This document shows positions 1-64,000 of a stretch of DNA of 64,000 nucleotides, piece after piece. The stretch spans positions 215,355 through 279,354 of the forward strand of contig DATLZZ010000010.1 of NCBI GenBank assembly GCA_035573715.1, read 5' to 3'. The notes under the pieces are model-generated. The model was given only the letters and a program-made list of their open reading frames with translations, was not told the DNA's origin and made no database searches. The number at the start of each line of letters is the position of its first letter. Within the stretch, counting starts at the first letter, position 1. A program made the translations under genes and the position numbers. This DNA comes from Candidatus Xenobia bacterium (GTDB lineage Bacteria; Acidobacteriota; Terriglobia; Acidiferrales; 2-02-FULL-67-57).

Positions 1-109
1 TCCACCACCAGAATTTTCGGCTTATAACGCATGCGGCGTCCCCTCTCCCCCGGGCAGGCACGCCGATGATAGCATCCCCCCCTCGTCTGTCAACGCCAAG
101 CCTCTTCCC

Positions 110-230
110 TCCCATCGTTTGTCATCCCGAGCGGAGTCCAGCCCTTTCATCGAAAGGGCTGGGCGTAGTCGTCGAAGACCCTGTCGTAGACGCTGGGCGA
201 AGCCGAAGGGAGCCAAGTTGAAGGAAGGAA
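110..230. repeat. REP-like dispersed repeat copy (GTCATCCCGAGCGGAGTC - hairpin AGCCCTTTCATCGAAAGGGCT - GCGTAGTCGTCGAAGACC)
   Basis: Same architecture (CCGAGCGGAG, stem-loop, G(C/A)GTAGTCGAAGGG) recurs at 535-770, 4325-4378, 15985-16025 and in related form at 41500-41690 and 44340-44530. Confidence 0.6.
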
Positions 231-307
231 CCTGCTTTTTCTTCTATGCAGCACCGTTCCCTTGACCTCGGCTTCGGCTCTGCCTAGGATGCCTGCGGGT
301 TCGTTCG

Positions 308-502
308 ATGCCACAGCAGCCGAAGCCCAAGGCCGCCTGCCCCAAGTGCGGCAGCAGCCGTGTTCACCGGTCGCATCGCCGCGGCCTCTACGAGCGCGTC
401 CTGCTCCCGCTTGTTGGCCGCCGCCCCTACCGCTGCGCCGACTGCAGTCACCGCTTCTACGCCTCTCGCCACTCCCACCCCCACCACCACAAGGTCGGGT
501 AG
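308..502 (+). CDS. small zinc-ribbon protein (CPKCGS ... CADCSH, two CxxC pairs)
   Basis: 64-aa ORF with strong GC3 bias typical of coding in this genome. Two CxxC motifs about 30 aa apart and a His-rich C-terminus. Confidence 0.4.
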   Translation: MPQQPKPKAACPKCGSSRVHRSHRRGLYERVLLPLVGRRPYRCADCSHRFYASRHSHPHHHKVG

Positions 503-534
503 CGCAGGTTCCCGAGCGCAGCCCGACGTCAGTC

Positions 535-770
535 GGGCGAAGTCGAAGGGTACCTGCGGCCTTTGTCTGGGAAGGGCGGGGTTTCTCGGAGCGAAGCGGA
601 GACCCTGAGCGAGTCCCGATCCAATCGGGACGAGTCGAAGGGAACCCCGCCGAGAAGGATCGTTTGCGCGAAGCGCAACCTTGGAAGTCGGAGCCCGCCG
701 TCGCGGGCGGAGATCCCGCGCCTCTTGCGGGAGGGTTCGGGGAAACCCTTGCTGGGTTTCCCCGGGCCTT
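535..770. repeat. array of REP-like hairpin elements (GTCGAAGGG units, GAGTCCCGATCCAATCGGGAC hairpin, GGGGAAACCC..GGGTTTCCCC palindrome)
   Basis: Several short perfect palindromes and repeated GTCGAAGGG(A/T)ACC units in an intergenic stretch. Confidence 0.55.
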
Positions 771-2412
771 ACTCGATGGCGTTGACTCGCCTCAGAAACG
801 CACGCGCCGCTTGCAGCTCGGCGCGATCCGTGTCATACGCCGGGCACACATCCACCAGCTTGTCGTAATACTCGGCCGCTTTCCTCTGCTCCCCCGCCAG
901 CTCCGCGGCGCGCCCCGCGCCGTAGAGCGACCAGAAACGATTGGGCGACGCGCGCAGCGCCACCTCAAACGCCGTCAGCCCCTCCACCGGCCGCTTCAGC
1001 TCCAGCAGCATCTCCCCCAGCAGCTCCCGCGCCGGAACCACCGCGCCCGGCGTTACCGGATGCTTGTCGGTGCCGTCTTCGAGGTCGGCCGCGGCGCGCA
1101 TCATCGCCAGCGCCGCGTCCTTGTTTCCTTCCGCCAACGCCAACCACGCCGCCGCCGACCGCCGCTGCACTTCGACCTGCGCACCCCAGAGCTTGTCGTT
1201 CGCCGCCGCCAGTTCCTTCCCGCAGCCTTCGAGTTGAGCGATGGCCGCCCGCGCGGCGGCCGCATCGCCTGTGCGCGCCGCTCCCAACCCGCGCGCGAAA
1301 TAGAGCGTCGCCTCCGCCCAGCACGCCGCGCCGCCGGGGAAAACGCCCTCGGGCGCGGCCAGCCCCGCCGCCTCTTTCCACTGGCGCCGCTCCACCGCAT
1401 ACCGCGCCGGTATCGCCGCCGTGGCGTAGAGCCCGGCGAAGTAGCTCGGCGTCCCGCGGGCCACCCGTGGCATCCTTTCCAGGATTCTTTTCGCCTCGCC
1501 GTCCTGCGCACCCTGCAGGTAGGCGTAGGTCAGGTAGTCCATGGCGTGCAGCTCTTCCCCGATCCAGTTGTCCTTATGGGCCGCCGCGGCCGCCGCCAGG
1601 TTCGACGAGATGGACTCCGGCCAGAGCCCGCGCCGGGTAAAGATGTGCGACGGCATGTGCAGGGCGTGCGGCGCCGCCGGCGCAACCTTGGCGTAGACCC
1701 GCGCCGCCGCCAGCGCCTTCGCCGCCAGCGGCGGGTAGTCGTAGCTGTGGATGATGTAGTGCGCCACTCCGGGATGGTTCGGCTGCTCGGCGAAAATCGG
1801 TTCCAGTATCCCTCCGGCCTTCTGCTGCCGCTGGTAAGTTTTGTCCGCCGGCGAGGAGTACGCCGTCCCCAGCAGCGAAAGCGCGTAGAAGATCTTCGCC
1901 TCCGTGTCGTCGGCGTATTCCCGCTGCAGTCTGTCCATCGCCTTCTCGTACGCTTGCAGCCGGGTGAGGTGATCCACTTTGTCGGCGTTGCGATAGATTT
2001 CCGTCAGCGCGTTGACGTACGCGAGCTCCCGGTCGGTCTTGGCCGCCGCCCGCGCCTTCTCCAGCGCCGCCTGCCCGGCTTCGATGTCGGCCGGGCTCAG
2101 CTTCTCCCACAACGGATGGAACCGGCTCATCGCCACGCCCCAGTACGCCATCCCGCACGACGGATCTTTTTCCGCCACCGCCGCAAACGCTTTCTCCGCC
2201 GCCTGGTACCAGAACGAATGCAGCATCGCCACCGCCCGGCTGAAGTCTTCCTTCACCCCCGCCTGGCACGACGTTGCAAACACCACCCGCCCCAGCTTCT
2301 GCGCCTCCCGCGACTCGTCGTGGTGCTGGTGCTGCTCCTGCGCCCGCACCCCCGGCGCGCAAACCAACACAACTGAAACAACAGACCCTAGGAATGTCCT
2401 TTGAAGTTTCAT
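769..2412 (-). CDS. secreted TPR-repeat protein
   Basis: N-terminal signal peptide after internal Met (MKLQRTFLGSVVSVVLVCAPGVRAQ). Repeated Ala/Tyr/Leu-rich TPR-like helical repeats. Start moved to the Met at 2410-2412. Confidence 0.65.
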   Translation of the reverse strand: MKLQRTFLGSVVSVVLVCAPGVRAQEQHQHHDESREAQKLGRVVFATSCQAGVKEDFSRAVAMLHSFWYQAAEKAFAAVAEKDPSCGMAYWGVAMSRFHPLWEKLSPADIEAGQAALEKARAAAKTDRELAYVNALTEIYRNADKVDHLTRLQAYEKAMDRLQREYADDTEAKIFYALSLLGTAYSSPADKTYQRQQKAGGILEPIFAEQPNHPGVAHYIIHSYDYPPLAAKALAAARVYAKVAPAAPHALHMPSHIFTRRGLWPESISSNLAAAAAAHKDNWIGEELHAMDYLTYAYLQGAQDGEAKRILERMPRVARGTPSYFAGLYATAAIPARYAVERRQWKEAAGLAAPEGVFPGGAACWAEATLYFARGLGAARTGDAAAARAAIAQLEGCGKELAAANDKLWGAQVEVQRRSAAAWLALAEGNKDAALAMMRAAADLEDGTDKHPVTPGAVVPARELLGEMLLELKRPVEGLTAFEVALRASPNRFWSLYGAGRAAELAGEQRKAAEYYDKLVDVCPAYDTDRAELQAARAFLRRVNAIE

Positions 2413-2515
2413 CAGTGCCTCCGCCCAGCCGCCATTCTCGCACACCCGCTTCGCTTCGTGAACCCGCGACGCCCACTACCCCCCCCGAGCCCGGCGGCAC
2501 CTGCCGCCGGGAGAC

Positions 2516-4651
2516 TCACGTGGTCGCTGTACGTTTGAGAGGCGGCGCAGAGGGCAACGTCACCAACTGATGGTGGCCGAAGGTCAGCACATCGGTCGGG
2601 CAGACGTGGATGCAGATGCCGCACCCGACGCAGCTCGAGTTCCACATCCCGAAGCTCTCGCCCTTGACCGCGTGCCGCATCACGTCCACCCCCACTTCGC
2701 AGTAGCGCGTGCACAGGTTGCAGGTGATGCAGCGGTGCTTGTCGGCTGAAATCTGGAACTGGCTGCCTCTCGGCGCGCGCCGCAGCTTCCGCAGCCCCCA
2801 CTCAATCGCGTTCATCCACCCCACTACCGGGCACCAGTAGCGGCACCAGATTTTCCCGCCCATGAAGGCGTAGAGCGCCACCGGAATAATCGCGATGAGA
2901 AACAAATCCACCGTGTACTCGTAGACGCGGCTGAGAGTGATGCCGGCCAGCGCGAAGTCGCGCCCCGCCGCCCCCAGCACCGTCGCCACCGCCGCGAAGC
3001 CGGTGACGAAATAAATCTGCCGCTCCTTCCTCGTGTTCCCGACGCCTTTGGGCGAGTAGTGTCGCCACGAGTCGCCCAGTGTCTCGGCCAGCCCGCCGCA
3101 GCCGCACACCCAGGTGCAGTACTTCTTCCCGTGGAAGTAGACCGCCACCGGCACGGCGATGAACACCAGCCCCAGGCTCCACCACCACCAGAACGGGCTC
3201 GCCTGGAAGTGCGGCAGCGTCACCGGATTGAACACCAGCGGCCAGGGATAGAGCAGCCCCCACGCCCGCCAGTCCTTCACGATGAACAGCGGCACCAGGA
3301 AAAAGAAAACCGTCTGGAAGAAAATCAGTGATGCCAGGCGCAGCGTTTGCTGGCCGCCGTAGCTTTCAAGGACGCGCCAGCGCGCCTTCTTCCAGCGCCG
3401 GATGGTGCGCACGCCGAAGGCCGCCACAACGACCGTGTAGATGAGCGGGTAGAGCGAGCCCAGGTCCCACTCGTTGCCCGGCAGCCCCAGCCACGCGGGC
3501 GCCGGAACCATCACCACACCCGGCATGAACTTTTTCAGCAGATAGAACGCGCCCACCGCCACGATGCTCAGCAGGAACAGTCCGTAGCGCTTCCAATCCC
3601 AGTCGCGCTCGTAGGCGATGTGAATCTTGCGGAAGAAACCGATGGGCAGCTCGGTTTTGTCCACGCCCAGCAGCGCAAATACAAGATCGTTCTTCAGCCG
3701 CAACGCGGGCGCTTGCGGCGTTTCGACCACCACGGCGTCGCGCTCGACCTGCTTCACCCGCGCCCCAGGCAAGTGGTTTACGCGCGCGGCTCTGAGCGCT
3801 TCGACGGCTTCCGGCTCCGCCTCGTTCAAGTCCGCGGTCTGATGCGCCAGCGTGACGCGGTTGGTTGCGGCGAGCGTCGCCGCCGCTTCCAGCGCTTCGT
3901 TGGTTGAGCCTACGACCAGCACGTCGCGGTCGCGCACCTGCGCCGGATCGGGCCGCTCATAGAACACTTTGGGCTCGGCTTCGGCGCCGACCTCGAGCTT
4001 GAGCAGGTAGATGAGCTTGCCGATGCAGAGAATCACCCGGTCGCAAATGTAGCTGCCCTTGTCGGTGACCACCCGGAACCTGTCGGTCTTCTGAATGTCG
4101 GTGACGGTTTCGCCCGACCGGACGTTGAGCGAGCGTTGCTGGAGCTGCTCCTGCCAGAGGTCGAGCAGGTCGCCGGTGCGCACGGGCGCGCGGGCCGAGG
4201 GTTCCTGCCACCACAGCTCTCCGCGGACGTCCGGGTCACCCGTCGAGGCATAGAACAGCGGCTTCGACTTCGCCCACCCGTGCAGCGTCGCAAACAGCCT
4301 CTTCTTCTCCAGCAGCAAGTAGAAAGGGCTGTCCGCCCGAGCGGAGCGAGGGGCTTGCCCCGAGCGCAGTCGAGGGGTCTGCTTTTCAAACTCCAGCGCC
4401 GCGCTCACGCCCGCCGGCCCGCCGCCGATGATGATGACGTGTGCGTCGCACGGCGGCTTGCATTTCAGATCCTGCGAGAGGATATGCCGCGCCACTTCCG
4501 CCCCGGCGTTGATGGCCGCCTTGATGTCCGGCGTGCCCGTAACGTCGCCCGCCAGGTACAGCCCCGGAATGGACGACTGCCGGTTCCCATCCAAGACAGG
4601 AAACCGCGGCCCCATGTCCCAGACGCTGCCCGGCTTGTTGAACCAGCTCAT
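2516..4651 (-). CDS. FAD/NAD(P)-binding oxidoreductase fused to membrane polyferredoxin (NapH/MauN-like, 2x[4Fe-4S])
   Basis: GxGxxG dinucleotide motif (HVIIIGGGPAG) and a second Rossmann motif (VLVVGSTNEALEAA). Multiple TM helices. Two CxxCxxCxxxCP ferredoxin motifs at the C-terminus (CITCNLCTRYCE, CVGCGICIHVCP). Confidence 0.6.
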   Translation of the reverse strand: MSWFNKPGSVWDMGPRFPVLDGNRQSSIPGLYLAGDVTGTPDIKAAINAGAEVARHILSQDLKCKPPCDAHVIIIGGGPAGVSAALEFEKQTPRLRSGQAPRSARADSPFYLLLEKKRLFATLHGWAKSKPLFYASTGDPDVRGELWWQEPSARAPVRTGDLLDLWQEQLQQRSLNVRSGETVTDIQKTDRFRVVTDKGSYICDRVILCIGKLIYLLKLEVGAEAEPKVFYERPDPAQVRDRDVLVVGSTNEALEAAATLAATNRVTLAHQTADLNEAEPEAVEALRAARVNHLPGARVKQVERDAVVVETPQAPALRLKNDLVFALLGVDKTELPIGFFRKIHIAYERDWDWKRYGLFLLSIVAVGAFYLLKKFMPGVVMVPAPAWLGLPGNEWDLGSLYPLIYTVVVAAFGVRTIRRWKKARWRVLESYGGQQTLRLASLIFFQTVFFFLVPLFIVKDWRAWGLLYPWPLVFNPVTLPHFQASPFWWWWSLGLVFIAVPVAVYFHGKKYCTWVCGCGGLAETLGDSWRHYSPKGVGNTRKERQIYFVTGFAAVATVLGAAGRDFALAGITLSRVYEYTVDLFLIAIIPVALYAFMGGKIWCRYWCPVVGWMNAIEWGLRKLRRAPRGSQFQISADKHRCITCNLCTRYCEVGVDVMRHAVKGESFGMWNSSCVGCGICIHVCPTDVLTFGHHQLVTLPSAPPLKRTATT

Positions 4652-4910
4652 TGCCGCTCTACCCTACTTGAGATGGACTTCCCCTGCAAAAGATTCCGCG
4701 ACCAGGCGCACCACGCACGCCCCCTGATTGGTCGCCGAGCTTGTGCCTTCGTTTCAGTGTTCGAGAGAAAATAAGGAGGAGAGTGGAAATAAGACGGCGA
4801 CGAATCCCCCGGTGGGGATTGGGAGAGGATTCGTCGCCGCTACAGAACCCGGCAGGGTGTCCCGCCTAAAAATAGGACATATGAACCGCCGGGCAACCCG
4901 TTAGTTCTAG

Positions 4911-6425
4911 CTACGGCGTCGCCGCCGCGCAGGTGTTGAAGTCGAGCCGCGGGGCGTTCGCGGTCATGCCCGCCATCACCTCAATTGCCGCCGTGGTCTG
5001 AGTGTTGACGTTGCAGGTCACGGCCGGATCGAGGTCCGCCCTGACGAAGAAGTTCACCGGCGGCCCCGCCGGCGCCGTCGTACCCACCCGCGGATTGCTC
5101 GCCGGAACGAACAGCGTGTAGTTGCCGCAAATGGAGCCCATGGGGGCGTCCATCGGGCAGGTGTTCATTGCGTCGGTGGCTGCGGTCGAGTCGGATTCAA
5201 TCATCTCGTCCGGCAGCGAGAAGGTCGGCACGATGACCTTGGTGGCCCCGCCCGGGCCCGTCACTTCCTGCAACGCAGCGAGTTGGAAGGAGACCGGCGA
5301 GAGCGTATTGGGCGACGTGGTCAGCACGCCGTCGATCTGCGCCGGCGTGCTCGGGTCGGCTTCCTTGATGAGCCCGATGTCGCCGATGGCCGTGCCCGGC
5401 ATCACGCCGAAGATGACTGTGGCGTTGTAGGTTGCAGTCACCCCCGCATTCATGCTGGTGTCGGGGACGATTGCCGTCGCCACAATCGTGAACCCGCCCG
5501 TGGGCACCGGCTGTGGCACCGGGCAGATGGTGAAGTTTCCGCTGGCGTCGGTCATGATGGTTTCAATGATCTTCGGGTTCATAGGGTCGCTGGTGTCCTC
5601 GAGGAACACCTGAACAACCGCGCCCGAAGGCAGCGGCCCCGTCGCGCCCGTCATCGGGTCGGTGACTTCCACCACTTTTCCGGTGAGCGTGTCTGAGGTA
5701 GTGACTTCGCCGGCGCGCAGCGTCGGCTTCAGGCGGAACTGGCCATTGCCCTGCTCCACGATCGAAAGGCAGGCGTTGAACATGATGTTGATGTCCGCCG
5801 TCTGATCGGCTTCCAGCATCAGTCCCCCGCCGGCAATCTGCCCGGGCGGAATCTTGATGCCGGTGTTGGCCTGGCTCGAGAGCTTCAGCTCCTTCTTGGG
5901 CCCGTTGTCGTCGTCCAACTGGACGCAGTTGAACACGTTGGTCAGCGGCGAGCAGTTGTTGGGACTGGGAACGGGGTTGCTGCCCGGCGCGCTGTTGGCC
6001 ATCAGGTGAATCCGAATCTGCTGGTACTTGCCGGCCGGCAACGACGCCACCGAGCCCAGCGTGGAGAGAATGCACTCGGTGCTGCTGCCGCCCAGCAGGT
6101 CAATCTGCTTGGGCGCGCTGGTCAGATCCACCAGGTCAACCCAGCCCGTTGCGCTGCCGTCGGCCGTGCTGGACAGGTGGGCGCGCACCTTGGTGACCGT
6201 CACCCAGACGTGCGCGAACTGCCCGGCGGGCGGCTCGCAGATGGGCGGGTCGCTGATGGTCGTGGTGACGGTGCGGGTGAAGTTGCTCCCGCCGCCCCCG
6301 CTGGTGGTCGTCGAGTCCATCCCGCCCCCGCCGCAGCTCACCAGAATCACCGACCCCACCACGGCTAGCACCAGGAGAAAAACAACTGGGATGAAGACTG
6401 GCTTGTTTAAGGGATTGCCCTTCAC
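4911..6425 (-). CDS. lipoprotein, beta-rich Thr/Gly-rich secreted protein
   Basis: Signal peptide with lipobox LVSCGGGG. No recognisable catalytic motifs. Confidence 0.55.
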   Translation of the reverse strand: MKGNPLNKPVFIPVVFLLVLAVVGSVILVSCGGGGMDSTTTSGGGGSNFTRTVTTTISDPPICEPPAGQFAHVWVTVTKVRAHLSSTADGSATGWVDLVDLTSAPKQIDLLGGSSTECILSTLGSVASLPAGKYQQIRIHLMANSAPGSNPVPSPNNCSPLTNVFNCVQLDDDNGPKKELKLSSQANTGIKIPPGQIAGGGLMLEADQTADINIMFNACLSIVEQGNGQFRLKPTLRAGEVTTSDTLTGKVVEVTDPMTGATGPLPSGAVVQVFLEDTSDPMNPKIIETIMTDASGNFTICPVPQPVPTGGFTIVATAIVPDTSMNAGVTATYNATVIFGVMPGTAIGDIGLIKEADPSTPAQIDGVLTTSPNTLSPVSFQLAALQEVTGPGGATKVIVPTFSLPDEMIESDSTAATDAMNTCPMDAPMGSICGNYTLFVPASNPRVGTTAPAGPPVNFFVRADLDPAVTCNVNTQTTAAIEVMAGMTANAPRLDFNTCAAATP

Positions 6426-6497
6426 GAGACACCTCCTGCTCTGAGTGATAGCCCCCCGGAAAATCCAGTCGGCACCTTTCGACCGGTGCCGCTCATT

Positions 6498-7139
6498 CTA
6501 CCTGTTCCTCGGTTCAAAGGCCAGCGGACGGTCGAGCTCCAACTCGATGCGCGTCTTCTTTTGCAGCACCAGCGGTTTGCTGCCGCTGCTGAGCGCGCCG
6601 ACCAGCGCTCCCGCGCCAGCGCCGACACCCGCGCCGATGGCCGCCTCTTTTCCTCCGCCGGCGACCGCGCCAATAGCGGCGCCCGTGCCCGCGCCTACCC
6701 CGGCGCCGATGGCGGCGTTGCGCCCGCGGTTGCTGCCTTCAGCGCGGATCTCGCCTTCGTTGCTCACCTTCCTCTTCACGTTCTTCTCGCCGACCACGCC
6801 GACCACGGTGGCCACGATGGGCACTTTGTCCTTGCCGGTATCAATCGTTTCAAAGCGCAGCAGGAGGCGGCTCTTCTCGACGTGGGTCACACGCCCCTTG
6901 AGTTTGGCGCCGGCCTTGAGGTAGGCGCCGTTGCTGGCGTGGAGAGGCTCAATCGTGCGCGCTCCGAACTTCTTGCCCACTTTTGCTTTGCGCGCGTCGA
7001 GCTTGTCCTTCAGCTCCACCAGGAAGCGCGTGCCCGCCGGCACTTCCGTCAGCGACTCGTGCCCGGCGCGTACCGGCGCTGCCAGCAGGCTGAGGACGGC
7101 TACAAGTGCGGCGGCCAGCGTTCTCTTTGTCGTTCGCAT
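6498..7139 (-). CDS. secreted glycine-zipper protein (paralog 1 of 3)
   Basis: Signal peptide, beta-rich N-domain, AIGAGVGAGTGAAIGAVAGGG glycine-zipper segment. Paralogous to 11648-12256 and 28264-30177. Confidence 0.6.
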   Translation of the reverse strand: MRTTKRTLAAALVAVLSLLAAPVRAGHESLTEVPAGTRFLVELKDKLDARKAKVGKKFGARTIEPLHASNGAYLKAGAKLKGRVTHVEKSRLLLRFETIDTGKDKVPIVATVVGVVGEKNVKRKVSNEGEIRAEGSNRGRNAAIGAGVGAGTGAAIGAVAGGGKEAAIGAGVGAGAGALVGALSSGSKPLVLQKKTRIELELDRPLAFEPRNR

Positions 7140-7227
7140 GAGAACCTCCCTTCGGCCTCTGACTTCCGGCGTCCCGACTCGAGTCGGGACGCCGGAGTCA
7201 GACTTGGCTCACGAAAGTCCGGCCGGG

Positions 7228-8040
7228 TTACTGCTGCGGGCGCGCCCAGGCCAGTTGCTTGGGCGCCGCCACGTAACCGGCCACGCGGTTCTTGCTCACT
7301 TCGAACACCACCAGCTCGACCAACGCCCCCTTCTCGCCCGGATAGAACTGGACCGGCTCAAAGATGGTTTTGTCCTTCTTCTCGACGGCCTTGTCATTCA
7401 GGAGGACCACCATTGTGAACTTCTGGCGCTTGGGGTCGACCTTGGTGACCTTGATGGACATCTCGCCGACGCGCGAGAACTGCTTGGACTTGGCGAGGTC
7501 GAACTCGAAGTAGTCCCGCTCGCCGCGCCGCTTGAGCTCGGCCAGGTCCTCACGGGTGGTGGCGATGAGCCCGCTCTGCACGCCGAGGTCGCCCACCGCA
7601 CTTTGCAGCGTCCCTTTGACGCTTTCCAGGTCGCTGGAGACCGTGCTCAGGCTCGTCTGCTGCTGCTGGAGCTGCTCGGCCAACTGGGCGTCGGCCTTCT
7701 GCTGCTCCTCGCGCAGCTTGCGGGCCTGGGCGCGGGCCGCTTCGAGCTGCTTCTGGGTGATGCCAACCTTGTCGGCCGTGGCGCTGATTTCGGCGCGCAC
7801 GTCGCCAAGGTTCCCCTCGAGCTGGTCGGCGCGCGCTTCCACGCTGCTCAACTGCTGATGCAGGCTCTCGCCTTGCGCCGCCAGCTCCTGGCGGAGCTGC
7901 GACTGCCCGTAGGCCACCCACACCAGTAGACCGGTCAGAACGAGCGACCAGACAAACAGAATGACCGTGGCTCGAGATGGACTTAAGGAAGAAAAAGAAG
8001 AACTGCTAGCCGGGACACTCTCCCGATTGCTCTCTGTCAT
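7228..8040 (-). CDS. membrane-anchored coiled-coil protein
   Basis: N-terminal TM helix (ILFVWSLVLTGLLVWVAY), long Gln/Ala/Glu-rich coiled coil, C-terminal beta-rich domain. Confidence 0.5.
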   Translation of the reverse strand: MTESNRESVPASSSSFSSLSPSRATVILFVWSLVLTGLLVWVAYGQSQLRQELAAQGESLHQQLSSVEARADQLEGNLGDVRAEISATADKVGITQKQLEAARAQARKLREEQQKADAQLAEQLQQQQTSLSTVSSDLESVKGTLQSAVGDLGVQSGLIATTREDLAELKRRGERDYFEFDLAKSKQFSRVGEMSIKVTKVDPKRQKFTMVVLLNDKAVEKKDKTIFEPVQFYPGEKGALVELVVFEVSKNRVAGYVAAPKQLAWARPQQ

Positions 8041-8164
8041 GCTTCACCTCCGCTATGAATGTATGAACGATATAAAGCCGCTTCATAACCCCTTCTCGAT
8101 GCCGGCCGCGGCGCGCGGGTTGCCAGCCGATTATGAACTTTGGGAGATTGAAACCAGAAGTACG

Positions 8165-8212
8165 GGCCCCGCCGGAGCGAACTGAGCCTGCCTGGGACCT
8201 GAGTTCGCTCCG
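8165..8212 (-). terminator. hairpin downstream of the MBL-PilZ gene (CCGGAGCGAACTGAG..CTGAGTTCGCTCCGG)
   Basis: 13-15 bp inverted repeat located 3' of the gene that ends at 8332. Confidence 0.35.
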
Positions 8213-8331
8213 GCTGACGGGCCCGTTGCCCTTGCGCTCTGGATTGGGGAGGGCAACCCAAGAAGCCCTGCCATTGCCAAATCCTTCCCCGGCCCGCAGG
8301 AGGCGAACAGCCAACGCCACGGCCACTGGTT

Positions 8332-9552
8332 CTAGTGGCTGCCACCCGGCTTGTTCGCCGCAGGATGGCCGGGGAAATGAACCGCCACGCCGCGCCAGCC
8401 GCTGTCGAGCGTCGCCGGCTCGCTGCGCAGCACGTAGCCGCTCAGACGCACCTCCACAGGATTCTTCTCGCCTCGTCCCTTGCCGAGCGCGCCGCCCGCG
8501 CCGTAGCCGTTGACCGGTAGCCGGACGGTGAGTTCGACGGGCTGCTGGGGCTCGTAGCGTGTTGGCGTCAGGAAGTAGGCGCCGTGGAAGCTGATGTTCT
8601 CCAGCTGCACCTGCTCCCGCAGGGCGCGGCCGTTGAGCCGCGTTTCGACCTCGACAGGCACCTGGGCGGCCATGCGCTGGCTCAGTCGGAGGCGGCGCGA
8701 GCCGACGCGTGTCTCGCCTCGCGCCACATCCATCACCATCCCTTCGGAAGCAGCCAGGGTGCGAGGGAATTCGCGTCGGGCCTGGCCGAGAATCTGGTCC
8801 ACCTCGTCGTCCGTGCGCCAGTGGTCGTGGTGGAAAAGGACAAGCTGCCTGACCCCGGCCTTCTTCGCCAGCCGCACCGCATCCTGCCAGGTGCCGTGGC
8901 CGACGCCGCGCTTGGCGCCGCGCAGCTCGTCGGCGAAATACTGAGCGTCGCAAACCAGCACGTCGGCGTCCCGAGAAAGCGCCACCAAAGCGTCGTCGAA
9001 TTCCGGCGCCCCGGGCTCGTGGTCGGTGGCGTAGACGATGGAGACGCCACCGCGATCGAGCCGGTAGGCCATCGAGCCGTCGGGATGGTTGAGCCGGCAG
9101 GTGCGGATGCGGGTGAGGCCGAGATAGTAGTCGGTCACCCACTCCAGTTCGCGCAGCGTGTAGGTGGCGTGGAGCTGGTCGAGCGGCTGCGGGAAAAACG
9201 GCGAGCGGAACAGGATGTCAAGCACGCCGCTGAGCGTGGCCGGCACGCTCTTGCCCGAGAGCGGCGGCCCGAAGAATTGCAGCGTGGTGTTGGCGTAGTA
9301 GAGCGGCTCGAAGAACGGCAGACCCTGGATGTGATCCCAGTGGTAGTGGCTGAGCAGGACGTTGACGTTGAGGTCAGCGCTGCGCCGCCTGACCAGTTCG
9401 TGGCCGAGGTCGCGGGCGCCGGTGCCGACGTCGAGGATAAAAATCTGGTCGCCGGTGCTAACCTCAAGGCAGGGCGTGTGGCCCCCATACCGCCACGCCC
9501 AGGGCTCCGGCGACGGGACTGAACCGCGCACTCCCCAGAAAGTCAGTTGCAC
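8332..9552 (-). CDS. MBL-fold metallo-hydrolase (PhnP/RNase Z-like) fused to C-terminal PilZ domain
   Basis: HxHxDH motif (SHYHWDH) and LTFWGVRGS N-terminus. C-terminal RxxxR (RLSQR) and NxSxxG (NISFHG) PilZ motifs. Start set at a GTG preceded by a GGGAGG Shine-Dalgarno. Confidence 0.75.
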   Translation of the reverse strand: MQLTFWGVRGSVPSPEPWAWRYGGHTPCLEVSTGDQIFILDVGTGARDLGHELVRRRSADLNVNVLLSHYHWDHIQGLPFFEPLYYANTTLQFFGPPLSGKSVPATLSGVLDILFRSPFFPQPLDQLHATYTLRELEWVTDYYLGLTRIRTCRLNHPDGSMAYRLDRGGVSIVYATDHEPGAPEFDDALVALSRDADVLVCDAQYFADELRGAKRGVGHGTWQDAVRLAKKAGVRQLVLFHHDHWRTDDEVDQILGQARREFPRTLAASEGMVMDVARGETRVGSRRLRLSQRMAAQVPVEVETRLNGRALREQVQLENISFHGAYFLTPTRYEPQQPVELTVRLPVNGYGAGGALGKGRGEKNPVEVRLSGYVLRSEPATLDSGWRGVAVHFPGHPAANKPGGSH

Positions 9553-9745
9553 GCTCTTGCCTCCCACGCGGGATGCTGCCACGTGCCCTCCGGCCTTTCT
9601 GTCGAACGTTCCCCCAGGCTGACTGCGCCCGCGCTGTCCCACAGGCGTGGAGGCGGGAAGAAACAGCCTAGCCCCGGCGAGACCGAAAAGTAACTGGTGA
9701 AGCGGCCAAACGAAGGACAGGGGGGATGCCTGTACCGCAGGGCAA

Positions 9746-10426
9746 TCAACGGCCAGTGCGGCCGGCGGCGCCCGGGCGCGACTGCCAGTAGAGCAGAATC
9801 AAATCGGTGCGGCGCTGCACGCCGAACTTGGCCAGCACGTTCGAGACGTGGAACTTGACCGTGCGCTCTGAGAGCGTCAGCCGCTGGGCGATTTCTTTGT
9901 TTGACATGTTGGCCAGCAGCGCCTCCAGCACTTCCTGCTCGCGCGGGCTGACGTAGGCGGGGCCGAAACTCCACCGCCGCGGGCCGAGGCCTTCCAGAAT
10001 CCAGTCGACGAACCGCGACAGCACCGGGCGCGGCACCCAGAACCCCCCGGCAGCGACGGCGCGCACCGCCTGCGCCAGTTGCGCCCGCGTCTGCGAGTAC
10101 GGCACCAAGCCCTTGGCGCCCAAGCGCAGGAGGGGAAAACTGTTGGCCTCGGTGAACTTCTCGGCCACGAGCAGCACGCGAGCCTTGGGTGAGCGCGAAA
10201 GGATGTTCGCCACCAGAGCTTCGGCGCCCGGGCGGGAGTCGGCGGCGTCAATCAGATAGAGCCGCGCTGAGGGCACCCGCCGGCGGCGAAGGTCGGAAGC
10301 CAGCCCCGACTCCAGGCGCACGGCGCGCACCGCGAAGCCGGCATCCGCCAGCAGGCGCTGCAGCTCGCTAAGCACCAGCGGATGCGAAGACAGCAAGCAC
10401 ACTGTCAGCCGGCCGCGGCCCGCCAT
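9746..10426 (-). CDS. LuxR-family response regulator (receiver-like domain plus HTH)
   Basis: C-terminal LuxR HTH (SPREQEVLEALLANMSNKEIAQRLTLSERTVKFHVSNVLAKFGV). Receiver-like N-domain with Asp (LYLIDAADS) but a weak acidic pocket. Confidence 0.7.
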   Translation of the reverse strand: MAGRGRLTVCLLSSHPLVLSELQRLLADAGFAVRAVRLESGLASDLRRRRVPSARLYLIDAADSRPGAEALVANILSRSPKARVLLVAEKFTEANSFPLLRLGAKGLVPYSQTRAQLAQAVRAVAAGGFWVPRPVLSRFVDWILEGLGPRRWSFGPAYVSPREQEVLEALLANMSNKEIAQRLTLSERTVKFHVSNVLAKFGVQRRTDLILLYWQSRPGAAGRTGR

Positions 10427-10473
10427 GCGTGGCACGCTACCCGAATTGTTGCCGCCGGGCAATAGTCTGTTGG

Positions 10474-10890
10474 TCAGTAATTCTGCCAGACGCCGGGAGT
10501 GGCGAGCTCGAGCAGGTGGCCGTCGGGGTCGCGGAAGTACAGGCTACGGCCGCCGAGCTCCCACTGCTTGCGCAGCTCGATGGCCAGCCCGTTCTGGCCC
10601 AGCCACCGCTCCCAGGCGTCGAAGTCTTCCGCCGCGATGGCGAAGGTGAGGTGGTCGGGGCCGGTGGTGTCAATCCCGCCGGGAAGAAAACCGCCTTCGT
10701 GCGAAACGCGCTCGATGGAAGCCCCCTGCTTGAACAGCAGCAGAACTTGCTGGGGCGCCACTGCCAGCGCGTGCAGCCGCTCGGAGGAGGCGATGACTTC
10801 AAAGCCGAAGATGCGACAGTAGAACTCGACCGCGCGCTTTACGTCCTGCACGAACAGGGCGGTCTCGAGAATCCCCTTCACCGGCGGCAT
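10474..10890 (-). CDS. VOC/glyoxalase-bleomycin resistance family protein
   Basis: Glyoxalase-like fold sequence (ALFVQDVKRAVEFYCRIFGFEV ... LYFRDPDGHLLEL). Start at an internal Met with a GGAGG Shine-Dalgarno. Confidence 0.75.
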   Translation of the reverse strand: MPPVKGILETALFVQDVKRAVEFYCRIFGFEVIASSERLHALAVAPQQVLLLFKQGASIERVSHEGGFLPGGIDTTGPDHLTFAIAAEDFDAWERWLGQNGLAIELRKQWELGGRSLYFRDPDGHLLELATPGVWQNY

Positions 10891-10945
10891 GGCGTTCACT
10901 CCGCGGAGGAATTGTAGCAGGTTGCGCGTGCTATCATCGAAGGCC

Positions 10946-11539
10946 GTGCTGCTGAATCGGATTGAGTACGCGCTGGTGAACAACCCGCTGCGGGCGCTGG
11001 TGCAGCGGCGCTTCGAGGCGCGGCGGCTGCTGCGCCTGGGCGGAGCCTTGAGCGGCGGCGTGGCGCTGGAGATGGGCTGCGGCCGCGGAGTCGGCGTGAG
11101 CCTCATTCTCGATGACTTTGGCGCCGAGCGCGTGGATGCGTTCGACCTCGACCCGCGCATGGTGGCGCTGGCTCGCAAGCGCCTCCACGCGCGCGCTGAG
11201 CATGTACGGCTCTGGGTGGGCGACGCGGCGCAGGTTCCCGTGCCGGACGCCACCTACGACGCGGTCTTCGATTTCGCCATCATTCATCACGTGCCCGGGT
11301 GGCGGCGCGCGGTGGCCGAAGTCCATCGGGTGCTCAAGCCCGGCGGGCGCTTCTACGCCGAAGAAGTGCTGGAGAAGTTCACCACGCACCCGATGGCGCG
11401 GCGACTGCTCGACCACCCCGCGGACGGTCGGTTCGACTCGGCCACCTTTGCCCAGGCGCTGCGCGACGTTGGCTTGAGGCCCCTCGCCTCGGAAACGCTC
11501 TGGCAGTCCTTCGCCTGGTTCGTTGCGGTCAAAATCTAG
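10946..11539 (+). CDS. class I SAM-dependent methyltransferase
   Basis: Motif I LEMGCGRGVG. Start moved to GTG to avoid overlap with the divergent VOC gene. Confidence 0.7.
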   Translation: MLLNRIEYALVNNPLRALVQRRFEARRLLRLGGALSGGVALEMGCGRGVGVSLILDDFGAERVDAFDLDPRMVALARKRLHARAEHVRLWVGDAAQVPVPDATYDAVFDFAIIHHVPGWRRAVAEVHRVLKPGGRFYAEEVLEKFTTHPMARRLLDHPADGRFDSATFAQALRDVGLRPLASETLWQSFAWFVAVKI

Positions 11540-11647
11540 AAAAGCCGACGGCGCGTGACAGACAGGTATGTCTGTCCTACCCCTCCATCAAATAGAGAAA
11601 GGGCCCCGACGCAGGGTCGGGGCCCTTTCCAGTCCCTTCGACCGGCC

Positions 11648-12256
11648 TTACTGACTGATGGCCAGGTCTTCCTTCAGGCGGAAGCGCAGGCGGGTTTCAG
11701 CCGGGTAGCGGATGTCGCGCTGCCCGGTGAGCGCCGCGGCACCGGTACCGCTGCCCGCGCCCACGCCGGCGCCGATGGCCGCCCCCTTGCCGCCGCCGGC
11801 CAGGCCGCCGATCAAGGCGCCCAAGCCGGTGCCGCCGCCGATGAACAGCACGTTGCGCTTCAGTTTGCTGCCCTCGCGGCGGCCGGTGGTCGAGGTTTCG
11901 ACGTCATAGCTATCGCCGTCCACCTCGACCTCGGTCAGGGTCATAAACAGCCGGCCACTGCCCTTGAAGCGGCCGGAGGCCTCGGCGTCAACCACTTCGC
12001 CGGTGACCTCCGAGCCAGCCGGGATGATCACCTTGTCGCCCACCACCACGTCGTGGTCGAGGACGCCGGTGAAGTCATCGCCCGGCTCATTGGTCTTGGA
12101 GCTCAAGCTCTGCGTCAGCCGCACGGTGAGCTCCGTCCCCGCCGGCACAATCACCGGTTCTGGCCTGAGTACGTAGGTGGCTCCCACAATCAGCGACGCT
12201 GCGAGCAGCACCGCTGCCGTGGCCACCCAAAGGCTCTTGCCCTTAGGAATGCGCAT
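11648..12256 (-). CDS. secreted glycine-zipper protein (paralog 2 of 3)
   Basis: Signal peptide, GLGALIGGLAGGGKGAAIGAGVGAGSG zipper. Same architecture as 6498-7139. Confidence 0.6.
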   Translation of the reverse strand: MRIPKGKSLWVATAAVLLAASLIVGATYVLRPEPVIVPAGTELTVRLTQSLSSKTNEPGDDFTGVLDHDVVVGDKVIIPAGSEVTGEVVDAEASGRFKGSGRLFMTLTEVEVDGDSYDVETSTTGRREGSKLKRNVLFIGGGTGLGALIGGLAGGGKGAAIGAGVGAGSGTGAAALTGQRDIRYPAETRLRFRLKEDLAISQ

Positions 12257-12407
12257 GATTGCTACCTCCAGGCGACGTGTCGCCCGTTTCAAGCCTAAAC
12301 AGAGGCCTTCGAGCCCCGAAAAGGTTGTCCGTTATTTCCTAAGTGTTTTACTTGCAAGAGATTAGCTCAGAAATCGAGCATTTTCCTGTCCGTGAGCCGG
12401 TCGCGCC

Positions 12408-12530
12408 GTGCGGTTTTTGCGGTTTTTGCGGTTTTCGCGGTTTTTGCGGTTTTGCCGTTGTCCCAGAAGGCCGGAAAAATTACAACCAGAAAAAAAACAA
12501 CCGCAAAAACCGCAAAAACCGCAAAAACCG
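12408..12530. repeat. inverted array of tandem 9-mers (GCGGTTTTT x5 ... AAACCGCAA x4)
   Basis: Direct tandem 9-bp repeats on one arm and their reverse complement on the other arm, separated by an A-rich spacer. Lies immediately upstream of the glucosaminidase operon. Confidence 0.7.
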
Positions 12531-12555
12531 TAGACAAGCGGCGGCGGCTGTCGCT

Positions 12556-13116
12556 ATGGAAGACGTGGTTGAACCGATGAGCGACAACCAGGTGAAGCGA
12601 GAATCGAATCGAACCCAGGCCCGCGCCGCCGCGCTTCTGAATGACGACAAGGGGCGATTCCTGGCGGAACTGGCTCCGGCGGTGCAGCGGTTGGCGGCGC
12701 GCACCGGCCTGCCGGCGTCGGCCGTGCTCGCGCAAGCCATTCTGGAATCGAACTGGGGGCGATCGGCGCTGGCGCGGCAAGCCCACAATCTGTTTGGAAT
12801 CAAGGCGCGTCGCGGCGCGCGGGCTTCCGCCACGTTCAACACGACAGAGTACGAGGGCGGGGAGGCGCGGCGCGAGGCGGCGCGCTTCGCGGCCTACGCG
12901 AGCTACGAGGACTGCCTCGGCGACTACGCCCGGGTTCTCGCTCACCCGCGCTACTTGCGGGCGCGCCGCGTGGCCGCCAACCCGCTGGCGTTCGTGGTGG
13001 AGCTGCAGCGCGCCGGCTACGCCACCGATCCGCACTACGCGCACAAGCTGGCGCTGCTCATCCGCCGCTATCGCCTCACCCAGTACGACGTCCCGCGAAA
13101 GGAGCCCACGCCATGA
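12556..13116 (+). CDS. glucosaminidase-domain peptidoglycan hydrolase (FlgJ/endolysin-like), no signal peptide
   Basis: LAQAILESNWGRSALARQAHNLFGIKA glucosaminidase motif. AT-rich repeat-derived upstream ATG rejected as start. Confidence 0.65.
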   Translation: MEDVVEPMSDNQVKRESNRTQARAAALLNDDKGRFLAELAPAVQRLAARTGLPASAVLAQAILESNWGRSALARQAHNLFGIKARRGARASATFNTTEYEGGEARREAARFAAYASYEDCLGDYARVLAHPRYLRARRVAANPLAFVVELQRAGYATDPHYAHKLALLIRRYRLTQYDVPRKEPTP

Positions 13117-13550
13117 GTCTCAGTTTCGCCAATCGCCGCCTTGTCTTTCTCCTGCTTCTAACCTCCAGCCTCCTGCTTCCGGGCTGCGGCGACTTCGAGC
13201 GCAACGCCTACCGCACCCTCAAGGTCGCCAAAGTCGAATACGAGCTTCTGCAGGAGCACGCCGCGCGCGCCTACCTGGAGGGCCGGCTGACGGAGCCGCA
13301 GTGGGAGCGCTTCGCGGTGGCCGGCAACCGCTTCATCGCCGCGCACACCCTCGCGGCTGACCTGATGAAGACCTACCAGCAAGTGCGGCGCGCGGGTTCG
13401 TCGGAGGACGAGCGGGCGCGCCTCGAGGCGCGCATCAACGCCGCGCTGGCTCAGTTGCCGGTGCTGCTGGCCGACCTGCGGGCGCTGCTGGGCTCGTTCG
13501 ACTCCGGCGGCGCCGCGGCGGCCGATGAGAGTCGTCAATCGAGGAGGTAG
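13113..13550 (+). CDS. lipoprotein (lipobox LLPGC), helical
   Basis: Signal peptide plus lipobox. ATGA start/stop overlap with the upstream gene. Confidence 0.55.
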   Translation: MSLSFANRRLVFLLLLTSSLLLPGCGDFERNAYRTLKVAKVEYELLQEHAARAYLEGRLTEPQWERFAVAGNRFIAAHTLAADLMKTYQQVRRAGSSEDERARLEARINAALAQLPVLLADLRALLGSFDSGGAAAADESRQSRR

Positions 13551-13553
13551 CCC

Positions 13554-13751
13554 ATGGCCATCACCAAACGCGACATCGTTACCTGGGCAGAACTGATTCA
13601 GCTCATCTCGCAGATGCTGCTTGCCGGCGTCGCCGCGCTGAAAGATGACGAGCCGGTGGACTTCGACGCAGTCAAGATCGCGCTCACGCCCGAGGAGGCC
13701 GTGCGGCGCCTGCGCCCGGAGGGAACGGCGAAACTGGAAAAGGGAGAATAG
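13554..13751 (+). CDS. small hypothetical protein (65 aa)
   Basis: Tightly spaced within the operon (4-nt gaps). Coding-like GC3. Confidence 0.4.
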   Translation: MAITKRDIVTWAELIQLISQMLLAGVAALKDDEPVDFDAVKIALTPEEAVRRLRPEGTAKLEKGE

Positions 13752-13754
13752 CGA

Positions 13755-14288
13755 GTGACCACTGAAGTATTGGCAACCGAGCAAAGCAGGACGCCCGAGC
13801 GGCGTTACCTGAAGGCGACGCTGGCGGGCGCGGGCGGCATGCTGGCGCTGCTGTGGTTTCTGCTGGAGCAGCGCCCCGAGCTGGCGCAGCTTCTGCTGGA
13901 GCGCATCGTCATCGCCTGGGGACCGCAGTTCGTCATTCTGCTTCTCCTGTTCGGCTTTCTCTATCTGCTGGCCGACCGCTACGCGCCGCGACTCATCGCC
14001 GCCCAGCGGGAAACGGCGGTGGCCTTGCAAAGCCTGGCGCGCGCGGTCGAGCAGTTGGTGGCGCGGGAGAACTCGTTCCAGCGCGAGCAGGACGTGCTGC
14101 TGAACCACGTCGCCCGGCGCGTCGAAGCCATCCACAAGCTCCTCAACGGCCGTCTCCACCGACTGGCTCGCGCTTCTTCCGAGCCACCGCCGAAAAAGGC
14201 TCGCCCGCGTTCGGCACGGCCCAACCCGGGCCAGCGGTCCTCGAAGCCGGAGTTGGCAGTTGCAAATCACGTTCTTTCCTCTACTTGA
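13755..14288 (+). CDS. membrane protein (2 TM) with charged C-terminal tail
   Basis: Two hydrophobic helices (LAGAGGMLALLWFLL and VILLLLFGFLYLL). GTG start 4 nt after the previous stop. Confidence 0.5.
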   Translation: MTTEVLATEQSRTPERRYLKATLAGAGGMLALLWFLLEQRPELAQLLLERIVIAWGPQFVILLLLFGFLYLLADRYAPRLIAAQRETAVALQSLARAVEQLVARENSFQREQDVLLNHVARRVEAIHKLLNGRLHRLARASSEPPPKKARPRSARPNPGQRSSKPELAVANHVLSST

Positions 14289-14364
14289 CTCCCCTCCGCC
14301 TGCCCCCTACAATCTCCCTGTCGTTTGGGGTCGGGTTTCACCACAGAGGGCAGAGGAAACAACT

Positions 14365-15636
14365 TTGCGCATCACCTTTTGGGGGGTGCGAGGTTCTACT
14401 CCCACACCCGCGCGCCACACGTGGCGCTATGGGGGCAACACGCCGTGCGTCGAGCTGCGCCTGCCCGACCAACTGGTTTTGATTGACGCCGGCACCGGCA
14501 TCCGAGAGCTCGGCCAGCAGCTCCTCGCCGAAGCCCGCCCCGATTCGGCCGGTGCTCCGCCCAAGCCCATCAACGTCTCTCTGCTGTTCTCTCACTACCA
14601 CTGGGACCACATCCAGGGCCTACCGTTTTTCGCGCCCATCTATGCGCCCGGGAACACCGTTCGCCTTTACGGGCCGCGCTTCCGCGACGTCGCCGGCTCG
14701 TCGCTCTCGGCGGCGCTTCAAGCGCTGTTTTGCGCGCCGTTTTTCCCGGTGCTGGCCACCGACCTGCGCGCCGCCCATCCCATCGAAGAATTTGACGACA
14801 ACGCCAGCTTCTCGCTGGGCGATCTCCGGGTGCGCGCCTGCCGGGTCAATCACCCGCAGGGCTCGGTCGCCTATCGCTTCGAGCACGGCGGGGCTTCGGT
14901 CGTCTATGCGACCGACCACGAGCCGGGCAACGAGGAAATTGACCGGCGGCTGCGCAACTTCGCGCGCGGCGCCGACGTGCTTATCACCGACGCCCAGTAT
15001 TTCCCCGAGCAGCTTGTCGCCGAGCGCAAAGGCTGGGGCCACAGCTCGTGGCAGGCGGCCACCGAACTGGCGCGGGCGGCCGAGGTCAAGAACCTGATCC
15101 TCTTCCACCACGAGCCGACCCACAGCGACGAAGTGCTGGACGCGATTCTGGTTCGCGCCCGGGGGGCTTTTGCCAACACTCACTCGGCCACGGAAACGCT
15201 GGTGGTGGAGGTGCGCCGCCGGGAAGTGCTCTTCGCCAATCGCCCGGCGCGGCTCAGTCAGCGCGCCGACGTCCACCTGCCGGTCCACGTCGAGACCACG
15301 CAGGACGGCGCGCGGGTGCGGGAGGAGGCGTACCTGGCTAACCTCAGCTTCCACGGCGCCTATATCCTGAGCCCGCATCACTTCGAGCCCCAGCAGTCCA
15401 TCGAAATCGCCGTGCCGCTGCAGCCCGACCCGTCCGCCGCCACCGCTGCGCACCACGGGAAGGGAGCTCCGCCGGGAGAATTTCGCCTCAAAGGGGTGGT
15501 GCTGCGCACGGAGCCGCAGACGACCAACGGCCACTGGGAAGGCGTGGCGGTGATTTTCCCCGACGCCCAGGGCCGTGTCCCCGCCCAGCCGAAGGCGCCG
15601 CCCAAGCCCGGCCCCGACTCCGACACCACCTCGTAG
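14365..15636 (+). CDS. MBL-fold metallo-hydrolase (PhnP/RNase Z-like) fused to C-terminal PilZ domain (paralog 2)
   Basis: LRITFWGVRGS, SHYHWDH. PilZ motifs RLSQR and NLSFHG. TTG start with a GAGG Shine-Dalgarno. Confidence 0.75.
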   Translation: MRITFWGVRGSTPTPARHTWRYGGNTPCVELRLPDQLVLIDAGTGIRELGQQLLAEARPDSAGAPPKPINVSLLFSHYHWDHIQGLPFFAPIYAPGNTVRLYGPRFRDVAGSSLSAALQALFCAPFFPVLATDLRAAHPIEEFDDNASFSLGDLRVRACRVNHPQGSVAYRFEHGGASVVYATDHEPGNEEIDRRLRNFARGADVLITDAQYFPEQLVAERKGWGHSSWQAATELARAAEVKNLILFHHEPTHSDEVLDAILVRARGAFANTHSATETLVVEVRRREVLFANRPARLSQRADVHLPVHVETTQDGARVREEAYLANLSFHGAYILSPHHFEPQQSIEIAVPLQPDPSAATAAHHGKGAPPGEFRLKGVVLRTEPQTTNGHWEGVAVIFPDAQGRVPAQPKAPPKPGPDSDTTS

Positions 15637-15699
15637 GCCGCGACACCCCGCGCCGGTTTTTCTGCTAGACTAAGTGTTTGTTCGGAGGCAAGGGGTCCC

Positions 15700-15927
15700 A
15701 TGCGCGCCTATGTATTCGTCAACGTTAAGGCCGGGAAGGCCAAGGGGGTGGCAGGGAAGATCGCCGCGCTCAAAGGAGTGGTGCAGGCCGATCCCTGCTG
15801 GGGCACGCCCGACATCATTGCCGTCTGCGACGTCAAAAACGAGCGAGCGCTGAACGACCTCGTGTTCAACGAAATCTCCAAGCTCCCCGACGTTGAGCAC
15901 ACCGACACCCACATCACCCTCACCTAG
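15700..15927 (+). CDS. stand-alone Lrp/AsnC C-terminal (RAM) domain protein
   Basis: 75-aa protein resembling the ligand-binding domain of AsnC-family regulators (YVFVNVKAG ... DIIAVCDVKNERALNDLV). Confidence 0.5.
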   Translation: MRAYVFVNVKAGKAKGVAGKIAALKGVVQADPCWGTPDIIAVCDVKNERALNDLVFNEISKLPDVEHTDTHITLT

Positions 15928-15984
15928 TGCCGTTCCCATTACTCGGGTCCAGTGGCTCTTTACCCATGTCCCTCCGTGCCCACC

Positions 15985-16025
15985 TTGGAGAGCAGTCCCG
16001 ACGCAGACGGGACGAGTCGAGGGCT
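15985..16025. repeat. REP-like element copy (GAGCAGTCCCGACGCAGACGGGACGAGTCGAGGG)
   Basis: Near-identical architecture to 600-650. Confidence 0.55.
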
Positions 16026-16036
16026 CATCGGCGGCT

Positions 16037-16360
16037 TCAATCTTCTTCCCCCACTACACCGGCCTGCCATTCCTTCTGCACAGTGTCTCTGTAAACCAGC
16101 CAGCGGCCGCCGACGCGCCGGCCCGCCAACTGGCCCTCGTGGAGCCAGCGGTAAATCGTGTCGGGGGATTTCCCCAGGAGCTTCGCTGCGGCCACAGCCG
16201 AGATCAGCTCGCGCTTCTCCTGCTGGGCCAGCAGCGCGCGCGCCCTCTCGAACTGTGCGGACTTGGGCCGCTCTTCGTCCTTCGGCGGAAGCTTGGACGG
16301 CGGCGCAATCACCGCGAGCCTCTCCCCGTGGCCTGTCGCGCATCCATACTCGGCTCCCAT
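16037..16360 (-). CDS. HTH DNA-binding protein (excisionase/MerR-like)
   Basis: AAAKLLGKSPDTIYRWLHEGQLAGRRVGGRWLV helix-turn-helix. Start uncertain; overlaps the end of the Gam-like gene. Confidence 0.45.
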   Translation of the reverse strand: MGAEYGCATGHGERLAVIAPPSKLPPKDEERPKSAQFERARALLAQQEKRELISAVAAAKLLGKSPDTIYRWLHEGQLAGRRVGGRWLVYRDTVQKEWQAGVVGEED

Positions 16361-16998
16361 CGCTTTAGCGCCTCCCAGTTGAGTTCATAGAACCACTTCT
16401 CCCGTTGCTGCAACCGGACCCCGGCGCGCTGTAGCCTGCGACGCACTCGCGCCCCGGGCCCGTTCTTCCCCACGGCTTGGAGAAAGAACTGCCGCAAGGA
16501 GTCGCGATCGAGCTCCGTGCGGACGCGCAGGAACTGCTGGCCGGGGCGCCAATTGGCCAGAGCTCGCAAGGCGCGCGCTTCATCCTGGATGCTCACCGCG
16601 CGCGCCGTTCGATACCCCACGCGCCCAAACCGCAGCGTCCTTGACTTGCGCGCGTGCCCGTCGATCCGTGCCAACTCGTCGTGGCGGCGACAAAACTTCT
16701 CGATGGCCCTTTCCAGCCTCACCCGCTGGGACTCCAGCGGGGCCCGACGCGCGGAAATCTCCGATTCCAGTCGAGCCCGCGCCTCGGCCCCTGCTCTCTC
16801 GAGTGTGCCGAGTTGCAGGGTCAATTGCGCCAGTTGCAGGAGTGACTTCTCAACCTCCAACCAGCAGGAAACGGCCCCGCTCGCACGCGCCCTTGGCTTG
16901 CTTTGACCCGGGTGCGTGGCGCGGGGCTGGAAATGGTTCCAGGGGACGGGAAGGACTGGCTTTCGACTCGCCCGGCTACGGGAAGAAAGGGCTTGCAT
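16309..16998 (-). CDS. Mu Gam-like host-nuclease inhibitor family protein
   Basis: Coiled-coil N-region followed by KSRTLRFGRVGYRTARAVSIQDEARALRALANWRPGQQFLRVRTELDRDSLRQFF, which aligns with the Mu Gam core. Start uncertain. Confidence 0.55.
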   Translation of the reverse strand: MQALSSRSRASRKPVLPVPWNHFQPRATHPGQSKPRARASGAVSCWLEVEKSLLQLAQLTLQLGTLERAGAEARARLESEISARRAPLESQRVRLERAIEKFCRRHDELARIDGHARKSRTLRFGRVGYRTARAVSIQDEARALRALANWRPGQQFLRVRTELDRDSLRQFFLQAVGKNGPGARVRRRLQRAGVRLQQREKWFYELNWEALKRWEPSMDARQATGRGSR

Positions 16999-17031
16999 GT
17001 GACCCACCAATGAGCTACTATCGACTCGAAA

Positions 17032-17053
17032 GGTGTACACCTAACAGGTGTAC
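17032..17053. promoter_or_regulatory. candidate operator: perfect palindrome GGTGTACACC plus adjacent half-site AGGTGTAC
   Basis: Located in the 63-bp divergent intergenic region between the Gam-like gene and the cI-like repressor gene. Confidence 0.5.
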
Positions 17054-17061
17054 TTTGTCAA

Positions 17062-17832
17062 ATGGTTTCTGCGCGCGACAGTTGGCCAAGCAAAATCAAG
17101 CAGTTACGGGACTCGCTTGGCCTCTCGCAGGAGCAGTTGGCCCGCCGGCTTGAGGTAACCAAGAAGACGATTGCGGAATGGGAGCAGGCGCGGCAGGTAC
17201 CGAGCGCAGAGCGAGCTCTGCAACTGGCGCGGTTGGCCGCCCCGGGAGAGTTGCGTCGGTGGTTGATTCGGCAGGCGCTCGATCGGATCGGCGCCGATGA
17301 GGGTTTGCTTGAGGATGCCCTGGGCGCGCGACGGCGCGGCCGCCAGGCGCCGCTGCCGGTTGCCGGGTTGCGGGTAATTCCTTCCGCGGATCTGAGCGAC
17401 CGCTTTCGAGCGCTGGAGGGGCTGAGCGACTTTGTCCCGATTCCGTTGCTGCGGGACGCGGCGGCGGCGGGCTCACCGCGGGAAATTTCCGAGGAGGACA
17501 TCGAAGGCTACGCGATGATTCAATACGCGTGGTGCCCGAACCCGGCCGAGTTCACTTGCGTGCGGGTTCGCGGCGCTTCGATGTCGCCGATTCTGCTGGA
17601 TGGGGCGGTGGTGGCGATTGACCACTTGCAGCGCGACCCGCAGGCGCTGCACCAGAAAATGGTTGCCGCCCGCGTGGAGGATGGCGTGACCATCAAGTGG
17701 CTCAACCTCCAGCCCGACGGCTCTCTGCTCCTTGTCCCGGAGAACAAGAACTACCCTGCCATCCCGCTGCCGCGCACGCCCACAAACCCCATCGTGGGCC
17801 TGGTGGCCTGGTGGTGGAACCGACAGCGCTGA
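17062..17832 (+). CDS. phage cI/LexA-type repressor (XRE HTH plus S24 peptidase domain)
   Basis: N-terminal HTH (LRDSLGLSQEQLARRLEVTKKTIAEWE). C-terminal S24 domain with the Ser (GASMSP) and Lys (KWLNLQ) catalytic dyad context. Confidence 0.75.
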   Translation: MVSARDSWPSKIKQLRDSLGLSQEQLARRLEVTKKTIAEWEQARQVPSAERALQLARLAAPGELRRWLIRQALDRIGADEGLLEDALGARRRGRQAPLPVAGLRVIPSADLSDRFRALEGLSDFVPIPLLRDAAAAGSPREISEEDIEGYAMIQYAWCPNPAEFTCVRVRGASMSPILLDGAVVAIDHLQRDPQALHQKMVAARVEDGVTIKWLNLQPDGSLLLVPENKNYPAIPLPRTPTNPIVGLVAWWWNRQR

Positions 17833-17880
17833 CCACCGCATTGCTCCTTTTGCCACTCCATCGTACACTGGTGGTCTGCA

Positions 17881-18666
17881 ATGACCCGCTCGCGCCTTCC
17901 AGCACGTCGCAACGCCAAGCCTCTTCCGCCCGATGAACACCAGCTCCGGATCGCGCGGATCGTGCAGGAAGGCCTGCTACCGCCGCCGCTGACTTCGCTG
18001 CCCGACCTGGAAGTGGCGGCGCGCTTCATGCCGTCCCGCGGCGTGGGCGGCGACTTCTACGACTATTTCCCCATCGGCGCCGGCGGGCTGGGTCTCTATC
18101 TGGGCGACGTGCAAGGCAAGGGACTCGAGGCGGCGATGTACGCCCTGCTGGTGAGCGGGCTGATGCGGGGCCTGAACAAGACCGGCAACAAGCCCGCCAG
18201 CGTGATTGACATGCTCAACCGGCGCCTTTGCTTTCGCAACGTGCCGGGAAAATTCTGCTGTCTTGGGTACGCGGTAATCGACCGCGACGCCCGCCAGCTT
18301 TTCTTCGCCAACGCCGGCCTGCCGTTCCCGCTGTTGCAGCGCGGGGGCTCGTCCGAGCCGGTGCGCCTCACCGGCTCGCCGGTGGGGCTTTTCGACCCGT
18401 GCGAGTTCGACCAGGTCACCACGCCGCTTCTGCCGGGCGACCGCATTCTGTTCTACACCGACGGGCTGGGCGACGTGCTCGACCACGGTCGCGGTGGCGC
18501 CGAAGCCTACCTCTCCCGCTACCTCACCTCCCACCCCGACGCCTCCGCCACTGCGTTGGCGGACGGGCTGATGCGACGCCTCGCGCGCCGCCCCCGTCCT
18601 CTGCTCGACGACGCCACATTCATCGTCGTCCGTATGCTGGACTCTGATGGCGCCCGGCGGCTCTGA
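17881..18666 (+). CDS. PP2C-family (SpoIIE/RsbU-type) serine phosphatase
   Basis: GGDFYDY, GDVQGKG and FYTDGL motifs. Confidence 0.7.
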   Translation: MTRSRLPARRNAKPLPPDEHQLRIARIVQEGLLPPPLTSLPDLEVAARFMPSRGVGGDFYDYFPIGAGGLGLYLGDVQGKGLEAAMYALLVSGLMRGLNKTGNKPASVIDMLNRRLCFRNVPGKFCCLGYAVIDRDARQLFFANAGLPFPLLQRGGSSEPVRLTGSPVGLFDPCEFDQVTTPLLPGDRILFYTDGLGDVLDHGRGGAEAYLSRYLTSHPDASATALADGLMRRLARRPRPLLDDATFIVVRMLDSDGARRL

Positions 18667-18702
18667 GCGACCTCGGCGAGTGGAGAGACAGCAATGTGTG
18701 TC

Positions 18703-19161
18703 CTACTGGCTGGAGCGAGGGCCGGGGATGGCTTTCAGCGGGATGAAGTGATTCAACACCCACATCGGTCCCACCAGCAGGTGGGCGAGGTTTTTGAAAA
18801 AGGCGGGCGAGCGCTTTTCATAGACGCCGTGGCCGATGAACTGGAAGACCCAGCCAAGCGCGAACAGCCCCAGGTTCCACTGCCAGGGCACGTGGCGCGC
18901 GCCTAGATAGAGCAGAACGTAGACCGCGGTGAGGGCGAGGCCGAGTCGCAGGTCGAGCCCCAGATAGACAGGCGCCATCAGCGCAATCAAGAGCAGCGCG
19001 GCTTCGACCGCCCACCCGCGCACTGCGAAGAGCGGCAGGCTGGTGAGGCCGAGAGTTCCAAAGGCAATCAAGGGAATCCCGACCGAGTGGCACCACTGGT
19101 TGCCGGCGGAGCGGTGGTGTTCGGCGTAGTCGGCAAAGAGGACGTCGAGGCGGGCGCGCAT
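18703..19161 (-). CDS. DUF962/Mpo1-like membrane protein
   Basis: Four TM helices and a conserved HxxxxxxxP pattern typical of the YGL010w-like family. Confidence 0.55.
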   Translation of the reverse strand: MRARLDVLFADYAEHHRSAGNQWCHSVGIPLIAFGTLGLTSLPLFAVRGWAVEAALLLIALMAPVYLGLDLRLGLALTAVYVLLYLGARHVPWQWNLGLFALGWVFQFIGHGVYEKRSPAFFKNLAHLLVGPMWVLNHFIPLKAIPGPRSSQ

Positions 19162-19274
19162 CGGCTCACTCGGAACTGCGGCGATAGTAGGCCGGGCGCG
19201 GGCTCAAGTCAACTCGGAAACGTTCGAGGAAGCCGGCTCTGGCGGGCTTGCTTCTCCCGCAGTGCAGGCGTAGG

Positions 19275-19712
19275 ATGGGCAAAATGTCCGCGCAGAACCT
19301 GTTTCGCAACTGGGTGGCCGGTGACTTCCGGCGCGAGGCGAGCGAATTCTGCCTGGTGGCGCAGGAACGCTTCGGCCTGGAGCTCAATTATTCCCCGGAC
19401 TCGCTGTCGGAGCTTGACAACCTGATTGACGCCGAGTTCGGGCCGGGCTCGGCCGACGACAACGCCGCGCTCATCGTCCAGATGGGCAGCTACGTGGGCG
19501 AGGTGGTGCTGCGCGCCTTCGGGGGCGTGTGGCGCGCGGATGAGGAGCTCTTCCACTCGCCGGCCATCATCATTGAAGGCCGGTTGCAGGCGCGTACCTT
19601 CCCGCTCTCGCGAGTCTGGCAGCGCTTCGAGTATGGGGACGAGAAGTCCCTGGTCGCCTACTACGACGAGCTCACCCGCACCGTGGCCCGCGTGCGCCTG
19701 CCGCGGGCGTGA
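19275..19712 (+). CDS. hypothetical protein
   Basis: Coding-like codon bias. No recognisable motifs. Confidence 0.4.
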   Translation: MGKMSAQNLFRNWVAGDFRREASEFCLVAQERFGLELNYSPDSLSELDNLIDAEFGPGSADDNAALIVQMGSYVGEVVLRAFGGVWRADEELFHSPAIIIEGRLQARTFPLSRVWQRFEYGDEKSLVAYYDELTRTVARVRLPRA

Positions 19713-19714
19713 GT

Positions 19715-19762
19715 CTGAGATTTCAAATCTCAAATTTGAAATCTCAAATCGGAGATTGCTCT
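19715..19762. terminator. AT-rich palindromic element between convergent genes (GAGATTTCAAATCTCAAATTTGAAATCTCAAATCGGAGATT)
   Basis: Overlapping hairpins in a local GC trough. Positioned between the convergent 3' ends of 19275-19712 and 19764-20138. Confidence 0.45.
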
Positions 19763-19763
19763 T

Positions 19764-20138
19764 CTACTTTTCGGTCGGGAACCCCGCTTCGCTCCAGGCA
19801 CGCCAGCCGCCCCACATGGACCAGACGTTCTTGTAGCCCATCTTCTTGAGGTTGTCGGCGGCCAGCGCCGAGCGGTAGCCGCCGCCGCAATAGAGCACGA
19901 TGGGCGTCTCGTGGTTGGGGACTCTTTCTTCGATGTCGCGCTCGATAATCCCCTTGCACAGCGACTCGGCCCCCGGCAGGTGCCCGCGGGCGTGCTCTTC
20001 GCCCTCGCGGACGTCAATCAAGCGGAAATTCTCCCCGCCCTCGAGCTTCGCCTTCACCTCTTCGATCGAAAGCTCGGGCACGCGCTGTCGCGCCTCCTCC
20101 ACGATCTTCAGAAACCCCGGGCTGTGCGGCTTTGCCAT
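19764..20138 (-). CDS. rhodanese-like single-domain sulfurtransferase
   Basis: Active-site loop CGGGYRS. Confidence 0.75.
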   Translation of the reverse strand: MAKPHSPGFLKIVEEARQRVPELSIEEVKAKLEGGENFRLIDVREGEEHARGHLPGAESLCKGIIERDIEERVPNHETPIVLYCGGGYRSALAADNLKKMGYKNVWSMWGGWRAWSEAGFPTEK

Positions 20139-20147
20139 CGGCTCCTC

Positions 20148-20990
20148 TCAATAGTCCTGCTTGCCCTGATAGATCATCTCTTTCAGATTGAACCGCGCCT
20201 TCATCTTGTCTTTCCGCCTTCCCTCAAACACGAACTCCGCCCACGCGGTTCCCGGCGGAAGTGTCTCGCGGCCATCCACGGTCCGGGGAAAGAAGAAGCT
20301 GAACCCCTCGCCCGTCCCCACCCCGTGCCGCATGACCTTCTCCGGCTTCAGGCGCAGCTTCGCTGAGGTCGCCAGCTCGGCGCGCTCTTTCAGTTCGGCG
20401 TCGTCAAGCCCGGAAAGAATGTCGGCCACGCGCGGCGCCTCGTCGTAGACCGGCCGGCCCATTTCGTCCCTGATGTCCTGGCTCTTGCGCTCGAAGGCCC
20501 CCACCGTGGTTTCTTCCGGCGGCGTGATGACGCGCACCGTAACCACGTAGTGGTTGGGCGAAAGTTCTGCCGGCGGCGCCATCGTCCCCTTGATGACCGG
20601 CGACAACTCCTCCAGCCGTTTTAGCCCGTCCTGAACCGCCTGGGCCGAGCTCCAGCGGACGCCATACACGGCGCGCAGAAATTCCTGCTCTACCCGCATC
20701 GGCTCCTGGTCAAAGACGCGCGGCGGGTTCTCGGGGCTGGTGCGATACACCGCCACCTGGCCGTTGGCGAAGCGCGCCAGTTGCCGCCCGCTCTGCTGCA
20801 AAATTTCCACCTTCACCGCCCACGGCGATTTGATCAGAAGCTCCTTGGCTTCCTCTTCGCTCCACCCGCCCGCTGGCTTCGACTGCCAGAACTTTTCCGG
20901 CGGCAATGCCACCACGGCGCTCGCCGCCAGCAGAACAAGCAGGCAAGGGAAGGCTCGTCGCTTGAACACCACCAGATTCATCGCACCCAC
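20148..20990 (-). CDS. secreted 'SPWA-motif' protein (paralog B)
   Basis: Signal peptide. W..GGWSEEEAKELLIKSPWA near the N-terminus and FFFPR...DG near the C-terminus. Paralogous to 20978-21700 and 53739-54431. Confidence 0.55.
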   Translation of the reverse strand: MGAMNLVVFKRRAFPCLLVLLAASAVVALPPEKFWQSKPAGGWSEEEAKELLIKSPWAVKVEILQQSGRQLARFANGQVAVYRTSPENPPRVFDQEPMRVEQEFLRAVYGVRWSSAQAVQDGLKRLEELSPVIKGTMAPPAELSPNHYVVTVRVITPPEETTVGAFERKSQDIRDEMGRPVYDEAPRVADILSGLDDAELKERAELATSAKLRLKPEKVMRHGVGTGEGFSFFFPRTVDGRETLPPGTAWAEFVFEGRRKDKMKARFNLKEMIYQGKQDY

Positions 20991-21700
20991 TCGCGCTCGA
21001 CGCGAAATTTCTGCTTCAGCGTCTGGCGCGGAGCCTTGAAAACGAATTCTACCACCTCGCTCGGCCCCCGCAGCAGGGGCTGGCCGTCGCGCTCGCGCGG
21101 AAACAGAAAGTGCACCGCCGCGTTCGCGCCCACGCCGCTGCGCCCCACCTCGACCGGCGGGACTTCGCCGCGACGCGTCTTCAGCCGCGCCCGCTGGATC
21201 AACTCCGCGGGCTCGAGCCCTTCCAGCAGATCCTTGCCCGAGTGCGGGGGTTCGAGGGTCTTTACGGTAATCACGTAGCGGTTCCCGGGCAGCAGCGGCG
21301 GCGGGGATTGGAACTCCGCGCTGGTCTCCAGTCCCAGCTCACGCAGCCGGGCAAAGGCTTCGGCGACCGGCTTGGCCGATTCCCAGCGCACGAGATAGGT
21401 TTCGACGGGAATGTCGTCCGGCCCCAGCGCCCAGTCCTGTCCGCTGGGCGGGGCCGGTGCCTGCGAGGTGGGGCCGCGGTCGCGGCTGCTTCGCGCCGGG
21501 CGCGGCTGCGGGCTGCCGGCGCGCACCGCGTGCCGGCCGCTCATTACGGCTTTCGACTTCGCCCACGGCGAGTCCGTCACAATCTCCAGGGCCTCGTCCG
21601 CCGTCCACGCCGACGCCGCCTTCTCATTCCACACCTCTCCTGCCCACACCGCCCCCGCCGCCACTATGACCATTGTGAGCCCTGCGGGAACTTGCCTCAT
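20978..21700 (-). CDS. secreted 'SPWA-motif' protein (paralog A)
   Basis: AWTADEALEIVTDSPWA and HFLFPRERDGQPLL. Tandem with paralog B and directly downstream of polA. Confidence 0.55.
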   Translation of the reverse strand: MRQVPAGLTMVIVAAGAVWAGEVWNEKAASAWTADEALEIVTDSPWAKSKAVMSGRHAVRAGSPQPRPARSSRDRGPTSQAPAPPSGQDWALGPDDIPVETYLVRWESAKPVAEAFARLRELGLETSAEFQSPPPLLPGNRYVITVKTLEPPHSGKDLLEGLEPAELIQRARLKTRRGEVPPVEVGRSGVGANAAVHFLFPRERDGQPLLRGPSEVVEFVFKAPRQTLKQKFRVEREWVR

Positions 21701-21769
21701 CGCTCTTTTGGATGCCCAAGTGTTTTCAGAAGTAGATTTCCCTTTAGTTCTGTGCCTCTGTGGCTAATC

Positions 21770-24394
21770 CTATTTAGCTTTCGCCCAGTTCTCCCCCACT
21801 CCCATCTCCACTTGCAGTGGCACCTTGAACGGAAACACCCGCCCATCCGGCAGCTCAATCCGCTCCATCCCCTCCTTCACGAGCCCCTTCGCTCGCTCCA
21901 CCTCGTCTTCCGGCGCCTCAAACAGCAAGTCGTCGTGCACCTGCAGAATCATCTTCGTCCGCAACCCCTCATCTCTTAGACGCGCGTGCACCCGAATCAT
22001 CGCCAGCTTGATGATGTCTGCCGCCGTCCCTTGCAGCGGCGAGTTGAGCGCAATTCGTTCGCCGAGGCTGCGCTGCACGGTGTTCTGCGACTGAATCTCC
22101 GGAATCGGCCGCAGCCGGCCGAACAGCGTCCGCGTCTGCCCCGTCCGCCGCGTCTCTTCCAGCAGCCTCTCGCGGAACTTCTTCACTCCCGCGTAGCGCT
22201 TGAAGTAGGCGTCAATGTAACTCTGCGCCTCCTTGGGGTCGATGCCCAGCCGGGTCCCTAGGCCGAACCCCGTCAGCCCATAGATGATGCCGAAGTTGAT
22301 CATCTTGGCGATGCGCCGCTCTTCGCCCGTCTGCGCCAGCGGCGGCACGCCCAGCACTTCCTGTGCTGTGCGTGCGTGGATGTCCTCGTTCCGCCGGAAG
22401 GCGTCGAGCAGCACTGGATCTTCCGATAGATGCGCCAGCACCCGCAATTCAATCTGCGAGTAGTCGGCCGCCAGCAGCGCGCAGCCCGGCTCGGCCACAA
22501 ACGCTTCGCGAATCTTGTTTCCCAGCTCGGTACGAATCGGAATGTTCTGGAGGTTCGGGTCGGAGGACGACAGCCGGCCAGTCGCTGTGCCCGTCTGATT
22601 AAAGCTGGTGTGCAGCCGCCCGGTGCGCGGATGAATCGCCGCTGGCAAGGCGTCAATGTAAGTGGACTTGAGCTTGGACAGTTCGCGGTACTCAAGCACG
22701 CGCGCCGGCAACTCATGGGCGGTTGCCAGTTCTTCCAGCACGTCGGCCGCGGTCGACATCACCTTGCCGCGGCCCCGCTTGCGCGGCATCGGCAGTTGCA
22801 GCTTCTGGAACAGCACTTCGCTCAGTTGCTTGGGCGAGTTCAGGTTGAATTCCGTGCCGGCCAGCTCGTAAATGCGCGCGGTCAGTTTTTCAATCTCCTT
22901 CTCGCAGTAATGGGAAAGTTCTTCCAGCGCCCGCGGGTCGACGCGGACGCCAGCGCGCTCCATAGCGGCCAGAACCGGAACCAGTGGCCGCTCGATGAGT
23001 TCATACACCTGCACCAGTTCCTGCGCCTCGATTTCGCGCCGCAGCGGCGCCGCCAGCCGCGCCACGAAGTCGGCCTTCTCCGCCACGGCGCCCGAGAGCG
23101 GCCGATTCAGTTGCCGCGCCGCCACTTCCTCGAGCCCGTGCTTCGGCGTCGTCGGCATCAGCAGATAGGAGTAAAGCGACGTCTCGTGCTCCACCCCGCG
23201 CAGCGCGATGCCTTCGCGCTCCAACGCGTGTATCGCCGTCTTCGATTCGTGCACGGTCTTTGGCCGCTGTGCGTCTTCAAAGAAGCTGCGCGCTGCCTCC
23301 AGCCATGCCTTTCGGTCGCCAGTCAAGGTCGCCAGCCAACCCTCTCCCGCATGGGCCGAGAACGCCAGTGCGCTCAACTCCAAGTCGAGCGGCGCCGGCC
23401 CGCTGGTTTCAATCCACAGCGCGACCGGTTCGCGCGCCGCCTCCAGCCATGCCCGCAACTCCTCGGGCGTCTTGAACTCCTCGTAGTGCGTTTCAATGGC
23501 GGACCCCGGCGTTGCGGCCAGTTGTTCCTTCAGCAGGGAAGTGAACCCCAACTCGGTGTAGAGCTCGACCAGCTTTTCTCGATCCGGCTCCCGCCGCGCC
23601 AGCCGCTCGAGCTCCAGCGGCACCGGCAGCGCGTCGTGCAGCGTCGCCAGTCGCCTAGACATTCGGATTTGCTCCTGCTGCTGCTCCAAGGCCTCGCGAT
23701 AGCGCTTGTGCTTGACCTCGCGGGCGTGCGCCATCGCCTTTTCGGCCGTCCCGTACTGGGTAATCAGTTCGCGCGCGCCCTTTTCTCCGATGCCCTTCGC
23801 GCCGGGGATGTTATCGATGGCGTCGCCCAGCAGGGCCACCAGTTCCACCACTTTCTGCGGCGGCACGCCGAAGTAGTCCACTACGGCGTCTTCGTCGAAA
23901 AACTTCTCTTTGGTCGGGCTGAAGACGCGAATGGGCGCGCCGTCTCGGGTCTTCACCAATTGCAGCATGTCCTTGTCGGAGGTGACGATGACCGCTTCGA
24001 TGCCCGCCTCGGCGGCTCGTCGCGCCAGCGTGGCGATGACGTCGTCGGCCTCGTAGCGCTCATACTGCAGCATCGGCAGCCGCAGCGCCTCGCACAACCG
24101 GCGGATGTAGGGAATCTGTTGCTTCAGGTCGTCCGGGACGGGCGCCCGCTGCGCCTTGTACTCTTTGAACAGCTCGTCGCGCACCGTAGGTCCCAGCGAC
24201 TCGAACACCACGGCGACGAAGTCGGGCGCGTGCTCCCGCAGCAGCTTGCTGAGCATGTTGTTGAAGAGGAAAACGGCGTTGGTGGGCACGCCTTGCGGGC
24301 TGGAAAACCGCAGTGGCGTCGGCGCGTGGTAGGCGCGGAAGATGTAGCTCATCGCGTCGATCAAGTAGAGACGCTTCCGTGCCCGCTCGCTCAT
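21770..24394 (-). CDS. polA: DNA polymerase I
   Basis: 5'-3' exonuclease N-domain. Klenow-like polymerase motifs (DYSQIELR, KMINFGIIYG, QVHDDLLFE). Confidence 0.95.
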   Translation of the reverse strand: MSERARKRLYLIDAMSYIFRAYHAPTPLRFSSPQGVPTNAVFLFNNMLSKLLREHAPDFVAVVFESLGPTVRDELFKEYKAQRAPVPDDLKQQIPYIRRLCEALRLPMLQYERYEADDVIATLARRAAEAGIEAVIVTSDKDMLQLVKTRDGAPIRVFSPTKEKFFDEDAVVDYFGVPPQKVVELVALLGDAIDNIPGAKGIGEKGARELITQYGTAEKAMAHAREVKHKRYREALEQQQEQIRMSRRLATLHDALPVPLELERLARREPDREKLVELYTELGFTSLLKEQLAATPGSAIETHYEEFKTPEELRAWLEAAREPVALWIETSGPAPLDLELSALAFSAHAGEGWLATLTGDRKAWLEAARSFFEDAQRPKTVHESKTAIHALEREGIALRGVEHETSLYSYLLMPTTPKHGLEEVAARQLNRPLSGAVAEKADFVARLAAPLRREIEAQELVQVYELIERPLVPVLAAMERAGVRVDPRALEELSHYCEKEIEKLTARIYELAGTEFNLNSPKQLSEVLFQKLQLPMPRKRGRGKVMSTAADVLEELATAHELPARVLEYRELSKLKSTYIDALPAAIHPRTGRLHTSFNQTGTATGRLSSSDPNLQNIPIRTELGNKIREAFVAEPGCALLAADYSQIELRVLAHLSEDPVLLDAFRRNEDIHARTAQEVLGVPPLAQTGEERRIAKMINFGIIYGLTGFGLGTRLGIDPKEAQSYIDAYFKRYAGVKKFRERLLEETRRTGQTRTLFGRLRPIPEIQSQNTVQRSLGERIALNSPLQGTAADIIKLAMIRVHARLRDEGLRTKMILQVHDDLLFEAPEDEVERAKGLVKEGMERIELPDGRVFPFKVPLQVEMGVGENWAKAK

Positions 24395-24443
24395 CGCCCG
24401 GCAGTATACCCCAGCGATTCCGTTTGGCGGGTTGGGCGGCCGG

Positions 24444-26762
24444 CTAGAAGTGCCAGCTCAAACGGCCGGAAACGACGCGCCGCGCCGAGAACTGCACCGG
24501 CGTGGTCTCGCTCTCTTTGGCAATCTGGTAAATGTCATTGCCGAGGTTGGTCACATTGAACTCGAAGTCCAGCCGCCGCGCCTCGCGCTGCCACAGCGCC
24601 ACGCCCGTCGAGAAATCCGCGGTGAAGTGCTGCGGCAGACGCTCGAACGTGAGCACCTCCTCGCCATTCACCTCGACATGCTCTTCCTTCGGCGTGCCGC
24701 TGCCGTAGCGCAGAATGAATCCTGCTCGGAGGTTCCGCCACGGCCGGCGATAAAAGATCATCGCCGTCCCGGTGTGGCGCTGGTCGAAGGCTGGGCGGAT
24801 GCGCTCGCCTTCTTGCAGCTCTTCATCCAACAGGCCGCCGGTAATGGGGCCGAAGGAGGTGGCGCGCGCCAGCGCATATTGCAGCCGCGCCTCCAGTCCC
24901 AGCCGCTCCAGATGCCGCAGGCCCACCGTCCGCTCAATCCCCTTTGCGTGCGTGCGGGCGAAGTTGATGGGCACGAACAGTCGCGTGTTGCTGATCTCGC
25001 CGTTCTCGAACCCGTCGTCCCCGCGGCGCGCGTAGGCGTTGACCTCGAAGAAAACCTTCTCGCTCATCTCCTGGTGCCACCCGACTTCGAAGTAATGTTG
25101 CCGGTACGGCTTGGCTGCGCCCACCTAGTCCTCCTCGTCGTGGGGGGCGTTGCCGAGGAAGCTCGCCAGCACCACCCACTCCAGCGGCGGAGGCGTGAAC
25201 AGACGGTCATAGGCGAAGTGAATCACCGAGCGGCTGCGCGGGACGTAGTAGGCCACCCCGACTCGCGGGCTCACCTGCGCGAACGACTCCACCAGGTTCA
25301 ACTGGTCCCAGCGCACTCCTGCGTCCACCGTGAAGTTCCGGAACGGCGAGAAGTGGTCCTGCACGTAGAAGCTGAACTGCCCACCCACGTCCCGTCCGCG
25401 GAAGGAAAACTCAGAGAGGTCGGTCACTGTGTGGAATGGTTGGAGGACCACGTCTGTTGCGAGATGGTGGTCGTCGTGCACGCGCTCATCGAAGGTGAAG
25501 CTCTCGCGCAGACGGAACAGGGCCAGGTTCACACCGGCCTTCACCGTGTGGCCGCCGCGGGCATAGGTCAGGTCGCTCTTGACTCCTGTGGTCAGCGTGC
25601 TGCGCGAACCGTCGCCGTAAGGCGTTGCCGGATCGCTCGTACCTACCAGGCGGTCGGACACCACGCGCTCATACGCGGAAGTCGCCACCAGCCAGCGCGG
25701 CGGGAAGATGTGCTGCCAGCTCAGAATGGCGGTCTGTGCCCGCAGTCGTCGTGTGGCGTCGCGCCCTTCGAGTTCCTCGTCCTCGGTGTTGGGCAATTCG
25801 AAGTTGGTTCCGCCGCCGGTGAGGAACAGTTTGAGCAGGTTCTTCTCTCCCTGATAATCCACCTACGCTGTGCCCTCCACGCCGTAGCCGATGTCATGCA
25901 GCTCGTTTCGAATCGGCGGGTTGAGGTAGCGTCCTGACTCCGACGTGCTGGCAAAACAGTAATAGCCCCAACGCCCGGCAGCGCCGCCGTAGTCGGCGCT
26001 CAAGTCGCGGTTCAGCGCCGTTCCCACTCCCGCGTTCACCGAGCCGTGCCCATCCAGCGAGCGTCCCGATCGCGTCGCAATGTCCATCACTCCGCCGAAG
26101 CGGTTGCCGAACTCCGCCGCAAGCCCTCCAGAGAGGAAGTTGACCGAGTCGAAAATCTGCGGGCTGGCCGCGGGCGAGAAATGCACCTGCGGGTTGTCGA
26201 GAAACGACACCCCGTTGATGAACTGGTGCAACGAGAGCTCGTTGCCGCGGAAGTGAATGAAGTTGTCGTGGCTCAGCGTCGCCCCGGGCGCAATGAGTTC
26301 CGTCAGCGATGCCACGTCCTTCCGCGCCGGCCACGGCAGCTCGTCCAGTTGTTGCCGGGTGAGAAGCCGCGCCGAACCCGTCTGTCCCGGGTCGAGGTCT
26401 GTGTACTCGGCCCGCACTTCCACCTCCTGCTTCTCGCTGAGCCGGGGCGCCAGTTCAACACTCAGCACAACCGCCTGCCGCGGACGCACGGCGAGGTCGT
26501 AGTTCGACACGAAGAAACCGCTCGCCTCCACGTGCAACGTGCAGCTCCCTGGTTCCACCAACGGAAACCGGAAGCTTCCCTGAGCATCGGTTTGAGTCCG
26601 CAGCGGAGTCGCCGCGGTTGACGGACGCAACTCCACTTGCGCCCCCACCACCGGCTTCCCGCCGCGGTCGTGGACTTGCGCATGGCGTTGCAATTTACGC
26701 CATTCGGTTTTGAAAAGCAAGAAGCGTAGGCCGTGTCTTGCAATTGGCACTGACTGTTGCAC
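24444..26762 (-). pseudogene. TonB-dependent receptor interrupted by two in-frame TAG codons; no signal peptide
   Basis: Three consecutive same-frame ORFs: CarboxypepD_reg-like domain plus plug, barrel, and C-terminal ...SWHF. They are separated by TAG at 25863-25865 and 25125-25127. No signal peptide in any upstream frame. Confidence 0.6.
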
Positions 26763-26864
26763 ATATGCAACAGGCTGCTCGCAGCGCCCATCATGTACCT
26801 TATAGATACTGAATATGTTGCTGTTGTTGCTTCGTTTGGACCCAACCTTGCATCATAACCTGAG

Positions 26865-27761
26865 ATGAGCTTCGAGCACACCATCGAGCGCCCCGTCGAA
26901 GCCTCCGGCACCGGACTGCACACTGGCGTCTTCTGCAACTTGCGCCTGCTGCCCGCCCCGTCGGGAACCGGGGTCGTCTTCCGCCGCATTGACCTCGACG
27001 GCTTCGAAGTCGAAGCCCGCGCCGTCAACATCGCTCGCGTCAGCTACGCCACCAGCCTGATGAAGAAAGGCGTGCTCATTTCAACCACCGAGCACCTGCT
27101 GGCGGCGCTCTATGCCGGCGGCGTTGACAACGTCTACGTCGAGCTCGACAACCTCGAGCTCCCGATTCTTGACGGCAGCGCCCAGCCCTTCGTCGAGCTG
27201 GTCACCGGTGCCGGCCGCAAGCGCCAGCGTCGCCCGCGCCGCTACGCCCAGGTGCTGCGTCCGGTGGAAGTCAGCGAAGGCCAGCCGGGGAGTCCCGGGC
27301 ACCGCACCGTCGGCATCTACCCACCCGCCAACGGCATAGCGAGCTTGGAGGTCGAGTACACCATCGAATTCCCCCATCCGCTCATCGGCCGCCAACACCT
27401 GGCCTTCGAGCTTGACGAAACCAGCTTCACCGAGCAGGTCAGCAGCGCCCGGACCTTCTGTTTCTACGATGAAGTGGAAAAGCTGCGCCAGATGGGCCTG
27501 ATTCGCGGCGGCTCACTCGACTGCGCACTGGTCCTGACGCGCGAGGGCTTGATGAATCCTCAGGGACTGCGCTATCCCGATGAGTTCTGCCGCCACAAGG
27601 CTCTCGATCTCATCGGCGACCTCGCCCTTATCGGGCGCCGCCTCATCGGCCGTGTCGTTGCCAACCGCGCCGGCCACGCCCTCCACACTGCGCTGGTTCT
27701 GAAGCTCCTCCGCACGCCCGGCGCCTGGCGCGAAGTTACGGCCGCCCACCTCGCCGCCTAG
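26865..27761 (+). CDS. lpxC: UDP-3-O-acyl-N-acetylglucosamine deacetylase
   Basis: Full-length LpxC (TIERPVEASGTGLHTG ... HKALDLIGDLAL). Confidence 0.9.
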   Translation: MSFEHTIERPVEASGTGLHTGVFCNLRLLPAPSGTGVVFRRIDLDGFEVEARAVNIARVSYATSLMKKGVLISTTEHLLAALYAGGVDNVYVELDNLELPILDGSAQPFVELVTGAGRKRQRRPRRYAQVLRPVEVSEGQPGSPGHRTVGIYPPANGIASLEVEYTIEFPHPLIGRQHLAFELDETSFTEQVSSARTFCFYDEVEKLRQMGLIRGGSLDCALVLTREGLMNPQGLRYPDEFCRHKALDLIGDLALIGRRLIGRVVANRAGHALHTALVLKLLRTPGAWREVTAAHLAA

Positions 27762-27779
27762 CTGGTCGCAGGCGTGGGG

Positions 27780-28127
27780 CTACTGGTCGATCCGCCCGAG
27801 TATCTCCGCCGTCACCCCTTTGAGCACGCGTCCGCGCTGCGGATTGGCTTTGTCGACCGCCACCGCGTAGGCAATCTTGCGCACCAGAATGATCCACTTC
27901 TGGTACTCGCATTCGTCCGGAAGCAGCAAGTCGTCGCTGTGCGAAATCTCGCCAAACAAGATCTCCTTGCCTGTCTCATCCACCTCGACGTCCGCCACCC
28001 GCGCCACCACGCGCTCCTGTCCGTAGCGGTTTTTCTGGTAGATGGCGTTCGGGTCGCGCTGGGCCAGCGGGATCCGCTGGGGCGCGGCCGCGCTGCCGGC
28101 TGCCTGTGCTCCTCCGTTCGTTGCCAT
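27780..28127 (-). CDS. hypothetical protein
   Basis: 115-aa ORF with moderate coding bias. Confidence 0.3.
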   Translation of the reverse strand: MATNGGAQAAGSAAAPQRIPLAQRDPNAIYQKNRYGQERVVARVADVEVDETGKEILFGEISHSDDLLLPDECEYQKWIILVRKIAYAVAVDKANPQRGRVLKGVTAEILGRIDQ

Positions 28128-28263
28128 AACTCACCCCAATTGCCGTACCTGGATTGCCCTGCGAACCGTCCCATTAATTGTAAGAAAGTGAGGAAGGCTG
28201 TCAACCCCCGTCGCGGGCATCTTGGCGTGTTATGATGGCATCTATCTAGCGAGGCGGGAGGCG

Positions 28264-30177
28264 ATGCGCTGCTTTCTACGGGGTCTGACGCTGGTTGGCC
28301 TGGGGCTGCTGCTGGCCGCAGCGCTTGCCGGTCAGACGAACACTCCCACTGCAAACTCTCCTGTTCCTGCCGCTCCGGCGACTGCCGTCCCCTCGGTTAA
28401 TCTGCCCGCGGATACCATCCTGACACTCGAGTTGGAGGACGAGGTCCACACCAAACGGACCAAGAAGGGCGAGAAGGTCAAGCTGCGGGTGGTCACCGAT
28501 GTGGATGACGGCAACCAGATTCTGATTCCCGCCGGGAGCACTGTGAACGCCACTGTGGTCAAGGTCAAGAAGCCCGGCGCCGGCGGCTCGCCCGGCAAGA
28601 TTACCCTCGACTTCAACGAAGTGGTTCTTCCCGACGGCACTGTGCTCCCGATGCAGACCGAACTGCTCTCGGCCGGCGGCCTGCTCATCAAGAAACCGAA
28701 GAACAACAAGAAAGGAATGAGTGTGGCGGGTGACAGCGGGCGCAGCGGTAAGGGCAACGCGGTCATCGTGGGCGTGCAGGCGGGCCAGGGCGCGCTGCTG
28801 GGTGCGCTCATCGGCGGCGCCAAAGGCGCAGCCTACGGCGGTGCCATCGGCGCCGGCCTCGGCATTCTGGAAGTGTTTCTCGACCGCGGCCCGCACCTCG
28901 ACTTGCCGCCGGGAACTCCGTTCGAAGTTTCTCTCAGTGAACCGCTGGCGGTGCCAGCCGAGAAGGTGGCGGCGTTCAACCAGCCGCCGCCGGCTTTGCC
29001 GACGCCGCCCGTTTACGGGACGCCACCAGTCTACGGCACCCCGACCGAGCCTGATGCTTCGTCGGTCTTTTACGGTGCGACAACTCCGAACCCGGCCTCC
29101 AGTGACGCGGGAGTCGTGCAGAGCTCGGCGCAGACGACTGAAGCCTCGTCGCCCTCCGGGCCGCCCATTCCCGACTTTTCGGCCTCGGAGCCGACACAAA
29201 CCGTCGCCAGCAACACCCCCATCCCGGTGGTGCCCGGGCTGCCGCCGCCTCCGCCGCCCGACATCAGCGCCGGCGAGACCGATTACAAGCTACGCGTCAA
29301 CGTCCGCCTGGTTCTCGTGGAGGCGTTCGTGCGCGACGAGCGCGGCTCGATGATCAGCGACCTCAAGGCGGAGGACTTCCGCATCTTCGAGGACGGCCAG
29401 GAGCAGCAGATTCGCCACTTCTCGCGCGACGAGCTGCCGCTCTCCGTGGCCCTGGTGGTCGACCGCAGCGGCAGCGTCATGCCGTATATGGACGAGCTGC
29501 GGCGCGCTGCCTACGACACGTTAACGCAGCTCAAGGCCACCGACCGCGTCGTGCTCTTCACTTTTGCCGAAGACACCGAGCGCCTCACCGAACTTACCAC
29601 CGACAAGCGCCGTGTGGCCGAGCGTATTGCGCGCATCCGCGCCGGCGGGGGCACGAACATCTTGGACGCGCTGCATGTCGCCAACCAGTACCTGACGCTG
29701 GCGGCGCCCAAGGACCGCCGCGCCATCATCCTCATCAGCGACAACCAGGGAACGGTGCGCGGCATCGCCAGCCAGGATCGCGTCATCCGCCAAGCGCTCG
29801 AGTCGGAAACGGTCATCTACAGCGTCAAGACCCCGGGCGACGAGCCTCCCATCATGTTCCGTCTCGGCACTCGCCTGCAGGGCGTCGGCTCGGTGAGCAA
29901 GATTACCCGCGAGACCGGCGGGGAGATAATGGACGTGCGCAGCCTCGGCTCGGTGAAGGCGGCGATGGCGGCGGTGGTGGCGCAGCTCAAGACCCGTTAC
30001 ACCATCGGCTACAATTCTTCCAACCAGGCCTCCGACGGCGCCTTCCGCCGTATCACGGTTCGCCTCGCCGACCGCTACGGGCTCGTCGACCGCGACTACG
30101 CTATCCACCACAAGACCGGCTACTACGCGCCCCGGCAGGAACTGGCCACTCAGCCCCGACCCACGCCCACGCAATAA
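28264..30177 (+). CDS. secreted glycine-zipper protein fused to Pro-rich linker and C-terminal VWA domain (paralog 3)
   Basis: Same N-terminal architecture as 6498-7139. Glycine zipper GALLGALIGGAKGAAYGGAIGAGLG. VWA-like region (LVVDRSGSVMPYMDELRR ... AIILISDNQGT). Confidence 0.65.
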   Translation: MRCFLRGLTLVGLGLLLAAALAGQTNTPTANSPVPAAPATAVPSVNLPADTILTLELEDEVHTKRTKKGEKVKLRVVTDVDDGNQILIPAGSTVNATVVKVKKPGAGGSPGKITLDFNEVVLPDGTVLPMQTELLSAGGLLIKKPKNNKKGMSVAGDSGRSGKGNAVIVGVQAGQGALLGALIGGAKGAAYGGAIGAGLGILEVFLDRGPHLDLPPGTPFEVSLSEPLAVPAEKVAAFNQPPPALPTPPVYGTPPVYGTPTEPDASSVFYGATTPNPASSDAGVVQSSAQTTEASSPSGPPIPDFSASEPTQTVASNTPIPVVPGLPPPPPPDISAGETDYKLRVNVRLVLVEAFVRDERGSMISDLKAEDFRIFEDGQEQQIRHFSRDELPLSVALVVDRSGSVMPYMDELRRAAYDTLTQLKATDRVVLFTFAEDTERLTELTTDKRRVAERIARIRAGGGTNILDALHVANQYLTLAAPKDRRAIILISDNQGTVRGIASQDRVIRQALESETVIYSVKTPGDEPPIMFRLGTRLQGVGSVSKITRETGGEIMDVRSLGSVKAAMAAVVAQLKTRYTIGYNSSNQASDGAFRRITVRLADRYGLVDRDYAIHHKTGYYAPRQELATQPRPTPTQ

Positions 30178-30228
30178 TCGCTCTTAGCGTTTGATGTATA
30201 GAAAGGGCAGGGCGTCAGCCCCTGGAGC

Positions 30229-30687
30229 CTACTTCACCGCCTCGAAGCTGGCGGCGGCGTCCACCAGCCGGGCGTAGTAGAGCTCGACCTTCAACTCCCC
30301 CAGCCGTTCTCGCAGCGCTTCTCCGACTCGTCGCAGGTCCGCCACCTGCTTCTCGCGCATCGCGGCGTTGTCCTGCCGCCCGCGCACGTGCCGATACCAC
30401 AAACAATCGTCGTGCGCAATCAGGACCACGCGCGTCGGCGGCGCAATGTCGCCGATGAACTTCACCCAGCGCCAGCCCGCCCAGGAAAACTTCGGCAGAT
30501 AATCTGCCAGGGTCAGAAATTGTGCGCCGCCGGGAACCACCAGCAGGCCGTAGCGCTCCAACCCCAGCCCGAGTCGCAGGAATTCGTGGAAGTGAACCTG
30601 GTAGCGCGGGTCGCTGCAATGGATGACCAGTGCCGTGCCGGACTCGCCCGCCCCAGCGAGCGGTTCCGTGCGGTACACCTCGGTCAT
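30229..30687 (-). CDS. small protein with CxDxR ... HxxC motifs (beta-carbonic-anhydrase-like zinc-site pattern?), paralog 2
   Basis: IHCSDPR ... PGG ... FSWAGWRW ... VVLIAHDDCLWY. Start 1 nt after the upstream paralog's stop. Confidence 0.5.
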   Translation of the reverse strand: MTEVYRTEPLAGAGESGTALVIHCSDPRYQVHFHEFLRLGLGLERYGLLVVPGGAQFLTLADYLPKFSWAGWRWVKFIGDIAPPTRVVLIAHDDCLWYRHVRGRQDNAAMREKQVADLRRVGEALRERLGELKVELYYARLVDAAASFEAVK

Positions 30688-30688
30688 T

Positions 30689-31135
30689 TCAGGTGACAAC
30701 TTCGAAGCGCGCCCGGCCGCCCTCAAGCTGGGCGAAGTACAAATCGACGCGCTTCTCGCCAAAGTGTTCCGCCATCCGCCGGCGCAGCAGTTGCAGGTCG
30801 GCCGCCTGGCGCGCAGGGATGCCCTTGGGGTCGAAGCCGAAGCGCGGGTCGTGGTACCAGCGGCAGTCGTCGTGGGCAATAAGAACGATGCGCTCCGCTT
30901 TGGTCTGCTGCATCAGGAACTCCATCCAGCGCCAGCCCGCCCAGGAAAAGCGCGGAAAGGTGTCGGCCAGCGTCAGGCAGTGCGGCCCGCCGGGGACGGC
31001 GAACACCGCGTAGCTTTCGAGATGCAGGCCGCGCTTGAGGAATTCCTGATAGTACGGCTGAAAGGCCGCCTCACTGCAGTGGATGACTACCGCGCCCACT
31101 GCGGGCGTGGAACTGCTCGGGTGCGCTTCGACCAT
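30689..31135 (-). CDS. paralog of the above with degenerate first motif (HCSEAAF) but retained HDDC
   Basis: VIHCSEAAF ... PGG ... FSWAGWRW ... IVLIAHDDCRWY. Tandem duplication. Confidence 0.5.
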   Translation of the reverse strand: MVEAHPSSSTPAVGAVVIHCSEAAFQPYYQEFLKRGLHLESYAVFAVPGGPHCLTLADTFPRFSWAGWRWMEFLMQQTKAERIVLIAHDDCRWYHDPRFGFDPKGIPARQAADLQLLRRRMAEHFGEKRVDLYFAQLEGGRARFEVVT

Positions 31136-31195
31136 CCCACCTCCCTTGTCCCGGCCGCCCCGACCCCACGGGGCGAATTGCTCACAACAAACTGG

Positions 31196-32806
31196 CTAGG
31201 CCTTCGGCCGCTCGCGCTTGGCCGGCGCTTCGGGTTCCGCGGGCGACGCGGCCGCGGCGCTGGCGCCGCCGTTTCCCGCCGTGGCGGACGGCAGGCCGAG
31301 CTGCTGCATCACCGCCGGCAGGTTGAGCCCCAGCGCTTCGAGTTGCTGCAGCAGATTGAAGACGACCGACGGGCCGGTCTGCGCCAGGCGCGTCATTCCC
31401 GTAGAGCCCCCGTTGGTGGTTCCGCCGCCCTGGTCAATCACCACGACTTTGTCGATGTTGCCGAGCGGCGCCGCCACCGCGCCGAACACTCCGGTCGAAG
31501 ATTCGATGATGGCCGGCAGCTTCTCCAGCACGGTTTGCAGCTTGGCGGCGTCGTTGAACTGCTTCCAGGCTTCCGCTTTGCGGAGAATGGCCGCGGCCTC
31601 GGCGGTGCCCTGCGCTTCGATGGCCTTGGCCTGCGCGAGCCCGATGGCTTCAATCTTCGCCGCTTCGGCTTTACCTTCTGCTTCCACCGCCGCGGCGCGA
31701 CCCAGACCTTCCTTGCGCAGCTTTTCCTGCTCGGCTTCCGCCAATGCAATCATCGCCGACTTGCGCCCTTCGGCCTCCAGGATGGCGGCCATTTTGGCGG
31801 CTTCGGCGCGGACGATGGCGGCCTGGCGCTCGGCATCGGCTGGCTTGATGACCGTCGCCTCCAGTTCCTTCTGCTTGCGCAGGATCTCCTGTTCCTGCAC
31901 GGCGATCATTTCCTGGGTGCGGGTGCGGTCGACCTTGACCTCTTCCGCCACCACGCCCTGGCGCGCCTGCGCCTCCGAGAGCGGCCCAGCCTGCGCGGCG
32001 CGGGCTTTCTGCGCCTCGACCTCCGCCTGATACTGCGCCTGGCGCACCGCGAAGTCGCGCTGCGCCTGGGCAATCTCCGCCTCCGCGGAGAATTTGGCGC
32101 GCTCGCCTTCCTGCAGTGCCAGGGCCGACTTGATCTTGGCGTCGCGCTGCGCTTCGGCTTCGCCAATGGTGGCGTCGCGCTTGACCTCAGCCGTGCGCCG
32201 CTTGCCCAGCGCGTCCAGGTAGCCTTCTTCGTCGCTGATTTCCTGAATCGTCAGCACGTCCACGCCCAGTCCCATTTTTTCCAGGTCGGTGGCGGCTTCC
32301 GAGGTCAGCTTCTGGGCAAAGCTCTGCCGGTCGCTGTTGATTTCCTCCACCGTCAGCGTGCCCAGGATGGACCGCAGGTGGCCTTCCAGCGTCTGGAAGA
32401 TGACGCGCTGGATCTCCGGCTGTGTCATCCCCAGGAAGCGCTCGGCAGCGGCCCGCAGCGAAGCATCGTCGCTGCGAATCTTGACGTTGGCGACCGCCTT
32501 CACCGTGACCGGCACGCCCTTGAGCGTGTAGGCGCGGCGAATTTCCAGCGGGATCGTCAGGACGTTGAGCGAGATGTAGTCCACTCGCTCCAGCAGCGGG
32601 ATGCGCAGCACCGCGCCGCCCGGCACCAGCCGATAGCCCACCACCCGCCCGTCGGCCAGCTTGCGCTTGCGCCCGCTGAGCACGGCAACCGTGTTGGGTG
32701 GCACCTTGATGTAGTTGCGGCTGAACAGCCAGGCGGCGATGAACAGGCCGAGTACGACCAGCAGGACAACGACCGGCAGAGCCAGCGCGCTCAGTTCCTG
32801 GAACAT
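31196..32806 (-). CDS. flotillin (SPFH/band-7, YqiK/FloT-like)
   Basis: N-terminal TM, SPFH domain, long Ala/Glu/Gln-rich coiled coil. Confidence 0.85.
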   Translation of the reverse strand: MFQELSALALPVVVLLVVLGLFIAAWLFSRNYIKVPPNTVAVLSGRKRKLADGRVVGYRLVPGGAVLRIPLLERVDYISLNVLTIPLEIRRAYTLKGVPVTVKAVANVKIRSDDASLRAAAERFLGMTQPEIQRVIFQTLEGHLRSILGTLTVEEINSDRQSFAQKLTSEAATDLEKMGLGVDVLTIQEISDEEGYLDALGKRRTAEVKRDATIGEAEAQRDAKIKSALALQEGERAKFSAEAEIAQAQRDFAVRQAQYQAEVEAQKARAAQAGPLSEAQARQGVVAEEVKVDRTRTQEMIAVQEQEILRKQKELEATVIKPADAERQAAIVRAEAAKMAAILEAEGRKSAMIALAEAEQEKLRKEGLGRAAAVEAEGKAEAAKIEAIGLAQAKAIEAQGTAEAAAILRKAEAWKQFNDAAKLQTVLEKLPAIIESSTGVFGAVAAPLGNIDKVVVIDQGGGTTNGGSTGMTRLAQTGPSVVFNLLQQLEALGLNLPAVMQQLGLPSATAGNGGASAAAASPAEPEAPAKRERPKA

Positions 32807-32824
32807 GACGCCCTCCCCGATGCT

Positions 32825-33379
32825 CTACTGCCGTCGGACGACGACAGTCTCCCCGAGCACCTCTTCAATCTTGACTCCCACGTTTTCCGGAATCGGCTGG
32901 CCGTCCTGGGCCCGGGCAATCTTGTCCACCAGCGCCTCGCCGATCTGGCAGCGCACCTGGCCGAGCCCGCCGGCGGGAATGGCAACGATGACCCGCGCCG
33001 ACTGGCCCACCAGGTCGGCCGTCTTGACTTCGCTCGAAGCCTGCTGGCCGTAGAGGAACCGCGCGAAGCCGTAGATGATGGAGCCGAAGACCAGCCCGCT
33101 GGCTGCGCCCACCAGTGACGCGCCTACGGTGGACATCCCGTAATGAACTCCGATGGCACCGAAGCCGCCGAAGGCCATCACGAAGACGCTGATGACGCGG
33201 GTGCTGAAAAAACCCGGGCCGCCGTGGCCGAGGTCCCCGCCCGCGTCGTGGTCGGCCGAGATATCGGCGTGCTCAAAGATTTCGCCGAAGAGCAGGGAGA
33301 TGATCAGAAACAGGAATCCTACCGCGCCGATGGCGAGGAATATCCCGAAAGCGGAGAACTGCGACAACCAGTCCGACAT
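32825..33379 (-). CDS. NfeD-family membrane protein (flotillin partner)
   Basis: Multi-TM N-region plus C-terminal OB-fold-like segment. Immediately upstream of flotillin. Confidence 0.7.
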   Translation of the reverse strand: MSDWLSQFSAFGIFLAIGAVGFLFLIISLLFGEIFEHADISADHDAGGDLGHGGPGFFSTRVISVFVMAFGGFGAIGVHYGMSTVGASLVGAASGLVFGSIIYGFARFLYGQQASSEVKTADLVGQSARVIVAIPAGGLGQVRCQIGEALVDKIARAQDGQPIPENVGVKIEEVLGETVVVRRQ

Positions 33380-33429
33380 GGGTCTACCCCGCGAGTGAAA
33401 CTAGACTCTACGGAAACACCGCGGCGAAG

Positions 33430-34386
33430 TCAATTCGAATCCGACGGCTTATCGTCGGCGAGGCGGAAGGGAAGGAGCGGCTCGCGGCGGACGCGGAGGT
33501 CGAAGATGTCGGGCCGGTTGTAGTGGCCGGCGACGTCGAGGGCGAGCTTTTCCTCGCTGAGCCGTTCGAGGTCGAGCTCCGCCGTCAGCAGTTCCTCTTT
33601 TTCATACACTGGCTCGACCACGTACTTCGCGTCCGGGCCGATGATGCAGGAACCGCCGATGAGAAGCTGCTCGGGCGCGTCCTTGAAGTCGTCGGCCAGC
33701 TCGAAATCGGCCGGCAGGTCGGACTTGCGCAGCACCGAGGCGGCTGCCAGAACGAACGCGCGGCCTTCGAAGGCGTAGTGTCGCGAGGCAATCAAGTAGG
33801 TCTCGCGCAGATGCGGCCAGGCGGCCACGTGCACCTGCTCATCCGAGGCGTGCAGCACCTGGCGCGCCAGCGGCATCCAGTGCTCCCAGCAGACCAGCCC
33901 GCCGACCTTGGCGCCGTCGAAGTCGTAGGTGGTGAGGCCAGCGGCGTCGCCATAGCCCCACACCAGCCGCTCACCAAACGTCGGAACCAGTTTGCGGTGG
34001 CGGCCCGCGAGCTTACCCTCGGGCGAAATGAACATCAGCGTGTTGTAGAGCGAGCCGCTGTGCGGGTCGCGCTCGTTGATGCCGATGACCACGCCGGTCT
34101 TGGCCGCCCGTGCCGCCTGGCAGAGCTTCTCCGTATCGCCCGAAGGGACTTGAACGCTCTCCCGTACCAGCCGCGCGTGCAGCTTCTTCGACGGTCCGTG
34201 GTCCCATTTGCCGAACGACCCGGCGTCGCACCACAGTGGGTAGCAGGGAACCCAGGTTTCAGGAAAAGCGACCAGGCGTGCGCCGCGCCGGCCCGCCTCG
34301 GTAATCCATTGGCAGGCCTTGTCAATGGTGGCGGCGCGGTTGAGCACCACCGGCGCCGCCTGCGCAATCGCAACTGTGAGTTTCAT
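33430..34386 (-). CDS. carbon-nitrogen hydrolase (nitrilase/amidase family)
   Basis: Catalytic triad context: E (FPETW), K (RHRKLVPT), C (GLVCWEH). Confidence 0.8.
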   Translation of the reverse strand: MKLTVAIAQAAPVVLNRAATIDKACQWITEAGRRGARLVAFPETWVPCYPLWCDAGSFGKWDHGPSKKLHARLVRESVQVPSGDTEKLCQAARAAKTGVVIGINERDPHSGSLYNTLMFISPEGKLAGRHRKLVPTFGERLVWGYGDAAGLTTYDFDGAKVGGLVCWEHWMPLARQVLHASDEQVHVAAWPHLRETYLIASRHYAFEGRAFVLAAASVLRKSDLPADFELADDFKDAPEQLLIGGSCIIGPDAKYVVEPVYEKEELLTAELDLERLSEEKLALDVAGHYNRPDIFDLRVRREPLLPFRLADDKPSDSN

Positions 34387-34619
34387 GTGATCCAAACTCG
34401 TAGCCCCAGGCTCCTGCCTGAGGGAAAACCGCTCCGGATTCAATTCCCGGAGGCGAAGCCCCCGGGCTACGGGGCGGGGTTCGCTGTTCGGTTTGATTCT
34501 AAGCCTTGTCTCGACTTCTTGCCAGCAGCACGGCCGCGCCGTATACTCGCGCATCCGGTGCGCGAGGGGAGCCAGCAGCGCGCCGCCGGAGTGCGGGTAA
34601 ACCGAGGAGACAACGCCCG

Positions 34620-35885
34620 ATGGCCATCATCACCCCCGACAAAGAAATGGCTGTCTACGAAAACATGGGGGCGCGCTTTGACGTCGCCGCCGCCAGGCTG
34701 GGCCTCGATGAAGGCTTCCAGCACGTCCTGCGCAGCCCCAACAAAGAGATTACGCTTTACCTGCCGGTGGGGATGGATAACGGCAAGCTGGAGGTCTTTG
34801 TCGGCTACCGCGTGCAACACTCGATTGTGCGCGGGCCGGCCAAGGGCGGCATTCGCTACTCGCTCGACGTCACGCTCGACGAAGTCCGCGCCCTGGCCTC
34901 CTGGATGACCTGGAAGTGCGCGGTGGTCAACATTCCCTTCGGCGGCGCCAAAGGCGGCATCGTCTGCGACCCCAGCTCGCTGAGCCGGCGCGAGCTTGAG
35001 GCCATCACCCGGCGCTACACCGCCGAGCTGATGGACTTCCTCGGCCCCGAGCGCGACGTCCCCGCCCCCGACCTCGGCACCAACGAGCAGGTCATGGCCT
35101 GGGTGATGGACACCTATTCGATGCACATGCGCCACACCACCACGGCGGTGGTCACCGGCAAGCCGCTCGACCTCGGCGGCTCCCGCGGGCGCCGCGAGGC
35201 TACCGGGCGCGGCTGCCTCATCGTCACCGAGCGCCTGCTCAACAAGCTCAACCGGCGGCGCGAAGGCCAGCGCGTCGTCGTCCAGGGCTTTGGGAACGTC
35301 GGCTCGGTCTCCGCCAAGCTGATGGCCGAGGCGGGCTACAAGATTGTTGGCGTGGCCGACGTGCACGGGGCCATCTACAACCCCAAGGGCATTGACGTGC
35401 CGAAGCTGATTGAGTACGCGCTGGAGACCGGCACGGTGAAGGACTTCCCCGGCTGCGACAAGGTCAACCGGAACGAAGTGCTCTTCCTCGATTGCGACAT
35501 CCTGGTGCCGGCGGCGGTCGAGAACGTCATCACCAGCCACAACGCCGACCGCATCAAGGCCTCCATCATCATCGAGGCCGCCAACGGGCCCACCACCGCG
35601 CTGGCGGATGAGATTCTGGAAGACAAGAAGATTCACGTGGTGCCCGACATCCTGGCCAACGCCGGCGGCGTCACGGTCAGCTACTTCGAGTGGGTGCAGG
35701 ACCGCGAAGGCTACTTCTGGCCGGAGTCGCTGGTCAACGACCGCCTCGAGCACATGATGATCGAGAGCTTCGAGGACGTATACGCCTACGCGCAACGCCA
35801 CAACGTGAGCTTGCGCATCGCCGCCTATATGCTGGCGATTGACCGCGTCGCCTTCGCCCTCAAGCTCCGCGGCCTCTACGCCTGA
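34620..35885 (+). CDS. gdh: NAD(P)-dependent glutamate dehydrogenase
   Basis: GPAKGGIRY active-site motif and Glu/Leu/Phe/Val dehydrogenase domains. Confidence 0.9.
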
Positions 35886-35920
35886 GATTGGCCACCAAGT
35901 CACAAAGACACAAAGCAGTG

Positions 35921-36778
35921 ATGGTCGCGTTCTTCCTTTGTGCCTCCGTGTCTTTGTGGCCCGCCCCCTTGTCGGCGCAGAAGCCGGTGGACCGCGTGGA
36001 ACTCGAGTATCGCCCACCGACGCTGCTGGTGGAAGCCAAGGTGAACGGCAAGGGGCCGTTCTGGTTCGCCTTCGATACCGGCGCCAGCACCAGCCTGATT
36101 GACGCTCGCGTGTCACAACGGCTGAAGCTGAAGCCCGAGCAGCGGCCCGATCGCGAAGGGCCGTACTTCACCCGCGCGCGCACGCTGGCGGTGGGGAGAG
36201 CTAAGGCGCGCGACTTGGAACTGGTCATCCGCGACTTCGCGCCGCTCTCGGAGCGCATCGGGCGCGAGGTGGCCGGCATCGTCGGCTACAACTGGATGGA
36301 GCAGTTTGTGTTTGAGATTGATTACCGCAGCCTTCGGCTGACCATTTGGCCAAGCACCACAGAACTCATCCCGCGCGCGGACCAGTTTCCTGTGCCGCTC
36401 GAGCTGCGCTCGGTGCGCGGCCTCACCGGCGCCATCATTTATGTCCCGGCGCAGATGGAAGGCAAGCACCGCTGTCCGGCGGAAATTGACACCGGAACCG
36501 ACCTGGGAATACTCGGGCGGCAGATGGCGCTGGAGCTCGGCGTGGACGTCAACCGGCTCGGCGGGCAGCGGGAGCGCCCGCGGCATGAGGTGCGGCGGCT
36601 CGATGTCGCCGGGCGCACTTATGCGAATGTGCCCTTCTACGTCGACCCGCGCCGGGGCGCCGACGCCAATCCCTACGCCCAGTGCATCCTCGGCAACGAG
36701 GTGCTGAAAGAGTTTGTGCTGACAATTGACATCCCGCGCCGCCGCGCCTTCTTTCGCTGGCGACTGCCGCCGCCTTAG
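35921..36778 (+). CDS. secreted retropepsin-like aspartic protease (two DTG motifs)
   Basis: Signal peptide. FDTGAS and IDTGTD catalytic motifs. Confidence 0.7.
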   Translation: MVAFFLCASVSLWPAPLSAQKPVDRVELEYRPPTLLVEAKVNGKGPFWFAFDTGASTSLIDARVSQRLKLKPEQRPDREGPYFTRARTLAVGRAKARDLELVIRDFAPLSERIGREVAGIVGYNWMEQFVFEIDYRSLRLTIWPSTTELIPRADQFPVPLELRSVRGLTGAIIYVPAQMEGKHRCPAEIDTGTDLGILGRQMALELGVDVNRLGGQRERPRHEVRRLDVAGRTYANVPFYVDPRRGADANPYAQCILGNEVLKEFVLTIDIPRRRAFFRWRLPPP

Positions 36779-36831
36779 GCGACTCTTGCGAGGCGTGCGC
36801 GGTTTCGCTATGCTGCGCCTTCCGAAAGCCC

Positions 36832-37728
36832 ATGCCTGAGACTCTCAGTCCCGGAAAGCTGAAAACCGAGGACGAGCACCGCCGCGACATCTGCCTGGTC
36901 GGCCGCTGGATTCACGCCCGCGAGTACGTGGCCGCCACCGACGGCAACCTTTCGGTGCGGCTGGACAACCAGCGGGTCCTGGCCACGCCGACGCTGATGT
37001 CGAAAGGCATGATGGAGCCCGACGACCTGGTGGTGGTCGATTACCAGGGCAACAAGCTCAGCGGGCGGCGCAACGCCTCCAGCGAAATCGCCATGCATCT
37101 GCTGATTTATCGTCGCCGCCCCGACGTGAACGCCGTCGTGCATGCTCACCCGCCCACCGCCACCGGCTACGCCGCCGCCGGGCTGGCGCTCAACCAGGCG
37201 CTCATCAGCGAAGTGGTGCTGGCGCTGGGCTGCATCCCGCTGGCGCAGTACGGCACGCCCGGCACGCCGGAGCTGTCCGATGCGTTGAGCCCGCTGGTCG
37301 GCAGCTACGACGCCCTGCTGATGGCCAACCACGGCGTCGTCACCTACGGCACCGACCTGCTCACCGCCTACATGCGGATGGAGACGGTGGAGCACTTCGC
37401 GCGCATTTCGCTGGTGACGCATCTGCTTGGCCGGCAGGTGCTGCTTTCCCGCGAGGAGGTGGAGAAGCTCGGCGAAGCGCGGCAGAAGTATTTCGGCAGC
37501 CTGGGAGCGCCGGTGGCGCCGCTGACGGAGTCCTGCCCGGTGGCGGCGAATCCTTCGCCGCCGCCGGCCGTGGCTTCCCCTCCGGCGACGGAGCGGAAGC
37601 CGGCCCACCCGTCCGCGGGCGGACGGATTGGATCGGTGCCTCGCGGCCCGCGGGACCGTCTCTGGGTGACGCAGGACGAGCTTGAAGCTCTCATTGACGA
37701 AGCCGTGAAATCTGGTAGAGTTCGCTAG
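36832..37728 (+). CDS. class II aldolase/adducin-family protein with C-terminal Pro-rich linker and amphipathic helix (BMC encapsulation peptide-like)
   Basis: Aldolase_II core (HAHPP, metal-binding His). C-terminal [17 protein letters not shown] linker followed by [19 protein letters not shown]. Confidence 0.8.
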
Positions 37729-37748
37729 ACCCGACAGGAGGAACCGGT

Positions 37749-38045
37749 ATGGGTGAAGCGCTGGGCATGATTGAGACTCGGGGGTTCGTGGCCATGATCG
37801 AGGCCTCCGACGCCATGGTGAAGGCGGCCAAGGTCACGCTGGTGGGCTGGGAGAAAATCGGTTCGGGCTACGTCACCGCGCTGGTGCGCGGCGACGTAGC
37901 GGCGGTGAAGGCCGCCACCGACGCCGGCGCTGCCGCGGCTCGCCGCGTCGGCGAACTGATTGCGGTGCACGTCATCCCGCGGCCGCACCCGTCGCTGGAA
38001 GACGTGCTGCCCATCGGCAAGGCCGCCGAGCTGGTCGCCCGCTAG
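37749..38045 (+). CDS. BMC-H shell protein (PduA/CcmK/EutM family)
   Basis: Canonical BMC domain ([25 protein letters not shown]). Confidence 0.9.
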
Positions 38046-38058
38046 GCGCGCTGCTCCC

Positions 38059-38080
38059 TCCGCCCAGCGGCCACGGCCGC
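38059..38080 (+). terminator. intra-operon hairpin CCCAGCGGCCACGGCCGCTGGG after the BMC-H gene
   Basis: Perfect 10-bp stem with a 3-nt loop, 14 nt after the BMC-H stop. No strong T-tract, so possibly a partial terminator or attenuator. Confidence 0.4.
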
Positions 38081-38176
38081 TGGGCCGCGCGGCCTTGTCG
38101 GGAGGGCACGACTCTTGTTGTGCCGTTCCGCGGGTTCTTTCTGTGGGGCTTTAGCCCCTGAGGGTTTTTCAAGCCT

Positions 38177-38479
38177 ATGCTCCTCGCTCGAGTCGTCGGA
38201 ACCGTCGTCGCCACCCGCAAAGACCCTCGCCTGGAAGGGAAGAAGCTGCTCATCGTGCGCACTATGACGCCGGACGGGAAAGAAGACGGCAACTATCTGG
38301 TCGCGGTGGACACGGTCCACGCCGGCGCGGGCGAAAAGGTTCTCATCGTCCAGGGCGGCTCGGCCCGCATGGCCGACGGCTGCAAGGACCGCCCAGTGGA
38401 CACCGCCATCATCGGCATCGTCGACACCGTCCGCCTCGACGAGCAGCCCGCCGCCGTCGCGGCCTCCGCCCCCAAGTAA
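38177..38479 (+). CDS. BMC-P vertex protein (EutN/CcmL family), paralog 1
   Basis: MLLARVVGTVVATRK ... characteristic EutN/CcmL fold sequence. Confidence 0.85.
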   Translation: MLLARVVGTVVATRKDPRLEGKKLLIVRTMTPDGKEDGNYLVAVDTVHAGAGEKVLIVQGGSARMADGCKDRPVDTAIIGIVDTVRLDEQPAAVAASAPK

Positions 38480-38752
38480 ATGCTGCTCGGCAAAGTCATC
38501 GGCAACGTGGTTTGCACGGTGAAGAACCCTGTGCTGGAAGGAATCAAGCTGCTGGTGGTGCAGCCGCTCGACCGCGCCGGCAAGCCGAAAGGCAAGCCGA
38601 TGATCGGGCTCGATGCCGTGGGCGCGGGCGCCGGCGAGACGGTTTACTGGTGCCGCGGGCGCGAGGCCAGCTTCGTCTGGTATCCCACCGAGGTGCCAAC
38701 GGAGTGCACCATCGTCGCCATAGTCGACCGCGTAGAAACAGAGAAAGGGTAA
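38480..38752 (+). CDS. BMC-P vertex protein, paralog 2
   Basis: MLLGKVIGNVVCTVK ... EutN/CcmL family. Confidence 0.85.
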   Translation: MLLGKVIGNVVCTVKNPVLEGIKLLVVQPLDRAGKPKGKPMIGLDAVGAGAGETVYWCRGREASFVWYPTEVPTECTIVAIVDRVETEKG

Positions 38753-38848
38753 CCACAGATTCACACAGATGAACACAGATAAGGAACGCCGACAAAAGCA
38801 GGGACTGTTTGTGTTTTTCCTCTGTGTGTATCTGTGTGCATCTGTGGT
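38753..38848 (+). promoter_or_regulatory. ~27-bp imperfect inverted repeat (CCACAGATTCACACAGATGAACACAGA ... TCTGTGTGTATCTGTGTGCATCTGTGG) between BMC-P2 and BMC-P3
   Basis: CACAGAT-repeat palindrome with a ~40-nt loop, directly between two shell genes. Confidence 0.5.
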
Positions 38849-38860
38849 TTCGAATTCTCC

Positions 38861-39130
38861 ATGCTGATTGGCAGAGTCATCGGCGAGGTGTGGGCGACGC
38901 AGAAGACGCCCTCGCACGAGGCGCGCAAGTGCCTCTACGTGCAGCCGCTGGCGCTCGACGGCGCCGACCGCGGCGACCCGATCCTGGCGCTCGACGCGGT
39001 GGATGCCGGCGTGGGCGACCGCGTGCTGGTGGTCACTGAAGGCTACTCGGCCATGACGGCGGTGGGCCGCCCCAATTCGCCCATCGATATGGCCGTCGTC
39101 GGCGTCGTCGACGCGGTCGAGCTCGACTAG
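38861..39130 (+). CDS. BMC-P vertex protein, paralog 3
   Basis: MLIGRVIGEVWATQK ... EutN/CcmL family. Confidence 0.8.
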   Translation: MLIGRVIGEVWATQKTPSHEARKCLYVQPLALDGADRGDPILALDAVDAGVGDRVLVVTEGYSAMTAVGRPNSPIDMAVVGVVDAVELD

Positions 39131-39172
39131 CTGCTTGCCAGACTCGCGGGCCTCGCGCATAATCGCACGCGC

Positions 39173-39772
39173 ATGATTGGGTACCTGCGCGGAACCATCC
39201 TTTCCAAAAAGCCCTACGAAATTCTTCTCGATGTGAACGGCGTGGGTTACGAGCTGCGCGTGCCCTATTCGACCTCGCAACTCCCCGCCAGTGGCAGGGA
39301 GCTGAGCCTGGTGGTGCATACCCACGTGCGCGAGGATGCGATTACGCTCTACGGCTTCAAGACCGCCGCCGAGCGCGAAATGTTCCACCAGCTGCTGACG
39401 GTAAAAAACGTGGGGCCGAAGATGGCGCTGATGGTGCTGGCGGCGGTCGCACCGGCCGACATCACCAACGCCATCCGGCGCAACAACCCGCTGGCGCTGG
39501 TGGTGCCGGGCATCGGGCCGAAAACGGCCGAGCGCATCGTGCAGGAACTGCGCACCAGCTTGGTTTCGGTCGAGGCCGAGGCCACGCCGGCGCCGGGGCC
39601 GCCGCTCAGCGATGCGGCCGAAGAGGCTGTCTCGGCGCTGGAGAACATGGGATGTGACCCCAAGCTCGCCCAGAAGGCCGTGCGGGAGGTGCTACAATCG
39701 TCGAAGAGCGAAGCTGGATTCGAAGTGCTGATGAAAGGGGCGCTGCAGTGGCTACGAGAGAAAAGGCGATAG
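39173..39772 (+). CDS. ruvA: Holliday junction branch-migration protein RuvA
   Basis: MIGYLRGTI ... OB-fold, tandem HhH domains, and C-terminal domain. Confidence 0.9.
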   Translation: MIGYLRGTILSKKPYEILLDVNGVGYELRVPYSTSQLPASGRELSLVVHTHVREDAITLYGFKTAAEREMFHQLLTVKNVGPKMALMVLAAVAPADITNAIRRNNPLALVVPGIGPKTAERIVQELRTSLVSVEAEATPAPGPPLSDAAEEAVSALENMGCDPKLAQKAVREVLQSSKSEAGFEVLMKGALQWLREKRR

Positions 39773-39802
39773 TCCCGCCCAGCGGAACGATGGCGGCCTG
39801 AT

Positions 39803-40873
39803 ATGGGGAAGAGAAAGGAAGCCATCGAGGTCCGGCCGGCGGCGCCGCATCCGAGCGGAATTCTCTCGGGCGCGGCGCTGGACGACGACCGGCAATTCGA
39901 AGCCTCGGTCCGCCCGCAGCTTCTCAAGGACTTCATCGGCCAGGCGAAATTGAAGGAGAATCTCTCCATCGCTGTCGAAGCCGCGCGCTCGCGGGGTGAT
40001 GCGCTCGACCACGTCCTGCTCAGCGGTCCGCCCGGCCTCGGCAAGACCACGCTCGCCTACGTGCTCGCCAACGAGCTGGGCGTGCGCATCGAAACCACCT
40101 CGGGGCCGGTGCTGGAGCGCCCGCTCGACCTCTCGACCATTCTCTCCGTGCTGGAGCGCCGCCAGGTGCTGTTCATTGACGAACTCCACCGTCTGTTGCC
40201 GGCCGTCGAAGAGATCCTTTATCCGGCGCTCGAAGATTTCAAAATCGACATGATTGTCGGCAAGGGTCCGGGCGCGCGCACGCAGGTCTATCGCCTGGAG
40301 CGGTTCACGCTGGTGGGGGCGACGACCCGCACCGGGCTGGTCACCAAGCCGCTGCTCTCGCGCTTCGGGATCGTGCATCGGCTGGACTTTTATCCCGTGG
40401 CCGACCTCCAAACCATTGTTACGCGCGCCGCGGGCATCCTGGGCATCGCGATTGACTCCGGCGGCGCGGAAGAGATTGCCCGGCGCTCGCGCGGCACCCC
40501 GCGCGTTGCCAACCGGCTGTTGCGGCGGGTGCGCGACTTCGCCCAGGTGCGCGCCGGCGGCAGCATCAACCGCACCGTGGCCAGGGACGCGCTGGCGATG
40601 CTGGATGTGGACGAGTACGGGCTCGACGAGCTTGACCGAAAGATTCTCTTGACGGTAATCGAAAAATACGGCGGCGGGCCGGTCGGTCTCAACACCATCG
40701 CCGCCTCCATCAGCGAAGAGGCCGACGCGCTGGAAGAAGTCTACGAGCCCTACCTGATGCAGATTGGGTTCCTGAACCGCACCCCGCGCGGGCGGGTTGC
40801 GACCGAGCTGGCCTACAAACACTTCGGGAAGCTGCCTCCTACCCCCAGCGCTCCCCCCCTCTTCAGCTCCTAA
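39803..40873 (+). CDS. ruvB: Holliday junction DNA helicase RuvB
   Basis: Walker [12 protein letters not shown], Walker [10 protein letters not shown], winged-helix C-terminus. Confidence 0.95.
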
Positions 40874-40980
40874 CGCCTCCTTTTTACAAGTTTTTTACAA
40901 ATGTTCACACTGCCGGTGTTTACTTGGCCCCGCGGCCTGGGTTCTAATCGGCGCGCCCAAAAAGGGGCGGGAGGAACGAA

Positions 40981-41346
40981 ATGAGGAATCGAATCCTGGC
41001 ACTAGGTGTGGTGATGCTCTTGGCGGTCTCCGTGGCGTACGCCGGCGGCGACTCCAAGGGTGGCAAGATGGATCCGGCGGCGAAAGCGGCCTGGTTCCAG
41101 AAGGAGTTCGGGCTGACTGACACCCAGACCCAGCAGGTGCGAGCGTTGATCGAAGACACGCACGCGCGCTACGAGCAGGTCAAGACGCAAGGGCTCAGCG
41201 AGGAGGCGACGAAGGCGGAGAAGACCAAGATCAAGGCCGAGCACGACGCCAAGCTCAAGTCCATCCTCACCGCGGAGCAGTGGGCCAAGTTCGAGGCCTA
41301 CCGCGCCGAGCACTACAAGAAGGAACAAGCCTCCAAGAAGCAGTAA
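40981..41346 (+). CDS. periplasmic LTXXQ-motif protein (Spy/CpxP-like)
   Basis: Signal peptide. Two LTxxQ motifs (LTDTQ, LTAEQ). Lys/Glu-rich helices. Confidence 0.6.
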   Translation: MRNRILALGVVMLLAVSVAYAGGDSKGGKMDPAAKAAWFQKEFGLTDTQTQQVRALIEDTHARYEQVKTQGLSEEATKAEKTKIKAEHDAKLKSILTAEQWAKFEAYRAEHYKKEQASKKQ

Positions 41347-41365
41347 CCGACTCGTCGGTTCGAAC

Positions 41366-41402
41366 GGCGAGGGCGCCGGAGGGCCCCTCGCCGTTTTTTT
41401 TG
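41366..41402 (+). terminator. rho-independent terminator (GGCGAGGGCGCCGGAGGGCCCCTCGCC + T8)
   Basis: GC-rich hairpin followed by an 8-T run, right after the stop of the LTXXQ gene. Confidence 0.75.
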
Positions 41403-41499
41403 TAAACCTCGCATTGCCTCCGAGCAGTGGACGAAGCTCGCCGCCTGGCGAGCGGAGAGGCCCAAGCAGCAAGCACAGGACAAACCCCAGCAATAATCC

Positions 41500-41690
41500 T
41501 CGCTTGAAGTCCATTTGCGGCGAGGAATCCCGCTCCATCGGGATTCCTCGCCGCATTTGTCTTTGGAAGGGCGGGGTTTGAACCCCGCCGTTGCAAGGCG
41601 CAAGCCGCAAGGCGGCTTTAGCCGCTGAAGCCATCCCTCGACCCGCAGGTTGCCCGCAGGCAACGTGCGCGCCCTCTCCCATGCGTTCCG
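41500..41690. repeat. cluster of REP-like hairpins (GGCGAGGAATCCCG..CGGGATTCCTCGCC; GGCGGGGTTTGAACCCCGCC; GGCGGCTTTAGCCGCTGAAGCCA)
   Basis: Elements shared with 44340-44530 and 38143-38160. Confidence 0.55.
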
Positions 41691-41765
41691 ATGCGTTCCG
41701 GACGCATGAACCATGGGGGGCAGGGCATAGGCCTGCCGGGCCGGGAAGCCGCTACAATAGGCGCT

Positions 41766-42266
41766 GTGGCGCCTTGTTTCAAAACTGCGTTTCTCTCTCT
41801 AGGCTCGAACCTGGGAGACCGTGTGGCGCACATCGAGCGGGCGCTGGCCGCGCTCTCGCAGACTGATGTACTGGTTCTTCGCCGCTCCTCGCTCTATGAA
41901 ACTGAGCCGGTTGGCACCAACGCGCAGCGCTGGTTTGTGAATTGCGTCGTGGAGGTGGAAACCGAACTCATGCCGCTGGCGCTGCTGCGTCTGCTCAAGC
42001 GCATCGAGCGCGAAATGGGAAGGAATCCGGGCGCCGGCGCGCAGCCGGTTGCGCGATCGATTGACCTGGACATTCTTGCCTACGGGCAATTGGTGGCGAA
42101 CTCACCGGAACTGACCATCCCGCACCCGCGACTGGCCGAGCGCCGCTTTGTGCTCGAGCCGCTGCGCGAGCTGGCGCCCGATTGGCGCCATCCCGTCACT
42201 CGCCTGAGCGTGGCCGAGATGTTGGTTGCCCTGCGCGATTCCGCCACCGTGCGCCGACTACGCTAG
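41766..42266 (+). CDS. folK: 2-amino-4-hydroxy-6-hydroxymethyldihydropteridine diphosphokinase
   Basis: HPPK motifs (LSLGSNLGD, IDLDIL, HPRLAERRFVLEPL). Confidence 0.8.
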   Translation: MAPCFKTAFLSLGSNLGDRVAHIERALAALSQTDVLVLRRSSLYETEPVGTNAQRWFVNCVVEVETELMPLALLRLLKRIEREMGRNPGAGAQPVARSIDLDILAYGQLVANSPELTIPHPRLAERRFVLEPLRELAPDWRHPVTRLSVAEMLVALRDSATVRRLR

Positions 42267-43423
42267 TGCCGGCGGCGCTGCATCGGCCGCGGCTCTTCTG
42301 CCGGCGGCGCCCACTTGCCCGAGCGCGCACCTTCCTTGCGCAGCTTGTTGAAGTGCAGCAGCGGCTCGCTGCGCTCGGTCAGCGAGGCGAGTTGAAAAAT
42401 GCTGTAGCGCGGCGACTCAATCTGCACCAGGCGATACTCGCCCGGCTCGACTTCGATAATCTGTTTGCCCTGCTGCTCGCTGAGGAAGCGCTCGGCGTCG
42501 GCCACCGAGGCGCGCGCGTCCTCATAGGCCGGCACGCTCATCGCCTCCACCACGTAACTCCGCAGCAGCTTCGGCCAGTAGCGCTGGAACAAGCTCGAAT
42601 CGGCGAACAGGTCGGCCCACACCACTTCGCCGTTGATGGCCACGACGACGCCGACCACGTTCTTGCCTTGCAGCGCGCCGCGCAGGGCTCGCTCGTACTC
42701 GCGCTGCAGGTTGGCGCTGGCGTCGTCAATGTGACGCTTGATGGTCGGCGAGGCTTCCATTTGCGCGTAGCTGCTCGACCCTTGCAGCTCGCGCTCTACC
42801 CGGCCGGGCTCCGCGCTCGGAACCGCGGCCGCGGCCACGCCCGAGCGCGACTCGGCCGTGGCGTCCCACACCTGCTGCTGGTTGCGCGCCACGGCCGCTT
42901 TCTCGCGCACCTTGGGCGCCGCCATCAGGCTGGCGCCGAAACTTGCCGAGGCGCCGTGCCAGCGCCCGGGCTCGACGCAGAACACATCCAGCGGCAGCGG
43001 GTCGCCGCCCGGCGGGATGACGCGGTCCCTGGAAATCACCCGGTCCTGCTTGCCGCCGGTGACGATTTCCCCGGCCAGCAATATCAGCGGGCGGCTGGAG
43101 TGATTGATGAGCACCAGGCGGTTCACCTGCGCCTGGCCGAGCGGCAGCGAGCCGTGCCGCCGTCGCTGCAGCGCCGCGCCGAGCTCGGTCACCTCGACTT
43201 CGCCCGAGCGCAACCCTTCGTCCAGCGTCAGGTAGTTGCGCGCATCGTGTTGGGCAGAGCTCGATACTGGAAACAACGCCAGGTTGGAGTAGAGAATCGG
43301 CGGGTGAACTTGCCAGTCGCGAACCTTCGGGATGCCCGCCGCAGCGGGTGGGCTGTCGTAGGTCAGAACCACCGTTGCCGCCGCGACAACGAAAACCAAA
43401 ACCGGAAACCATCGTTTCAACAT
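42263..43423 (-). CDS. secreted hypothetical protein (DUF4139-like?)
   Basis: Signal peptide from internal Met MLKRWFPVLVFVVAAATVVL. Beta-rich. No catalytic motifs recognised. Confidence 0.45.
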   Translation of the reverse strand: MLKRWFPVLVFVVAAATVVLTYDSPPAAAGIPKVRDWQVHPPILYSNLALFPVSSSAQHDARNYLTLDEGLRSGEVEVTELGAALQRRRHGSLPLGQAQVNRLVLINHSSRPLILLAGEIVTGGKQDRVISRDRVIPPGGDPLPLDVFCVEPGRWHGASASFGASLMAAPKVREKAAVARNQQQVWDATAESRSGVAAAAVPSAEPGRVERELQGSSSYAQMEASPTIKRHIDDASANLQREYERALRGALQGKNVVGVVVAINGEVVWADLFADSSLFQRYWPKLLRSYVVEAMSVPAYEDARASVADAERFLSEQQGKQIIEVEPGEYRLVQIESPRYSIFQLASLTERSEPLLHFNKLRKEGARSGKWAPPAEEPRPMQRRRH

Positions 43424-43655
43424 GAATTCGTCCTCCCTCTTTCGCCCCCGGCGTATCGGCCGAGGCGGGCCCCAGTCGGCGCGCTTCGTTGTGATGCCCG
43501 TCCCAGGAGGTGAGCGCGCCCGGGGCCCGCGACCGGCCCCTTGCACCTCTGCTATCGCCGCCGGCCGAGGAAAGTTCCCGGCTGTGCTCTTTTCATCTCT
43601 GCTGACTTGGGTATAATCCCGGCGCTGGTGTCGGGTTCAGGAAGTCGGGAGGTCC

Positions 43656-44312
43656 ATGGGAACCGGGCCCAAGTTTGCGCCGCCCCGCTACATTGCTGTC
43701 GAAGGCCCCATCCGGGTCGGGAAGTCCACCCTGGCGCGCATCGTTTCGGAAAAGCTTCACGCGCGGCTCATCGCCGACCGCACCGACAATCCCCATCTCG
43801 CGGCGTTTTATCGCAGCGAGCCCGGCGCCGCCTTTCGCGCTCAGATGCACTTTCTGCTGGCGCGCTACCTCCAGTTGCGCGACCTGGCGCTCGAGCACGA
43901 CCCCCGCACCATCGTCTGCGATTACCTCTTCGAGAAAGACCGCGTCTTCGCCACCCTCAACCTCAACGACGCCGAGCTTCAGGTCTACCAGCAGTACTTC
44001 GACCTCTTCCGCCCGCAGGTCGCGACGCCCGACCTGGTTATCTATCTGCAAGCCACGCCGGCGGTGCTGCGCAAGCGCCTGAAGCGCAGCCCGGCCGCCG
44101 CCTCCGAGCGCGACATCTCCGACGACTACCTCGAAGCCGTCGCCGAAGCCTACGACCATTTTTTCTTCCACTACTCGGCGTCGAACCTTCTCGTCATCAA
44201 CACCAGCGAGATTGATTTCGTCGAGCGCTCCGAAGATTTGCAGGCGCTTCTTCGCCGCCTCGGCGAGCCCGTCAAAGGCACTCAGTACTTCCTCCCCCTC
44301 GGCCCGTCGTAA
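43656..44312 (+). CDS. deoxynucleoside kinase family protein
   Basis: P-loop VEGPIRVGKST and dNK-like ERS/DRY-type motifs. Confidence 0.75.
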   Translation: MGTGPKFAPPRYIAVEGPIRVGKSTLARIVSEKLHARLIADRTDNPHLAAFYRSEPGAAFRAQMHFLLARYLQLRDLALEHDPRTIVCDYLFEKDRVFATLNLNDAELQVYQQYFDLFRPQVATPDLVIYLQATPAVLRKRLKRSPAAASERDISDDYLEAVAEAYDHFFFHYSASNLLVINTSEIDFVERSEDLQALLRRLGEPVKGTQYFLPLGPS

Positions 44313-44339
44313 GGGGTGCGTCGCCGGCCAGGATTGGAG

Positions 44340-44530
44340 CCGAGGGGATTTGCTTTGGCTCCTGAGGACAGGAAGGGAGGGCAGGGCGGGGTTTCGACCC
44401 CGCCGTAAGGCGCAGGGTAGAGGTGGGCCTTGGCCCCTACAGCCAAGAACCGAAGTGGAAGGGCGGGGGTTTCGACCCCGCCGTCACAGGTGCAAAAGAC
44501 GCGGGGCTTTAGCCCCTGAAGCCACGGTCG
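44340..44530. repeat. REP-like hairpin cluster (two copies of GGAAGGGCGGGGTTTCGACCCCGCCGT, plus GGGGCTTTAGCCCCTGAAGCCA)
   Basis: Perfect hairpins with a TTCGA loop. Same units as at 41569-41640. Confidence 0.6.
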
Positions 44531-44641
44531 TCGGGCATCTCCGGTCGTTCTCCTCCGACACTTTCTTGTTGCCAAACCAGCCCCACCGTTATCTAATCTC
44601 CCTAGGGACTGCACCCCCAGGGGCGGTACCCGGAGGACAAC

Positions 44642-45538
44642 ATGAGCACCCTTCCGAACTCCCGCTCGGCGGGAACCGGACGGGACACCAAGAAGGTGAC
44701 CGTACCGGAGATTCTCCGAAAGAAATCGAACGGCGAGCGCATCACCTGTCTGACAGCTTACGACTATCCGACCGCGCGCATCCTCGACGCCGCCGGCGTG
44801 GACATCCTCCTCGTCGGCGACTCGCTGGGCATGGTCGTGCTCGGCTACGAGAACACCCTGCCGGTCACGATGGAGGAAATGCTCCACCACACCCGCGCCG
44901 TGCGCCGCGGCACGGAGCGCGCCCTGCTGGTCGCCGACATGCCCTTCGGGAGCTTCCACCTCGACCCCACCGTGTCGGTCGAGAACGCCGTGCGCTTCGT
45001 CAAAGAAGCCGGCGCCGAAGCGGTCAAAATTGAGGGCGGGGAAAAGCGCCTCGAGCTCATCCACCGCCTGGTCGAAAACGACATCCCCGTAATGGGCCAC
45101 ATCGGGCTCACCCCGCAATCCATCCACGCCTTCGGCGGTTTCAAAGTGCAGGGCAAGACGCTGGAAGCCGTCGAGCGATTGCTGCGCGACGCCCACGCCG
45201 TCGAAGCCGCCGGGGCCTTCTCGCTCGTGCTGGAAAGCATTCCCGCCGAGGTCGCCGAGCTCATCACCCGCGAGCTCCGCATCCCCACCATCGGCATCGG
45301 CGCCGGGGCCGGCTGCGACGGCCAGGTGCTGGTCTGGCACGACCTGGTCGGGCTGAGCTTCGGCGTCCAGCCCAAGTTCGCCCGCCGCTATATGGACCTG
45401 CGCGCCGCCCTGGAAGAGGCCGTGCGCCGGTTCTGCGACGACGTCAACCGCGGCGAGTTTCCCGCCGAGGCCGAGACCTACCATCTCCCGCCGGAGGTGG
45501 CCCGGGCGCTGGCCCAGCGCGCGGCGCGCTCGCGGTAG
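44642..45538 (+). CDS. panB: 3-methyl-2-oxobutanoate hydroxymethyltransferase
   Basis: Full-length PanB (CLTAYDYPTARILDAAGVDILLVGDSLGMVVLGYENTLPVT). Confidence 0.9.
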   Translation: MSTLPNSRSAGTGRDTKKVTVPEILRKKSNGERITCLTAYDYPTARILDAAGVDILLVGDSLGMVVLGYENTLPVTMEEMLHHTRAVRRGTERALLVADMPFGSFHLDPTVSVENAVRFVKEAGAEAVKIEGGEKRLELIHRLVENDIPVMGHIGLTPQSIHAFGGFKVQGKTLEAVERLLRDAHAVEAAGAFSLVLESIPAEVAELITRELRIPTIGIGAGAGCDGQVLVWHDLVGLSFGVQPKFARRYMDLRAALEEAVRRFCDDVNRGEFPAEAETYHLPPEVARALAQRAARSR

Positions 45539-45553
45539 TCAGGAGCGCTCTCA

Positions 45554-46051
45554 ATGATTTCGCTCGCCACTTTCCACGAGCTCTACAACTACAACTGGTG
45601 GGCCCGCGACCGGCAGCTCGAGGCCTGCGCATCGCTCAGCGAAGAGCAATTCCTTCGTCCCGTCGGCGGCAGCTTTCCCTCGGTGCGCGACACGCTCGCG
45701 CACCTGGTCGCCGCCGAGTGGCTCTACCTGGAGCGCTGGCAGGGCCGCTCGCCCACTTCGATGCCGGCGGCCTCCGAGTTTCCCACTCTCGACTCTATCC
45801 GCGAGCGCTGGCGCGGCATCGAAGTGCTGCTTCGCGCCGTGCTGGCCGGGCTCGACGACCACCGGCTCGCCCGCCCCATCACTTACACCAACATTCGGAA
45901 GCAAACCAAGACGCTGCTGATGTGGCAGATGATGTACCACCTGCTCAACCACCAGAGCTACCACCGCGGCCAGGTCACTACCCAGCTTCGGTTGCTCGGC
46001 GCCGCGCCGCCCGCCGTGGATTTCTACGTCTACGTTGACTCCCGCAAGTAG
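45554..46051 (+). CDS. DinB/YfiT-like (DinB_2) metal-dependent protein, paralog 1
   Basis: YNYNWWARDRQLEA ... HxxxHRGQ. Confidence 0.7.
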   Translation: MISLATFHELYNYNWWARDRQLEACASLSEEQFLRPVGGSFPSVRDTLAHLVAAEWLYLERWQGRSPTSMPAASEFPTLDSIRERWRGIEVLLRAVLAGLDDHRLARPITYTNIRKQTKTLLMWQMMYHLLNHQSYHRGQVTTQLRLLGAAPPAVDFYVYVDSRK

Positions 46052-46082
46052 CCGGGTGCATCGGATACGCGAGGAGGCTTCC

Positions 46083-46598
46083 ATGGTTCCGTTACCGGTC
46101 TTGCAGACGCTCTACGACTACAACTACTGGGCGCGCGACCAGCAGCTCCGCGCCTGCGCCGCCCTGAGCGAAGAGAAGTTCCTCCGCCCGCTCGGCAGCA
46201 GCTTTTCGTCCGTCCGCGACACCCTCGCCCACCTGGTCGCTGTGGAATGGGTCTGGCTGGAGCGGTGCAAAGGACACTCGCCCACGCGAGCCGAAGCCGC
46301 GCCCTGGGCGGCTGAAACATTTCCCACCCTTGCGGTTGTCGAGCAGCGTTGGCGCGACACTGAGCGCGGCTGGCGCGACTACCTCCGCACCCTTACGCCG
46401 GAACAGCTTCTCCAACCCCTCAGCTACACCAATATCGCCGGCAAGCAGTGGACCTATCCCCTCTGGCAGATCCTCATTCACCTCGTCAACCACCAGACCT
46501 ATCACCGCGGCCAGATTACGACCCTGCTTCGCCAGCTCGGGGTGCCCGCCACGGAAGTCGACTTACTCGTCGCCTTCGACTCCGGTCAGGTGAAGTGA
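46083..46598 (+). CDS. DinB/YfiT-like protein, paralog 2
   Basis: YDYNYWARDQQLRA ... HLVNHQTYHRGQ. Confidence 0.7.
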   Translation: MVPLPVLQTLYDYNYWARDQQLRACAALSEEKFLRPLGSSFSSVRDTLAHLVAVEWVWLERCKGHSPTRAEAAPWAAETFPTLAVVEQRWRDTERGWRDYLRTLTPEQLLQPLSYTNIAGKQWTYPLWQILIHLVNHQTYHRGQITTLLRQLGVPATEVDLLVAFDSGQVK

Positions 46599-47467
46599 AA
46601 ACTCTCACCACCATCGCGGAAATGCAGACGGCGGTCGCCGGGCTGCGCGGCCTCGGCCAGCGCATCGGCTTCGTGCCGACGATGGGCGCGCTGCACGAGG
46701 GTCATCTCTCGCTCGTGCGCCGCTCCAAGCAGGAAACCGACGTGACGGTCGTCTCCATCTTCGTCAACCCGGCCCAGTTCGGCCCCCACGAGGACTACCT
46801 GCGCTACCCGCGCGACCTGGAGCGCGACTCCGCGCTTCTTCTCCGCGAAGGCGCCGACCTGCTCTTTGCGCCCTCGGTCGAAGAGATGTACCCGAACGAT
46901 TTTCAGAGCTACGTGAGCGTGGAGCGCGTCGCCACGCCGTTCGAAGGCCAGTTCCGCCCGGGACACTTCCGCGGCGTCGCCACGGTGGTGCTGAAGCTCT
47001 TCAACATCGTGCAGCCCCACCGCGCCTACTTCGGCCAGAAGGATGCCCAGCAGTGCGCCGTGGTGCGCCAACTGGTGCGGGACTTGAGCCTGCCGGTTGA
47101 AATCATTGTGTGTCCCATCGTCCGCGAGCCCGACGGCCTGGCGATGAGCTCCCGCAACGCCTACCTCAAGCCCGACGAGCGCCAGGCGGCCCTGGTGCTT
47201 TCGCGCAGCCTGGCGCGCGCCCGCGAATTGATCGAAGCCGGCGAGCGCCGCGCCGAAGTCCTGGCTCAGCAGGTACGCAACGTTATCGAGCAGGAACCCA
47301 AGGCGCGCATTGACTACGTGGGGGTCGCCGACGCCGACACCTTCGAAGCGCGCGACACCCTCGCCGGCCGCACCGTCATCGCCCTGGCGGTCTGGATCGG
47401 CGGCGCCCGCCTGCTCGACAACCTCATCGTCGAAGAGACCCCCGCCGGCCTGCAATTTCGCGCATAA
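46595..47467 (+). CDS. panC: pantoate--beta-alanine ligase
   Basis: PTMGALHEGH motif. GTG start overlapping the upstream stop by 4 nt. Confidence 0.9.
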   Translation: MKTLTTIAEMQTAVAGLRGLGQRIGFVPTMGALHEGHLSLVRRSKQETDVTVVSIFVNPAQFGPHEDYLRYPRDLERDSALLLREGADLLFAPSVEEMYPNDFQSYVSVERVATPFEGQFRPGHFRGVATVVLKLFNIVQPHRAYFGQKDAQQCAVVRQLVRDLSLPVEIIVCPIVREPDGLAMSSRNAYLKPDERQAALVLSRSLARARELIEAGERRAEVLAQQVRNVIEQEPKARIDYVGVADADTFEARDTLAGRTVIALAVWIGGARLLDNLIVEETPAGLQFRA

Positions 47468-47522
47468 TTCTCGCTGCGCTCAGGCAGCCGGAACCGCCCG
47501 GCTCGCTATCAAAGTAAGAGAC

Positions 47523-50500
47523 ATGGCGATGCGCCGGCGAAGACGAGTGGCAGTAGTTGTCTTCGTCCTGGGTGTGTTGCTGACCACCGTTTTCCTGTGG
47601 GTCTTTGTTTCTTCCACCGGGCAGGAAGCTGTCCGCCGGGCTCTCGAGCAGCAGACCGGCCTGACGGCGCGCGCGCAAAGTGTTGAGAGGCTGTGGCTGC
47701 CTCCCGGCGTCCTGATTCATGAAGTAGAGCTGGAAAGCGCCGGCCTCAGCCTCAAGGCGCGCGCGATGGAGGTTCGTGTAGCCTGGCTGCCGTTGCTGTG
47801 GGGCGAAGTCCGCGCCGGCGACATTCGCCTCACCGATGCCCGCCTCCACCTGAGTCCTCAGAGGGACGCCGCGGCCGCAGCCTCCGGCTTGCCGCGGGGC
47901 GCCGACTGGGAACTGAACAACCTTGACCTTTGGACGACCGTTGACGGCACTGAGAGGCAACTGTTGCACATTGACAGGGCCTCCTGGTCGCCCAGCCTGA
48001 CGGAGAAGAGCCGTCTGGAGCTCTCCGGCTCCGCCGGTGACTCCGAGAGCTCGCGCATTCATATTCTGGGCGAAGCCACCGCCTGGCGCCCGCCGGCGCT
48101 CCCGGACGGCCGGCTCCAGCTCGAGCTCACGGAGTTTCCCGCACAGCCGTTGCTCGGACAAGTTGTCGGCGACTCCCGCCTGCTGGGTGCGGCGCGCTTG
48201 AACGGCAAGCTCACGGTGAACAGCAACACCGGCGCGGCCGAAAGCCAGGGCGCTTTGCAGGCAACGACGCCGGAAGGCGCGCAGCTCATCGCGCTCGACT
48301 TCAGGGCGCGCGCCACGCCGGCCCTGCTCACGCTCGACTCCGCTGCGGGCGAGCTGGCGGGAAACCGCTTCGAAGCCGCGGGCACCGCCGACGGCTGGCA
48401 GGGAAGCGACCGCAAGACGGAACTTACGCTTCGCCTGCCCGATGCCCGCTTGGAGAAGGAGACGCGGTCGCAGATTCGCGCTGTGCTGGGTCGGGAGACG
48501 CTCGGCTTTGCTGAGAATGTCCGCGGGCGCTTCGCCGCCGAGCTGAAGCTGACGGAATCTGCCGGCCGCGCCCGCGTCGGCGGCCGCGCCGACCTCAACG
48601 GCCTCACCTACGCCCGCAAGGGGATGCCGGCGCTGGAAGATATTCGCGGCCGGCTGGCGCTTGCGGGCGACGCAGTAGTGTTTGAGCAGGTCACGGCCAA
48701 GGCGTTCGACACGCTGACGCGCATCACCGGCCAGGCCCGCGGCGACCAGTTGGCGCTGCGCCTGGAGACTGACGACGTTCCCGCCGAGCGCATCCTCGCC
48801 GAGCTGGCGCCCGACCTTCACTTGGCCGGCGTGCACGGCGTTGCGCGCTTGGAAGTCGACGTTGTTGGCCCGGCTGACCAGCCCACCCTCGCCGGCCGCG
48901 CTCACATCCGCGGTGTGGGCTTCGATCTGCGCCAGTTGCCGGTTCGCGGCGTCGAGGGCGAAGCTGCTTTTAACTCCGACCGGGTTCACTTCGAGTCGCT
49001 GCGCGGCCGCGCCGGCGGCTGCGAGGCGCGCGCCAGCGGCGAGACGCTGTTGGCGGCTTGGAGCAGCGGAACCATCGGCCAGGTCACGCTGCCGGAATGC
49101 GAGATCGCGCAAGTAGCCCATGTTGCCGAACTGGCGGGCATCGGCCGTTTCCCCGGCCTTGAGCCGGAGACGCTCGAAGGCCGCGGCACTGTGGCTCTCA
49201 GCTACGCGCACGAGCGTTGGCGCGCGGAACTGATGGTTCCTGGCGCGCGCTGGAGTCCTGCCTGGTTGGCCGCGCCGCTGGAAGATGTACGCGCCTCGGT
49301 GCGCATTGACCCCGAGGCCGTCCAGATTCGCAACCTCAGCGGGCGCTTCGGCTCCTCGCCCGTTCGCCTGCATGGCGAGGTCGGGCTGCGCGGAGCCGAG
49401 TCGGCCCCCTGGCAGATGGACCTTGAAGCTCATCTGACGCCGCAGGATGCCGAATCCCTCGTCCCCTCGCCTTGGCGCCGGTGGGTGCGCCTTGTGAATG
49501 AAGTGGAAGCGCGCGGCCGCCTGCGCGGCCAGCCCGAGGCCGTCACGCTCGAGGCCCAGATTCAAACCAACCCAACGCTGACCGCGTCGGCTGTTCCCGT
49601 TCCCGTGCCGGAGGCCGTGCCGGCCACCATTGACATTCGCGCTCGCTGGGACGATGTGGGCTTTGCGCTCGAGCGGTTCTCCGCTCGCTTTGGCAACACT
49701 GAGTTCAGCGGGCGTGGCTCACTCGAGCACAGTTCCGAACCTCAACTCGACTTCCACTTGCAGGCGCCGCCGGGCAGCTCGCTGGAAGAGCTGCTGGCGC
49801 TGGTCCGCTTGCCCGCGCCGTTGCAGTCGGCGCGCGGCAAGGCCGCAGTGGATCTCACCTTGCGAGGCTCGCTCGCCAACCCCCAATGGGCCGGCATGGT
49901 CGAACTGGCGGAAGTCTATCTGCCGAATGTGCTCGCTGAGCCGGTGCAGATGAAGGGTCGCCTGCTCCTCTCGGCCGACGGCCTTAGCCTCGACCGTGTG
50001 CGGATCACACAACCTTCCGGCGAGCTGGCAGTCAACGGGCGGCTGCGCTCCGAAGGGGTGTCCACGATCGAGATCGCCGGCGCCGCGGCCAACCTCGACG
50101 ACTTCTTCAGCCAGTGGCAGGGCGGTTCATTCAACTGGTCGGAGCAAACTTTTCTGCGCGAGCATCCCTTCCAGGTTTCGCTGGCGCTGGAGCGCGCGCA
50201 GTTTCTGGACCTCACCTTCACCCACGTGCGCGGGCGGCTCGAGCAGTCGGAGGGGAAGCTCAGCCTGAGCATCCCCCATTTCGGGCTGGGCTCGGGTCAC
50301 GGCCGGCTGGAGGGAAGCGTCGAGCCGGCGGACGACCAGTTGCGCGCCAGCCTGGAACTGAACCAGGTTCCCGTCGAAATGCTGCTGGGCGATTTCCTCA
50401 AAGCCCAGCGCATCGTCACCGGCCCACTCGACCTCCACGTGGAGCTGACCGGCCCCGTGGGCTCGCGGCAGGACTACTTGCGCACCGCCAGCGGCCTGGC

Positions 50501-50957
50501 TCGCTTCACCGTCACCCAGGGCCGCATTCAGAAGGGCACGCTGCCGGAACGTCTGTTCGCCCTGGCCGTGCTGCTGCGCGAGGGTCCCTTCGGCTGGGGC
50601 CTCTTGAGCCTGGGCAAGGTCTGGAACCCGCCCAACCTGCGCAAGTTCGACACCTGGAGCGGAACGCTGGAGCTGAGGGAAGGGAAGGCGGAGCTGGTGG
50701 AGAGCAATCTGGTTTCGAACACCTACAACGTGAACCTGCAAGGCGAAGTGGATATGCAGGCCGGCACGATGCAACTGCACGGCGAGGGCAACTTCCACCC
50801 GCCTTACCAGTTCGACTTCAGCATCAAGAGCATGGTAGAAGGCCTAGGGCGGCTCTTCCAGATTGTGCGCGGGCGTAAGGGACACAACTTTGAATTCGAC
50901 GTCGCCGGCGAACTGGCCGGCACCAAGCGCATCGAAAACTTCCGCTTCAAGGATTGA
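47523..50957 (+). CDS. AsmA/TamB-like large envelope assembly protein
   Basis: N-terminal TM anchor (VAVVVFVLGVLLTTVFLWVF). ~1140-aa repetitive beta-rich body. AsmA-like C-terminal region. Confidence 0.65.
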   Translation: MAMRRRRRVAVVVFVLGVLLTTVFLWVFVSSTGQEAVRRALEQQTGLTARAQSVERLWLPPGVLIHEVELESAGLSLKARAMEVRVAWLPLLWGEVRAGDIRLTDARLHLSPQRDAAAAASGLPRGADWELNNLDLWTTVDGTERQLLHIDRASWSPSLTEKSRLELSGSAGDSESSRIHILGEATAWRPPALPDGRLQLELTEFPAQPLLGQVVGDSRLLGAARLNGKLTVNSNTGAAESQGALQATTPEGAQLIALDFRARATPALLTLDSAAGELAGNRFEAAGTADGWQGSDRKTELTLRLPDARLEKETRSQIRAVLGRETLGFAENVRGRFAAELKLTESAGRARVGGRADLNGLTYARKGMPALEDIRGRLALAGDAVVFEQVTAKAFDTLTRITGQARGDQLALRLETDDVPAERILAELAPDLHLAGVHGVARLEVDVVGPADQPTLAGRAHIRGVGFDLRQLPVRGVEGEAAFNSDRVHFESLRGRAGGCEARASGETLLAAWSSGTIGQVTLPECEIAQVAHVAELAGIGRFPGLEPETLEGRGTVALSYAHERWRAELMVPGARWSPAWLAAPLEDVRASVRIDPEAVQIRNLSGRFGSSPVRLHGEVGLRGAESAPWQMDLEAHLTPQDAESLVPSPWRRWVRLVNEVEARGRLRGQPEAVTLEAQIQTNPTLTASAVPVPVPEAVPATIDIRARWDDVGFALERFSARFGNTEFSGRGSLEHSSEPQLDFHLQAPPGSSLEELLALVRLPAPLQSARGKAAVDLTLRGSLANPQWAGMVELAEVYLPNVLAEPVQMKGRLLLSADGLSLDRVRITQPSGELAVNGRLRSEGVSTIEIAGAAANLDDFFSQWQGGSFNWSEQTFLREHPFQVSLALERAQFLDLTFTHVRGRLEQSEGKLSLSIPHFGLGSGHGRLEGSVEPADDQLRASLELNQVPVEMLLGDFLKAQRIVTGPLDLHVELTGPVGSRQDYLRTASGLARFTVTQGRIQKGTLPERLFALAVLLREGPFGWGLLSLGKVWNPPNLRKFDTWSGTLELREGKAELVESNLVSNTYNVNLQGEVDMQAGTMQLHGEGNFHPPYQFDFSIKSMVEGLGRLFQIVRGRKGHNFEFDVAGELAGTKRIENFRFKD

Positions 50958-51022
50958 GAGAGGTGCTGATGCATCTTTTACTGGCACTGAACCCATCTAA
51001 TAATGCGAATGAGGGAAAAGCT

Positions 51023-51325
51023 ATGAGCCGACGCGACCGCAAGGTTATTATCCTGGCCGCCCTGATGGCCGCTCTGCTGAGCCTGGCCGCGGCCGTGGCT
51101 GTCTTTGCCAAGGCCACCGAAGACGACGTGGCCAAGGTCAAGCCGGGCATGTCCCGCGCCGAAGTGCTCGACATCATGGGCAAGCCCGACAAGGACCAGG
51201 AAGTGAAGGACGAGGGCGAGCTTTGCCGGCTCCTTGCCTACAAGTCGGTCGGCCGCTACAGGGTCGTCAACATCTGGTTCGACTGCGCCGACAAGGTCAA
51301 AGCCGTCGACAAAGTCGCTCGCTAA
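51023..51325 (+). CDS. BamE/SmpA-OmlA-like small envelope protein
   Basis: TM/signal anchor, then KVKPGMSRAEVLDIMGKPD motif. Confidence 0.55.
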   Translation: MSRRDRKVIILAALMAALLSLAAAVAVFAKATEDDVAKVKPGMSRAEVLDIMGKPDKDQEVKDEGELCRLLAYKSVGRYRVVNIWFDCADKVKAVDKVAR

Positions 51326-51404
51326 CCCCCCTGCTGTCTTCCTGAGCGGAGTCCGGGCCGCCGCAGGCGGGTCGGCGAAGGCGAAGGATCTGCCTTTCCA
51401 TCTC

Positions 51405-51863
51405 CTACTCCAGCGAGGCCAGAACCTCCGCCGCGTGTTTCCCGGGTCTCACCTTGTCGAACACTTTCTTCACTTTGCCGTCCGGCCCGATGAGCACCGT
51501 CGTGCGCACGATGCCCATGAACTTCCTCCCCAGAAAACTCTTCTGCTGCCACACGCCATAGGCCTTGAGCATTCCCTTCTCGGGGTCGCTCAGCAGCGTG
51601 AAGTTCAGCTTGTGTTTCTTCTTGAACTTCGCCAGCGTCTCCGGCTTGTCCGCCGAGCAGCCCAGGACGATGGCGTTCTTGCGGGCAAAGGCGTCGCGGG
51701 CGTCACGAAACTCGTGCGCCTCAATGGTTCACCCCGGCGTCATCGCTTTGGGGAAGAAAAACAGGACCACGTGGTGCCCCTTGAAGTCGCTCAGTTTGAG
51801 GCTCGTCCCTTCGTCGGTCGTCAGCCTAAACGCCGGCGCCGCCGCCCCTTCCTTCAACCCCAT
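51405..51863 (-). CDS. bcp: Bcp-type peroxiredoxin with in-frame TGA (candidate selenocysteine) at the peroxidatic Cys position
   Basis: Manual translation gives MGLKEGAAAPAFRLTTDEGTSLKLSDFKGHHVVLFFFPKAMTPG-U-TIEAHEFRD...LLSDPEKGMLKAYGVWQQK...VLIGPDGKVKKVF. TGA at 51729-51731 replaces the Cys of the conserved TPGCT motif. GGAGGG Shine-Dalgarno 6 nt before the ATG. The ORF track misses it because the reading frame is split by the TGA. Confidence 0.65.
51695..51725 (-). promoter_or_regulatory. candidate bacterial SECIS hairpin (GGCGCACGAG UUU CGUG(A)CGCC) 8 nt downstream of the UGA
   Basis: Stem-loop with a U-rich apical loop immediately 3' of the in-frame UGA on the mRNA. Confidence 0.4.
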
Positions 51864-51887
51864 CGGAGTCCCTCCTCAACGCGGATT

Positions 51888-52259
51888 CTACCACTTCCCG
51901 TTTCGCCGCCGGGCGAACCGCAGCCCGTGTACGCCCAGGATTGCTAGGCAGATCGCCACCGCCACCCACGTCAACAATTGCTGCGACACGTCGGGGTAGA
52001 TGACCGACTCGAGATAGTGGATCAGGAAGGATTCCGTGTAGGGCGTTTGGCCCGCGCGCTGGAGCGACCAGTTTTCGAGCAGCGTCAGCGGGCACGGCCA
52101 CAGCAACAGCTCAATGAGAATCCCGTAGACCACCGAGCCGATGTGCAGCCAGCGCAGCAGCGGTCGCCCGCGGGTCGCCAGCCATCCCAGCAGCACCCAC
52201 AGAATCCACGCCGCGTGCAGCGTAAACGCCGCTATCGCCAGAACGTGGTAGATTCTCAC
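51888..52259 (-). CDS. DUF2784-like small membrane protein
   Basis: Four predicted TM helices. Start set at an internal GTG. Confidence 0.5.
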   Translation of the reverse strand: MRIYHVLAIAAFTLHAAWILWVLLGWLATRGRPLLRWLHIGSVVYGILIELLLWPCPLTLLENWSLQRAGQTPYTESFLIHYLESVIYPDVSQQLLTWVAVAICLAILGVHGLRFARRRNGKW

Positions 52260-52298
52260 GGCCGTTGAACCGATTGTATCCCGTCGGAGGCTCGCTCG

Positions 52299-53612
52299 AT
52301 GGCTGAATTCTTGCGCCGCTTCTTCCAGCTCGACGCCCACGGCACCACGGTGCGCCGCGAAGTCGTCGCCGGCGTCACCACCTTCGTCACCATGGCCTAC
52401 ATCATCGTGGTCAACCCGGCGATTCTCTCCGCCGCCAAGATTCCCGCCGGACCTTCAATGGTGGCGACGATTCTCACCGCTGTCTTTGGCACGCTGCTGA
52501 TGGGCTTCTTCGCCCGCCGCCCCTTCGCCATCGCCCCCTACATGGGCGAGAACGCCTTCATCGCCTACACAGTTGTCGTGGGGCTCGGTTACACCTGGCA
52601 GCAGGCTCTCGCTTCGGTCTTCCTCGCCGGTGTGCTATTCATCCTCTTGACCGTGGCGCGGGTGCGCCAGTGGCTGGTCGAAGGCGTCCCGGCCGGCCTG
52701 CGCTACAGCTTCGCGGTCGGCGTCGGCCTGTTCATGACCTTCATCGGCTTGAACGAAACCGGCATCGTGCGCCTCGGCGTCGAAGGGGCGCCGGTGCGCA
52801 TGGGCGCGTTCACGTCCGCGCCGGTATTGATCTCGCTCCTCGGTTTTGTGCTGATCGTGGCGATGATGATTCTCAAGCTGCGCGGCGCCATGCTTCTCGG
52901 TGTGCTGGCGACCGCCGCCATCGCCTTCGCCACCGGTGTCGCCCAGGCGCCCGATGCCTGGCTCAGTGCCCCGCCCAGCCTCGCGCCCATCTTCTGGCAG
53001 CTTGATTTCTCCGCGCTCTGGAGCGTCGGGTTTCTGGCGGTGATGCTGACGACGTTCGTGATGGCGTTCGTGGATACGATGGGCACGCTCATCGGCGTCT
53101 CTGCTCGCGCCGGATTCCTCGACGCCGAAGGCAATCTGCCGCAGATTGAGCGCCCCATGCTGGCCGATGCGCTCGCCACCACGTTCGCTGCCGCGGTGGG
53201 AACGACTACCGCCGGCGCTTACATCGAATCCGCCACCGGCGTCGAAGCCGGCGGCCGCACCGGCTTGACCGCCATCGTCACGGCGCTGCTGTTTTTGCTG
53301 GCGCTCTTCTTCGCGCCCGTTGTCGCCGCCATTCCGCCGCAGGCCTACGGCCCGGCGCTGATCGTGGTTGGCTTGCTGATGGTCAGTCCGATTACTCGCG
53401 TCAACTTTGATGACCTCACAGAATTGGTGCCTGCGTTCGCTACCGTCGCGCTGATGAGCTTCAGCTTCAACATCGGCGTCGGCATGACCGCCGGCTTCGT
53501 GCTCTATCCTTTTTGCAAGCTGGTCGCGGGCCGCGCTCGCGAAATCAAGCCCGGCCTCTGGGTTCTCTTCGCGCTCTCGCTGCTCTTTTACGCCTTCTAT
53601 CCCTATCGCTAA
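52299..53612 (+). CDS. NCS2-family nucleobase permease (AzgA/purine permease-like)
   Basis: ~13 TM helices and conserved NCS2 motifs. Confidence 0.85.
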   Translation: MAEFLRRFFQLDAHGTTVRREVVAGVTTFVTMAYIIVVNPAILSAAKIPAGPSMVATILTAVFGTLLMGFFARRPFAIAPYMGENAFIAYTVVVGLGYTWQQALASVFLAGVLFILLTVARVRQWLVEGVPAGLRYSFAVGVGLFMTFIGLNETGIVRLGVEGAPVRMGAFTSAPVLISLLGFVLIVAMMILKLRGAMLLGVLATAAIAFATGVAQAPDAWLSAPPSLAPIFWQLDFSALWSVGFLAVMLTTFVMAFVDTMGTLIGVSARAGFLDAEGNLPQIERPMLADALATTFAAAVGTTTAGAYIESATGVEAGGRTGLTAIVTALLFLLALFFAPVVAAIPPQAYGPALIVVGLLMVSPITRVNFDDLTELVPAFATVALMSFSFNIGVGMTAGFVLYPFCKLVAGRAREIKPGLWVLFALSLLFYAFYPYR

Positions 53613-53661
53613 GGGAAGAAGAAGCGCCCGGAGTGGGGTGTCCGGGGCCGTGAGTAAGCGG

Positions 53662-53736
53662 TGGCTGGGGCGCCTGGATTCGAACCAGGACCTCTGGATT
53701 AACAGTCCAGCGTGCTGCCAGACGCACTCCGCCCCA
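53662..53736 (-). tRNA. tRNA-Asn (anticodon GTT), CCA encoded
   Basis: Cloverleaf: acceptor TGGGGCG/CGCCCCA, D-arm GTGC..GCAC, anticodon stem CTGGA/TCCAG with loop CTGTTAA, T-arm CCTGG TTCGAAT CCAGG, discriminator G plus CCA. Confidence 0.9.
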
Positions 53737-53738
53737 AA

Positions 53739-54431
53739 CTAGAGGTCGGGCTTGCCGTCCCGCGTCACCATCTTGCGCAGGTCAAACGTAGCCTCGATCT
53801 CGTTCTTGCCCACGCGGCAGTGGAACTCAACCTTGTTTTCTGTCGCCGGAATCACCGGCTTGCCCTCGGCCTCGCGGGGGAAAAAGATGAAGACCTGCGC
53901 CAGCCGCCCGCCGGGCCGGAAAAACTGCACCTGGTCAGGCGTTACGCGCATCTTGCTCGATTTGAGTTCCAGATACGCTGCCGCCTTCGTGCCTTCTTCC
54001 TTTATTTCTTCGAACCCGGTCATATTCGATCCAAGCACTGACAGAATGTAGGAGGGCGGCGCCGCGGCTAGCATCGCCTTGGAGTTTTCCGGATCCTCGC
54101 GCCCGGCCAATTGCGCGCTCCGCACCTGCGCCTGGCGCATCGTCAGGGCCGACGCCCACTGCACCAGATACCTGGCTTGTACTTGCGGCCCGGCGGTGTC
54201 GCTCATCGGCTTGGTGCCGGAAACTTCCGAGCGCGCAATCGCTCCTTCGCCGGGTCCGCTTGTGCCCAGCACTTCGATCAGGCGCGCCCAGGGGGAGTCC
54301 TGGACGACTCTCTCCACCTCCTTCTGCGTCCATTCCGTGTAGGGCTTGTCCTTCCACGGCTCGGCCGCCCACAGCAGCCCGACACAGAGGAGAACAAGTA
54401 GTGCAACCCGTCCCGCCTGTTCCACCTTCAT
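53739..54431 (-). CDS. secreted 'SPWA-motif' protein (paralog C)
   Basis: Signal peptide. EWTQKEVERVVQDSPWA and IFFPREAEGKPVI. Third member of the family at 20148-21700. Confidence 0.55.
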   Translation of the reverse strand: MKVEQAGRVALLVLLCVGLLWAAEPWKDKPYTEWTQKEVERVVQDSPWARLIEVLGTSGPGEGAIARSEVSGTKPMSDTAGPQVQARYLVQWASALTMRQAQVRSAQLAGREDPENSKAMLAAAPPSYILSVLGSNMTGFEEIKEEGTKAAAYLELKSSKMRVTPDQVQFFRPGGRLAQVFIFFPREAEGKPVIPATENKVEFHCRVGKNEIEATFDLRKMVTRDGKPDL

Positions 54432-54474
54432 CGCAATCCTCCTCGTTTCAACCTAGCTGGCACGGCCGGTTCTG

Positions 54475-54945
54475 TCAATCGCGCCTCAGGCGAGGAATCC
54501 AGCGCGGCACGCGCCGGCAGTACTGGCGGTACTTCTCGCCGAAGCGCCGCTCCATGTCCGGTTCTTCGTAGTAGGGAACGAACAGCGAGAGAAACAGAAC
54601 GAACAGCGCCAGGCCGAACCATAGGCCCAGCGAGCCTAGCCCCAGCGCCAGCCCCGTCAGAATAGCGCCCACGCCGTACATCATCGGGTTGCGCACGTAG
54701 CGGTACGGCCCGGCTATCACCAGGCGCCTGGTCTTGGCGGTGAACGGATGCGCCGTGCCTTTGCCGATGTCTATAAAAAGCAGGTTGCACCAACCTGCCA
54801 GCAGGCTCCCCCCCGCCACCAGCAGGAATCCGGCCGTGGGATAGTGGGGCCCGCGCCAGCCCATCCGCCGGTCCAACCACAGCCAGAAAAAAACCAGCGA
54901 CACGACCAGGGCGGGGAACCAGACGAACTGAAAGAACGCTTTCAT
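54475..54945 (-). CDS. membrane methyltransferase (ICMT/PEMT family)
   Basis: Multi-TM. C-terminal motif GPYRYVRNPMMYG ... EEPDMERRFGEKY typical of isoprenylcysteine carboxyl and phospholipid methyltransferases. Confidence 0.7.
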   Translation of the reverse strand: MKAFFQFVWFPALVVSLVFFWLWLDRRMGWRGPHYPTAGFLLVAGGSLLAGWCNLLFIDIGKGTAHPFTAKTRRLVIAGPYRYVRNPMMYGVGAILTGLALGLGSLGLWFGLALFVLFLSLFVPYYEEPDMERRFGEKYRQYCRRVPRWIPRLRRD

Positions 54946-54956
54946 CGCGTCTCGGA

Positions 54957-56429
54957 CTACGCGAGCAGGCGTTTCAGGGTGTCGTTGACCAGTTGCGGGT
55001 TGGCCTGCCCGCGCGAGGCCTTCATCACTTGGCCGACAAAGAACGCGAACAGCGCCGTCTTGCCCTTCTTGTAAGCCTCGACCTGTTGCGGGTTCGCTTC
55101 CAACGCCTGCCGGCAAAGCTTTTCAATCTCGCCTGCGTCGGTGACCTGCTCCAGCTTCTCGGCGGCGATGATTTCCTTGGCCGAGTTGCCGGTGGAGAAC
55201 ATCTTCGCGAAGACAGTTTTCGCCATCTTTCCGGAGAGCGTCCCGGCCTCCACCAGGCCAAGCAGCTCGCCCACAGCAGCCGGCGCGACCGGGGACTCCG
55301 TTATCTCTTTGCCCGCTTCCTTCAGCAACGCCAGCAGCTCCGATTGAATCCAGTTGGCTGCCGCCTTGGCATTCGGCGACGCTTGGGCCGCCGCCTCGAA
55401 GTAGTCGGCCAGCGCCCGCGTAGCGGTCAACACGCCGGCGTCGTAGTCCGTCAGTCCGTAGTCGCGCACAAACCGCGCCCGCCTGGCCGCGGGCAGCTCC
55501 GGCATCTCGCGGCGTATCTTCTCCCGCCAGGCGGCGTCAATCACCGGCGGCAGCAGGTCAGGCTCGGGGAAGTAGCGGTAATCGTGCGCGAACTCCTTCG
55601 AGCGCATCGGCTCGGTGCGCCCAGCGGCCACGTTGAAGAGCCGCGTCTCCTGCTCCACCGTGCCGCCGTTTTCCAGCAGCGTCACCTGGCGGTCAATCTC
55701 GTACTCCAGCGCCCGCACCAGATACCGGAACGAGTTCAGGTTCTTGACCTCCGTTTTGACGCCGAACTTTTCCGCGCCCCGCCGCCGCACGCTCAGGTTG
55801 GCATCGCAGCGCAGCGAGCCTTTCTCCATATCGCAGTCGCTGACTTCGATGTATTCGAGGATTTGCTTCAGAGTGGTCAGATACTCGTAGGCCTCCGCGG
55901 GCGAGCGCAGGTCGGGCTCGCTGACGATTTCAATCAGCGGCACCCCGCAGCGGTTGAAGTCAAGGTAGGTGTTGCGGTCGGAGTCAGGGAAACCCTCGTG
56001 CAGCGACTTGCCCGCGTCCTCTTCCAGGTGCACGCGCGTAATCCCCACCCGCTTTATGCCGTCGTTGAGCCGGATTTCCAACCCGCCGCGCTCGCTGAGC
56101 GGCAGCTCGTACTGAGAAATCTGGTAGCCCTTCGGCAGGTCGGGATAGAAATAATTCTTGCGCGCAAAGCGCGACCGCTCTCGCACCTCGCAGTTCAGCG
56201 CCAGCGCCGCTCGCACGGCCAGCTCCAGCGCCTGCTGGTTCAGCACCGGCAGCGAGCCCGGCAGGCCAAGACACACCGGACAGACGTTGGTGTTGGGCGG
56301 GTCACCGAAGCGCGTCGAGCAACCGCAGAAAATCTTCGACGCCGTCCTGAGCTGGACGTGCACCTCCAGCCCAATAACCGGCTCGTAGTCTTGCGCCACC
56401 GTCGCGAGTTGTTCCCGCGTCAACCCCAT
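54957..56429 (-). CDS. gatB: Asp-tRNA(Asn)/Glu-tRNA(Gln) amidotransferase subunit B
   Basis: Full-length GatB ([24 protein letters not shown]-terminal YqeY-like domain). Confidence 0.9.
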
Positions 56430-56533
56430 TGCAGAATTATAGCCGAAGCTCCAACCGTTGCCCGGCCGGCTTGCCCGAGCTTGTCGAAGGGGAGGCTCTC
56501 GCCCCCAAAGAAAGAGAATCCCACCTGCACAGA

Positions 56534-57394
56534 CTAGGCCGACGTTCCGCGCTGCCTCAGGTAATCCGCCAGGGCTTGCTGCCAGGGGCGCATCTCCGGA
56601 AAGCCCGCGGCGCGATAGTTGGCATTGTCGAGCACCGAGTAGGCTGGGCGACGTGCCTTGCGCGCCAGCGCTTCGCTGGTGGTGGGTTGCAGTGCCGGCG
56701 AAAGTCTGGCCAGACGAAAAATCTCCTGCGCGAATTCGAACCATGAACACTGGCCGGTATTGGTCAGGTGGTAAAGCCCGAAGCGATCGGTGTGAATCAA
56801 CGGATTGAGCGCCCTTGCTAGATCGGCGCTGCTGGTCGGCGTGAGCACCTGGTCGGTCACCACCCGGATGGGCTTGTTTTCCGCCGCGAGCTGCAACATG
56901 GTCTCGACGAAGTTGGTTCCTTTGCCGCGCCGGTTGGCCAGCCCGTAGAGCCCGCAGGTGCGGATGAGAAAGTAGCGCTGGCAGCAGCGTTGCACGATGA
57001 GCTCCCCAGCGCGTTTTGAGAGCGCATAGACCGACTGCGGGTTGGGCGCGTCGGCCTCCACGTACGGCGAACCCTTGATTCCATCGAAAACATAGTCGGT
57101 GCTGAAGTGCACCAGCACTGCGCCAATCTCAGCCGCCGCTCGCGCCAGGTGGTAGACGCCGACCGCGTTCACAGCGAAGGCCTGCTCGGGCTGGTCTTCG
57201 CAGTCGTCCACGCGATGGAAGGCCGCGGTGTTGATAATAGCGTCGGGGCGCATATTGAGGACGCGGCTGCGCACGGTGGCGGCGTCGGCGATGTCGAGTT
57301 CTCCGTGGGTAAACGGAAAAAGTTTGTCGCCGGTCAGTGTGGCCAGCAGGTCGGTGGCGAGTTGGCCGCCGGCGCCCAGCAGCAGTATGCGCAT
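56534..57394 (-). CDS. rfbD: dTDP-4-dehydrorhamnose reductase
   Basis: [13 protein letters not shown] Rossmann motif, YxxxK (YALSK). Confidence 0.85.
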
Positions 57395-57481
57395 AGGATG
57401 GTTGTCGCGGGCGGCCCATTGTAACAGCATTGTGGAAGCCAAGTGGGTGCCTGCGAGCCGCGTGGTATACTTTTCCTGCAG

Positions 57482-58426
57482 ATGGGGTGTTCCGGCTCGA
57501 TTGTCATCGTCACCTTCAACTCCGCAGCGCATATTGAAGCGTGCCTGCAGAGCGTGCGCTCGTCTGGGTGGGAAGTCATCGTGGTGGATAACGGCTCGAC
57601 GGACGATTCGGTAGCTCGCGCTCGTGCCTTCCCCGACCTGGTTGTCTTGACCAATTCCCAGAACCGCGGCTTCGCGGCCGCTGCCAACCAGGGAGTGAAG
57701 GCCGCACGGGGTGACTGGGTGCTGTTGCTGAATCCCGACGCCGCAGCCGAGCCGGGCGCATTGGATGCGCTCACGTCGGTCGCCAGCGAAGTCAACGCTG
57801 AAGCCGCCGGCGGACGTCTCCTCAATCCCGACGGCACCACCCAGGTAGGTTTTACTCTGCGGCGCCTGCCGCGCTTGCCCGATATGCTGGCTGAAGTCCT
57901 GCTTCTCAATCGCGTCTTTCCGCGAAACCCGTGGAACCGCCGCTACCGTTGTCTGGACATGAGCTGCGAGGTCGCGGCCGAAGTCGAGCAGCCGGCCGGC
58001 GCCTGTCTGCTGGTCAAGCGGCAGGTGTGGGAAGAACTGGGCGGGATGGACGAAAGTTTCTTTCCATTGTGGTTCGAGGATGTGGACTTCTGTCGAAGGC
58101 TTCGCCAACGCGGTGGACGGATCGTGTATGCGCCGCAGGCGCGGTTCCGTCATCGCGGTGCGCACAGTGTGAAATCGCTTCCCGCCGCGGAACGCCAGCT
58201 TGCCTGGTATCGAAACCTGCTGCGTTACTTTCGAAAACACCACGGACTTGTGGCCGCGGCGATTCTGCGTCTGGGCATTGTCGCCGGAGCCCTGCTGCGC
58301 CTCTTGGCCACGGCGATTGGCGCGCGGCCGGAGACGGGCACGCGGGCGGAGGCGATTCACGCCTGCGCCGGCGTGGTGCGCTGGAGCCTGCTGGGTGAGA
58401 CTACGGCCACGGCGGTGCGCGCATGA
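57482..58426 (+). CDS. family 2 glycosyltransferase
   Basis: VVDNGSTD and DxD-type (LNPDA) motifs. Confidence 0.8.
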   Translation: MGCSGSIVIVTFNSAAHIEACLQSVRSSGWEVIVVDNGSTDDSVARARAFPDLVVLTNSQNRGFAAAANQGVKAARGDWVLLLNPDAAAEPGALDALTSVASEVNAEAAGGRLLNPDGTTQVGFTLRRLPRLPDMLAEVLLLNRVFPRNPWNRRYRCLDMSCEVAAEVEQPAGACLLVKRQVWEELGGMDESFFPLWFEDVDFCRRLRQRGGRIVYAPQARFRHRGAHSVKSLPAAERQLAWYRNLLRYFRKHHGLVAAAILRLGIVAGALLRLLATAIGARPETGTRAEAIHACAGVVRWSLLGETTATAVRA

Positions 58427-60522
58427 AGAGAGTCGCCGCTACCGTCGTGACTCATCACAGCGGACACTATATCCGGCGCTGTCTGGACTCCGTCTTCGCC
58501 CAGTCGGGTGTTGAAGTGGAAGTGGTGGTCGTGGACAACAGCTCGTCGGACGATACCATCGCTCGCCTTGAGCCTTTCCGCGGTCGTATTCGCCTGCTGC
58601 GCAACGAAACCCAGGTCGGTTTCGCGGCGGCTCAGAACCAGGCTATTCGTGAAACACACGCCGAGTGGATCCTTTGCCTGAATCCGGATGTCGAGTTGGA
58701 GCGCGACTTCATTCGGCGACTCCTCGAAGCCGTCGAGCCCCGCTCCCGCGTCGGCGTGGCTTGCGGCAAGCTGCTGCGGATGGCGCCCGACCGGCGCCGC
58801 CGCATGCCCCAGCTTCTTGATTCGACCGGCATCTACTTTACTCCCACGCTGCGCCACTTCGATCGCGGCTCCAACCAGCCCGACGTCGGGCAATACGACA
58901 AGCTGGAATATGTCTTCGGCGCTACCGGCGCGGCGGCCTTCTACCGCCGCGCGATGCTGGAAGACATTGCCGTCGGCGGAGAGTTTTTCGACGAAGACTT
59001 CTTTGCCTACCGCGAAGACGCCGACCTGGCCTGGCGCGCGCAACTGGCTGGCTGGCGCTGCCTCTACGTTCCCCAGGCCGTGGGCCGGCATGTGCGCCGC
59101 GCCTTTCCGCAGAACCGGCGCCAGTTGCCGGACTTCATCAACTGTCACACCACGAAAAACCGCTTCTTGATGCGCGCCAAGAACATGGGCTGGCCGCTTT
59201 ACTGGCGGATGTTTGTTCCGATGAATCTGCGCGACCTGGGCATCCTCGCCTACTGCCTGTTGCGCGAGCGCACCTCGCTGCCGGCCTTCGCCTGGCTGTG
59301 GCGCAATCGAAAGCGAATCTGGGAAAAGCGCGCCGCCGTGCAGGCCAAGCGCCGCGTGAGCGATATCGAGCTGGCGCGCTGGTTCCGCTTCCGTCCCGTC
59401 AGCCTGCGGGCCGAGCCGCTCCCGATGCGCCTCGCCATTGTCGGCACCCGCGGCGTGCCCGCCAACTATGGCGGCTTTGAAACTCTGGCCGAGGAGCTGG
59501 GCGCGCGCCTGGCGGCGCGCGGCCACGAGGTCACCGTCTACGGCCGGCGACCTCAAATACGGTACGACAAGCCCACCTATCGCGGCATGCGTATCGTGCT
59601 CTTGCCCACGCTGGCATGGAAGTACTTCGACACCGTGGTACACACGTTTCTCTGTGCTTTTCACGTGGCCTTCAGCGACGTCGAGGTGGTTTTTCTGTGC
59701 AACGTCGCTAACAGCCCCTTCGCCTGGATCCCGCGCCTGGCCGGCAAGCCGGTGGCGCTCAACGTCGACGGGCTTGATCGCCGTCGCCGGAAATGGAACT
59801 GGCTCGGCCGCGCCTACTTGTGGCTGTGCGAGTGGCTGGCGCTGGTGACGCCCACCGCGATGGTCACCGACGCGCAGGTGATGCAGGACTACTACCGCGA
59901 GCGCTACGGCAAGTGGTCGACCCTCATCGCTTACGGCGCCGAACCGCGCGATGCGGGCGACGGTAAGGCGACACTCGAGCAGGCCGGGCTCAAACCCGGC
60001 CGCTACGTCCTCTATGTCAGCCGGCTCGAACCCGAGAACAACCCCGAACTTGTCATCCGCGGCTTCGAGAAAGTCAGCACCGACTGGCGGTTGGCCGTGG
60101 TGGGCGGTAATTCGTATCGCCCCGAGTATGTCGAGCAGCTCAAGCAGACCCGCGACCCGCGGATCGTTTTCACCGGACCCATCTACGGCGAGGGCTACTG
60201 GCACCTGCAGCGCAACGCCGGCGCTTACGTCCACGCCACCGAAGTGGGAGGAACCCATCCGGCGCTCATTGAGGCCATGTCGTGCGGCAATGCCGTGCTC
60301 TACCTGAACACACCGGAGAACGTGGAAGTCGCCCGCGACGCGGGCGTTCCCTTCGAACCTTCGGCCGACGACCTGGCGCAGAAACTTGAGCGGGTGCTCA
60401 CGAATCCGCAGTTGCGGCAGGAGCTTGCCGTCCGCGCCCACGGCCGCGCCCGTGAGAGGTACAACTGGGACGAGATTACTTCCGAGTACGAGTACTTGTT
60501 CACGCGGCTGCTGCATTCATAA
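58423..60522 (+). CDS. bifunctional glycosyltransferase (N-terminal GT2 + C-terminal GT4-like)
   Basis: GT2 motifs (VVDNSSSDDT, LNPDV). C-terminal GT4-like domain (EX7E-type region GGTHPALIEAMSCGNAV). Confidence 0.75.
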   Translation: MKRVAATVVTHHSGHYIRRCLDSVFAQSGVEVEVVVVDNSSSDDTIARLEPFRGRIRLLRNETQVGFAAAQNQAIRETHAEWILCLNPDVELERDFIRRLLEAVEPRSRVGVACGKLLRMAPDRRRRMPQLLDSTGIYFTPTLRHFDRGSNQPDVGQYDKLEYVFGATGAAAFYRRAMLEDIAVGGEFFDEDFFAYREDADLAWRAQLAGWRCLYVPQAVGRHVRRAFPQNRRQLPDFINCHTTKNRFLMRAKNMGWPLYWRMFVPMNLRDLGILAYCLLRERTSLPAFAWLWRNRKRIWEKRAAVQAKRRVSDIELARWFRFRPVSLRAEPLPMRLAIVGTRGVPANYGGFETLAEELGARLAARGHEVTVYGRRPQIRYDKPTYRGMRIVLLPTLAWKYFDTVVHTFLCAFHVAFSDVEVVFLCNVANSPFAWIPRLAGKPVALNVDGLDRRRRKWNWLGRAYLWLCEWLALVTPTAMVTDAQVMQDYYRERYGKWSTLIAYGAEPRDAGDGKATLEQAGLKPGRYVLYVSRLEPENNPELVIRGFEKVSTDWRLAVVGGNSYRPEYVEQLKQTRDPRIVFTGPIYGEGYWHLQRNAGAYVHATEVGGTHPALIEAMSCGNAVLYLNTPENVEVARDAGVPFEPSADDLAQKLERVLTNPQLRQELAVRAHGRARERYNWDEITSEYEYLFTRLLHS

Positions 60523-60571
60523 TGCTTGACTCGGCGCGCCAACCGACCTAGCATCAACACCAGAGGGGAGC

Positions 60572-60907
60572 ATGGGGACGACCGGCACATATGCTTCCGG
60601 AATCGACCGGCGGGAAGATCACCGCACCACTTTTTTTGCCGAAGCGGAATATGAGTGGGGCGGCAACAAAATGCGCGCCCGCATCCTCAACCTCAGCCTG
60701 GGCGGAATGCTGATGGAGACGCGCGCCCCGCTTCCGGCGATGGCCCAGTTCGTCGCCACGCTGCATCTGGCGGAAGGGCCGCCGCTGGAAGCAATCTGCG
60801 TGGTGAAGCGCCTGGTGCCTGGCGTGGGCATGGGGGTGGAGTTCGTCGACCTCAAGCCCTCCGACCACATCCGCCTGCGGCGCATCGTCGAATCCCTGCC
60901 GCACTAG
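60572..60907 (+). CDS. stand-alone PilZ-domain protein
   Basis: RxxxR (REDHR) and NxSxGG (NLSLGG) motifs. Confidence 0.7.
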   Translation: MGTTGTYASGIDRREDHRTTFFAEAEYEWGGNKMRARILNLSLGGMLMETRAPLPAMAQFVATLHLAEGPPLEAICVVKRLVPGVGMGVEFVDLKPSDHIRLRRIVESLPH

Positions 60908-60919
60908 CCGGAACGCGGC

Positions 60920-62311
60920 TCAGAGACCTGAGTAGGTATTCCGCTTGAGGAAGCGCCCGGCACCCGGTTTGCCGACGAACTTTCCGTTGTCAATCACGAC
61001 GCGGCCGCCCACCAGCACTTGCCGCGGCATCCCTTTCACTTTGATGCCCTCGAACATCGAGTAGTCCACCCGCATGTGGTGCGTCTTGGCGCTGATGACT
61101 TCTTCCTTGTCGGGATCCCACAGCACCAGGTCGGCGTCGGAGCCGACCGCGATGGTGCCTTTGCGGGGGTAGAGCCCGAAGAGTTTCGCCGGCGCGGTGG
61201 AAACCAGCTGCACGAAGCGGTTGATGTTGAACCGCCCGCCGCCCACCCCGCCGGTGTAGACCAGGCTCAAACGGTGCTCGATTCCCGGTCCGCCGTTGGG
61301 AATCTTGGTGAAGTCGTCCCTGCCCATCTCCTTCTGTTCCTTGAAGCAGAACGGGCAGTGGTCGGTGGAGACGACTTGCAGGTCATCTTTCGCCAGGCCC
61401 GCCCAAAGCTTGTCCTGGTGCCACTTTTCGCGCAGCGGTGGCGTGAAGACGTACTTGGCTCCTTCGAAGCCCGGCACGTCGAAGTTGTCGATCGAAAGGA
61501 AGAGGTACTGCGGGCAGGTTTCGGCGTAGGCGGGCAGGCCGCGGTCGCGCGCCTCGCGCACCTTCTCCAACGCGTCGTTGCAGGAGAGGTGAACGATGTA
61601 GACGGGCGCCCCGGCCATCTCGGCCAGCGCAATGGCCCGCGCAGTGGCTTCAGCCTCGGCGGTCGTCGGGCGCGTCAGCGCATGATACTTGGGCGCTGTC
61701 TTGCCCTCCGCCAGCGCCCGCTTGACGATGACGTCAATCGCTCCGCCGTTTTCGGCGTGCATGCAAATCAGGGCCCCGCTCTTCGCTGCCTGGCTCATCG
61801 CCTTGAAGATGAGCGCGTCCTCCACCATGAAGACGCCCGGGTAGGCCATGAACAGCTTGAAGCTCGACACGCCCTCTTGCACCAGCGCGTCCATCTCTTC
61901 CAGCCGCGCGTCCGGCAGGTCGGTCACGATGCAATGGAAGGCGTAGTCGGTCACCGCCTTGTTGTGCGCCTTCTTCATCCAGGTGTCGAACGCCTCGCGC
62001 AGCGTCTGGCCCTTGTACTGGATGGCGAAGTCAATCAGCGTCGTCGTGCCGCCGTGGGCGGCGGCGATGGTGCCGCTCTCAAAATCATCGGCGCTGGTAG
62101 TGCCGCCGAAGGGCATGTCAAGGTGGGTGTGAACGTCGATGCCACCGGGCATGACGTAAAGCCCGCGGGCGTCGAGCACCTGCTTGGCCGACTCGCGCGG
62201 CAAGCTGGCGGCAATGGCGGCGATGCGGCCGTCGCTCAGACCGATGTCGGATGCGTAGGTGTCGGACGCGGTGACGACGGTGCCGCCCTGAATCAGCGTG
62301 TCAAATTGCAT
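60920..62311 (-). CDS. hydA: dihydropyrimidinase (D-hydantoinase)
   Basis: GGIDVHTHLDMPFGG metal-binding motif; amidohydrolase fold. Confidence 0.9.
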   Translation of the reverse strand: MQFDTLIQGGTVVTASDTYASDIGLSDGRIAAIAASLPRESAKQVLDARGLYVMPGGIDVHTHLDMPFGGTTSADDFESGTIAAAHGGTTTLIDFAIQYKGQTLREAFDTWMKKAHNKAVTDYAFHCIVTDLPDARLEEMDALVQEGVSSFKLFMAYPGVFMVEDALIFKAMSQAAKSGALICMHAENGGAIDVIVKRALAEGKTAPKYHALTRPTTAEAEATARAIALAEMAGAPVYIVHLSCNDALEKVREARDRGLPAYAETCPQYLFLSIDNFDVPGFEGAKYVFTPPLREKWHQDKLWAGLAKDDLQVVSTDHCPFCFKEQKEMGRDDFTKIPNGGPGIEHRLSLVYTGGVGGGRFNINRFVQLVSTAPAKLFGLYPRKGTIAVGSDADLVLWDPDKEEVISAKTHHMRVDYSMFEGIKVKGMPRQVLVGGRVVIDNGKFVGKPGAGRFLKRNTYSGL

Positions 62312-62425
62312 GTTCGTCTCCCCTGCGGTGCGAGCGTATGGTAGTGGCGCGCCCGCAGAGGTGTCAACGCAGATGCGTTGATGCGCGCGCGAGGCGCTGT
62401 GCTAGAATCCGCTCCACGAGCGGCC

Positions 62426-63766
62426 ATGCGGGAAACAGCCCCCAAGCTGACGCCGGAGCAGTATGAGCGCAACTTTGCCGACATCGCCCCGCCGCTCACC
62501 CGCCAGCAGGCGCTGCTCGAAGGCGCCCGCTGCCTCTTCTGCTACGACGCGCCCTGTATTCAGGCCTGCCCCACCCGCATTGATGTTCCTTCGTTCATCA
62601 AGAAGATCCTCACCGGCAATCTGAAGGGTTCGGCGCGGGTCATCCTCAGCGCCAACATCCTCGGCCAGAGCTGCGGGCGCGTTTGCCCGACGGAGGTGCT
62701 GTGCGAAGGCGCCTGCGTGCTCAATCGCGAGGGCGAAAAGCCGGTTGAGATTGGCCGCCTGCAGCGCTACGCCGTGGACTATGTGCTCGAGAACAACATC
62801 CGCGTGCTTCACGCCGGCGCCAGAAACGGCAAGCGAGTGGCCTGCATCGGCTCGGGGCCGGCCTCGCTCGGCTGCGCCTCCGAGCTCGCCCAGCGCGGCT
62901 ACGAGGTTGTTATTTACGACAAGAACGAGCTCCCCGGCGGTCTCAATACCTATGGCATTGCCGCCTACAAGACTCGGGCGCACGAGAGCGTGCGCGAGGT
63001 GAAACTGGTCGAAGACCTCGGCGTGAAGATTCACCAACGCGTCGAGGTGGGCAGGGACATCTCTCTCTCCGAACTGGAGGCCAAGTTCGACGCCATCTTC
63101 ATCGGCATCGGCCTGGGAGAGACCTGGGCGCTCGACCTGCCGGGAGAAGACCTGCGCGGCGCCTTTGGGGCCATGGACTTTATCGAGCGCACCAAGAAGG
63201 AACCCTTCCACAAGGTCGACGTCGGCAAGCGCGTCGCCGTCATCGGGGCGGGGAACACAGCCGTCGACGTCGCCACAGCGGCGCGGCGCCTGGGAGCGGA
63301 GTGGGTGGCGATGATTTATCGCCGCGGCGAGCGCGAGATGCCGGCGTTCAAGTACGAGCGCGAACTGGCGCAGAAAGACGGGGTGACATTCATGTGGAAC
63401 ACCCAGCCGGTGCGCATCGTCGGCAACGGCGTGGTCGAGGGGCTGGAGTGCGTGCGCACGCGGCTGCACGGTGACGGCCGCCGCGCCCGCGTCGAGCCCA
63501 TCCCCGGCACCGAGTTCACCCTGCCGGTGGAAATGGTCGTGCGGGCGCTGGGTCAGCAGCCGGTGCTCGAGCTGCTCCGCAGTGTTTCGGGCATCCTGAT
63601 CAAAGACGATTGTGTGGTTGTTGACCCCGACACTGGCCAGACAGGGAACCCGAAGTACTTCGCCGGCGGCGACTGCGTTAACGGCGGCAAGGAGGTGGTG
63701 GACGCTGTGGCGGAGGGCATGAAAGCGGCCAGAGGAATCGATGCGTACTTACGCAGGGCAAGCTAG
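62426..63766 (+). CDS. preT: NAD-dependent dihydropyrimidine dehydrogenase subunit PreT (GltD-like)
   Basis: Two Cys clusters (CLFCYDAPCIQACP, CGRVCPTEVLCEGAC). FAD and NAD Rossmann motifs. Confidence 0.85.
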   Translation: MRETAPKLTPEQYERNFADIAPPLTRQQALLEGARCLFCYDAPCIQACPTRIDVPSFIKKILTGNLKGSARVILSANILGQSCGRVCPTEVLCEGACVLNREGEKPVEIGRLQRYAVDYVLENNIRVLHAGARNGKRVACIGSGPASLGCASELAQRGYEVVIYDKNELPGGLNTYGIAAYKTRAHESVREVKLVEDLGVKIHQRVEVGRDISLSELEAKFDAIFIGIGLGETWALDLPGEDLRGAFGAMDFIERTKKEPFHKVDVGKRVAVIGAGNTAVDVATAARRLGAEWVAMIYRRGEREMPAFKYERELAQKDGVTFMWNTQPVRIVGNGVVEGLECVRTRLHGDGRRARVEPIPGTEFTLPVEMVVRALGQQPVLELLRSVSGILIKDDCVVVDPDTGQTGNPKYFAGGDCVNGGKEVVDAVAEGMKAARGIDAYLRRAS

Positions 63767-63774
63767 GAGGCGTC

Positions 63775-64000
63775 ATGGCGGATCTTAGTATCAACCTGGC
63801 AGGAATCAGGAGCCCGAATCCGTTCTGGCTGGCGAGCGGGCCACCGACCAACACCGGTGGGCAGGTAATGCGCGCCTTCGAAGCCGGCTGGGGCGGCGCG
63901 GTGTGGAAGACGGTGGGCGAGCCCATCATCAACACCGTCTCGCGGTACGGCGGCATCGACCTCGGCCCGCAGAAGCTGATGGGACTGAACAACATCGAGC
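63775..64000 (+). CDS. preA: dihydropyrimidine dehydrogenase subunit PreA (DHOD-like), 5' partial at window end
   Basis: MADLSINLAGIRSPNPFWLASGPPTN... typical PreA/DHOD N-terminus. Truncated by the window edge. Confidence 0.8.
   Translation, partial: MADLSINLAGIRSPNPFWLASGPPTNTGGQVMRAFEAGWGGAVWKTVGEPIINTVSRYGGIDLGPQKLMGLNNIE

Follow-up and report, generated by a model that had tools for sequence, protein, structure and literature searches.

MBL-PilZ proteins of Acidobacteriota as candidate phosphodiesterases under the control of c-di-GMP

The window considered here, the whole stretch of 64,000 nucleotides that was analysed and to which all positions refer, contains two genes that encode an MBL-fold (metallo-beta-lactamase) domain and a PilZ domain within a single protein. 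Both folds are present, the catalytic residues and the residues for binding of c-di-GMP are intact and under strong conservation, and the proteins belong to a family whose MBL core is fused to signalling modules. An active metallo-phosphodiesterase under the control of c-di-GMP, exerted through PilZ, is a likely description of these proteins. The original prediction had placed a phosphodiester-hydrolysing enzyme under such control, which is still the best reading of a phosphodiesterase-type MBL domain and a PilZ domain in one protein, with binding and control presumed from this arrangement. The prediction that the substrate is a cNMP is tentative and falls somewhat short of even odds. For the statement as a whole, a c-di-GMP-gated phosphodiesterase acting on cNMP, we estimate a probability of roughly 0.4. 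The MBL-PilZ family is widespread in databases and unreported in the literature searched.

Gene models and genomic neighbourhood

The gene of paralogue 1 (8332..9552, minus strand) encodes 406 amino acids followed by a stop codon, with its 3' end, stop codon counted, at 8332. The gene model draws on the list of open reading frames, the Shine-Dalgarno sequence, Pfam and an AlphaFold2 model of the full-length protein (pLDDT 87.6, pTM 0.76). The mechanical reading frame extends to 9642. The GTG codon at 9552 is the better start, because it is preceded at a distance of 7-8 nt by the Shine-Dalgarno sequence GGGAGG and because the resulting N-terminus agrees with those of homologues, for example MQLTFWGVRGS in a relative with 70% identity. 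The longer frame was dropped on these grounds, and the start at 9552 is retained as originally given. The N-terminal sequence ITFWGVRGS that had been assigned to paralogue 1 belongs to paralogue 2, and paralogue 1 reads LTFWGVRGS.

Paralogue 2 (14365..15636, plus strand) was identified by BLASTP and Pfam and is the second copy that had been noted at a distance of 5 kb. It encodes 423 aa from a TTG start with AGAGGA upstream, shares 46% identity over 415 aa with paralogue 1 (BLASTP), matches Lactamase_B_2 (1.2e-21) as well as PilZ (8.1e-5), and is identical in 422 of 423 residues to the database protein P0022. The pair consists of two ancient paralogues. A stand-alone PilZ protein, also part of the original prediction, is encoded at 60572..60907 (plus strand, 111 aa). 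Its match to Pfam PilZ (8.1e-10) spans positions 1-101 of the 102-position profile and its sequence carries the motifs REDHR and NLSLGG, and the genome therefore uses PilZ-type c-di-GMP receptors. GGDEF, EAL or HD-GYP motifs were not found in the proteins of the window by regular expressions, a crude test, and a motif scan of the window detected no cyclase, CRP-type or cNMP-binding gene.

Two further genes on the minus strand precede paralogue 1, and the original prediction had combined them with it into an operon-like run with LuxR and VOC genes. The upstream neighbour (9746..10462, Pfam GerE 9.8e-19) encodes a NarL/FixJ-type REC-GerE regulator with near full-length PDB matches to VraR, DevR, ChrA and NarL. 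The label LuxR is misleading, as the protein resembles a response regulator of this type and not an autoinducer receptor. The second gene (10474..10860, Pfam Glyoxalase 7.3e-15) encodes a member of the VOC/glyoxalase family and lies 11 nt upstream of the regulator gene, and the gap from the regulator to the MBL-PilZ gene is 193 nt. The three genes have the same order at loci L003-L007, and only relatives with 87% and 70% identity retain it. In a relative of 55% identity a kinase gene on the opposite strand is located between the regulator and the MBL-PilZ gene, and in distant members the neighbours of the MBL-PilZ gene are unrelated. The scan for promoters and terminators yielded 0 promoters and one weak hairpin, versus 2.2 expected, and is uninformative. 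Given the gap of 193 nt, the restriction of synteny to relatives of at least 70% identity and the outcome of the scan, we reject an operon: the arrangement is only local synteny, and the regulator gene is probably not part of the MBL-PilZ unit. No c-di-GMP riboswitch or other RNA element was found near the MBL-PilZ genes with Rfam; the matches near these genes were spurious miRNA only, on a long hairpin at 12416-12534.

Elsewhere, in Ca. Acidiferrales-type genomes, the MBL-PilZ gene adjoins a divergent CDF cation-efflux gene and an 84-aa ORF (25 and 14 loci). In Terriglobales, stand-alone cores have trpE/trpG, gdh and a gene for a CDP-alcohol phosphatidyltransferase as neighbours. We ascribe these conserved neighbourhoods (CDF, trpE/trpG) to synteny within lineages and regard them as uninformative on function. 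Genes for Mu Gam, HTH_17 and an S24 repressor near the MBL-PilZ genes form a small Mu-like remnant beside housekeeping genes. A phage origin of the MBL-PilZ genes was considered and rejected, as the family is chromosomal, its housekeeping contexts vary and no viral match covers two domains; a search of BFVD returned no viral protein with both MBL and PilZ domains (best TMq 0.44).

The MBL domain, its class and its fusions

The MBL-fold phosphodiesterase domain of paralogue 1 (8722..9552, minus strand, residues 1-277) was assigned by means of Pfam, an alignment of 73 homologues, Foldseek and a profile search of the PDB. The HxHxDH metallo-beta-lactamase motif that the original prediction ascribed to the N-terminal domain is present as HYHWDH (residues 69-74), together with a Pfam match to Lactamase_B_2 (PF12706, E 1.5e-16). 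The predicted metal ligands and catalytic residues are S68-H69-x-H71-x-D73-H74, H156, D177, D202, H219 and H241. Except for S68, all of them are invariant in the 73 homologues; residue 68 varies only between T (56 sequences) and S (17), which gives the signature [T/S]HxHxDH. This signature in combination with PF12706 defines the atypical class-II PDEs (Thomson et al. 2022, PMC9293780), a definition under which paralogue 1 falls with S68-HYHWDH and its match to PF12706. Here Y and W occupy the x positions and are larger than usual, as small or hydrophobic residues prevail at these positions in atypical class-II PDEs (PMC9293780).

The nearest functional class consists of the arm-less cyclic-nucleotide phosphodiesterases of the YhfI/Rv1339/CpdA/Apyc1 type. 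YhfI (6KNS), Rv1339 and CpdA share with the MBL-PilZ proteins an MBL fold without tRNA arm and the signature [T/S]HxHxDH with downstream His, Asp and His ligands. Unlike the MBL-PilZ proteins with their C-terminal PilZ, they are single-domain proteins of 245-275 aa without a sensor, and the N-terminus FWGVRGS...WRYGGNTPC sets the MBL-PilZ proteins apart from them. YhfI is the best PDB match for the single sequence of paralogue 1 (6kns, 9e-10, ~22% identity), and in the Foldseek comparison of the model it equals RNase Z (TM 0.78-0.82). The NCBIfam model NF041851 'cyclic nucleotide-degrading phosphodiesterase' aligns over positions 2-243 (242/253), with scores of 66.5 bits for paralogue 1 and 56.1 bits for paralogue 2 that lie below its equivalog cut-off of 400. 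At the level of sequence, the MBL-PilZ proteins thus appear as a family related to the NF041851 phosphodiesterases and not as an equivalog. Apyc1 (PF23023; 7U2R, 7U2S) is likewise an MBL-fold cNMP phosphodiesterase and a structural match (E ~3e-12), albeit weaker than YhfI or RNase Z, and differs in being phage-borne, whereas the MBL-PilZ proteins are chromosomal and vertically conserved. Precomputed matches to PF23023 (Anti-Pycsar_Apyc1) exist in many homologues, are 'weak' in paralogue 2 and in the homologue P0003, and do not appear among the entries for the nearest relatives of paralogue 1; our local copy of Pfam did not report PF23023.

The combination of both domains, which had been considered uncommon, is carried by nearly all of the best 120 database clusters (90% identity), mostly from uncultured Acidobacteriota. 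In the literature searched (PilZ together with MBL, Lactamase_B, RNase Z or domain architectures) no description of the MBL-PilZ architecture was found, and nothing relevant on REC with an MBL output domain. A survey of PilZ proteins does not list MBL among the fusion partners (bioRxiv 10.1101/814665). Profile A3 of the MBL core retrieves 3043 clusters of 50% identity at E<=1e-30, and most members are stand-alone proteins of ~275 aa. The fusions of the core comprise REC-MBL (7), MBL-REC (2), MBL-HisKA-HATPase, MBL-GAF-histidine kinase, MBL-GAF, MBL-PAS and MBL-PilZ. In addition, the protein P0145 is composed of MBL, REC and a class III nucleotide cyclase, with HFHWDH intact; a cyclase fusion was seen once among ~150 representatives of the core. 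Because it is fused to REC, GAF, PAS, histidine kinase and cyclase domains, the MBL core is a signalling enzyme module. It occurs in the same kinds of modular architecture as REC/GAF/PAS-fused GGDEF, EAL and HD-GYP domains and class III cyclases, but the catalytic module is an MBL fold and not EAL or HD-GYP. Members are currently annotated as 'MBL fold metallo-hydrolase', 'PhnP-like' or 'RNase Z', and to our knowledge no catalogue lists the core among the output domains of signalling.

The relationship to RNase Z and RNase BN (ELAC; 1Y44, 2CBN) deserves closer attention, since these enzymes are closest by profile. The family profile matches RNase BN/ZipD (2cbn, 6.5e-19) and RNase Z (1y44, 2.6e-17) above YhfI (4.3e-12). 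The structure 1y44 is also the top Foldseek match of the MBL domain, in a list that includes YhfI 6kns, BA1088 1zkp, PhnP and Apyc1 7u2s, and the best NCBIfam E-values are those of RNase Z models. The five MBL motifs are shared, and in the alignment the invariant D202 and H219 fall at the positions of the HEAT and HST loops of RNase Z. The MBL domain might accordingly cut RNA, in 3'-end trimming or oligoribonucleotide turnover as RNase Z/RNase BN do, and PilZ would then tie RNA processing or decay to c-di-GMP. We regard such a c-di-GMP-regulated ribonuclease as unlikely. The RNase Z models TIGR02651 and NF000801 reach 67-72 bits versus cut-offs of 252-293 (252 for the score of 72) and align well over the C-terminal third only. 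The flexible arm or exosite for tRNA binding, which in RNase Z sits between the motif III histidine and the motif IV aspartate, is absent: 21 residues separate H156 from D177 and form a plain beta-hairpin in the model, which therefore leaves no room for the arm, and ~35 fewer residues are found between the aligned blocks than in B. subtilis RNase Z. The MBL-PilZ proteins further differ from RNase Z in their fusion to PilZ, and links of the core to REC, GAF, PAS, cyclase and kinase modules are what one typically sees in second-messenger enzymes, not in RNases. Membership in RNase Z is rejected on the scores and the missing arm. The identity 'PhnP/RNase Z-like' of the original prediction is abandoned for the same reasons, its PhnP half on the scores given below.

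Chances are smaller still that the protein is a non-signalling ester hydrolase (PhnP-like, a 2',3'-cNMP diesterase, an alkyl- or aryl-sulfatase or a lactonase) in which PilZ ties a metabolic step to lifestyle. The JGI family name is 'phosphoribosyl 1,2-cyclic phosphodiesterase', the structural neighbours include PhnP, a PhnP-family diphosphatase, an MBL arylsulfatase and PqqB, and weak NCBIfam matches exist to PhnP (TIGR03307) and to the AidB lactonase. The scores for TIGR03307, however, are 22.5 and 32.5 bits versus a cut-off of 272, no phn (C-P lyase) genes were found in the neighbourhood within the window or at related loci, and pqq or sulfur-metabolism genes were likewise missing at every locus examined. 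Membership in PhnP is therefore rejected, and the fusions to signalling domains speak against plain metabolism in general. A phosphodiesterase for c-di-GMP, pGpG or another cyclic di- or oligonucleotide, with PilZ as a substrate-level sensor for feed-forward degradation, is improbable: PilZ is fused to GGDEF, EAL and HD-GYP in other proteins (bioRxiv 10.1101/814665) and the MBL domain is a generic scaffold of nucleotide phosphodiesterases, but neither the sequence neighbours nor the structural ones include an MBL-fold c-di-GMP hydrolase, the fusion of the core to class III cyclase and GAF domains indicates mononucleotides, and Apyc1 is described as a cyclic-mononucleotide enzyme (PMC9117128).

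The PilZ domain and the linker

The C-terminal part of paralogue 1 consists of an inter-domain linker (8674..8721, minus strand, residues ~278-293), defined by pLDDT and alignment, and a PilZ beta-barrel (8335..8673, minus strand, residues ~294-406), defined by Pfam, a domain model and Foldseek. The linker contains RLSQR (289-293) with R289 and R293, and the barrel contains NISFHG (319-324), that is N319-I-S321-F-H-G324, as well as a clade-specific Gly-rich loop at ~349-365. The PilZ motifs claimed for the C-terminus, RxxxR and, at the canonical spacing of ~20-30 residues, [D/N]xSxxG, are thus intact, and Pfam and fold search agree on the domain. Alongside Lactamase_B_2, paralogue 1 matches Pfam PilZ (PF07238) with E 8.8e-5 and 23.2-23.4 bits, marginal with respect to the gathering cut-off of 22.5; paralogue 2 scores 23.3 bits, above gathering, and homologues reach 36.6 bits. 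In the alignment of 73 sequences the only invariant positions of the C-terminal domain are R289, R293, S321, G324 and F393, position 319 is D or N in 73/73, and the position before R289 is occupied mostly by S, T, A or L and not by R. Among the best 120 homologues, ~15% are without one of the two PilZ motifs.

A separate model of the C-terminal 129 residues (pLDDT 82) has six strands and is without the canonical C-terminal helix of PilZ. The first ~35 PDB matches of this model in Foldseek are all PilZ domains, many of them c-di-GMP complexes, and are led by MotI/DgrA, the PilZ domain of BcsA, Alg44, PA0012, MrkH, VCA0042, MapZ and YcgR; the structural comparison thus bears out a PilZ fold. Linker residues 288-291 have a pLDDT <50 in the full-length model, and a low value at this position is expected of the apo form of a c-di-GMP switch. 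With BcsA, Alg44, VCA0042/PlzD, YcgR and MotI the protein shares the PilZ barrel, which bears [D/N]xSxxG, and the flexible linker ahead of it, which bears RxxxR. The expected logic is that of the BcsA/YcgR type, in which c-di-GMP re-positions linker and domain and thereby alters the activity of the partner; unlike in this group, the partner of PilZ is here a soluble MBL phosphodiesterase. As far as sequence and model allow, the C-terminus looks like a genuine canonical PilZ domain and is a predicted c-di-GMP receptor.

The PilZ domain could also have lost the ability to bind c-di-GMP and have become an adaptor for protein-protein contacts or a structural appendage, like PilZ of Xanthomonas and Pseudomonas, with an enzyme that is constitutive or otherwise regulated. 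The marginal Pfam score, the lack of a modelled helix and the loss of a motif in some homologues are compatible with this explanation. A profile of the C-terminal domain matches only PilZ proteins in the PDB, and its best matches are weak (E 0.04-0.15) and belong to non-binding type IV pilus PilZ proteins. These matches, however, span only the motif-free C-terminal half of the domain, whereas the structural matches are mostly c-di-GMP complexes. Non-binding PilZ proteins are characteristically without RxxxR and [D/N]xSxxG, and the residues contacting c-di-GMP (R289, R293, D/N319, S321 and G324) are precisely the conserved ones of the domain. There is hence little to recommend a non-binding PilZ domain.

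Proposed mechanism and implications

We propose that the MBL-PilZ protein acts as a cytoplasmic two-domain signalling enzyme. Its N-terminal domain would be an active, probably dimeric, binuclear-metal phosphodiesterase of the arm-less, RNase Z-related MBL branch that includes the atypical class-II PDEs YhfI of B. subtilis, Rv1339 of M. tuberculosis and CpdA of C. glutamicum as well as Apyc1 of phages. c-di-GMP is predicted to bind between the arginines of the linker (RxxxR) and the PilZ barrel, probably as a monomer on the model of VCA0042/PlzD, which likewise has a residue other than Arg ahead of RxxxR. Binding would fix the linker and change the orientation of PilZ with respect to the MBL domain or dimer, an allosteric switch that may either activate or shut down the phosphodiesterase. 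A 3',5'-cyclic mononucleotide, whether cAMP, cGMP or a different cNMP, is the most likely substrate, so that the level of c-di-GMP would be coupled directly to that of cNMP. Among the related enzymes, YhfI prefers cAMP/cGMP and Apyc1 cleaves cNMPs broadly (PMC9117128).

Several observations count against a c-di-GMP-gated cNMP phosphodiesterase. On the side of the MBL domain, these are the score below the NF041851 cut-off, the position of RNase Z/BN above YhfI by profile, the Y and W of the signature, the single cyclase fusion, the outcome of the motif scan for cNMP, GGDEF and EAL genes in the window, and the uninformative neighbourhoods. On the side of PilZ, they are the marginal score, the ~15% of the best 120 homologues without a motif and the helix missing from the model.

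Among the known targets of PilZ-type c-di-GMP receptors are glycosyltransferases, flagellar motors, chemotaxis proteins and transcription factors. We know of no PilZ receptor that controls an MBL-fold nucleotide phosphodiesterase. If cNMP is indeed degraded, the MBL-PilZ proteins would constitute crosstalk between c-di-GMP and cNMP signalling within one protein, one messenger switching off another, in Acidobacteriota, which are abundant in soil and in which signalling has hardly been studied. It is rather doubtful that this function and a role of the core defined by FWGVRGS and [T/S]HYHWDH as an unrecognised, widespread signalling output domain both hold true. The second point may nevertheless matter more, since the same MBL core is fused to signalling modules in thousands of proteins, which suggests an output domain of two-component and second-messenger systems that has so far gone uncatalogued. 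The core would then join GGDEF, EAL, HD-GYP and the class III cyclases as an output domain, driven by phosphorylation (REC-MBL), small ligands (GAF/PAS) or c-di-GMP (PilZ).

Two genes encoding MBL-PilZ proteins and their surroundings

The first gene (paralogue 1) ends at position 8332 on the minus strand. Its open reading frame extends mechanically to a GTG at 9642 (436 aa in the ORF list), a longer start that was discarded: the GTG at 9552 has GGGAGG at the proper distance upstream and gives a product of 406 aa whose N-terminus, (M)QLTFWGVRGS, is common to the homologues. The gene and its predicted start at 9552 are thus borne out, as is the predicted fusion: Pfam assigns Lactamase_B_2 to the N-terminus (E 1.5e-16) and PilZ to residues 289-393 (E 8e-5, 23.2-23.4 bits versus a gathering score of 22.5). 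The second copy (paralogue 2, plus strand, 14365-15636) carries the same two Pfam domains with 46% identity over 415 residues. It lies within an ORF of 14260-15636, and its actual start is the TTG at 14365, since the resulting 423 aa match the database protein P0022 at 422 of 423 positions. The ITFWGVRGS start originally ascribed to paralogue 1 belongs to this copy; paralogue 1 has LTFWGVRGS. The predicted stand-alone PilZ protein (60572-60907) is a solid match (E 8.1e-10).

On the minus strand of the window, paralogue 1 follows a VOC/glyoxalase gene (10474-10860) and a REC-GerE regulator gene (9746-10462), with gaps of 11 nt between the first two genes and 193 nt before the MBL-PilZ gene. The regulator, predicted as LuxR, matches VraR, DevR, ChrA and NarL across most of its length and is therefore described as a NarL/FixJ-type response-regulator-like protein. 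In its receiver, SS (CLLSSHPL) replaces the N-terminal acidic DD pair and the putative phospho-acceptor Asp is kept (LYLID). The protein is perhaps an atypical response regulator, possibly one that works independently of phosphorylation. The gene order is retained in the relatives with 87% and 70% identity, whereas the 193-nt gap, and an opposite-strand Ser/Thr kinase gene between regulator and MBL-PilZ genes in the 55% relative, speak against an operon. We treat the 'operon-like run' of the original prediction as local synteny. Scans for promoters, terminators and riboswitches near the MBL-PilZ genes gave no signal clarifying the transcription units. In genomes of the Ca. Acidiferrales type (loci L001 and L009-L034; e.g. 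L001 6773-7912), MBL-PilZ adjoins a divergent CDF cation-efflux gene and a small ORF: 25 loci have the CDF gene (Cation_efflux and ZT_dimer) in head-to-head orientation, and 14 have, downstream, a conserved 84-aa ORF that matches no Pfam family.

We note several further features of the region. Two ~213-aa secreted/lipoprotein-like proteins (6498-7139 and 11648-12292, both minus strand; 31% identity over 183 aa), each beta-rich in the N-terminal part, with a YMGG-type glycine zipper at the C-terminus, lie one near each flank of the paralogue 1 cluster, with equivalents in the relatives' loci L003 and L006. The divergent intergenic region between a Gly-zipper gene and a glucosaminidase gene contains a long AT-rich hairpin (12409-12530) amid 65% GC DNA, in which five tandem 9-mers (TGCGGTTTT) stand opposite their reverse complement (repeats of AAAACCGCA); the hairpin's 35-nt arms, 50 nt apart, are 94% complementary. 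Rfam e-value-mode miRNA matches at this site are spurious. The plus-strand stretch 12556-14288 consists of the glucosaminidase-domain gene, a 145-aa ORF whose signal (LLLPGCG) resembles a lipobox, and a membrane-associated-looking 177-aa ORF, a lysis-cassette-like arrangement conserved upstream of the paralogue 2-like gene in locus L002. Beside paralogue 2 lies a Mu-like remnant (16037-17832), comprised of HTH_17 (16037-16360, minus), Phage_Mu_Gam (16309-17040, minus) and an HTH_3 plus Peptidase_S24 repressor (17062-17832, plus), followed by housekeeping genes; in the 70% relative of paralogue 1, a Portal_Mu gene (L003 655-1929) is directly upstream of the cluster.

Assignment of the MBL and PilZ domains

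The AlphaFold2 model of full-length paralogue 1 (pLDDT 87.6, pTM 0.76) is confident apart from the linker (288-291), the tail and a clade-specific Gly-rich loop (351-356). None of the expected metal and catalytic residues varies (H69, H71, D73, H74, H156, D177, H241, D202, H219). The structural neighbours of the MBL domain (residues 1-277) comprise B. subtilis RNase Z (1Y44), YhfI (6KNS/6KNT) and BA1088 (1ZKP), as well as ELAC1, PhnP, PqqB and Apyc1. The best PDB match by single sequence is YhfI (9e-10); the family profile ranks RNase BN (6.5e-19) and RNase Z (2.6e-17) before BA1088 and YhfI. An RNA nuclease, to which this ranking and the alignment of D202 and H219 with the RNase Z HEAT and HST loop positions would point, is nevertheless unlikely: the segment of the tRNA-binding arm is reduced to a 21-residue hairpin in the model. 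The PhnP/RNase Z-like identity originally proposed is not upheld, as the curated RNase Z and PhnP models reach 22-72 bits against cut-offs of 252-293. Hydrolysis of other esters, including 2',3'-cNMP or PhnP-like cyclic phosphates, is less likely still, the structural resemblance to PhnP standing against these failed models.

Across 73 aligned full-length homologues, position 68 holds only T or S, giving a [T/S]HxHxDH signature. Together with PF12706, this signature defines the 'atypical class-II PDEs' (Rv1339, YhfI, CpdA), placed beside RNase Z (Thomson et al., PMC9293780). The model NF041851 ('cyclic nucleotide-degrading phosphodiesterase') aligns nearly end to end, but with 66 bits versus a cut-off of 400, and many homologues have precomputed matches to PF23023 (Anti-Pycsar_Apyc1). 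YhfI strongly prefers cAMP/cGMP and Apyc1 cleaves cNMPs broadly (Hobbs et al., PMC9117128). Taken together, the failed models, the hairpin, the signature and the similarity to YhfI, NF041851 and Apyc1 identify the MBL domain as a predicted arm-less, RNase Z-related phosphodiesterase of a separate family, whose nearest characterised functional relatives are cyclic-mononucleotide phosphodiesterases. Hydrolysis of c-di-GMP, pGpG or a cyclic oligonucleotide is the least likely of the activities considered.

Because the Pfam score of the PilZ domain is marginal, conservation, profile and fold were considered in addition. Among the 73 homologues, only R289, R293, S321, G324 and F393 are invariant in the C-terminal ~125 residues, and position 319 is either D (42) or N (31); the conserved positions are exactly the c-di-GMP-contacting motifs RxxxR and [D/N]xSxxG. 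In the PDB, a profile of the domain matches PilZ proteins alone, with weak E-values of 0.04-0.28. The AlphaFold2 model of residues 278-406 (pLDDT 82, six strands) has PilZ domains as its first ~35 PDB fold matches, many as c-di-GMP complexes, including MotI/DgrA, BcsA, Alg44, PA0012, MrkH, VCA0042, MapZ, YcgR and PlzA. A PilZ fold is therefore detectable in the C-terminus, as originally predicted. The canonical PilZ C-terminal helix is absent from the model. Arg is seldom found directly before RxxxR (53 of 73 homologues have S, T, A or L there); in VCA0042 a non-Arg residue at this position is said, after Ko et al. in 2010, to go with monomeric c-di-GMP binding, and the L135R mutant structure 3KYG is among the fold matches. 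That the domain no longer binds c-di-GMP, whatever the substrate, is improbable given its invariant motifs.

Distribution and fusion partners

A word-indexed search returned 5984 clusters (E<=1e-5). Nearly all of the best 120 are ~400 aa with PF12706 and PF07238, and ~100 share both PilZ motifs at identical spacing; the combination, predicted to be uncommon, is therefore not uncommon in sequence space. All are from MAGs of uncultured organisms, chiefly Ca. Acidiferrales, Acidoferrum and other Acidobacteriota. Their names in the source databases are generic, such as 'MBL fold metallo-hydrolase', 'phosphoribosyl 1,2-cyclic phosphodiesterase', 'ribonuclease Z' and, once, 'PilZ domain-containing protein'. 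Both domains are of known kinds, PilZ control of enzymes is a known principle and the combination is already in databases, mis-annotated or under generic names; hence it does not count as a new category. The literature searched yielded neither a mention of the combination nor a description of a PilZ-gated MBL phosphodiesterase. The PilZ survey of Galperin and Chou (bioRxiv 10.1101/814665) lists REC, GGDEF, EAL, HD-GYP, MCP, CheC, HlyD and glycosyltransferase partners, and no hydrolase of MBL type. The two paralogues represent two old lineages, with relatives at 87%, 70% and 55% identity for paralogue 1 and 88%, 64% and 60% for paralogue 2; both lineages occur on a single contig of a related MAG (L002). 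P0022 is labelled 'MAG TPA: Candidatus Xenobia bacterium' (Vulcanimicrobiota) at NCBI, the other close relatives all being labelled Acidobacteriota; this means either that the family is not confined to Acidobacteriota or that the MAG of P0022 is wrongly labelled or binned.

A profile of the MBL core alone, searched against 1.84 billion representatives, matched 3043 clusters with E<=1e-30, rising to 8609 with E<=1e-10. The 150 best matches are for the most part stand-alone proteins of ~270-300 aa from Terriglobales, Polyangia, Bryobacteraceae and other lineages; about a quarter have extra domains. Pfam scans of 20 of the latter identified REC-MBL (P0177, P0190, P0202, P0208, P0248, P0253, P0259), MBL-REC (P0215, P0233), MBL-REC-class III adenylate/guanylate cyclase (P0145), MBL-HisKA-HATPase (P0132), MBL-GAF-histidine kinase (P0146, P0173), MBL-GAF (P0239), MBL-PAS (P0128) and MBL-PilZ with a long linker (P0031, P0034, P0043); P0122 and P0220 gave no further Pfam domain. 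Of the 141 representatives that this search added, 140 keep HxHxDH intact. Such a set of partners is characteristic of a catalytic domain that metabolises second messengers, with the cyclase and GAF partners pointing to cyclic mononucleotides; beyond similarity, it supplies the strongest new argument for the function proposed. The core seems to act as an enzymatic output domain, so far uncatalogued, in two-component and second-messenger signalling. In Verrucomicrobia, one MBL-core gene (L078 6001-9189) seems to run ~765 codons further, with an in-frame internal stop, and could represent a gene fusion, a pseudogene or a misassembly.

A proposed c-di-GMP-controlled phosphodiesterase

A complete predicted binuclear-metal phosphodiesterase site and a complete predicted PilZ c-di-GMP site are joined in one protein by a flexible linker bearing RxxxR. 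Strong purifying selection acts on both sites, and the core of the enzyme is reused widely as a signalling module. We consider a c-di-GMP-controlled active phosphodiesterase the best reading (probability about 0.8). By analogy with VCA0042/PlzD, YcgR and BcsA, c-di-GMP would bind between the linker arginines and the PilZ barrel, order the linker and shift the PilZ domain against the MBL domain or the dimer partner, altering phosphodiesterase activity in either direction. YhfI and RNase Z form homodimers, as does Apyc1, whose catalysis needs residues of the opposing protomer (PMC9117128). The most likely substrate would be a 3',5'-cNMP, an assignment that we hold tentatively and at somewhat less than even odds; the protein would then convert the c-di-GMP level into a cNMP level. 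As a modular signalling output domain, the core offers a concrete, testable route to a mechanism of c-di-GMP/cNMP crosstalk.

Follow-up and report, generated by a model that had tools for sequence, protein, structure and literature searches.

The window analysed here is a stretch of 64,000 nucleotides in which the gene of interest, referred to as MBL-PilZ copy 2, occupies positions 14365-15636 on the plus strand. The open reading frame encodes a product of 423 amino acids from a TTG start and corresponds exactly, over its full length and from the same TTG at 14365, to the NCBI protein HXE75355.1; an 88% ortholog was observed to carry GTG at the equivalent start codon. Pfam assigns a Lactamase_B_2 domain (E 1e-21) and a PilZ domain to this product, and both domains were also found in a second gene, copy 1, which is located at 8332-9552 on the minus strand so that the two genes point divergently. 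The exact start of copy 1 is uncertain as its open reading frame runs to 9642. The two proteins share 47% identity over 403 residues (E 6e-128), which is far beyond chance, and the common architecture described in an earlier sequence-only reading of this DNA is thereby borne out. The source genome is labelled as Candidatus Xenobia (Vulcanimicrobiota) rather than Acidobacteria, but all of the labelled close relatives were found to be acidobacterial.

The metallo-beta-lactamase (MBL) fold phosphodiesterase domain comprises residues 1-285 (14365-15219, plus strand) and was placed from invariant alignment columns, an AF2 model and Foldseek. Invariant columns are located at an N-terminal FWGVRGS motif, at D41, in the cluster H77xH79xD81H82, and at H163, D184, H226 and H248. 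All nine of the metal or catalytic positions are intact in copy 2, as they are in 114 of 120 homologs. The metal-binding motif HYHWDH, of the form HxHxDH, lies at 14593-14610 on the plus strand and is directly preceded by Ser76, giving the longer signature [T/S]HxHxDH as SHYHWDH; the residue at position 76 was observed to be threonine in 90 of the 120 homologs and serine in the other 30. RNase Z fits this signature too, and the HxHxDH motif together with the remaining metal ligands of RNase Z, all of which are present in copy 2, is common to the whole MBL phosphodiesterase branch, so neither feature discriminates between members of the branch. Our alignment shows that the extended N-terminal motif FWGVRGS..RYGGNT is specific to the MBL subfamily to which copy 2 belongs.

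The AF2 model of copy 2 has a pLDDT of 86 and its best Foldseek matches are RNase Z, BA1088, YhfI and PhnP, with the highest target-normalised TM-scores obtained for YhfI (0.76-0.80) and BA1088 (0.75-0.77). The family profile was also found to align continuously over the whole MBL core with the arm-less proteins YhfI and BA1088. An end-to-end alignment was observed with the NCBIfam model of a cyclic nucleotide-degrading phosphodiesterase, NF041851 (positions 1-238/243 of the 253-position model), but the scores of 57.5 bits for copy 2 and 68.7 bits for copy 1 do not reach the cut-off of 400. All NCBIfam matches of copy 2, that of the cyclic mononucleotide phosphodiesterase model included, fall far under their cut-offs and the substrate class is therefore assigned from the fold neighbours only. 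The stand-alone MBL proteins of the FWGVRGS type, with members from Terriglobales, Polyangiaceae, a cyanobacterium and Gemmatimonadota, likewise miss all cut-offs and belong to no named NCBIfam family. Many homologs carry the name PhnP in JGI annotation. Assignment as PhnP (phosphoribosyl 1,2-cyclic phosphate phosphodiesterase) was rejected, with TIGR03307 scoring 32.6 bits against a cut-off of 272, and no phosphonate-pathway match was found among the annotated adjacent genes of the window and the related loci. Membership of GntH or RNase BN was also discarded, the matches being far under cut-off or absent.

Residues 296-400 (15250-15564, plus strand) form a PilZ beta-barrel domain, which was identified from Pfam, from a domain-only AF2 model with Foldseek and from a comparison of the family profile with PDB sequences. 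The PF07238 score is marginal, at 23.3-23.6 bits for the full protein and 27 bits for the isolated domain against a gathering threshold of 22.5. Across the family, 24 of 27 C-terminal domains gave a Pfam PilZ match, the best with an E-value of 2e-12. Furthermore, the domain-only model (pLDDT 84) has six strands and its first 33 Foldseek matches in the PDB are all PilZ domains, with BcsA, MotI, Alg44, YcgR, MapZ and PlzA among the PilZ matches, and when PDB sequences were searched with the family profile, PilZ proteins took the first six places.

Both c-di-GMP motifs quoted in the sequence-only reading, like the metal-binding motif described above, were located in copy 2, where they are intact, and they are kept across about 120 homologs. 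The RxxxR motif is found as RLSQR at residues 296-300 (15250-15264, plus strand), with R296 present in 111 and R300 in 115 of 120 homologs. The [D/N]hSxxG motif, as defined previously (10.1101/814665), is found as NLSFHG at residues 326-331 (15340-15357, plus strand) with leucine as the hydrophobic residue; the D/N position is conserved in 110, the serine in 103 and the glycine in 119 of the 120 homologs. The spacing between the two is canonical, with the second motif about 30 residues downstream of the first. RLSQR begins 4 residues past the last MBL strand and the pLDDT of this segment is below 50, as expected of a flexible linker. The canonical long C-terminal PilZ helix was not found in either AF2 model, both of which have a helix of 3-4 residues (about one turn) followed by a disordered proline-rich tail. 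PilZ-related domains that do not have a C-terminal helix are described in a review of the family (10.1101/814665). Judged from its motifs and predicted folds, copy 2 looks able to bind c-di-GMP through its PilZ domain and to act as an intact, putatively metal-dependent phosphodiesterase. A regular-expression search of the 64-kb window revealed no GGDEF or EAL gene.

A neighbour-joining tree places the window copies in separate clades, each of which also contains either P0006 or P0015, the two copies found on one contig of another metagenome-assembled genome. The separate clades, together with a second genome that carries both copies, confirm the earlier suggestion of an old duplication with both copies retained. 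A search for the family gave 7951 matches at E<=1e-5, many of which match in the MBL domain only, and the best-scoring matches (about 120) all carry PilZ-type motifs. A PilZ-domain profile search of 1.84-billion representatives returned mostly fragments and generic stand-alone PilZ domains and gives no reliable count of fusions. The MBL-PilZ family is concentrated in Acidobacteriota, and its MBL subfamily also occurs widely as a stand-alone enzyme that has no PilZ domain. We also noticed a second architecture combining MBL and PilZ, in which a spacer of 70-140 residues separates the domains. In addition, a stand-alone PilZ gene was found 0.3-4 kb from a stand-alone MBL gene in 10 of 49 loci, compared with none of 33 fusion loci. 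In the Acidoferrales clade the fusions adjoin DUF1015 and STAS genes and, in 25 of 33 loci, a CDF cation-efflux gene that is transcribed divergently, and stand-alone MBL forms adjoin genes for anthranilate synthase I and glutamate dehydrogenase. These family-wide neighbours were considered as a clue to the substrate and set aside, being judged to reflect clade-specific synteny that is uninformative on function.

Upstream of copy 2 and on the same strand lies a lysis-like cassette of four genes (12343-14288), which was recognised from Pfam, PHROG, ortholog lengths and synteny across related loci. The first gene encodes an endolysin-type glucosaminidase (Pfam Glucosaminidase and PHROG endolysin families) whose true start is probably near 12560-12600, its orthologs being 161-171 residues long. 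It is followed by genes for a lipobox protein (13113-13550), a protein of 65 residues (13554-13751) and a coiled-coil protein with two transmembrane segments (13755-14288), the segments and the coiled coil having been read by eye from the translation; all are on the plus strand. The cassette is conserved upstream of MBL-PilZ across a narrow lineage. The earlier description of the cassette as co-oriented with copy 2 is correct, but the gap that had been given as 77 nt is a spacer of 76 nt after the stop codon that ends at 14288.

A sigma-70-type promoter-like site, TTGACT-17-TACAAT, is located in this spacer region at 14285-14313 on the plus strand, 52 nt upstream of the copy 2 start. Its -35 hexamer overlaps the stop codon of the upstream open reading frame, and the site is the sole match in 12000-16200, where 0.2 would be expected. 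Near-consensus sites of the same type (10-12 of 12 matches) were observed 52-138 nt upstream of the MBL-PilZ start in seven of seven related loci. The predicted 5' untranslated region of copy 2 is about 45 nt only and no riboswitch or other RNA element was found in it, the one Rfam match in the whole window being a tRNA at 53665-53736. Copy 2 has its own conserved, predicted promoter and is probably not an obligate part of the neighbouring lysis-like operon. Directly downstream, 63 nt beyond copy 2, is a gene of 75 codons' worth of product (15700-15927, plus strand; 75 aa) for a stand-alone AsnC/Lrp ligand-binding (RAM) domain (Pfam AsnC_trans_reg, E 3e-11). This RAM gene directly follows MBL-PilZ in the window and in the related loci L001, L002, L084 and L085, and the two genes are possibly co-transcribed.

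Beyond the RAM gene is a phage-type block (16037-17832) that consists of an HTH_17 excisionase-like gene (16037-16360, minus strand), a Mu Gam-like gene (16309-17040, minus strand) and a CI-like repressor gene with HTH and S24 domains (17062-17832, plus strand), all recognised from Pfam and PHROGs. The block also follows MBL-PilZ in L002, L084, L085 and L086 and does so in part in L001 and L087. The linkage of MBL-PilZ to the lysis-like cassette and to the Gam/CI-like block, which is conserved in this lineage, points to a possible functional setting for which the phosphodiesterase model proposed below does not account.

We lean, with modest confidence, towards reading copy 2 as a c-di-GMP-gated, arm-less phosphodiesterase of the ELAC/YhfI-like type that acts on a small nucleotide and is expressed from its own predicted promoter. 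The protein would be a cytoplasmic two-domain enzyme in which an N-terminal binuclear-metal phosphodiesterase is joined to a C-terminal PilZ beta-barrel that binds c-di-GMP, with the arginines of the RxxxR motif placed in the very short flexible segment between the domains. Binding of c-di-GMP at RxxxR and at the strand carrying [D/N]hSxxG would order the linker, and the PilZ barrel could then re-dock onto the catalytic domain or onto its dimer interface. This re-docking would switch phosphodiester hydrolysis on or off, following by analogy the logic of the 'c-di-GMP switch' of PlzD and YcgR and of the gating of BcsA by its PilZ domain. The gene would be transcribed from the sigma-70-type promoter described above, probably together with the RAM gene. 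The substrate is most likely a small nucleotide phosphodiester rather than pre-tRNA, and a cyclic mononucleotide is the leading candidate. As examples from the literature, YhfI prefers cAMP/cGMP (PMC9117128), and Rv1339 and CpdA are cAMP phosphodiesterases that carry the [T/S]HxHxDH signature (PMC9117128, PMC9293780).

Other identities were considered for the enzyme itself. The sequence-only reading had named, as one outcome that would speak against it, that the paralogs are simple tRNA-processing RNase Z enzymes. In such a case, both would be ordinary enzymes of tRNA 3' processing with an incidental extra domain, and RNase Z structures are indeed the best sequence and Foldseek matches, just as RNase Z models are the best NCBIfam matches. 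The scores are nevertheless far below the cut-offs (TIGR02651, 71.8 bits against 292.95; NF000801, 72.3 bits against 252), and the profile aligns with RNase Z in two pieces that omit residues ~153-209 of the B. subtilis enzyme (1Y44) or ~156-219 of the E. coli enzyme (2CBN). We take this omitted segment, from published RNase Z structures, to be the tRNA-binding flexible arm. H163 and D184 of copy 2 are 21 residues apart only, too short a stretch to accommodate such an arm, and a PilZ domain on each of two paralogs is unlike a housekeeping enzyme. Neither copy is RNase Z on the basis of these scores and the absence of the arm, so that this objection does not apply, and an RNase Z role is extremely unlikely. 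A further possibility is that the MBL domain itself hydrolyses c-di-GMP or pGpG, with PilZ serving as a module that captures the substrate or senses feedback, which would make the family a third, MBL-type class of c-di-GMP phosphodiesterase. The 4-residue linker that joins a nucleotide phosphodiesterase fold to a domain predicted to bind c-di-GMP is in keeping with this, as is the recurrence of the MBL subfamily with PilZ in two fusion architectures and one gene neighbourhood; a regular-expression search of the window also gave no EAL or HD-GYP gene. However, no hydrolysis of c-di-GMP or pGpG is described for any of the nearest MBL-fold relatives that were recovered (RNase Z, YhfI/BA1088, PhnP and Apyc1), and we know of no MBL enzyme in general with this activity. 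Binding of c-di-GMP by PilZ domains is also tight, and these domains are not known to pass the ligand on to an active site, and the same MBL subfamily is common without any PilZ domain. We give little credence to this possibility.

The gene surroundings suggest two more readings. The sequence-only reading had taken the placement of copy 2 behind the glucosaminidase-lipoprotein-membrane protein operon as a hint of c-di-GMP-linked control of cell-wall remodelling; in full, copy 2 would be the final cistron of that operon and would connect c-di-GMP with cell-wall remodelling or regulated autolysis. The shared orientation, the short spacer and the lack of a terminator-like site within 14200-14365 are consistent with this. 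In the window, L001 and L083, MBL-PilZ is preceded on its own strand by the cassette or at minimum by the final cassette gene, and the same is seen where the contigs of L084 and L085 end, even though MBL-PilZ identity has dropped to 48-54% there. It is truly lysis-like, having an endolysin-type glucosaminidase that seemingly has no signal peptide (its N-terminus was read by eye). In L086 a holin-like neighbour accompanies it. Against this stands the sigma-70-like site that is positionally conserved between the cassette and MBL-PilZ in all seven related loci; its constitutive appearance is a poor fit to a lysis operon that needs silence. A DUF1264 gene is interposed between cassette and MBL-PilZ in L001, the cassette of L002 is without the glucosaminidase and the membrane protein, and that of L086 is inverted and about 3 kb away, which makes co-transcription with MBL-PilZ impossible there. 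The cassette was also absent from all 80 loci of the wider family and from the surroundings of copy 1. A single transcription unit would have no internal promoter and a conserved order and orientation, and the predicted features of the seven related loci depart from this pattern. Independent promoters without co-expression had been named beforehand as evidence against the operon; the promoter half of that statement is supported by the predicted sites in the seven loci. Coupling to cell-wall remodelling is therefore weakly supported, by upstream synteny within the lineage and against the promoter-like site, the broken cassettes and their absence in the wider family, and we regard the operon as unlikely. 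The presence of a second paralog beside the cassette is mostly a matter of ordinary paralogy and lineage-specific synteny. In the other reading, copy 2 would work with the phage-derived block downstream (RAM, HTH_17, Mu Gam-like and CI-like S24 genes) and might act, under c-di-GMP control, as a DNA/RNA nuclease or an Apyc1-like degrader of cyclic-nucleotide immune signals. Wherever a related locus reaches far enough, the block is found after MBL-PilZ; a terminase gene lies 6.5 kb upstream in L002, and copy 2 matches PHROG 392, a family of metal-dependent hydrolases (E 2.5e-11). Apyc1 structures occur among the Foldseek matches at ranks 31 and 34 and a weak match to PF23023 (Anti-Pycsar_Apyc1) is listed in precomputed Pfam tables, but our own hmmscan gave no match of copy 2 to PF23023 even at E<=10. 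PADLOC identified neither paralog and none of the cassette proteins, and gave generic HTH matches only for the neighbours. No phage structural genes were found in the window, and copy 1 and a large Acidoferrales clade occur in non-phage contexts, beside a CDF transporter, DUF1015 and a radical SAM gene. A functional tie of copy 2 to the block is very unlikely in our view.

The favoured reading of copy 2 as a gated small-nucleotide phosphodiesterase can be compared with several known systems. Like PlzD/VCA0042, YcgR, MotI, BcsA and Alg44, copy 2 has a six-stranded PilZ beta-barrel with RxxxR and [D/N]hSxxG at canonical spacing; as in PlzD and YcgR, the RxxxR motif is placed in a flexible interdomain segment; and as in the cellulose synthase BcsA, PilZ and a catalytic domain are parts of one polypeptide. 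It differs from these PilZ receptors in its MBL-fold phosphodiesterase partner and in a C-terminal helix of about one turn, and its c-di-GMP binding is predicted from sequence. YhfI and BA1088 (PDB 6KNS and 1ZKP), which are short arm-less ELAC-like MBL phosphodiesterases, share with copy 2 the same metal ligands, the lack of a flexible arm and TM-scores of 0.75-0.80, whereas identity to them is 17-20% only and the FWGVRGS..RYGGNT motif and the added PilZ domain set copy 2 apart. Rv1339, the CpdA of Corynebacterium and NF041851, all atypical class-II cyclic-nucleotide phosphodiesterases, have the same [T/S]HxHxDH signature; Rv1339 and CpdA are single-domain proteins, in contrast to copy 2, and both copies, at 57.5-69 bits against 400, fall outside the NF041851 equivalog. 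RNase Z (ElaC/ZiPD; PDB 1Y44 and 2CBN) gives the highest sequence-profile scores and shares the metal-binding motifs and an HST-like 'GHSSW' loop, but copy 2 differs from it in having no flexible-arm exosite, in its PilZ domain and in scores far under the equivalog cut-offs. The phage anti-Pycsar phosphodiesterase Apyc1 (PDB 7U2R and 7U2S) also has a class-II-like MBL phosphodiesterase fold with HxHxDH, whereas copy 2 is a much larger, two-domain protein from a family that is found mostly in chromosomal, non-phage contexts.

PilZ domains are the classic receptors of c-di-GMP, and among their known enzyme partners glycosyltransferases and signalling domains predominate. Our literature search found no paper on a fusion of PilZ with a metallo-beta-lactamase, MBL or Lactamase_B_2 domain, and the PilZ fusions catalogued in the review of the family (10.1101/814665) include no MBL partner. 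A broader proposal, which we consider unlikely as a whole, is that MBL-PilZ proteins constitute a new class of c-di-GMP output in which a metallo-phosphodiesterase that destroys cAMP, cGMP, another cyclic mononucleotide, or c-di-GMP/pGpG is directly gated. Cross-talk between second-messenger systems would then be hard-wired in Acidobacteriota and related soil bacteria, and one paralog here would have been recruited to a conserved phage-derived lysis/repressor island.

Acidobacteriota are a dominant but poorly studied soil phylum. The copy 2 system is amenable to testing as it is a soluble two-domain protein for which point mutants offer clear controls and a stand-alone MBL relative can serve for comparison. 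A PilZ-gated MBL phosphodiesterase would, if true, add hydrolysis of nucleotides or phosphodiesters to the outputs of c-di-GMP and might expose direct cross-talk of c-di-GMP with signalling by cyclic mononucleotides.

The open reading frame on the plus strand that ends at 15636 is real, and its TTG start at 14365 yields a protein of 423 aa with an exact end-to-end match in NCBI HXE75355.1 ('MBL fold metallo-hydrolase [Candidatus Xenobia bacterium]', 338-kb MAG contig). An ortholog with 88% identity has a GTG at the equivalent codon and a GAGGA-like ribosome-binding site was observed before both start codons. The Pfam matches of this gene, hereafter copy 2, are Lactamase_B_2 (E about 1e-21) and a marginal PilZ (23.3-27 bits against a threshold of 22.5). 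The same pair is found in its paralog on the minus strand at 8332-9552 (copy 1), which shares 47% identity with copy 2 across 403 residues (E 6e-128) and points away from it. The MBL-PilZ architecture that the sequence-only reading assigned to both copies is thus confirmed, and the motifs it quoted (HYHWDH, RLSQR and NLSFHG) are exact in the copy 2 translation. This domain-level description is very probably correct.

An alignment of 51 family members shows that D41, H77, H79, D81, H82, H163, D184, H226 and H248 of the MBL domain are invariant or nearly so, and that the signature FWGxRGS..P…RYGGNT near the N-terminus is conserved as well. Of 120 homologs, 114 retain the full set of nine ligands, and the domain therefore looks catalytically competent. 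The candidate identities were weighed against NCBIfam models, where every match was well under the cut-off of the model. RNase Z heads the Foldseek ranking (followed by BA1088, YhfI, ZiPD, PhnP, PqqB and Apyc1) and also carries the [T/S]HxHxDH signature, found in copy 2 as SHYHWDH, which marks the group of 'atypical class-II PDEs' formed by Rv1339, CpdA and YhfI (PMC9293780). Copy 2 scores only ~72 bits with the RNase Z models NF000801 and TIGR02651, which require 252 and 293, and against B. subtilis RNase Z and E. coli ZiPD the alignment of the family profile breaks into two pieces, leaving out residues ~153-209 and ~156-219 respectively. In published RNase Z structures this segment is the tRNA-binding flexible arm; in copy 2, just 21 residues and two strands lie between H163 and D184. 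The possibility that the paralogs are simple tRNA-processing RNase Z enzymes is contradicted by both the missing arm and these scores.

The other named families fared no better, as PhnP (TIGR03307) gave 33 bits against 272, the Rv1339-type cyclic-nucleotide phosphodiesterase equivalog (NF041851) gave 57-69 bits against 400, and the Pfam scan of copy 2 returned no match to the Apyc1 family PF23023. The profile aligns continuously with the arm-less BA1088 and YhfI, which also have the best target-normalised TM-scores (0.75-0.77 and 0.76-0.80 respectively), and YhfI prefers cAMP/cGMP (PMC9117128). The MBL domain is a predicted arm-less ELAC/YhfI-like phosphodiesterase of an unnamed subfamily, distinct from RNase Z, PhnP and Apyc1.

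The marginal PilZ score of copy 2 is backed by three independent lines of evidence. PF07238 matches 24 of 27 C-terminal domains of the family (best E 2e-12), a profile of these domains retrieves PilZ proteins as its top six PDB sequences (BcsA, XAC1133-type PilZ, MotI), and in a Foldseek search the first 33 matches of a PilZ-only AF2 model of copy 2 (pLDDT 84, six strands) are all PilZ domains, including BcsA, MotI, Alg44, YcgR, MapZ, PlzA, VCA0042 and MrkH. Among the 120 best homologs, the motif residues are conserved, with R296 in 111, R300 in 115, D or N at position 326 in 110, S328 in 103 (T in 8 more) and G331 in 119. NLSFHG conforms to the refined definition [D/N]hSxxG of Galperin and Chou (10.1101/814665). 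In the models, the canonical long C-terminal helix is cut to about one turn, and the Pro-rich tail beyond it is disordered. The full-length model (pLDDT 86, pTM 0.72) places the start of RxxxR four residues past the last MBL strand with pLDDT below 50, which indicates that RxxxR forms the interdomain linker. A linker RxxxR underlies the 'c-di-GMP switch' of PlzD and YcgR, and copy 2 is likely to bind c-di-GMP.

We infer a mechanism in which copy 2 would be a c-di-GMP-gated phosphodiesterase. Contacts of the ligand with the [D/N]hSxxG strand and with the arginines of the linker would make the linker ordered, and PilZ would then dock anew, either against the catalytic domain or at its dimer interface; the latter is considered because its relatives in this MBL branch form homodimers (PMC9117128). 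Re-docking would in turn alter the hydrolysis of a small nucleotide phosphodiester, with both the allostery and its direction being conjectural. A regulated phosphodiesterase is the reading we lean towards by a little, and a cyclic mononucleotide as its substrate is a tentative suggestion.

In a survey of 82 loci (80 loci from GTDB species representatives plus L001 and L002), a stand-alone MBL form of about 272 aa was observed in 49 loci from Terriglobales, Bryobacterales, Myxococcota, a cyanobacterium and Gemmatimonadota, and the fusion (380-430 aa) in 33, nearly all Acidobacteriota. Ten of the 49 stand-alone FWGVRGS-type loci (L035, L040, L047, L052, L053, L055, L059, L060, L070 and L075) have an orthologous stand-alone PilZ gene 0.3-4 kb upstream. 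It encodes 107-264 aa with the canonical motifs RAARR and DVSARG (Pfam E 1e-8 to 1e-11 in eight tested), and no separate PilZ gene was found near the fusions at the 33 fusion loci. These neighbours, from a single syntenic lineage, hint at a functional MBL-PilZ partnership. Five homologs (P0028, P0030, P0032, P0034 and P0039) represent a second fusion architecture, in which a spacer of 70-140 aa separates the domains.

In the neighbour-joining tree, copy 2 groups with homologs P0002, P0004, P0005 and P0006, and copy 1 with P0020, P0016 and P0015. P0006 and P0015 share one contig of another MAG; the duplication is therefore older than the split of these organisms, and an old duplication with both copies retained, as had been proposed, stands. 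The window holds a third PilZ gene at 60572-60907 (+), encoding a stand-alone protein of 111 aa (Pfam E 8e-10), and a regex scan of its ORFs found no GGDEF or EAL motifs. The source MAG carries the label Vulcanimicrobiota (class Xenobia); all labelled relatives of copy 2 and its syntenic block, close and distant, are Acidobacteriota MAGs, so this label may reflect a binning or classification issue. Individual homologs labelled Micrarchaeaceae archaeon, Patescibacteria and Bacteroidota are probably binning errors.

The cassette of glucosaminidase, lipobox protein, 65-aa protein and 2-TM coiled-coil protein (12343-14288, +) lies directly upstream of copy 2 on the same strand as had been noted, with a spacer of 76 nt rather than 77. 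Neither the cassette nor the downstream RAM-domain gene was found in the 80 wider-family loci (37-46% identity). On contigs with MBL-PilZ at 44-88% identity, the whole block is syntenic: the cassette and MBL-PilZ are followed by a 75-aa AsnC-type RAM domain, HTH_17 and Mu Gam-like genes on the opposite strand and a CI-like HTH+S24 repressor. The cassette of L083 is placed as in the window, that of L001 is likewise upstream on the same strand but separated from MBL-PilZ by an inserted DUF1264 gene, that of L002 is without glucosaminidase and membrane protein, and that of L086 is inverted about 3 kb away; in L084 and L085 the contigs end within the block, and of the cassette only its last gene can be seen at their edges.

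A sigma-70-type site, TTGAC(N)-17/18-TA(T/C)AAT with 10-12 of 12 matches, was observed in all seven distinct related loci, where it precedes the MBL-PilZ start by 52-138 nt within intergenic sequence that has diverged. Scans of the window, L001 and L002 found it to be the sole promoter-like match in 3-4 kb (0.2 expected). Copy 2 clearly has its own conserved promoter as judged from sequence, which speaks against its dependence on the cassette. No terminator-like site was found between the two in the window, so read-through from the cassette may still occur. The RAM-domain gene, 32-183 nt after MBL-PilZ in four of five loci and with no promoter-like site before it in the window, is the more likely co-transcribed partner. 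The proposed link to cell-wall remodelling through the cassette is weak.

The cassette really is lysis-like, given its PHROG endolysin matches, glucosaminidase orthologs of 161-171 aa and a holin-like gene beside it in L086; a signal peptide is seemingly absent from the glucosaminidase, its N-terminus being read by eye. Two tandem arrays of 9-bp units, inverted relative to each other, (TGCGGTTTT)x5 at 12409-12453 and (AACCGCAAA)x3.6 at 12499-12530, sit between a glycine-zipper gene and the glucosaminidase gene and could be an operator or hairpin element controlling the cassette. The long ORF 12343-13116 runs through these arrays (CGFCGFCGF.., NRKNRKNRK) and, given the ortholog lengths, the true start of the glucosaminidase is probably near 12560-12600. 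Two glycine-zipper (YMGG-like) proteins, at 6498-7139 (-) and 11648-12292 (-), each lie near one paralog with an apparent N-terminal signal sequence (by eye), and the latter also has a weak TrbI-like match.

The downstream block (15700-17832), with the stand-alone RAM-domain gene, the HTH_17 excisionase-like and Mu Gam-like genes on the minus strand and the repressor on the plus strand, is also found in L002, L084, L085 and L086, and is kept in related MAGs with MBL-PilZ orthologs only 44-63% identical to copy 2. In L002, a terminase gene lies 6.5 kb upstream. Together with the endolysin-type cassette, this block looks like a domesticated phage-derived island. A SpoIIE/PP2C phosphatase gene (17881-18666, +) directly follows the repressor and is duplicated in L084 (3995-5560), and MBL-PilZ has a STAS (anti-sigma antagonist) gene nearby in L002, L083 and 11 of 33 fusion loci, which hints at a partner-switching module.

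Copy 2 resembles BcsA in fusing a PilZ effector to an enzyme, PlzD and YcgR in having RxxxR as the link between PilZ and a second domain, and YhfI and BA1088 in its catalytic module. Literature searches turned up no account of an MBL-PilZ fusion, the PilZ review (10.1101/814665) does not list one, and public databases hold only generic annotation of these proteins. We consider the MBL-PilZ family to be of moderate interest.

Follow-up and report, generated by a model that had tools for sequence, protein, structure and literature searches.

What kind of organelle might one aldolase and four shell proteins form, when the enzyme expected to consume the aldehyde is not encoded beside them? The question is raised by positions 36832-39130 (forward strand) of the 64-kb stretch of DNA from a soil acidobacterium analysed here (the window), where a class II aldolase extended at its C-terminus is followed by one hexameric shell protein (BMC-H) and three different pentameric ones (BMC-P). 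The first-pass annotation had listed this gene set, and the ORFs were found exactly where it placed them, with Pfam matches (Table 1). It had read the cluster as a satellite shell locus of the PVM type, degrading fucose and rhamnose. We consider it likely that the cluster is instead the main locus (shell plus signature enzyme) of an ACI-type microcompartment, in a reduced arrangement typical of Terriglobia.

The five-gene cluster and its surroundings

Table 1. Features of the cluster and its neighbouring genes, with positions in the window.
Feature	Position	Strand	Description
GDH, upstream neighbour	34506-35885		real start probably M39, position 34620
Asp_protease_2 with signal peptide, upstream neighbour	35888-36778
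Class II aldolase/adducin-family enzyme	36832-37728	+	298 aa; PF00596 Aldolase_II, E = 7e-47, residues 19-193
Aldolase linker	37495..37656	+	residues 222-275
Aldolase C-terminal amphipathic helix, encapsulation-peptide candidate	37657..37725	+	residues 276-298 (23 aa)
BMC-H hexamer shell protein	37749-38045	+	98 aa; PF00936, E = 3e-30
Structured spacer, BMC-H to first BMC-P	38046..38176	+	RNA folding
BMC-P paralogue 1	38177-38479	+	100 aa; PF03319 EutN_CcmL, E = 7e-31
BMC-P paralogue 2	38480-38752	+	90 aa; PF03319 EutN_CcmL, E = 3e-26
Hairpin, BMC-P2 to BMC-P3	38751..38849	+	~100 nt; near-perfect
BMC-P paralogue 3	38861..39130 (mechanical ORF 38834-39130, GTG)	+	89 aa; PF03319, E = 1e-24
ruvA, downstream neighbour	39173-39772
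ruvB, downstream neighbour	39803-40873

The cluster is seated between gdh and ruvAB, and its neighbours are those named by the first-pass annotation: a GDH, a secreted aspartic protease and ruvAB. Two of them were considered as cargo and rejected. GDH shows no terminal extension once its start is corrected to match the 421-aa orthologues, and the aspartic protease has a signal peptide, its gene being confined to the window's own subclade. In public assemblies, the aldolase of the window is present on one 2-kb contig only.

No other microcompartment genes were found across the whole 64 kb. The Pfam scans covered about 50 ORFs, some 40 of them beyond the cluster region. A six-frame tblastn of the 64 kb (E <= 1) was run with two BMC aldehyde dehydrogenases, PTAC, Fe-ADH and two 2-hydroxyacid dehydrogenases as enzyme queries, and with BMC-T, BMC-H and BMC-P as shell queries; its sole matches were the four shell genes. 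Aldehyde dehydrogenase (AldDh), PTAC and Fe-ADH have no gene in the 64 kb by either approach, and no acetate kinase was detected there by Pfam scans of the major ORFs. The lack of these enzymes, previously described for the locus, was thus confirmed for the whole window.

The BMC-H protein contains the standard motifs of the edge (KAAK and PRPH) and a GSG motif of the pore, and its gene alone in the cluster has, 7 nt upstream, a strong Shine-Dalgarno sequence (AGGAGG). Identity across Terriglobia loci is 89-100% (89-98% in the 79 loci of our scan, and 100% in the closest relative, L002). The exact protein is found on 8 contigs, adjoining the aldolase and/or BMC-P on seven; on the eighth (L096) the sole neighbouring gene is unannotated. 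The three BMC-P are distinct paralogues, since their mutual identity is only 40-45%. The ATG of BMC-P2 lies immediately 3' of the TAA stop of BMC-P1, which suggests that both are translationally coupled. For BMC-P3, the true start is almost certainly the ATG at 38861 and not the GTG at 38834, because residue 10 of the GTG ORF is the first one covered by the Pfam match and M-[IL]-I-G-R-V is the N-terminus of the orthologues.

Two spacers are predicted to be structured. The one between BMC-H and BMC-P1 (MFE -73.4 kcal/mol, z = -3.9) has three hairpins, the last of them (38144-38160) followed by a T-run, and the scan reports a terminator-like site. This spacer is long in most relatives (about 100-390 nt), and a canonical intrinsic terminator after BMC-H was found in only 6 of 59 loci and is not a conserved feature; the spacer is possibly an attenuator lowering pentamer expression. 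The hairpin between BMC-P2 and BMC-P3 (MFE -52.4 kcal/mol, z = -6.4) has a motif that occurs in the window only as its own two arms. It is kept at the same position in L002, where a change in one arm (CACAG to CGCAG) is mirrored in the other (CTGTG to CTGCG), and it may act in the stability or processing of the RNA, or be a REP-like repeat. No Rfam family reached threshold for either spacer, and sub-threshold matches to microRNA models were rejected as chance.

Probable assignment to the ACI type

ACI is a catalogued microcompartment type of unknown function, with 125 loci (Sutter, Melnicki, Schulz, Woyke & Kerfeld 2021, Nat Commun 12:3809; PMC8217296). Its published main locus has a PF00596 aldolase ending in an encapsulation peptide (EP), one standard-motif BMC-H and an adjacent BMC-P triplet. 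It also has a 2-hydroxyacid dehydrogenase (PF00389/PF02826), a small protein (~80 aa) that starts with a helix and has three conserved cysteines, and other proteins of unknown function, while the AldDh, with its EP near the C-terminus, is consistently on a satellite locus apart from the main one (PMC8217296).

The three canonical ACI loci that we retrieved (L084/85, L086 and L087), which are more distant from the window than the Terriglobia loci, all have the aldolase, BMC-H and three BMC-P genes in the order of the window. The window proteins are 84-89% (BMC-H), 63-65% (BMC-P1), 46-53% (BMC-P2) and 49-51% (BMC-P3) identical to theirs, and the best match of each BMC-P is the P gene at the same position of the three canonical loci. 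Judged by sequence, each of the four shell genes has its own orthologue in the ACI core, at the corresponding position. The aldolase is 41-46% identical to the canonical ACI aldolases and has in common with them a tail motif, TLTRxELxxLIxxAV.

Two other ACI components are missing. A 2-hydroxyacid dehydrogenase was found neither in the 64 kb (Pfam on about 50 ORFs; tblastn at E <= 1) nor in 78 of 79 Terriglobia loci, the sole exception being a PilZ-fused one near L012. The canonical loci L084-L087 contain a small transmembrane and three-cysteine protein (L086 also a 2-hydroxyacid dehydrogenase), whose motif D[PRK][VI]C...[YF][FY]CSxxC is directly upstream of the aldolase in these loci only; the motif has no match in the window or in any of the 79 Terriglobia loci. 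Since both components are missing, we regard the window as a reduced Terriglobia variant of ACI.

The earlier reading, a PVM-type fucose/rhamnose microcompartment present as a satellite shell locus, seems very improbable to us. A tailed aldolase and a BMC-P triplet are indeed common to the window and PVM, and in their tree of BMC-P proteins Sutter et al. type one acidobacterial locus (Ca. Sulfotelmatomonas) as PVM (PMC8217296). However, the triplet is no PVM signature, being reported also in the ACI, HO, SPU, FRAG, MIC and MUF2 types (PMC8217296), and PVM is described as confined to Planctomycetes and Verrucomicrobia and as having two BMC-H (PMC8217296, Suppl. Data 2), while here the host belongs to Terriglobia and the BMC-H is single. 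The positional orthology of the shell genes and the tail motif of the aldolase both point to ACI, and the searches of the 64 kb gave no AldDh, PTAC or kinase. Nor does the term satellite apply: a locus with both BMC-H and BMC-P is by definition a main locus, so the window holds a main one, and the satellite of ACI is the AldDh locus (PMC8217296). The fucose/rhamnose assignment was left unsupported, the aldolase falling under the curated cut-off of every NCBIfam equivalog, FucA and RhaD included; its best scores were 126 bits for OtnC (cut-off 250) and 118 for FucA (cut-off 264). Our comparison with PVM rests on the published description, where the first P is placed in the purple clade (PMC8217296). 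The candidate PVM loci that we retrieved proved, when typed by gene content, to be a PVM-like locus (L089) and an HO-like one (L088); BMC-P identity is 34-42% with the former and 41-45% with the latter, whose BMC-H is 77% identical.

The aldolase and the fate of the shell genes in relatives

The catalytic core of the aldolase spans residues 1 to about 221, with some 85 residues after it. Its metal site is intact (E85, H104, H106 and H167, invariant across 22 homologues), and among solved structures FucA/DrdA-like aldolases are the nearest (6btd, 95 bits). P, A, G and S make up 34 of the 54 residues of the linker. The 22 aligned homologues differ in its length by about 35 residues at most, and a Cys-Pro-Val motif (C235) is invariant in all of them. 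R276, E283, L284 and E285 of the tail are also invariant in these homologues, and L287, I288, E290 and A291 are at least 90% conserved. The helical hydrophobic moment of the tail (0.55) is the second highest in the protein. An AlphaFold2 model built from 22 close homologues has a mean pLDDT of 54 and was used for the secondary structure of the tail only; at this low confidence, residues 281-297 are predicted to be helical and the linker is a coil (pLDDT < 50). The C-terminal extension, in which a conserved amphipathic helix comes after a variable linker, resembles an encapsulation peptide, as previously proposed, and we presume that the aldolase is cargo, with the helix as its candidate EP. 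More distant aldolases have a tail of the ..LIxxITxxVxxxL type, unlike that of the window; those of L088 and L089 belong to complete metabolosome loci with AldDh.

Among the best 120 homologues, the named ones are from Acidobacteria, Terriglobia or Ca. Acidoferrales. All 79 species loci have the Terriglobia synteny and 77 are labelled Acidobacteriota or Terriglobia; the other two, with unchanged synteny, are labelled Bacillota and Dormiibacterota, probably by binning errors. The five genes are in identical order in 55 of these related species loci, so their grouping is not due to chance, and in L052 the module is duplicated as a unit. On the other hand, all shell genes are gone from the site in 21 species loci belonging to at least 5 clades (22 if L078 is included, whose contig is too short to tell), with the C-terminal helix retained. 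Since the helix is kept without shell genes at the site, it may have a shell-independent role. Partial losses of shell genes were seen in L055 and L008/L017, which retain the aldolase, and in some relatives the P genes are separated by inserted small genes unrelated to them.

Such losses and insertions are what could be expected of a decaying or silent remnant, in which the shell genes would be unused and the aldolase an ordinary cytosolic enzyme. We find this hardly credible for the window. The five ORFs are intact, and their dN/dS against L002 (0.10 for the aldolase, 0.11, 0.16 and 0.10 for BMC-P1, BMC-P2 and BMC-P3; 0-0.16 over the five genes) is comparable to that of ruvAB and gdh. BMC-H is identical to its counterpart in L002 (dN 0) despite a dS of 0.18. 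The five genes are under purifying selection, and the complete ordered set has been kept in most of the related species. Moreover, the linker cysteine is retained in 53 of 56 shell-positive loci and in 8 of 22 shell-negative ones, which suggests active constraint where shells exist.

A different reading takes the lack of neighbouring enzymes at face value: the Terriglobia shell would be a self-contained minimal organelle enclosing the aldolase alone or with untagged enzymes, in a reduced or different pathway with no dedicated AldDh. The five-gene module does behave as a conserved unit, copied whole in L052, the accessory genes of ACI are systematically missing, and accessory or core enzymes were not seen within 10 kb on either side in the 79 species loci, apart from the PilZ-fused dehydrogenase. 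In particular, no AldDh was found within +/-10 kb of the aldolase in the relatives' loci L001-L087 (Prosite-style motifs and tblastn with an HO-type AldDh); it is carried only by the comparison loci L088 and L089. The only AldDh motif match near the clusters, a 509-aa protein in L078, was rejected, as it belongs to no Pfam family at all. However, there is no known rationale for encapsulating an aldehyde producer without a consumer. Moreover, the AldDh of the published ACI type is consistently distant, so its absence near the cluster is expected, and our search of the window covered 64 kb of the genome. We therefore consider the minimal organelle unlikely, and of the two options given by the first-pass annotation, the literature favours core enzymes encoded elsewhere. 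There is a small chance that ACI in Terriglobia has shrunk to a portable module of five genes, which optionally supplements a resident aldolase linked to housekeeping genes; the helix would then have a shell-independent function (e.g. self-assembly of the aldolase), or the module would form a true single-cargo minimal microcompartment without a dedicated AldDh.

Proposed working and comparison with known systems

As a reduced ACI main locus, the cluster could work as follows. The facets of a polyhedral protein shell would consist of BMC-H hexamers, with the three BMC-P paralogues as caps at its vertices. The strong ribosome-binding site restricted to BMC-H, together with the structured spacers after BMC-H and BMC-P2, would probably set a high hexamer:pentamer ratio. 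The amphipathic helix, on its flexible Pro/Ala-rich linker, would draw the aldolase into the lumen, where a ketose-1-phosphate (a putative substrate class) would be cleaved into DHAP and a short aldehyde. The aldehyde would be retained in the shell and oxidised by a predicted AldDh with an encapsulation peptide of its own, encoded, as published for ACI, at a separate locus outside the window.

ACI is one of the larger microcompartment types of unsolved function, in one of the most abundant soil phyla. Its Terriglobia form is the smallest natural ACI arrangement, with one tagged enzyme, one hexamer and three pentamers, and offers a compact system for reconstituting the shell and for studying targeting by the aldolase tail and the role of three different pentamers. 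Shell-positive and shell-negative sister lineages with the same aldolase can also be compared, and the missing partners, such as AldDh, should be among the genes that vary together with the shell. The gains are incremental, the ACI type being already catalogued.

FRAG loci (Sutter et al. 2021) resemble the window in their BMC-P triplets, in having few or no enzymes beside the shell genes and in components scattered over the genome. They have no defined organisation and usually no EP-bearing aldolase, whereas the window has a strict, conserved five-gene module. With the fucose/rhamnose metabolosome of the PVM type (Planctopirus limnophila, Verrucomicrobia), the window shares a tailed class II aldolase as signature enzyme, the BMC-P triplet and probably the general working, in which a dehydrogenase uses up the aldehyde formed by the aldolase. 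It differs in having one BMC-H instead of two, in the AldDh, PTAC and kinase that the PVM locus includes and the window cluster does not, and in its host, from Acidobacteriota (class Terriglobia) and not from Planctomycetes/Verrucomicrobia. The HO type (Haliangium ochraceum), represented by the HO-type-II-like L088, likewise has a single BMC-H and a BMC-P triplet, and its PF00596 aldolase ends in a helix, but L088 also encodes an AldDh whose EP is N-terminal, two BMC-T(dp) and a regulator, and its shell proteins are more distant.

ACI itself agrees with the window in its acidobacterial host, in the tailed PF00596 aldolase, in having one BMC-H, of the standard kind, ahead of three different BMC-P genes placed side by side, and in keeping AldDh out of the main locus. 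The window differs from it in having no 2-hydroxyacid dehydrogenase, no small TM/EP and three-cysteine protein and none of the other unknown proteins. The window form occurs in class Terriglobia, whereas ACI is mainly found in subdivisions 4 and 6, and the position of the cluster between gdh and ruvAB is fixed. The locus probably represents a known, catalogued organelle type in an arrangement that is new and reduced.

The shell cluster and its surroundings

The ORF list and profile searches reproduced to the base the gene calls of the first-pass annotation, which had read one aldolase, one BMC-H and three BMC-P genes here. The neighbours it claimed are also present: on the upstream side a glutamate-type ELFV dehydrogenase gene (gdh) and the gene of an aspartic protease with a signal peptide, on the downstream side ruvA and ruvB. 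The five genes are co-directional and tightly packed, with 20 nt between aldolase and BMC-H, 131 nt between BMC-H and P1, the P2 ATG directly abutting the P1 stop TAA, and 108 nt between P2 and P3. Translation of P3 most likely starts at ATG 38861, since residue 10 of the GTG ORF is where the domain match sets in and where orthologues begin. The three pentamer paralogues share only 40-45% pairwise identity.

Positions of features in the window and in related loci, with dN/dS of window genes against L002, the closest relative
Locus	Feature	Positions	Strand	Match or remark	dN/dS
Window	gdh				0.17
Window	Asp_protease_2 gene	35888-36778			
Window	Class II aldolase/adducin-family protein, 298 aa	36832-37728	+	PF00596, E = 7e-47, ending at residue 193	0.10
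Window	BMC-H	37749-38045	+	PF00936, E = 3e-30	0
Window	H-P1 spacer	38046-38176			
Window	BMC-P1 (EutN/CcmL pentamer gene)	38177-38479	+	E = 7e-31	0.11
Window	BMC-P2 (EutN/CcmL pentamer gene)	38480-38752	+	E = 3e-26	0.16
Window	P2-P3 spacer hairpin	38751-38849			
Window	BMC-P3 (EutN/CcmL pentamer gene)	38834-39130	+	GTG ORF, E = 1e-24	0.10
Window	ruvA				0.05
Window	ruvB				0.06
L002	Insert between BMC-P genes	6801-7001			
L003	Inserts between BMC-P genes	11568-11714; 12090-12566			
L012	2-Hacid_dh protein, 433 aa	7158-8459			
L052	Aldolase-H-P1-P2-P3 modules	10001-12435; 14881-17341			
L084	ACI small hallmark protein	9701-9976			
L086	ACI small hallmark protein	9735-10004			
L087	ACI small hallmark protein	112-357			
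L038, L048, L053, L059, L060, L062, L064-L066, L068, L069, L072-L076, L078-L083	Aldolase of loci without shell genes	~10001-10800 in most			

Substitution rates were computed against L002 (dS 0.18-0.63). The class II metal site of the aldolase is kept (E85, H104, H106 and H167, without variation in 22 homologues), and BMC-H retains the KAAK, GSG and PRPH motifs. Pseudogenes or a decayed remnant would be the alternative; the low dN/dS of the cluster (0-0.16), the intact metal site and the shell motifs argue against it, and we regard the cluster genes, judged by their sequences, as functional.

Within the cluster, a strong Shine-Dalgarno sequence precedes BMC-H alone. The H-P1 spacer can form three hairpins (dG -73 kcal/mol, z = -3.9) with a T-run after the last; of 59 related loci, only 6 have a canonical terminator after H. 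The P2-P3 spacer forms a near-perfect hairpin of ~100 nt (RNA dG -52 kcal/mol, z = -6.4), kept at the same position in L002, where changes on one arm are matched on the other, and neither spacer matches any Rfam family. The hairpin motif also follows P2 in L003. The Shine-Dalgarno sequence on H together with structured spacers would fit a high hexamer and low pentamer output, and the H-P1 hairpins and the H-only Shine-Dalgarno could tune this ratio.

The window has a G+C content of 64-69%, and ~40 further ORFs that were scanned with Pfam are ordinary genes (polA, lpxC, gatB, panC, flotillin, glycosyltransferases, amidohydrolase, permease and others). A six-frame tblastn of the 64 kb (E <= 1), with two BMC aldehyde dehydrogenases, PTAC, Fe-alcohol dehydrogenase, two 2-hydroxyacid dehydrogenases, BMC-T, BMC-H and BMC-P as queries, gave no match beyond the four shell genes, and the claimed lack of BMC core enzymes beside the shell holds across the 64 kb in these searches, with acetate kinase covered by the Pfam scans.

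The aldolase and its tail

The aldolase core is followed by a 54-residue stretch, 63% Pro/Ala/Gly/Ser, and by a conserved C-terminal helix (19 residues) with the second highest helical hydrophobic moment in the protein. The length of this linker varies by up to ~35 residues among aligned homologues, and a Cys-Pro-Val motif within it is invariant. In an AlphaFold2 model of low confidence (pLDDT 54), residues 225-280 are coil and 281-297 helix. On sequence and model, the tail is built like a textbook encapsulation peptide (EP), as PMC8217296 summarises them, with a putative targeting role.

The fucose/rhamnose pathway proposed earlier finds no support, the aldolase lying below the FucA cut-off. 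It falls below every curated NCBIfam cut-off, scoring 126 bits against 250 for OtnC decarboxylase, 118 against 264 for FucA and 109 against 251 for the ribulose-5-P 4-epimerase subfamily model, and the nearest solved structures are FucA/DrdA-like aldolases (~95 bits). From these scores and structures, only a ketose-phosphate aldolase-type reaction can be inferred, and neither fuculose nor rhamnulose specificity.

Related loci and shell loss in Terriglobia

Named sequences among the best 120 aldolase homologues (88-60% identity) are Acidobacteria, Terriglobia or Ca. Acidoferrales MAGs. A species scan (one genome per species) gave at least 589 relatives, and the Terriglobia synteny is common to all of the best 79 loci, which were compared. 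Of these 79 loci, 55 carry all four shell genes in this order, mostly between gdh and ruvAB, and the order gdh-(protease)-aldolase-H-P1-P2-P3-ruvA-ruvB also occurs in relatives whose aldolases are 87% and 73% identical. The flanking genes in this clade are of the housekeeping kind, an assignment made in part by reading the sequences, including YvcK-like, TPR, MglA-like and STAS proteins, gdh, ruvC/A/B, queA, pyrR/B/C and polA.

All but two of the 79 bear Terriglobia, Ca. Acidiferrales or Terriglobales labels. The exceptions, L017 (Bacillota; arrangement nearly identical to L008) and L074 (Ca. Dormiibacterota), show the gdh-aldolase(-shell)-ruv synteny typical of Terriglobia; binning errors in public MAGs probably account for these two contigs. 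The secreted protease is confined to the subclade of the window (L001-L006); as the aldolase directly abuts gdh in most relatives, it is a lineage-specific insertion outside the system. Small unrelated genes lie between BMC-P genes in L002, L003 and L015 (a 160-aa ORF between P1 and P2), including a HicB-like antitoxin, a 23S_rRNA_IVP four-helix-bundle protein and short ORFs, and these spacers appear to be insertion hot spots. L052 carries the module twice, 4.9 kb apart and slightly diverged, either by unit duplication or as an assembly artefact.

In 21 species loci the aldolase stands between gdh and ruvAB, or in a similar setting, and all shell genes are missing from the site; L078 is a 22nd, on a contig too short to tell. 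Partial sets occur in L055 (H only) and in L008 and L017 (H, P1 and P2). In the aldolase tree, loci without shell genes fall in at least 5 separate clades nested among complete loci, and canonical ACI loci lie outside the Terriglobia clade. The loci without shell genes have kept the C-terminal helix in full, while the linker Cys (CPV) is kept in 8 of 22 of them versus 53 of 56 complete loci, counts that are not independent of phylogeny. Either the shell genes were relocated in these genomes, or the helix serves some purpose apart from the shell.

Assignment of the locus to a BMC type

The ACI type was defined from 125 loci, exclusively in Acidobacteria, with a PF00596 aldolase bearing a C-terminal EP, a 2-hydroxyacid dehydrogenase, one BMC-H with standard motifs and three, almost always adjacent, BMC-P genes, while its aldehyde dehydrogenase lies consistently on a satellite locus (Sutter et al. 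2021, PMC8217296). The PVM type is confined to Planctomycetes and Verrucomicrobia and has two BMC-H, and BMC-P triplets are reported in many BMC types (PMC8217296). When 1.84 billion representative proteins were searched exhaustively, many of the more distant aldolases carried a TLTRxELxxLIxxAV-like C-terminal motif, and the genomic context was retrieved for three. Each encodes a small Cys protein (transmembrane-looking, with three Cys, in L084/L085), the aldolase, H and three P genes, followed in L084/L085 by an 87-aa protein (N-terminal amphipathic helix, three Cys) and in L086 by a 313-aa 2-Hacid_dh. As read from sequence, these loci match the published ACI description.

Identities of the window to the canonical ACI loci (L084, L086, L087) are 84-89% for H, 63-65% for P1, 46-53% for P2, 49-51% for P3 and 41-46% for the aldolase. 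They are lower for an HO-like locus (L088: H 77%, P 41-45%, aldolase 40%), ordered regulator, BMC-T(dp), H, P, aldehyde dehydrogenase, P, P, aldolase, BMC-T(dp), and for a PVM-like locus (L089: 67-69% for the best two of four H, P 34-42%, aldolase 40%), which contains aldolase, aldehyde dehydrogenase, four H, PTAC and one P. In the ACI loci, the best match of each window P gene is its positional counterpart, which makes the five-gene core orthologous to that of ACI. Given the highest identities to ACI loci, a Terriglobia host, and both BMC-H and BMC-P at one site, which by the definition in PMC8217296 makes a main locus, the earlier label of a PVM-type satellite shell locus has to be corrected, and we suggest that this is the ACI main locus in a reduced Terriglobia variant. 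A key prediction of the ACI reading is that an aldehyde dehydrogenase with an EP would be encoded elsewhere in the genome; in public data the window's own proteins are on short contigs only.

The ACI small hallmark protein lies directly upstream of the aldolase and has an N-terminal hydrophobic, transmembrane-looking helix; its C-terminal motif DPVC...YFCSxxC presumably resembles YHS/TRASH-type metal-binding domains. Near the Terriglobia loci, the sole 2-Hacid_dh is that of L012, two genes upstream of the aldolase, where a weak PilZ-like N-terminal part is fused to the dehydrogenase; this fusion may point to a connection with the canonical ACI enzyme. The small-protein motif D[PRK][VI]C...[YF][FY]CSxxC was found only in the canonical L084-L087, and is absent from the window and all 79 Terriglobia loci. 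Similarly, canonical L086 has a 2-Hacid_dh, but the window (Pfam and tblastn) and 78 of the 79 Terriglobia loci do not. The organelle type is already known, and the minimal arrangement is new.
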